From the NCBI GenBank assembly GCA_034722435.1, contig JAYENX010000030.1, forward strand, positions 1 through 13,360: a stretch of 13,360 bases of DNA. Reading direction: 5' to 3'. The DNA comes from Nanobdellota archaeon (GTDB taxonomy: Archaea; Nanobdellota; Nanobdellia; Woesearchaeales; JAHWHD01). The translations under genes were made by a program, and so were the position numbers. Of this stretch, positions 1 through 13,360 are shown in pieces; positions within the stretch are counted from its first letter, which is position 1, and each line of letters opens with the position of its first letter. The notes beneath the pieces are model-generated. The model had not been told where the DNA came from and searched no databases. It saw only the letters and a program-made list of their open reading frames with translations.

Positions 1-243
1 AAAAAAGGTATTAGACTCAGCATTGAAGGCTCTCAATTAGTTGGACCAAAAGCCCAAAAAAATATTGCAAAAATCAATAATGAACAAGCACAAAAATGGA
101 TTCGAGGTGAAGACATTAAAATTAAACAAGAATTTGAAGGATTTGTAATCATTAAACACGAAACGAATTATATAGGCTCAGGAAAATTCAAAGAAGGCAC
201 AATTCTAAACTTCGTTCCAAAAGTTAGAAGATTAAATATTTAA
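1..243 (+). CDS. 3' part of a PUA-domain protein (NIP7-like / RsmF-NOL1-NOP2 C-terminal PUA-type), 5'-truncated by the window edge
   Basis: Frame 1 is open from base 1 to TAA at 241-243: KKGIRLSIEGSQLVGPKAQKNIAKINNEQAQKWIRGEDIKIKQEFEGFVIIKHETNYIGSGKFKEGTILNFVPKVRRLNI*. The W-x-R-G-E-D, G-S-G-K and N-F-V-P-K-x-R-R pattern is what I recall for the RsmF/NIP7-type PUA domain. Not in the ORF track. Confidence 0.7.
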   Translation, partial: KKGIRLSIEGSQLVGPKAQKNIAKINNEQAQKWIRGEDIKIKQEFEGFVIIKHETNYIGSGKFKEGTILNFVPKVRRLNI

Positions 244-289
244 AAAATAAATAAAAATATTAATAAACAACAATTAAATTTATTATTAC

Positions 290-967
290 ATGTGTTTCAC
301 GCCAATCATATCATTATCTACCGCAATAATCGAATTCACATTAGCAACATTAATAATAATCTTTTTAAAAAAGTCAACCACTAATAAATTCTTTACAATT
401 TTAATTATTTTATTAGGTATCTACCAATTTACAGAATTCATGCTATGTACATCTAATAACCCTATTATATGGGGAATATTAGGATATATTACTTACACAT
501 TTTTACCCGCTGTAGGCGTTCATTTTGCAGTTAGGTTTAGTAAAACAAAATTCAAAAATTGGATAATTTATATTATTCCAATAACTCTATCCAGCATAGC
601 AATATTTACAACAAATTTTATTAAAAAAAGTGTTTGTAACACATTCTTCATTCTTGTCGAAACTATACTAAATAAAAATCTTATTTATTTATGGCTTTAT
701 CGAACATATTATCTAACCTTCATTTTTATAGGAGGATATATCCTTTGGAAAAAATATAAAATAGAAAAAAATCTAAACAAAAGAAGAATACATATAATAA
801 TAACTAGCGCAGTTCTAATTGCATTAATTCCTTCGATGATATTATATGCAATATCCCCATCATTACGGATAATGTTTGCTTCTGTATATTGTGAATTTGC
901 ACTACTTACTGCAATTATAATATTTATAGGTGCCTACTACGAAAATAAAATTAAAAAAAGAAAATAA
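290..967 (+). CDS. Standalone 7-TM membrane protein, resembling histidine-kinase N-terminal 7TM sensor regions, with no catalytic domain
   Basis: 225 aa with seven hydrophobic segments (approx. aa 6-26, 34-52, 59-81, 91-107, 132-153, 167-188, 195-217) separated by short Lys-rich loops. Motifs YQFTEF and FLPAVGVHF. The family resemblance is from memory, not from a search. Confidence 0.6.
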   Translation: MCFTPIISLSTAIIEFTLATLIIIFLKKSTTNKFFTILIILLGIYQFTEFMLCTSNNPIIWGILGYITYTFLPAVGVHFAVRFSKTKFKNWIIYIIPITLSSIAIFTTNFIKKSVCNTFFILVETILNKNLIYLWLYRTYYLTFIFIGGYILWKKYKIEKNLNKRRIHIIITSAVLIALIPSMILYAISPSLRIMFASVYCEFALLTAIIIFIGAYYENKIKKRK

Positions 968-968
968 T

Positions 969-1433
969 TTAAATATTCCAAATCTTATCTCCTACGTGAT
1001 GCAAATTCTTAATAACTTTTCCAGAAGTGGACTCTTTCAATTCTTGACTAGACATGGTTGAAATACCTATCGCAAGCGGTTTCTTATTATTCTCATCAAC
1101 AATCACCACAATATCTCCATTGACAATACCTTCATCAACATCTTTAATACCTGGCCTCATCACATCAGCACCATTAGCTATAAATTTAACAGCAGGCATA
1201 TCAATCACAATTTTCTTAAGAAAATTATTTTTCAAAATAAGTTTAAGAGTTGGAACCAACTTATTTTCATAATAAAAAAACAAAGATTCACTATTCACAT
1301 GAACAACCTTAAAACCATCCTCAAGAAGTTTAACATCATCTTTCTTAGTAATAAAATCACAACGTCCAAAACTATCACAAAGTTTAAGATTAATATCTTT
1401 AATATCCTTTTTACTTAACTGTGTTCTTTTCAA
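969..1433 (-). CDS. PUA-domain RNA-binding protein (archaeal TMA20/MCT-1 homologue, COG2016-like)
   Basis: Contains PTLKLIL, VIDMPAVKFIANGADVMRPGI, LAIG and GKVIKNLHHVGDKIW, the pre-PUA plus PUA signature. The TTG start overlaps the HAD TGA stop (TTGA), with a GAGG upstream. Confidence 0.9.
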   Translation of the reverse strand: MKRTQLSKKDIKDINLKLCDSFGRCDFITKKDDVKLLEDGFKVVHVNSESLFFYYENKLVPTLKLILKNNFLKKIVIDMPAVKFIANGADVMRPGIKDVDEGIVNGDIVVIVDENNKKPLAIGISTMSSQELKESTSGKVIKNLHHVGDKIWNI

Positions 1434-2140
1434 AGTATTTTCCTCAACTGTTTAAAATCTGTAACTGTATAATCTACATAAGAAAACTTTTTACCTTTTA
1501 ATTGCTCAGCCCACGAACCATACTTCATCCAAATAGTCTTCATACCTAATTTCTTAGCCAATTTCAAATCAACTTCAGGTTTATCGCCAACCATAACACA
1601 TTCTGAAGCTTTCAATTTCATCCTTTTAAACACATAATTATAAAAATATCTATGAGGTTTATTAACGCCTACATCTTCACCTAAAACAATCATATCAATC
1701 TTATCAAAAATCCCTACATTCTTAATACGTTCATACTTAATCTTTTTACTTCCATCTGAATCAGACATAACAACAATTTTATACTTCCCCTTAAGATAGT
1801 TTAACGTAGATTTAACATGAGGAAGCAATTTCGCATTCTTATTGATATATCCCCAATACATATGAACCAATCTTTCAATCTCTTTCTTAGATACTTTCAT
1901 TCTAGCCAAACTAAAAAACATTTTAAACCAATAATGTCTATCAAAAAACTTAGGCTTTTTCTTAACAGCACCAATATGAGACACTTCCATATCAATATCA
2001 TCAAACTTATCTAAAAAAAATAAAGGGAGAATTTTATGTTTTTTATGCAAATATTGTCCAATCTTCATCTCAGCTTTATGCTTTACTGTAAGAAAATCTT
2101 CCAAAGTATTATCGAAATCAAAAATTATAGCTTTAATCAT
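1430..2140 (-). CDS. HAD-superfamily hydrolase (C1-cap type)
   Basis: Motif I FDFDNTL, motif II region VVMSDS, motif III K in VNKP, motif IV VGDKPEVD. Confidence 0.92.
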   Translation of the reverse strand: MIKAIIFDFDNTLEDFLTVKHKAEMKIGQYLHKKHKILPLFFLDKFDDIDMEVSHIGAVKKKPKFFDRHYWFKMFFSLARMKVSKKEIERLVHMYWGYINKNAKLLPHVKSTLNYLKGKYKIVVMSDSDGSKKIKYERIKNVGIFDKIDMIVLGEDVGVNKPHRYFYNYVFKRMKLKASECVMVGDKPEVDLKLAKKLGMKTIWMKYGSWAEQLKGKKFSYVDYTVTDFKQLRKIL

Positions 2141-2376
2141 AAAATATCTTCTATTGGTTTTTGCTTTTTCTTTGATTTTGTAGCCCCTTTAGTGGCTTCC
2201 TTAGCCGCTTTTTCTAAATCAACTCCGAGATCTTTCAAAGCTTTTATGTGCATTTGCATCAACTGTTCAACAATGTTAAGCATTCTTAAAAGTTCTTCCC
2301 TCTCTTTAGCTAAAGTTGAAAGAGCACCTTTATGAAAACCAATTTGTTCATCTGGACTTTCTTTATTCTTTGACAT
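2137..2376 (-). CDS. Small helical/coiled-coil hypothetical protein (79 aa)
   Basis: GGTGA Shine-Dalgarno (+ strand 2383-2387) upstream of the ATG, and an ATGA overlap with the HAD start. Amphipathic helix QIGFHKGALSTLAKEREELLRMLNIVEQLMQMH followed by a Lys-rich tail. Confidence 0.8.
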   Translation of the reverse strand: MSKNKESPDEQIGFHKGALSTLAKEREELLRMLNIVEQLMQMHIKALKDLGVDLEKAAKEATKGATKSKKKQKPIEDIL

Positions 2377-2410
2377 TGAATATCACCGTTAATTTAAAAT
2401 ACTAGAACTA

Positions 2411-2419
2411 TTTATATAA
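2411..2419 (-). promoter_or_regulatory. Candidate TATA box for the 79-aa/HAD/PUA operon
   Basis: The minus strand reads TTATATAAA about 35 nt upstream of the ATG at 2376, leaving room for a short leader carrying the GGTGA SD. Confidence 0.4.
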
Positions 2420-2426
2420 GTTTTGA

Positions 2427-2594
2427 ATGAATAAACATTTCACTGCCAAGATTATTGCAATAATAGCTTCAATACTTGTAATCGCTCACTTAATCATTTT
2501 CGCATTTTACCGTTATGACTTCATTCTTTTCTTTATAGGATTCGGAATCTTATATCTTACAATACCTTTAGTAAAATGGTTAAGAAAATCATAA
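2427..2594 (+). CDS. Small membrane protein (55 aa, two TM helices)
   Basis: Manually translated, ATG 2427 to TAA 2594: MNKHFTAKIIAIIASILVIAHLIIFAFYRYDFILFFIGFGILYLTIPLVKWLRKS. It fills an otherwise empty gap and is a helical hairpin with basic ends. It is shorter than any ORF listed in the track. Confidence 0.7.
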   Translation: MNKHFTAKIIAIIASILVIAHLIIFAFYRYDFILFFIGFGILYLTIPLVKWLRKS

Positions 2595-2671
2595 AAACCA
2601 ATCATAAATCTATTTAAATAAATCGACTTTTAGAATACCAAAAAACGTAATACCCCCTCCTTAATATTAAA

Positions 2672-2690
2672 TATATTGCGCTCCAATATA
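2672..2690. terminator. Short stem-loop immediately after the DRG stop codon (possible terminator or 3' end-stabilising hairpin)
   Basis: TATATTG-cgctc-CAATATA, a 7-bp inverted repeat 1 nt downstream of the TAG at 2692-2694. It is AT-rich and weak. Confidence 0.3.
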
Positions 2691-2691
2691 A

Positions 2692-3843
2692 CTATTTCAA
2701 ATGAATTTCAATAACATCCTTATCTTTCAATCTATGTTTTAATCCAAGTTTTTGACCAGGAAACTTTGCAGACTTCCCCCATACTTTTACAAATTTAAAC
2801 TTAACAATAAAATCTTTATGTAACTTTCTACAAGCACCTTCAATATTAACTCCTTTTTTCAAAATTAAAGGTTCAGTCATATCAGCCTTCTTCCCTACTT
2901 CCTTCGTATAAACTCTGATAAAATTTAACTTATCAACTATCAAATCTTTCAAATTTTCAATATTAATTTTCTTATTAGCCGAAATCTCGATATCAGGTTT
3001 AAGTTGAACTCTTAACTTTTCAAGAGTTTCACCATCAACAAGGTCAACTTTTGTCAAAATAGTAATTCCAGGAATGTAAATTTTATTATTTTCAATAGAA
3101 TCAATTAATCTATCAGGAGTAATATTTTCCCTTATCACAACTTGAGCATTCATCATTCTAAACTCTTTCAAAATACCAATCATAGTTTGTCTAGTCATCC
3201 ATTTTTGCTTACAAGTCAAACCAAGATCAACACCCCCTTTAGAAGTTTTCTTAATAGTTACATCAGGCCTGTGCTGGTTTAATCTTAAATGAGTATCATA
3301 AATCTCTTTTTTGACTACATTATAATGTTCAGGATGTAATGAATCAACTAATACTAAAACTAAATCAGCATTCCGCATTACAGAAAGAACCTCTTTACCT
3401 CTACCTTTTCCAGATGCAGCACCCCTCACAATTCCTGGAACATCTAAAATTTGTATTTTTGCCTCCCTATGCTTCAGTAGTCCAGGTACAACACTAAGAG
3501 TGGTAAACTCATATGCAGCGACCTCACTTGCAGCACCCGTAATTACATTCAAAAGAGTACTCTTACCTACTGAAGGAAAACCTATGAGTATAACTGTAGC
3601 ATCTCCAGATTTGCTAACAGAATACCCTTCAAATTTAGGACCTGACTTAGATCTTGACTCCCTCTTTTCTTTTAACCTTGCAATCTTAGCCTTAATAAGA
3701 CCTATATGATGCTGAGTTTTTTTATTATACTTAGTCTTACTTATCTCTTTTTCAAGTTCTACAATCTCATCAGAAGTAGTCTTTTTTTTAGGTGCATCCG
3801 CCAACCTTTTTTGTTTTGAAACTTTTGGCTTCTTTTTTGGCAT
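2692..3843 (-). CDS. drg: DRG-family (OBG-like) GTP-binding protein with C-terminal TGS domain
   Basis: N-terminal KYNKKTQHHIGLIKAKIA, G1 GFPSVGKS, G2 YEFTT, G3 DVPG, G4 TKVD, and TGS motifs VKVWGKSAKFPGQKLG and HRLKDKDVIEI. Confidence 0.95.
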   Translation of the reverse strand: MPKKKPKVSKQKRLADAPKKKTTSDEIVELEKEISKTKYNKKTQHHIGLIKAKIARLKEKRESRSKSGPKFEGYSVSKSGDATVILIGFPSVGKSTLLNVITGAASEVAAYEFTTLSVVPGLLKHREAKIQILDVPGIVRGAASGKGRGKEVLSVMRNADLVLVLVDSLHPEHYNVVKKEIYDTHLRLNQHRPDVTIKKTSKGGVDLGLTCKQKWMTRQTMIGILKEFRMMNAQVVIRENITPDRLIDSIENNKIYIPGITILTKVDLVDGETLEKLRVQLKPDIEISANKKINIENLKDLIVDKLNFIRVYTKEVGKKADMTEPLILKKGVNIEGACRKLHKDFIVKFKFVKVWGKSAKFPGQKLGLKHRLKDKDVIEIHLK

Positions 3844-3862
3844 TTGTCAAGTAAAATCAGAT

Positions 3863-3876
3863 ATATTTATAAATAT
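3863..3876. promoter_or_regulatory. Palindromic TATA box shared by the divergent drg and mscS-like genes
   Basis: ATATTTATAAATAT is a perfect 14-bp palindrome with a TTTATAAA core. It is centred at 3869.5, which is 26.5 nt from both start codons (3843 and 3896). Confidence 0.65.
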
Positions 3877-3895
3877 TCTGAAAGTATACAACACT

Positions 3896-4453
3896 ATGAC
3901 ATTTTTAAGTTCAACGATAAATTATGTTAAAAATAACATAACTATCTTTCTAAAAAATCTTATTGTTGCAATAATCATTATTCTCATAGGAATCATAATT
4001 GCCAAAACAATTAACAAATTTATTTATAGAATTCTTAACGAAATCGAAATTAATCAAGTAATAAAAAAATTTGGTTGGAAATTTAATCTTGAAAAATTCA
4101 TCAGCAAACTCGTTTATTATGTAATTGTCCTTATAACTATTGCAATCGCGCTTTCACAACTAAAATTAGCCACAACTGTCCTAAACATAATTATAACAGC
4201 AACAATAATTTTAATTGGATTTCTTACTGTTATCTGGCTAAAAGATTTCTTTCCAAATCTTTTCACAGGTTTTCTAATCAAAAAAACAAAAAGACTCAGA
4301 GAAGGGAATACAATAACTATAAAACATATGAAAATCCAAGGAAAAATTAAAAAAATAGGATTAACAGAAATAATCATAATAACAAAGAATAAAGATAATA
4401 TATACATGCCCTACTCATCTTTCTATAGATACGATATTATGTTAAAGAAATAA
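3896..4453 (+). CDS. Short MscS-family mechanosensitive-channel-like protein
   Basis: Three hydrophobic helices, then LKDFFPNLFTG and the Sm-like beta domain GNTITI...GKIKKIGL...IYMPYSSF. No C-terminal alpha/beta domain. Confidence 0.8.
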   Translation: MTFLSSTINYVKNNITIFLKNLIVAIIIILIGIIIAKTINKFIYRILNEIEINQVIKKFGWKFNLEKFISKLVYYVIVLITIAIALSQLKLATTVLNIIITATIILIGFLTVIWLKDFFPNLFTGFLIKKTKRLREGNTITIKHMKIQGKIKKIGLTEIIIITKNKDNIYMPYSSFYRYDIMLKK

Positions 4454-4696
4454 TTATTGTATATTTTCTAACAAACTTACCACATTCCAGATTTGAGTTC
4501 TAGTATATGCTTGAAGATTTGTATCATCAGAAATTTCATCTAGAATATGTAAAGCTTTATTGACTTTCATAGAAATATCAGAACCTTCATTAAGCGCTTC
4601 AATAATGGCCTGAATTTTTGCCTTAACATTCTTAGGAACAGTTGAATCACTTGCCAACTCTTCAAGAACAGTTAATACATCAGATAATTCAGTCAT
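4454..4696 (-). CDS. UPF0147 family protein
   Basis: 80 aa with DSTVPKNVK, ALHILDEISDDTNLQAYTRTQIWNVVSLLE, the characteristic archaeal UPF0147 pattern. It overlaps the pfdB stop by 8 nt. Confidence 0.9.
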   Translation of the reverse strand: MTELSDVLTVLEELASDSTVPKNVKAKIQAIIEALNEGSDISMKVNKALHILDEISDDTNLQAYTRTQIWNVVSLLENIQ

Positions 4697-5024
4697 TTTT
4701 AAGTTCTTTCATAACCTCAGTCTGCATTTGCGTTGCTTTCTCTTTAACTTTAGCTTCTTGCTTTTCTAAAGTCTTAATCCTTAACTCCACCATCTCTTTA
4801 TCATCTTTAAGATCTTTCTCAAGAATTTCTTTTTCAGATGCAACCATAATATTCCCTACAATTTTATAAGCCTTAGAAGTAGTCTTAAGTTCTTGCATTG
4901 CAGAATCAATTTCAATAAGCTGTTGCTGAAATTGTTGTTTTTGTACTAATAAACTATGTAAAGATTGTTCAAACATTTGTAATTGTGAAATTTTTTGTTC
5001 AGCTTCTTTTGACATATTAGACAT
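4689..5024 (-). CDS. pfdB: Prefoldin beta subunit
   Basis: Coiled coil, beta hairpin (AYKIVGNIMV), coiled coil. I moved the start from 5048 to ATG 5024 because a GGTGA SD (+ strand 5030-5034) lies just upstream and it follows the pcc1 stop by 1 nt. Confidence 0.93.
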   Translation of the reverse strand: MSNMSKEAEQKISQLQMFEQSLHSLLVQKQQFQQQLIEIDSAMQELKTTSKAYKIVGNIMVASEKEILEKDLKDDKEMVELRIKTLEKQEAKVKEKATQMQTEVMKELKND

Positions 5025-5025
5025 A

Positions 5026-5247
5026 TTATTCACCTTTTGCTTTTTCATACACTGATAATAATTTTGTTATTGAATTAAGCGTCGCTCTTAATGCTGCAGG
5101 GTCCTGTGCTTTAACAACAAAATGAACTTCATCACCTTCTTGTACAACATCAAACTCCGACCTTGAAAATTTACCTTTTTCAACAATAAAGGCTTTGTAA
5201 ACCAAATCAACACTACCAACAACTTTCACAACAGCCTCATACTTCAT
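5026..5247 (-). CDS. pcc1: KEOPS complex subunit Pcc1
   Basis: 73 aa with the motif AQDPAALRATLNSITKLL. It sits between rpoP and pfdB, as in the conserved archaeal superoperon. Confidence 0.85.
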   Translation of the reverse strand: MKYEAVVKVVGSVDLVYKAFIVEKGKFSRSEFDVVQEGDEVHFVVKAQDPAALRATLNSITKLLSVYEKAKGE

Positions 5248-5381
5248 CTTGCTTTAACTTTTGTTGTAGTTGAACGCGGTTTGAAAAGAATTTTACTACC
5301 GCAATAAGGGCAACGTATTTTTTTTCTGATATAATCTACACTAACTTTCTTATTACAATTAAAACATTTATACGTAACCAT
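5244..5381 (-). CDS. rpoP: DNA-directed RNA polymerase subunit P (Rpo12)
   Basis: Manually translated: MVTYKCFNCNKKVSVDYIRKKIRCPYCGSKILFKPRSTTTKVKAR*. It has two CxxC zinc-ribbon motifs and the ILFK-x-R signature, an ATGA overlap with pcc1, and starts 1 nt after the rpl37ae stop. Missed by the ORF track (45 aa). Confidence 0.95.
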   Translation of the reverse strand: MVTYKCFNCNKKVSVDYIRKKIRCPYCGSKILFKPRSTTTKVKAR

Positions 5382-5382
5382 T

Positions 5383-5640
5383 CTATGCAACCTCTTTGAT
5401 TACTCTTGCTGTCGGTTCATAAGCTTTACCTGTAAACTTAGAATCACATTTCTTACAATGCCAAATACCTACACTCACTCTTCTTACAAAAGGTTTATGA
5501 CAAAATGGACATTTATGTTTAGCTCTATGCTGTTTCTCTATTTCATTAAACTTGTGCTTCAGAGTTCGACCATATCTCGCTCCAAATCTCCTCGCTGCAC
5601 CCAGCTTAGGATTCCGTTTTTTAGATTTTTTCTCTGCCAT
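5383..5640 (-). CDS. rpl37ae: 50S ribosomal protein L37Ae (eL43)
   Basis: RFGARYG, HKCPFC, RRVSVGIWHCKKC and FTGKAY signatures. Confidence 0.97.
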   Translation of the reverse strand: MAEKKSKKRNPKLGAARRFGARYGRTLKHKFNEIEKQHRAKHKCPFCHKPFVRRVSVGIWHCKKCDSKFTGKAYEPTARVIKEVA

Positions 5641-5659
5641 TTTTATTATCTTTAATATA

Positions 5660-5769
5660 TGGGGCTGCCCGGACTTTCGAGGTCTTGTCTTATTTATAAA
5701 ACTTACCTTTCGAACCGGGGTCGCAAGGTCCCAAACCTCGAATGATAGACCAAGCTACACTACAGCCCC
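5660..5769 (-). tRNA. tRNA-Pro(UGG) with a 35-nt intron in the T-loop; CCA not encoded
   Basis: The minus strand reads GGGGCTG TA GTGT AGCTTGGTCTA TCAT T CGAGG TT-TGG-GA CCTTG CGAC CCCGG TTCGAA[35 nt]T CCGGG CAGCCCC A. It has a 7-bp acceptor stem, a D-loop GG, anticodon TGG and a 5-bp T stem. The mature length is 75 nt after removing the insert. Confidence 0.93.
5674..5708 (-). other. tRNA intron at non-canonical position 59/60 with a relaxed bulge-helix-bulge motif
   Basis: Insert AGGTAAGTTTTATAAATAAGACAAGACCTCGAAAG. Outer helix CCCGG/CCGGG, 3-nt bulge AGU, central helix UUCG/CGAA, imperfect second bulge, inner helix AGGU/ACCU, then a GUUUUA/UAAGAC hairpin. Cutting 2 nt into each bulge restores the T-loop UUCGAAU. 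Confidence 0.8.
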
Positions 5770-5796
5770 TTTATCATCTGAGAAATCCCATAGCAA

Positions 5797-5811
5797 TTTA
5801 TAAAGGTTTCG
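5797..5811 (-). promoter_or_regulatory. BRE + TATA promoter of tRNA-Pro (and probably of the downstream rpl37ae cluster)
   Basis: The minus strand reads CGAAACC-TTTATAAA, with the TATA ending 27 nt upstream of tRNA G1 (5769). Confidence 0.7.
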
Positions 5812-5821
5812 CCAAAAACCA

Positions 5822-5835
5822 ACAACCTTTATATA
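5822..5835 (+). promoter_or_regulatory. BRE + TATA promoter of aRF1 (probably a leaderless mRNA)
   Basis: ACAACC-TTTATATA, with the TATA ending 23 nt before ATG 5859. No SD visible. Confidence 0.6.
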
Positions 5836-5858
5836 CTACATAAAAACCAGTTTAAACC

Positions 5859-6956
5859 ATGTCAATATCAGCTAAACAAAAATTTGAACTTAAAAAATTA
5901 GTTAAAGAATTAAGTGAATATAGAGGAAGGCACACTGAACTAGTTACAGTTTATATCTCTGAAGGTTATGATCTTAATAAAGTAATTAATCAACTATCCC
6001 AAGAACAAGGCACTGCCTCAAATATCAAAAGCACTTCTACTAGAAAAAATGTTCAAGATGCACTTGAAAAAATGATTCAACATCTTAAACTATTCAAAAA
6101 GACACCTGAAAACGGTCTTGCTTGTTTCTCAGGAAATGTTGCAGAACGTGAAGGTCAAAGCAATGTTAAAGTATGGAGCATTGAACCTCCAAACCCTCTT
6201 AACACCCGAATTTATAGATGTGACAAAACTTTCGTACTTGAACCGCTTATGGATATGATGGAGATTAAAGAGGTTTATGGCATGGTTGTAATGGACAGAA
6301 GAGATGCCGACATTGCATTATTAAAAGGCAAAAGCCTTATTCCTCTTAAAAAAACACATTCAGAAGTTCCAGGGAAAATGCGTGCAGGTGGTCAATCTGC
6401 TGCAAGATTTGAAAGATTAAGAGAAGGCGCTGCTAAAGACCATTATAAAAAAATAGCAGATTATATGAAAGAACAATTCCTTAATTTAAAAGGCCTTAAA
6501 GGAATCATTATTGGAGGTCCTGGAACAACAGTTAATGATTTCATGAACAAAGGATATCTTACAGGAGATCTTAAAAAAAAAATCATAGGAACAAAAGATT
6601 TGTCATATACTGGCCTTTTTGGTCTTCACGAACTTCTGGATAAAAGTACAGATATTTTAGCTGCTGAAGAAGTAGCAGATGAAAAACAAATTATGCAAAA
6701 ATTCTTCGATTTATTAGCTAAAAAACCAGGAATGGTAGCATATGGTGAAGAAGAATGTTTTAACAAAACACAATCAGGCGTGACTGATGTACTACTTCTC
6801 TCAGAATCTCTTGACGATGAAACTATTGAAAGATTCGAAAAAGAAGGAGAAAAAATGGGTTCCATAATAAAAATAATATCATTAGAAACAAGAGAAGGAG
6901 TCCAACTTAGAGATATGGGGAAAATCGCAGCCATTCTTAGATATGATACATCATAA
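5859..6956 (+). CDS. prf1: Archaeal peptide chain release factor 1 (aRF1/eRF1 family)
   Basis: TASNIKS (NIKS motif), YRCDKTF (YxCxxxF), RAGGQSAARFERLR (GGQ at nt 6387-6395), IIGGPG and the C-terminal IAAILRY. Confidence 0.97.
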   Translation: MSISAKQKFELKKLVKELSEYRGRHTELVTVYISEGYDLNKVINQLSQEQGTASNIKSTSTRKNVQDALEKMIQHLKLFKKTPENGLACFSGNVAEREGQSNVKVWSIEPPNPLNTRIYRCDKTFVLEPLMDMMEIKEVYGMVVMDRRDADIALLKGKSLIPLKKTHSEVPGKMRAGGQSAARFERLREGAAKDHYKKIADYMKEQFLNLKGLKGIIIGGPGTTVNDFMNKGYLTGDLKKKIIGTKDLSYTGLFGLHELLDKSTDILAAEEVADEKQIMQKFFDLLAKKPGMVAYGEEECFNKTQSGVTDVLLLSESLDDETIERFEKEGEKMGSIIKIISLETREGVQLRDMGKIAAILRYDTS

Positions 6957-7636
6957 TGAAGAAAGAAGATTTGATCATAACAGCTTTTGAAAGACTCTAT
7001 CCTAATAAAAATCTAAACAAACAAATTGCACTAAAATATTCTGGAAGGTTCTCCGACTATAATGCAAATGTTAAAATGACCTCATACAACATAGAATTCA
7101 ATCTTAGCAAAAAATGGCGAGGAGTAAGTAAAGAAATAATTATTGGATTACTACAGGACTTAATCTTAAAAATTAACAAAGATAAAAGAAAAACTCTTAA
7201 TACCGATCTTTATCATAACTTCATAAAAAGTTTACATCATAGCATTAAAAAGGATAAAACAGACCCTATACTCGAAGCTTCATTCAATAGAGTAAACGAA
7301 CAATACTTTACTGGGCTTATGGAAAGACCAAATCTTGTTTGGGGAAGATTTTCAAAAAGAAAACTCGGAAGTTACGATTTTCATACAGACACAATCTCTA
7401 TGTCTAAACATTTCATCGACAAAGAACACAATCTTCTGGATTATGTAATGTATCATGAAATGCTACATAAAAAATTTAAATTCACAAATTCAGGTTCACG
7501 AAACAGGTTTCATTCTACAGAATTTAAAAAAGCTGAAAAAAAATTCCAGAACTCAGAAGAAATAGAAAAAAGACTAAAATATATTGGAAGAACTAAAAAC
7601 AAGAGAAAAATAGCGTTTTTTAAGTTTTTCAAGTGA
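6956..7636 (+). CDS. SprT/YgjP-like zinc metallopeptidase (zincin) with a degenerate N-terminal duplicate domain
   Basis: YVMYHEMLH (HExxH, aa 167-171, nt 7454-7468) with a third His in RFHSTEF (aa 186), preceded by KLGSY and ISMS. The start overlaps the aRF1 stop (TAATG). Confidence 0.8.
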   Translation: MKKEDLIITAFERLYPNKNLNKQIALKYSGRFSDYNANVKMTSYNIEFNLSKKWRGVSKEIIIGLLQDLILKINKDKRKTLNTDLYHNFIKSLHHSIKKDKTDPILEASFNRVNEQYFTGLMERPNLVWGRFSKRKLGSYDFHTDTISMSKHFIDKEHNLLDYVMYHEMLHKKFKFTNSGSRNRFHSTEFKKAEKKFQNSEEIEKRLKYIGRTKNKRKIAFFKFFK

Positions 7637-7654
7637 TTTTTAAGGTTTTTAACC

Positions 7655-7668
7655 AAAACATTTATAAA
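7655..7668 (+). promoter_or_regulatory. BRE + TATA promoter of the histone gene
   Basis: AAAACA-TTTATAAA upstream of the GGTGA SD (7691-7695) and ATG 7701. Confidence 0.6.
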
Positions 7669-7700
7669 GGTTTATAACTGTTTAATCATTGGTGAATAAA

Positions 7701-7910
7701 ATGGCAACACAAAGAATCTTACCACTTGCTGCAATGGAAAAACTTCTTAAGAAGTCAGGAGCTGAAAGAGTATCCGATAAAGCAAAAGAAGCTCTTAAAA
7801 ATGTACTTGAAGATATGGCAGAAGATATAGCTAGTCAAGCTGTAAAGTTAGCATTACATGCTGGAAGAAAAACTGTCAAAGCTGGAGATGTCAAACTAGC
7901 TGCAAAATAA
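7701..7910 (+). CDS. Archaeal histone (HMf-like, single histone fold)
   Basis: LPLAAMEKLLKKSGAERVS...LALHAGRKTVKAGDV matches the HMfA/B fold, including ERVS and HAGRKT. ATG 7701 is preferred over TTG 7689 or GTG 7692 because of the GGTGA SD. Confidence 0.95.
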   Translation: MATQRILPLAAMEKLLKKSGAERVSDKAKEALKNVLEDMAEDIASQAVKLALHAGRKTVKAGDVKLAAK

Positions 7911-7947
7911 ATAAATTTTTAAATCATTTATTAATTCTAATTGTTCT

Positions 7948-8538
7948 ATGTTCAAAAAACTTAAAGAAGTTGCAAAATCTTCAGAAACAGTATCTGAAAT
8001 AAATAGCATAATAAAAAATAATAAAGAAGAAGTGGCTGCACTTAGAACAGATATTAATTCTTTAAAAAACCACATTCAAGAAATCAAAATAGGAGTGGCA
8101 ACACAAACTACAGAAATTAAAGAATTACATTCATTATTTCTCAAATCATTTAAAGAAGAACTTGAAAAAGTTAAAGATTTCAATAAACAATTTGACGGCT
8201 TAGTCGAAGATTTTAGAATACAAAAACAAAAAATGCAAGAAGCAGTATACGAAAGAACATCTGCAGGAATTAACAAAGAAATTGACAGACTTAAAGCAGA
8301 TGTTAATAGATATAACGAACTTAAAAAAGACATGGACAGTATTAGCACAGTAATCATAAATCTTAGAGATGAAGCAAAACGTTTTAAAGAAATATCTGAA
8401 AAAATAAAAAAGCAAGATTTTGAACTCATAAAATTCACAAAACATGTTAAAGATATTGAAAAAGAAAAATCAAATCTTAATAATAAAATAGACTCTCTAC
8501 AAAGACTTATTAGTGCTGAAAGACGAAGACGTTCTTAA
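7948..8538 (+). CDS. Long coiled-coil hypothetical protein (196 aa)
   Basis: Near-continuous heptad pattern rich in K/E/I/L, no TM segment, ending LQRLISAERRRRS. Confidence 0.75.
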   Translation: MFKKLKEVAKSSETVSEINSIIKNNKEEVAALRTDINSLKNHIQEIKIGVATQTTEIKELHSLFLKSFKEELEKVKDFNKQFDGLVEDFRIQKQKMQEAVYERTSAGINKEIDRLKADVNRYNELKKDMDSISTVIINLRDEAKRFKEISEKIKKQDFELIKFTKHVKDIEKEKSNLNNKIDSLQRLISAERRRRS

Positions 8539-8646
8539 ATATAGTAAATATAATTAATTTTCAAATATATACACACCACATTTACTATATACCAAAACAT
8601 TAAACAAAAAATTCAATAAATTTAAGGATCTCAGTATACAACAAAC

Positions 8647-8654
8647 TATATAAA
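8647..8654 (+). promoter_or_regulatory. Candidate TATA box for hef (probably leaderless)
   Basis: AAAC-TATATAAA, ending 22 nt before ATG 8677. Confidence 0.5.
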
Positions 8655-8676
8655 CTCACAAAAATCATTTTCTATC

Positions 8677-10881
8677 ATGCTAAAAAACTTCACTCCAAGA
8701 CTATACCAAGAAACTATATTCTCGACATGCGTCAACTATAACACTTTAGTTGTACTTCCTACAGGACTTGGAAAAACTAATGTATTCCTTATGCTTACCG
8801 CACAGCGCTTGAAACAATACCCTAACTCAAAAATTCTTTTTATAGGTCCGACAAGACCCCTCATTGACCAATATCAACAAGTATTTGAAAAACATTTTAA
8901 TATAGAAAGTGAAAAAATGGCAATCTTCACTGGCCAAGTTTCACCTAAAAAAAGGTCAGAAATATGGAAAAAAGCGCAAATAATATTTTCCACACCTCAA
9001 GGATTAGAGAACGACATTATAGGGAGCAGAATTGATATAAAAAATGTTTCATTAATAGGATTTGACGAAGCCCATAAATCAGTTGGAGACTATGCAAATG
9101 TCTTTATCGCAAAACAATACAATAAATTAGCAAGACATCCACGAATAATTGCATTAACCGCCTCACCAGGCTCAGACATGGAAAAAATAAACGAAGTATG
9201 CCAAAACCTTTTTATTGAAAAGATTGAAGTAAGAACTGACCAAGATCCTGATGTAAAACCTTATGTTAAAGATATAGATGTTACTTGGGTCAAAGTTCAA
9301 CTACCACCCTCATTCCTAAAAGTTAAAAAGTTTCTCGAAGATTGTTTCAAATCTAAAATAAAATCTGTTGAAGAATTTGGTTACATCAACAAAGGTCAAA
9401 TCAAATCATATAGCAAGAGAGATATTTTAGGATTGCAAGGACATTTACAAGGAGAAATTGCAAGAGGAGAAAAAAGTTTTGAATCCCTTAAATCAATATC
9501 ACTCCTTGCTGAAGCAATGAAAGTACAACACGCATTAGAACTTCTTGAAACTCAAGGTATTACAGCATTAAATGAATATTTTAATAAAATAAACAAAGAA
9601 TCTCTGACTACCAAAGTTAAAGCAACACAAAATCTTGCAAAAGATCCTAACTTTAGAAGCGCATATCTTTTAACAAAAAATATGTACGAAGCAGGTGTTG
9701 AACATCCAAAACTAAAAAAATTAAAAGATATAGTTCAAGAAAAAGTAAAAAAAGATATAAAAATCATCATATTTAACCAATACAGAGACGCTGCGACTAA
9801 AATTGTTGATGAAATCAGCCAAATAGAAAATGCAAACCCTAAACTGTTTGTTGGCCAAATGAAAAAAAAAGGTATTGGCTTATCACAAAAAAAACAAAAA
9901 GAAATCATGGACGAATTTAGACGTGGCGAATTCAATATCCTTGTAACAACATCGGTTGCAGAAGAAGGTCTCGACATACCAGCTGTCGACATTGTTATAT
10001 TCTATGAACCAATTCCCTCCGCAATAAGAACGGTCCAAAGAAGAGGAAGAACAGGTAGACAAGACTCGGGCAAGGTATATGTCCTCATGGCAGAAAATAC
10101 AAGAGATGTTGCTTATAAATGGTCTGCACACCATAAAGAAAAAAGGATGTACAGAAACCTCGAAATATTAAAAAAGAAATTTAATGGATATCAAAAAAAA
10201 CAACAACCCCTTACAAAATTCATTAATGAAAAAGAAGACATCAAAATATTCGCAGACCACAGAGAAAAAGGATCAGGCGTAATCAAACAACTCCTAGAAC
10301 TTGGTTTAAAACTAAAACTAGACAGACTAGAAGTGGGAGATTATCTTTGTAGTTCAAGGGTAGCTGTAGAATTCAAAAACGTTCCTGATTTCATAAACTC
10401 AATAATGGATGGAAGATTACTTGAACAATTAAAAAATTTAAAGAAAAACTTTGAAAGACCAATTTTAATTATTGAAGGTGAAGAAGACATTTTTTCTGTA
10501 AGAAATATTCATCCAAACGCCATAAGAGGTATGCTTGCCACTATAACTATAAGTTACGGAATACCTATATTAAGAACTAAGAATTTCAAAGAAACAGCAT
10601 CTTTACTTGCAGTTATCTGCAAAAGAGAGCAAACTAACGAACAAAAAGATTTTTCTATGCATGGCGAGAAACGCATTACAACACTTAAAGATATGCAAGA
10701 ATATATCATTTCATCACTTCCAGGGGTAGGTCCAACACTCTCAAAACCACTCCTTAAACATTTTAAAACTATTAAAAACATATTCAACGCTTCAGAAGAA
10801 GAACTTAAAAAAATAGACCTAATAGGAACTAAAAAAGCTCAACAGATTAACAAAATAATTAATACTGAATGGATTGAATAA
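8677..10881 (+). CDS. hef: Hef helicase/endonuclease (FANCM/Mph1-like SF2 helicase + ERCC4 nuclease + HhH2)
   Basis: Q motif PRLYQ, Walker A LPTGLGKT, DEAH, TASP, TSVAEEGLDIP and QRRGRTGR. ERCC4 domain ADHRE...VGDY...VEFK...DGRL.EQ. C-terminal LPGVGP / IDLIG HhH pair. Confidence 0.96.
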   Translation: MLKNFTPRLYQETIFSTCVNYNTLVVLPTGLGKTNVFLMLTAQRLKQYPNSKILFIGPTRPLIDQYQQVFEKHFNIESEKMAIFTGQVSPKKRSEIWKKAQIIFSTPQGLENDIIGSRIDIKNVSLIGFDEAHKSVGDYANVFIAKQYNKLARHPRIIALTASPGSDMEKINEVCQNLFIEKIEVRTDQDPDVKPYVKDIDVTWVKVQLPPSFLKVKKFLEDCFKSKIKSVEEFGYINKGQIKSYSKRDILGLQGHLQGEIARGEKSFESLKSISLLAEAMKVQHALELLETQGITALNEYFNKINKESLTTKVKATQNLAKDPNFRSAYLLTKNMYEAGVEHPKLKKLKDIVQEKVKKDIKIIIFNQYRDAATKIVDEISQIENANPKLFVGQMKKKGIGLSQKKQKEIMDEFRRGEFNILVTTSVAEEGLDIPAVDIVIFYEPIPSAIRTVQRRGRTGRQDSGKVYVLMAENTRDVAYKWSAHHKEKRMYRNLEILKKKFNGYQKKQQPLTKFINEKEDIKIFADHREKGSGVIKQLLELGLKLKLDRLEVGDYLCSSRVAVEFKNVPDFINSIMDGRLLEQLKNLKKNFERPILIIEGEEDIFSVRNIHPNAIRGMLATITISYGIPILRTKNFKETASLLAVICKREQTNEQKDFSMHGEKRITTLKDMQEYIISSLPGVGPTLSKPLLKHFKTIKNIFNASEEELKKIDLIGTKKAQQINKIINTEWIE

Positions 10882-10974
10882 AATTATAATAAAATAAACT
10901 AATATATAAAAGAACAACTAGATATATAGTAGAGTCCCATAACTTTTTTAAATAAAATATAAAATTCTATATTA

Positions 10975-12327
10975 ATGATAACAAAACTAGGTATTGGAGC
11001 AAGTTATAATGACTCAGGCCCTCTAGAAAAAGTATTAAAAGAGATTAACGCTAAAGCGCATGAAGAAAGAACAAAATCAGGCATAACAAATCATTACTTT
11101 AAAAGAACTCGAGAAGATCCTAGAACAAGTAAATTCAATTATTCACTTTACGACATTCCAATTGTTGTTTACACATTAATGAACGCACTCGCTTCTGATG
11201 CGAATCATATAGCAATTGTAGGCGACCAATTAACAGGAAAAATAACTAAACATTTCGCAAAATTCTTTGAAACTGACTATTCAAAATTCACTTTTGTAAA
11301 TGAAGGAACAGATTGGTCTCTAGAAAATACATTTAGAGGATTAAAAGAAGGACTCAAAGCTAAACCTTCTGAATCAATTGCACAAATTTCTGGAGACACC
11401 CCGGTTTACCTTGATTTAAACGAAATGTTAAGAGACCCTGATGCAAAAGATTTTGACCTAGTATTTGATTTAAACTGTAGAGAAAACATTTACAAAATAA
11501 ATTTCACAGATAACAAAGGTCCATACAACAGACGATGGCATCTACCCATTTTCCAAAACCATGGCTGGAAAGCAATCTGGGTAAAAGAACCTAACGGAGG
11601 AATCTGGAAATTCAACGATAACACTTTTAACAAAATTAACACACTATTTGATGGAAGAAAATCATACGGAACTCAAAATAAAAAAGGAAAATTAAAAGGA
11701 AGAGCGAAATTAATAAATGAATTTTTCTTAAAAAACGGAAAGTGGTGGAAAACCCTAGCAACTGCTCCTAGAGCTCTTGCATACCTAGGATTAAGAAAAT
11801 TCACACCATTCAATGTTCCGTTGTTCGATTTTAATAGAATGAGTAAGATCGCATCTTACGCTCTTGAAGCACCAGTTCTTATTAAAGGAAAACATTCAGA
11901 ATGGGGAAGACTCGCAGATATAGACTCTGCCGAAGACCTTGCATTCTTTGAAGCATTAATGCACTCCGCTGAAGATCCATCACAAATTTATCCATATTTC
12001 AATGAAATAAAAAGGTTTACAGAATATTTAAAAACACAACCAGATATGCAAAACGAAGAATTAATCCAAGATTTCCACACTTACATGAACGAATGGTTTG
12101 AACAATTTCCACTCCTCAAAGGAAAACAACTATATGACGACAAAGGCACATACATAGGCCCTAAACTTGATAAAACAAATGTTCTCAACGATAAAAATAA
12201 CAGAAACATATTATCCAGTAAAGATTCACCCGTATACGCAGCCAAAGATTCTGAAAAGAAACTTCAAATAGTTATGGACACGCAACTCGTATCAGCAAAA
12301 GCTTTCCGTATGGAATATATGAGTTAA
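10975..12327 (+). CDS. Divergent MobA/CobY-like nucleotidyltransferase (GT-A fold) with insertions and a C-terminal extension
   Basis: KFNYSLYDIPIVVYTLMNALAS..HIAIVG resembles K..L.G.P++.Y.+.A...S.....+VG. ISGDTP resembles the D-x-P metal motif, and ADIDSAEDL resembles DIDTPEDL. The N-terminal Gly-rich loop is atypical (GIGASYNDSG). Substrate unknown. Confidence 0.6.
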   Translation: MITKLGIGASYNDSGPLEKVLKEINAKAHEERTKSGITNHYFKRTREDPRTSKFNYSLYDIPIVVYTLMNALASDANHIAIVGDQLTGKITKHFAKFFETDYSKFTFVNEGTDWSLENTFRGLKEGLKAKPSESIAQISGDTPVYLDLNEMLRDPDAKDFDLVFDLNCRENIYKINFTDNKGPYNRRWHLPIFQNHGWKAIWVKEPNGGIWKFNDNTFNKINTLFDGRKSYGTQNKKGKLKGRAKLINEFFLKNGKWWKTLATAPRALAYLGLRKFTPFNVPLFDFNRMSKIASYALEAPVLIKGKHSEWGRLADIDSAEDLAFFEALMHSAEDPSQIYPYFNEIKRFTEYLKTQPDMQNEELIQDFHTYMNEWFEQFPLLKGKQLYDDKGTYIGPKLDKTNVLNDKNNRNILSSKDSPVYAAKDSEKKLQIVMDTQLVSAKAFRMEYMS

Positions 12328-13358
12328 TCTTTTCTCAAAACAATCATTATACAAACTACAACAGTCAGAGCAATTATTAAATACGGTATAAGATTTTTTG
12401 CCTTCTCAGAACTTGAAAGATAAATAATCTCTTCTCTCGTAGATTCAAGTTCAAAATCTTCACTTAATAAAAACTCTTCAGAATAAAGATTTATTTTCTC
12501 TTCATAAGATTCAAGTTCAGTTTCACCTACATCAACCACTAACTGCTTAACATCAATAATTGAACCCTCATCATTAACCAATTTAAGAAAAAATACATTT
12601 TTACCTTCAAAAACTTTTACTGGAAATATTAAATCACCGGTTAAACCTGTTTCAATTGTCGTATAAAAAGTTTCTAATACAGTCTTAAAATCACCACCCT
12701 CTACATTAGCATATAACTTAATTTCATCTTCAGGTTCCGTAGCTTTTGTATAGAAACTTTTAATCTCCGCATCAGGACCTTCCACAGTTACATCTGAATT
12801 AAGATGTTTATATGTCTTCAAACCTTCGCGTTTAATTTTAATCTTATACTTATAATCACCAGGTTCTAATTTACCAATCTTATTTCGAAAATTAATAATT
12901 GCAACACCTTTATGCGGAACATTAATATTTTTCACAATTTCATCAGAATAATGCTTTGAACCTCTGTACAGATAACCAACAATTTCAAAATCATAATCAG
13001 CACCATAATTATTTTCGATTTTTACAGAAACATCAAACTTATCCAAAACATTAACATATTCGGGTATTGAATCAATCGAATACTCTAACTTCTTTTTAAT
13101 TTCTTCTTCATCACAATCAGAATCACAACTATTATCACAAAGACTTGCAGTCTTACCCTCAACTTTAAATGACATTTCATCCGAACTGTTTAAACCTTCA
13201 ACAACAAAAATATAATCACCATCACCATACTTAGAATTACAATTAGGTTTCAACTGCACAGGAATCTTCATCACATATTCAGTAAATTTACTATAAAGTG
13301 AAGCTGTAGAAGTTTGACTCGAAACCTTATTACCTTCAGAATCTTTCACATAGAACTT
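12324..13358 (-). CDS. 3' part of a membrane-anchored cell-surface protein with Ig-like beta-sandwich domains; 5'-truncated by the window edge
   Basis: The frame stays open upstream of the GTG at 13349 (K-F-Y-V-K-D...) to the window edge. It is beta-strand-rich and acidic, and ends in a TM helix LIPYLIIALTVVVCIMIVL followed by RKD. Confidence 0.7.
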   Translation of the reverse strand, partial: KFYVKDSEGNKVSSQTSTASLYSKFTEYVMKIPVQLKPNCNSKYGDGDYIFVVEGLNSSDEMSFKVEGKTASLCDNSCDSDCDEEEIKKKLEYSIDSIPEYVNVLDKFDVSVKIENNYGADYDFEIVGYLYRGSKHYSDEIVKNINVPHKGVAIINFRNKIGKLEPGDYKYKIKIKREGLKTYKHLNSDVTVEGPDAEIKSFYTKATEPEDEIKLYANVEGGDFKTVLETFYTTIETGLTGDLIFPVKVFEGKNVFFLKLVNDEGSIIDVKQLVVDVGETELESYEEKINLYSEEFLLSEDFELESTREEIIYLSSSEKAKNLIPYLIIALTVVVCIMIVLRKD

Positions 13359-13360
13359 CA

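What the first reader, a model, noticed from the sequence alone, without database searches (positions are those of the whole stretch)
5660..5769. tRNA-Pro(UGG) interrupted in the T-loop (59/60) by a 35-nt intron with a relaxed BHB motif
Seen: an otherwise perfect cloverleaf whose T-loop is expanded by 35 nt. The pre-tRNA can fold as T-stem CCCGG/CCGGG, 3-nt bulge AGU, 4-bp helix UUCG/CGAA, an imperfect second bulge (AA, or AAA opposite U) and an intron hairpin. Cutting after the second nucleotide of each bulge restores UUCGAAU. Established: most archaeal tRNA introns lie at 37/38. Non-canonical positions with relaxed motifs are known mainly from Thermoproteales and some nano-sized archaea, and need broad-specificity splicing endonucleases rather than the strict euryarchaeal homomeric type. 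Inference: this lineage has a relaxed-specificity EndA, and T-loop folding and modification must follow splicing. Standard tRNA scans may miss or mis-call this gene. The exact junction (59/60 vs 58/59, giving UUCGAGU) is not fully fixed by the sequence.
Basis: partly seen in the sequence, partly recalled or inferred. Interest (0 to 1): 0.7.

Follow-up and report, generated by a model that had tools for sequence, protein, structure and literature searches.

The report
T-loop intron in proline tRNA gene
This is a real proline tRNA gene of a tiny brine archaeon (Woesearchaeota-type, DPANN), the only UGG copy found in its assembly, interrupted in its T-loop by a 35-base protein-spliced intron; the kind is already known, is common in this genome and order, and the only odd point is that the lineage carries just the simplest type of splicing enzyme.

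Summary
On the minus strand, 5769..5660, lies a tRNA-Pro(UGG) gene whose T-loop holds 35 extra bases (5708..5674).

- **Detection:** ARAGORN and Rfam (gathering score) miss the gene. Removing those 35 bases in silico gives a 75-nt tRNA-Pro(UGG).
- **Junction:** it is fixed at 59/60. Thirteen intron-less orthologues show the predicted T-loop TTCRAAT.
- **Not a pseudogene:**
  - No second copy was found in the 94.5%-complete assembly.
  - The locus next to the L37ae gene is conserved.
  - Eleven related genomes carry an intron of 15-85 nt at the same site.
  - At least 16 other tRNA genes of this genome have the same architecture, with tRNA position 57 covarying with its intron partner (G:C 11, A:U 6, none mixed).
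- **Enzymes:** one EndA gene, RtcB and archease are present. EndA is a single short alpha-type unit without the loops linked to broad specificity. Fifty-seven of 61 genomes of the order, including closed ones, have exactly one such match.
- **Prior knowledge:** 59/60 introns are published for ARMAN-2 (Fujishima 2011), and Kaneta 2018 already linked alpha4-type DPANN enzymes to disrupted tRNA genes.
- **Earlier in this scan:** sister T-loop introns were reported on other contigs of this genome.
- **Gap:** no RNA data exist, so splicing is inferred.

It is a new member of a known kind, of modest interest.

The parts
5660..5769 (-). tRNA-Pro(UGG) gene, G1 at 5769 to discriminator A73 at 5660; no encoded CCA
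   Evidence: Sequence. ARAGORN calls tRNA-Pro(tgg), 75 nt, after in-silico intron removal. The spliced sequence is 81-89% identical and colinear to intron-less orthologues, which score 55-58 bits on Rfam tRNA.
5709..5769 (-). 5' exon, tRNA positions 1-59 (61 nt; D-loop of 11 nt, variable region of 4 nt)
   Evidence: BLAST matches in relatives, and contigs of other organisms in the brine runs, end exactly at 5709.
5731..5733 (-). anticodon UGG (U34 at 5733), followed by G37
   Evidence: Read from the sequence; ARAGORN anticodon call.
5674..5708 (-). 35-nt intron between tRNA positions 59 and 60, with an internal hairpin GUUUUA-UAAA-UAAGAC
   Evidence: The same-genus orthologue G001 (unpublished genome) has the same 35-nt intron with 3 substitutions.
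5711..5714 (-). 5' strand of the central 4-bp helix: U54 U55 C56 G57 of the T-loop
   Evidence: Pairs with CGAA at 5676-5679. Across 30 introns at 59/60, position 57 and its intron partner are G:C 20 times and A:U 10 times, never mixed.
5676..5679 (-). 3' strand of the central helix (CGAA, intron nt 30-33). It is preceded by one extra U (5680) opposite the 5' bulge, and followed by the 3' bulge A-G^U60 (5675, 5674, 5673).
5660..5673 (-). 3' exon: U60, T-stem 3' strand CCGGG, acceptor 3' strand CAGCCCC, A73
   Evidence: It equals the sequence that directly follows TTCRAA in intron-less orthologues.
5797..5804 (-). candidate TATA box TTTATAAA, 28-35 nt upstream of tRNA position 1
   Evidence: Read. 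Eleven of 17 T-loop-intron tRNA genes of this genome show a similar YTTTAWAWA element at the same distance. Inferred, not tested.
5383..5640 (-). ribosomal protein L37ae gene, 19 nt downstream on the same strand (conserved neighbour)
   Evidence: Pfam PF01780, E = 3.7e-26. L37ae lies next to tRNA-Pro(UGG) in 21 related loci, with or without the intron.

Best explanation
This is a functional archaeal tRNA-Pro(UGG) gene, the only UGG copy found in the assembly. It carries one protein-spliced (bulge-helix-bulge) intron of 35 nt between positions 59 and 60.

Proposed mechanism:
1. In the precursor, T-loop nucleotides U54-G57 pair with CGAA near the 3' end of the intron.
2. The intact T stem and an intron helix flank this 4-bp helix. 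The two splice sites therefore sit in bulges on opposite strands: A58 A59^A and A G^U60.
3. The shape equals the canonical 37/38 intron, moved from the anticodon hairpin to the other 5-bp-stem, 7-nt-loop hairpin of the tRNA.
4. The genome's single EndA cuts after the second bulge nucleotide on each side.
5. RtcB with archease joins the exons, restoring the T-loop UUCGAAU, and probably circularises the intron.
6. Only then can the T-loop be modified and dock on the D-loop.

Shown here: the gene, the motif, its conservation and covariation, the product predicted from orthologues, and the presence of the enzyme genes.

Inferred: transcription, cleavage, ligation and the order of events.

The intron is one of at least 17 at this position in this genome. 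It is a common, vertically inherited, variable trait of the order.
For: - **Cloverleaf and motif:**
- **In-silico splicing:** removing 5674-5708 gives tRNA-Pro(tgg). The reversed-genome control gave 1 hit against 25.
- **Single copy:** no second copy of the 5' exon or the anticodon arm in the assembly, and no other Pro(UGG) by ARAGORN or Rfam.
- **Orthologues at the conserved L37ae / eRF1-family locus:**
  - Eleven related genomes have an intron at 59/60 of 15-85 nt with unrelated interiors but the same helix and bulges.
  - Thirteen genomes are intron-less with T-loop TTCRAAT.
  - Intron-less ones score 55-58 bits on Rfam tRNA, while intron-bearing ones are missed.
- **Paralogues in this genome:** a scan that did not require the central helix found 17 GC-rich tRNA genes with an insert at 59/60 and 10 without. 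All 17 pair 4 of 4 in the helix, with G57:C 11, A57:U 6 and none mixed.
- **Order-wide signature:** GTTCRA..YGAAAGTCC occurs in 44 of 61 genomes of the order, and 11 times in this genome.
- **Enzyme genes:** EndA with N and C domains and the Tyr/His/Lys triad; RtcB and archease.
- **Published precedent:** 59/60 introns are cleaved in vitro in ARMAN-2 (PMC3239211).
- **Relative rates:** against the same-genus orthologue G001 (unpublished genome) the intron has 3 changes in 35 nt and the exons 1 in 75.
Against: - No RNA evidence: no run on record as RNA holds this DNA.
- The 5' splice site is not a clean 3-nt bulge. One extra U lies opposite it, and the minimum-energy fold prefers a 5-bp helix with a 2-nt bulge.
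- The only EndA is of the type that published assays describe as strict (PMC5829648, PMC3488258).
- The assembly is 94.5% complete, so a second tRNA-Pro(UGG) or a second EndA subunit cannot be excluded for this genome alone.
Confidence: 0.9

Rival explanations
1. Insertion-inactivated pseudogene: the 35 nt are junk that killed the gene, and CCA/CCG/CCU/CCC codons are read by other tRNA-Pro species or by an unassembled copy.
For: The assembly is incomplete at 94.5%. Two other isoacceptor genes exist, Pro(CGG) on C11 and Pro(GGG) on C3. No RNA data are available.
Against: - The exons are intact and 81-89% identical to working-looking orthologues, with compensatory stem changes.
- The same site is occupied in 11 other genomes at a syntenic locus, with the helix preserved.
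- Sixteen other tRNA genes of the genome have the same insert. They include the only His, Cys, Tyr, Glu and Ala(UGC) genes my scan found, and they cannot all be dead.
- A promoter-like TATA sits at the usual distance.
- Neither other isoacceptor reads CCA well (my knowledge of decoding rules).
Confidence: 0.03
2. A real intron, but spliced at another junction (58/59 or a shifted register), giving a T-loop other than UUCGAAU.
For: The 5' bulge is imperfect, and the fold allows a 5-bp helix.
Against: - All 13 intron-less orthologues have A59 and U60 (TTCRAAT).
- In all 30 introns examined, the nucleotide after the 3' cut is U and the rule restores a 7-nt loop.
- The alternative register UCGA/UCGA would give a 9-nt loop (my reading).
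- Contigs of intron-less relatives break exactly at 5709 and continue with TCCGGG.
Confidence: 0.04
3. The extra 35 nt are kept in the mature RNA (a tRNA with a giant T-loop), or are removed by a route other than EndA, such as a self-splicing intron or a mobile-element footprint with a target duplication.
For: A 7-nt direct repeat UCGAAAG flanks 26 nt of the insert. That could look like a target-site duplication.
Against: - Removing one repeat period would leave a 9-nt loop.
- The repeat follows from UUCGAA being self-complementary, and it is absent from the TTCA-type paralogues.
- Thirty-five nt is far too short for a group I or II intron, and Rfam finds none.
- The intron has no other copy in the genome.
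- Keeping U54-G57 paired would abolish the T-loop/D-loop elbow (established tRNA structure).
Confidence: 0.02

Closest known systems
ARMAN-2 (Ca. [quoted passage not shown] 2011, PMC3239211; Hirata et al. 2012, PMC3488258)
   Same: - A DPANN archaeon.
- An intron at the same tRNA position, 59/60 in the T-loop.
- A BHB or relaxed BHB at the exon-intron boundary.
- Missed by ordinary tRNA finders.
- Cleavage at this position was shown in vitro for ARMAN-2.
   Different: - ARMAN-2 cuts with a three-unit epsilon2 enzyme carrying the ASL loop. This lineage has one short alpha-type unit without that loop.
- Here the intron is 35 nt, keeps both bulges plus an inner helix, and has one extra U opposite the 5' bulge.
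- Here 59/60 is the dominant intron site: at least 17 genes in this genome.
Non-canonical and multiple BHB introns of Thermoproteales tRNA genes, with proposed intron transposition (Sugahara 2008 and Fujishima 2010, as cited in PMC3239211 and PMC6379350; Marck & Grosjean 2003)
   Same: - Many tRNA genes per genome are interrupted outside 37/38, including the T-loop.
- Motifs are relaxed.
- Related introns occur at one position in different tRNAs. Here the Leu and Arg T-loop introns share sequence.
   Different: Those organisms have (alpha-beta)2 EndA with the Crenarchaea-specific loop. This is a mesophile-type, AT-rich DPANN genome with a single alpha-type EndA. The Pro(UGG) intron itself has no paralogue in the genome.
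alpha4-type EndAs of DPANN lineages associated with disrupted tRNA genes (Kaneta et al. 2018, PMC5829648)
   Same: The paper already reports that alpha4-type enzymes in several DPANN lineages go with marked tRNA gene disruption. It included a Woesearchaeota genome and warned that tRNA sets there are incompletely predicted.
   Different: The paper ties this to the L3 loop (N. equitans residues 90-98). In this EndA and its 120 closest homologues the Tyr-to-His spacing equals that of M. jannaschii, with no L3-type insertion.
Canonical archaeal 37/38 BHB intron
   Same: Identical geometry:
- a 5-bp stem;
- loop nucleotides 1-4 paired to the intron;
- loop nucleotides 5-6 plus the first intron nucleotide in the 5' bulge;
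- the last two intron nucleotides plus loop nucleotide 7 in the 3' bulge.

The same enzymes act (EndA, RtcB).
   Different: It sits in the T hairpin instead of the anticodon hairpin, so it blocks the T-loop rather than the anticodon loop. One extra nucleotide lies opposite the 5' bulge.

Membership tests
Archaeal BHB (EndA-spliced) tRNA intron, non-canonical position 59/60 | Removal of the insert restores a complete cloverleaf with a 7-nt T-loop | tested here: met
   ARAGORN calls tRNA-Pro(tgg), 75 nt, after deleting 5674-5708. The product is colinear with intron-less orthologues.
Archaeal BHB (EndA-spliced) tRNA intron, non-canonical position 59/60 | Two 3-nt bulges on opposite strands separated by a 4-bp helix and flanked by helices (hBHBh') | tested here: inconclusive
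   The outer helix (T stem, 5 bp), the 3' bulge AGU, the 4-bp helix UUCG/CGAA and the inner helix GGU/ACC are present. The 5' bulge AAA faces one extra U, or forms a 5-bp helix with a 2-nt bulge. The motif is near-canonical, not strict 3-4-3. Fourteen of the 30 introns at 59/60 have a U at that place.
Archaeal BHB (EndA-spliced) tRNA intron, non-canonical position 59/60 | The motif is maintained by compensatory change in homologues while the intron interior drifts | tested here: met
   Position 57 and its intron partner: G:C 20, A:U 10, none mixed. Positions 54 and 55 each show two U:G. Intron lengths run from 14 to 85 nt.
Archaeal BHB (EndA-spliced) tRNA intron, non-canonical position 59/60 | Splicing endonuclease and RtcB-type ligase encoded in the genome | tested here: met
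   EndA: PF01974 at 2e-29 and PF02778 at 1e-15. RtcB at 2e-170 and archease at 4e-36.
Archaeal BHB (EndA-spliced) tRNA intron, non-canonical position 59/60 | Spliced mature tRNA and excised (often circular) intron exist as RNA | not testable with these tools
   No run on record as RNA holds this DNA.
tRNA-Pro, UGG isoacceptor | Anticodon UGG with G37, G1-C72, A73, and orthology to tRNA-Pro(UGG) of relatives | tested here: met
   Sequence. The spliced form is 81-89% identical to 12 intron-less Pro(UGG) genes. The L37ae neighbour is conserved.
alpha4-type (homotetrameric) EndA | A single gene of one unit (N- plus C-terminal domain, about 180 aa), with no second EndA-fold gene | tested here: met
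   One match in this genome even at E <= 10, and none to its own protein apart from itself. The weak second candidate is an M23-peptidase-like ORF. Exactly one match in 57 of 61 genomes of the order, including closed G018 and G027.
alpha4-type (homotetrameric) EndA | Catalytic Tyr/His/Lys triad and the acidic L10 loop in the same chain | tested here: met
   Gap-free alignment to M. jannaschii 1a79 over residues 40-208. Tyr, His and Lys align with Y115, H125 and K156. DDESD aligns with DADGD. These positions are conserved in 120 homologues.
alpha4-type (homotetrameric) EndA | Assembles as a homotetramer | not tested
   Inferred from the sequence features above; no complex prediction or experiment was run.
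Broad-specificity EndA with a specific loop (CSL/L1, ASL/L2, N. equitans/ARMAN-2 loop L3) | An inserted loop near the active site carrying the specificity Lys or a basic cluster | tested here: not met
   Compared with this EndA, A. pernix alpha has 10 extra residues at the CSL site, ARMAN-2 has 7 extra at the ASL site, and N. equitans alpha has 6 extra basic-loop residues between the catalytic Tyr and His. A Lys or Arg is nevertheless conserved (116 of 120 homologues) at the position aligned to APE K44 and ARMAN-2 K161.
Self-splicing (group I/II) intron or mobile-element insertion | A catalytic RNA core or repeated element copies | tested here: not met
   No Rfam match. The insert is only 35 nt, and no other copy exists in the genome.

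The most novel reading that the evidence does not exclude
A whole order of DPANN archaea (Woesearchaeales-type) runs a large share of its tRNA genes, about 17 of 27 recognisable T-arms in this genome, through a T-loop intron at 59/60. These include 14-15-nt bulge-helix-loop forms.

The only enzyme available is a plain one-unit alpha4-type EndA that has none of the three loops so far held responsible for broad substrate range.

The breadth would then come from something else. One candidate is the conserved Lys/Arg on the short N-domain hairpin, which aligns with the specificity lysines K44 (A. pernix) and K161 (ARMAN-2). The strict enzymes of M. jannaschii and A. fulgidus have Phe or Leu there.
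Probability: 0.35. Interest if true: 0.6.

Novelty: new member of a known kind. Interest (0 to 1): 0.4.

Why it matters
**For annotation.** Ordinary tRNA finders miss this gene and most others in the genome: ARAGORN found about 17 tRNA calls, some spurious, and Rfam found 13 matches, 10 of them above its cut-off. Such genomes look as if they lack essential tRNAs, and completeness or codon-usage inferences go wrong.

**For biology.**
- The gene adds a well-supported case, with orthologous presence and absence at one syntenic locus, for studying gain and loss of non-canonical introns.
- The order-wide pairing of frequent T-loop introns with a loop-less single-unit EndA gives a concrete, cheap test of the rule that alpha4 enzymes cut only strict motifs.

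Tried and rejected
- **RNA evidence:** no RNA holder is listed for window:3000-9000. The three runs are DNA contigs of one brine-metagenome study, and one of them is the probable source.
- **Laid contigs:** they show that the assembly is reproduced and that no intron-less allele is present. The source run is not an independent sample.
- **Weak second PF01974 candidate** (C22:26140-26190, E = 0.3): an M23-peptidase-like ORF, rejected as a beta subunit.
- **GC-island search for hidden tRNAs:** too unspecific.
- **ARAGORN's permissiveness:**
  - After in-silico deletions it produces alternative false calls around true tRNAs.
  - It called 'intact' tRNAs in four loci (L015, L019, L023, L024) that in fact carry the intron, so I classified loci by eye.
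- **ViennaRNA hard constraints:** they did not force the weak UUCA/UGAA helices, so minimum-energy folds of TTCA-type paralogues leave the central helix open.
- **Target-site-duplication reading** of the UCGAAAG repeat: rejected, because the repeat follows from the palindrome UUCGAA.
- **Alternative helix register UCGA/UCGA:** rejected, because it gives a 9-nt loop.
- **Kaneta 2018:** no supplementary text is held, so I could not check how that paper scored the Woesearchaeota EndA for L3.
- **Earlier findings by sequence:** the look-up returned nothing.
- **Not run:** complex prediction for the tetramer, and structure prediction.
Full report
**1. What is in the sequence.**
The feature lies on the minus strand. 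From 5769 down to 5660 the sequence reads as follows:
- acceptor 5' strand GGGGCUG, then U8 A9;
- a D arm with an 11-nt loop;
- anticodon arm CGAGG / UUUGGGA / CCUUG, with anticodon UGG at 5733-5731 and G37;
- a 4-nt variable region;
- T-stem 5' strand CCCGG, then 42 nt, then T-stem 3' strand CCGGG;
- acceptor 3' strand CAGCCCC and A73.

A normal T-loop has 7 nt, so 35 are extra.

The single-strand fold gives -41.7 kcal/mol, z = -3.2, and none of 200 shuffles is as stable.
- T stem;
- UUCG paired to CGAA;
- AGU bulged on the 3' side;
- AAA facing one U on the 5' side;
- GGU/ACC and a 6-bp hairpin.

The minimum-energy form pairs A58 with that U instead, giving a 5-bp helix and a 2-nt bulge.

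**2. Standard tools miss it.**
- ARAGORN reports no tRNA in the window.
- Rfam reports nothing at gathering score.
- In E-value mode Rfam finds only the 5' part, 5716-5769, at 17.1 bits against a cut-off of 29.

In the whole 1.30-Mb, 94.5%-complete genome, Rfam's tRNA model finds only 13 places, 10 of them above its cut-off. ARAGORN finds about 17, several of them spurious.

**3. In-silico splicing, with a control.**
I wrote a SPLITS-like scan that works in three steps:
- list every place where a 4-bp helix with flanking helices could bound an intron of 11-130 nt;
- delete the candidate intron, cutting after the second nucleotide of each 3-nt bulge;
- run ARAGORN on the joined sequence.

Of 125,475 candidates, 25 gave a tRNA spanning the junction. 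One of them is window 5674-5708, which gives tRNA-Pro(tgg) of 75 nt.

The same procedure on the reversed (not complemented) genome gave 1 hit from 125,353 candidates and none at a T-loop.

**4. It is one of a family in this genome.**
Many hits ended 14-15 nt after the junction, that is, in the T-loop.

A dedicated scan asked only for four things:
- TTCRA after a GC-rich 5-bp stem strand;
- the complementary stem strand within 210 nt;
- a GC-rich 7-bp acceptor closure;
- no requirement for the central helix.

It found 10 tRNA genes with a normal 7-nt T-loop and 17 with an insert of 14-61 nt. The identities below are as ARAGORN named them:
- Pro(UGG), Pro(CGG), His, Cys and Tyr;
- Leu(UAA), Leu(UAG), Ser(UGA) and a second Ser-like gene;
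- Arg(GCG), Arg(CCU) and a further Arg/Leu-like gene on C16;
- Ile/Met-like (UAU), Glu, Ala(UGC), Gly(UCC) and a Phe-like gene.

In all 17 the last six intron nucleotides are YGAANN, and the four T-loop nucleotides 54-57 pair 4 of 4. Position 57 covaries with the intron pyrimidine: G:C 11 times, A:U 6 times, never G:U or A:C. By my own arithmetic that arrangement has a probability of 1 in 12,376 under random assortment.

The nucleotide after the 3' cut is U in every case, so the rule always restores a 7-nt loop ending in U60.

A single unpaired nucleotide opposite the 5' bulge recurs. Often it is a U that can pair with A58.

**5. Orthologues fix the junction and exclude a pseudogene.**
A DNA search of 60 related genomes found tRNA-Pro genes in 45. 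One is of the same genus, one of the same family and 58 of the same order.

I read 29 loci by eye.
- **With an intron at 59/60 of tRNA-Pro(UGG):** eleven genomes.
  - G001, 35 nt.
  - G002, 36 nt.
  - G051, 33 nt.
  - G034, 15 nt.
  - G020, 85 nt.
  - G021, 30 nt.
  - G018, 40 nt.
  - G033, 44 nt.
  - G015, 24 nt.
  - G007, 34 nt.
  - G044, 30 nt.
- **Helix in these eleven:** their interiors are unrelated, but the helix is kept as TTCG/CGAA, TTCA/TGAA, or with U:G as in CGGA and CGAG.
- **Intron-less:** thirteen genomes, all with T-loop TTCGAAT or TTCAAAT directly followed by the 3' exon sequence.

That loop is the product predicted for a 59/60 cut. A 58/59 cut would give TTCGAGT, which is never seen.

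The in-silico spliced tRNA is 81-89% identical to twelve intron-less orthologues, with compensatory stem changes. Four intron-less orthologues that I tested score 55-58 bits on Rfam's tRNA model, while three intron-bearing ones are missed.

The loci are orthologous. The L37ae gene follows the tRNA in 21 related loci, and the eRF1-family gene precedes it in 11, whether or not the intron is present.

There is no second copy of the 5' exon or the anticodon arm in the assembly.

In the brine runs, contigs of other organisms align to the 5' exon only. They stop exactly at 5709 and continue with TCCGGGTAGCCCCA, which is the predicted exon-exon join in intron-less relatives.

The following rests on G001 and G002, which are unpublished genomes and need their depositors' permission before publication:
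- The intron is inherited within the genus and family.
- In G001 it has 3 changes in 35 nt, against 1 in 75 nt of exon.
- Both relatives carry an additional anticodon-loop intron of about 40 nt that this genome lacks.

**6. Expression signals.**
A TTTATAAA element lies 28-35 nt upstream of position 1, at 5797-5804. Eleven of the 17 T-loop-intron tRNA genes show a similar element at the same distance. Those lacking it mostly follow another tRNA gene closely. This is a sequence reading, not a test. No RNA run is available.

**7. The enzymes.**
The genome has one EndA gene, at C58:50280-50903 on the minus strand. It is 176 aa from the MTKNK start, with both Pfam domains.

Searches at E <= 10 with the Pfam models and with the protein itself find no second EndA-fold gene. 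The weak candidate on C22 is an M23-peptidase-like ORF.

RtcB and archease lie close together on C25.

The best solved relatives are the N. equitans alpha subunit (3iey_A, 1.2e-35) and the M. jannaschii alpha4 enzyme (1a79, 1.2e-31). The alignment to M. jannaschii is gap-free from residue 40 to the C-terminus apart from one residue. The catalytic Tyr, His and Lys and the acidic L10 loop are in place.

The three loops that the literature links to broad substrate range are absent (PMC3488258, PMC5829648):
- N. equitans has 6 extra basic residues (K93-R97) between the catalytic Tyr and His.
- ARMAN-2 has 7 extra residues at the ASL.
- A. pernix has 10 extra residues at the CSL.

The 120 closest homologues are named Candidatus Woesearchaeota or Nanoarchaeota where a source gives a name. 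They are 69-84% identical and show the same loop lengths.

Across 61 genomes of the order, 57 have exactly one PF01974 match in an open frame of about 175-250 aa. These include the closed or nearly closed G018, G027 and G030. G018 and G034 carry the Pro(UGG) T-loop intron.

Function must nevertheless be broad, on this evidence:
- tRNA-Pro(CGG) of this genome has a 14-nt intron at 59/60 with no inner helix.
- G034's Pro(UGG) has a 15-nt one.
- Both are the bulge-helix-loop type that A. fulgidus EndA barely cut in published assays (PMC3488258, PMC5829648).

The intron of this finding keeps both bulges and both flanking helices, and has the exact geometry of a 37/38 intron moved to the T hairpin. 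It is therefore the easier kind of substrate.

**8. A lead on specificity (weak).**
In the HMMER alignments, the second Lys of the short hairpin ..LEDKKI.. aligns with ARMAN-2 K161 and with A. pernix K44. These are the residues shown by mutation to confer broad specificity.

M. jannaschii has Phe at that position and A. fulgidus has Leu. The position is Lys or Arg in 116 of 120 homologues.

Loop alignments are uncertain, and I did not test the spatial position.

**9. Comparison with what is known.**
- Introns at 59/60 are published for ARMAN-2: Cys, 13 nt, hBH type, cleaved in vitro; and Pro(GGG), with 53/54 plus 59/60 (PMC3239211).
- T-loop positions are listed among archaeal intron sites (PMC6379350).
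- Kaneta et al. 2018 already noted alpha4-type EndAs in DPANN lineages with marked tRNA gene disruption, and incomplete tRNA prediction there. They attributed the breadth to the L3 loop (PMC5829648). This family does not have that loop by my alignments.
- I found no paper in the held library that describes Woesearchaeal T-loop introns as such. That is not proof that none exists.

Earlier agents of this scan reported sister cases on other contigs of this genome: Arg(UCG), Asp, Lys, Trp, Arg(CCU) and the rRNA operon. They also reported the single simple EndA. My genome-wide counts and EndA tests were made independently and agree.

**10. Order-wide signature.**
The pattern GTTCRA-N15-45-YGAAAGTCC is a lower-bound signature of this intron class. 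It occurs in 44 of 61 genomes of the order:
- 11 times in this genome;
- 6-9 times in G001, G002, G004, G009, G018, G026, G029, G041 and G044.

The backwards control pattern gives 0-3 per genome. Some single matches in other genomes are probably chance.

**11. Verdict.**
The junction is 59/60 and the gene is almost certainly functional. It is a new member of a known kind.

The point worth an experiment is not this intron alone. It is the order-wide pairing of frequent T-loop introns, some of the loop type, with a loop-less one-unit EndA.

Noticed in passing
G000 C25:7071-7114(-), C36:29319-29364(-), C46:6388-6431(+), C16:4552-4594(-); similar pattern hits in G002, G007, G026, G028, G046: The T-loop introns of Leu(UAA), Leu(UAG), Arg(CCU) and a further Arg/Leu-like gene share sequence: start UAGUUGAYG, middle RACYGAGAA, end AGCUUCGAAAG. 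The same type recurs in other families of the order. One G028 copy reads UGAUGA...CUGA, like a C/D box or K-turn. This looks like one intron family spread over non-homologous tRNAs, perhaps carrying a protein-binding motif. The Pro(UGG) intron of the window does not belong to it.
   Followed up: no
L007:1419-1589(+) (G001) and L014 minus strand from about 1504 (G002); both genomes unpublished: The same-genus and same-family orthologues of this tRNA-Pro(UGG) carry a second intron of about 40 nt in the anticodon loop, in addition to the T-loop intron. This genome lacks it, so an intron was lost here or gained there recently.
   Followed up: partly
L008 minus strand, about 1497-1572 (G027, closed genome): An otherwise intron-less tRNA-Pro(UGG) orthologue has AAA where the acceptor needs GGG at positions 1-3, while the 3' strand is CAGCCCC. 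The first three nucleotides may be supplied across a further intron or split near position 3/4.
   Followed up: no
G000 C11:16805-16818(-): tRNA-Pro(CGG) has a 14-nt intron at 59/60 with no inner helix (bulge-helix-loop type), plus an anticodon-loop intron and about 17 further extra nucleotides. It is the hardest substrate for the single EndA that I saw in this genome.
   Followed up: partly
window 5641-5659 and 5383-5640 (-): Only 19 AT-rich bases without a T-run separate the tRNA 3' end from the L37ae start codon. The tRNA-L37ae adjacency is kept in 21 related loci, so the two may be co-transcribed.
   Followed up: partly
window 8677-10881 (+), 2692-3843 (-), 5859-6956 (+), 4689-5048 (-): Ordinary archaeal housekeeping genes surround the tRNA: a Hef-like helicase-nuclease (DEAD, Helicase_C, ERCC4, HhH), a DRG/Obg-type GTPase with a TGS domain, an eRF1-family protein of 365 aa (Pelota-sized), and a prefoldin subunit. 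The 450-aa ORF at 10975-12327 has no Pfam match.
   Followed up: no
G000 C25:35932-36345(+) and C25:36993-38276(+): The archease and RtcB genes lie close together on the same strand. On the same contig sit several intron-bearing tRNA genes, at C25:2440-2470, 7071-7114 and 28666-28695.
   Followed up: no
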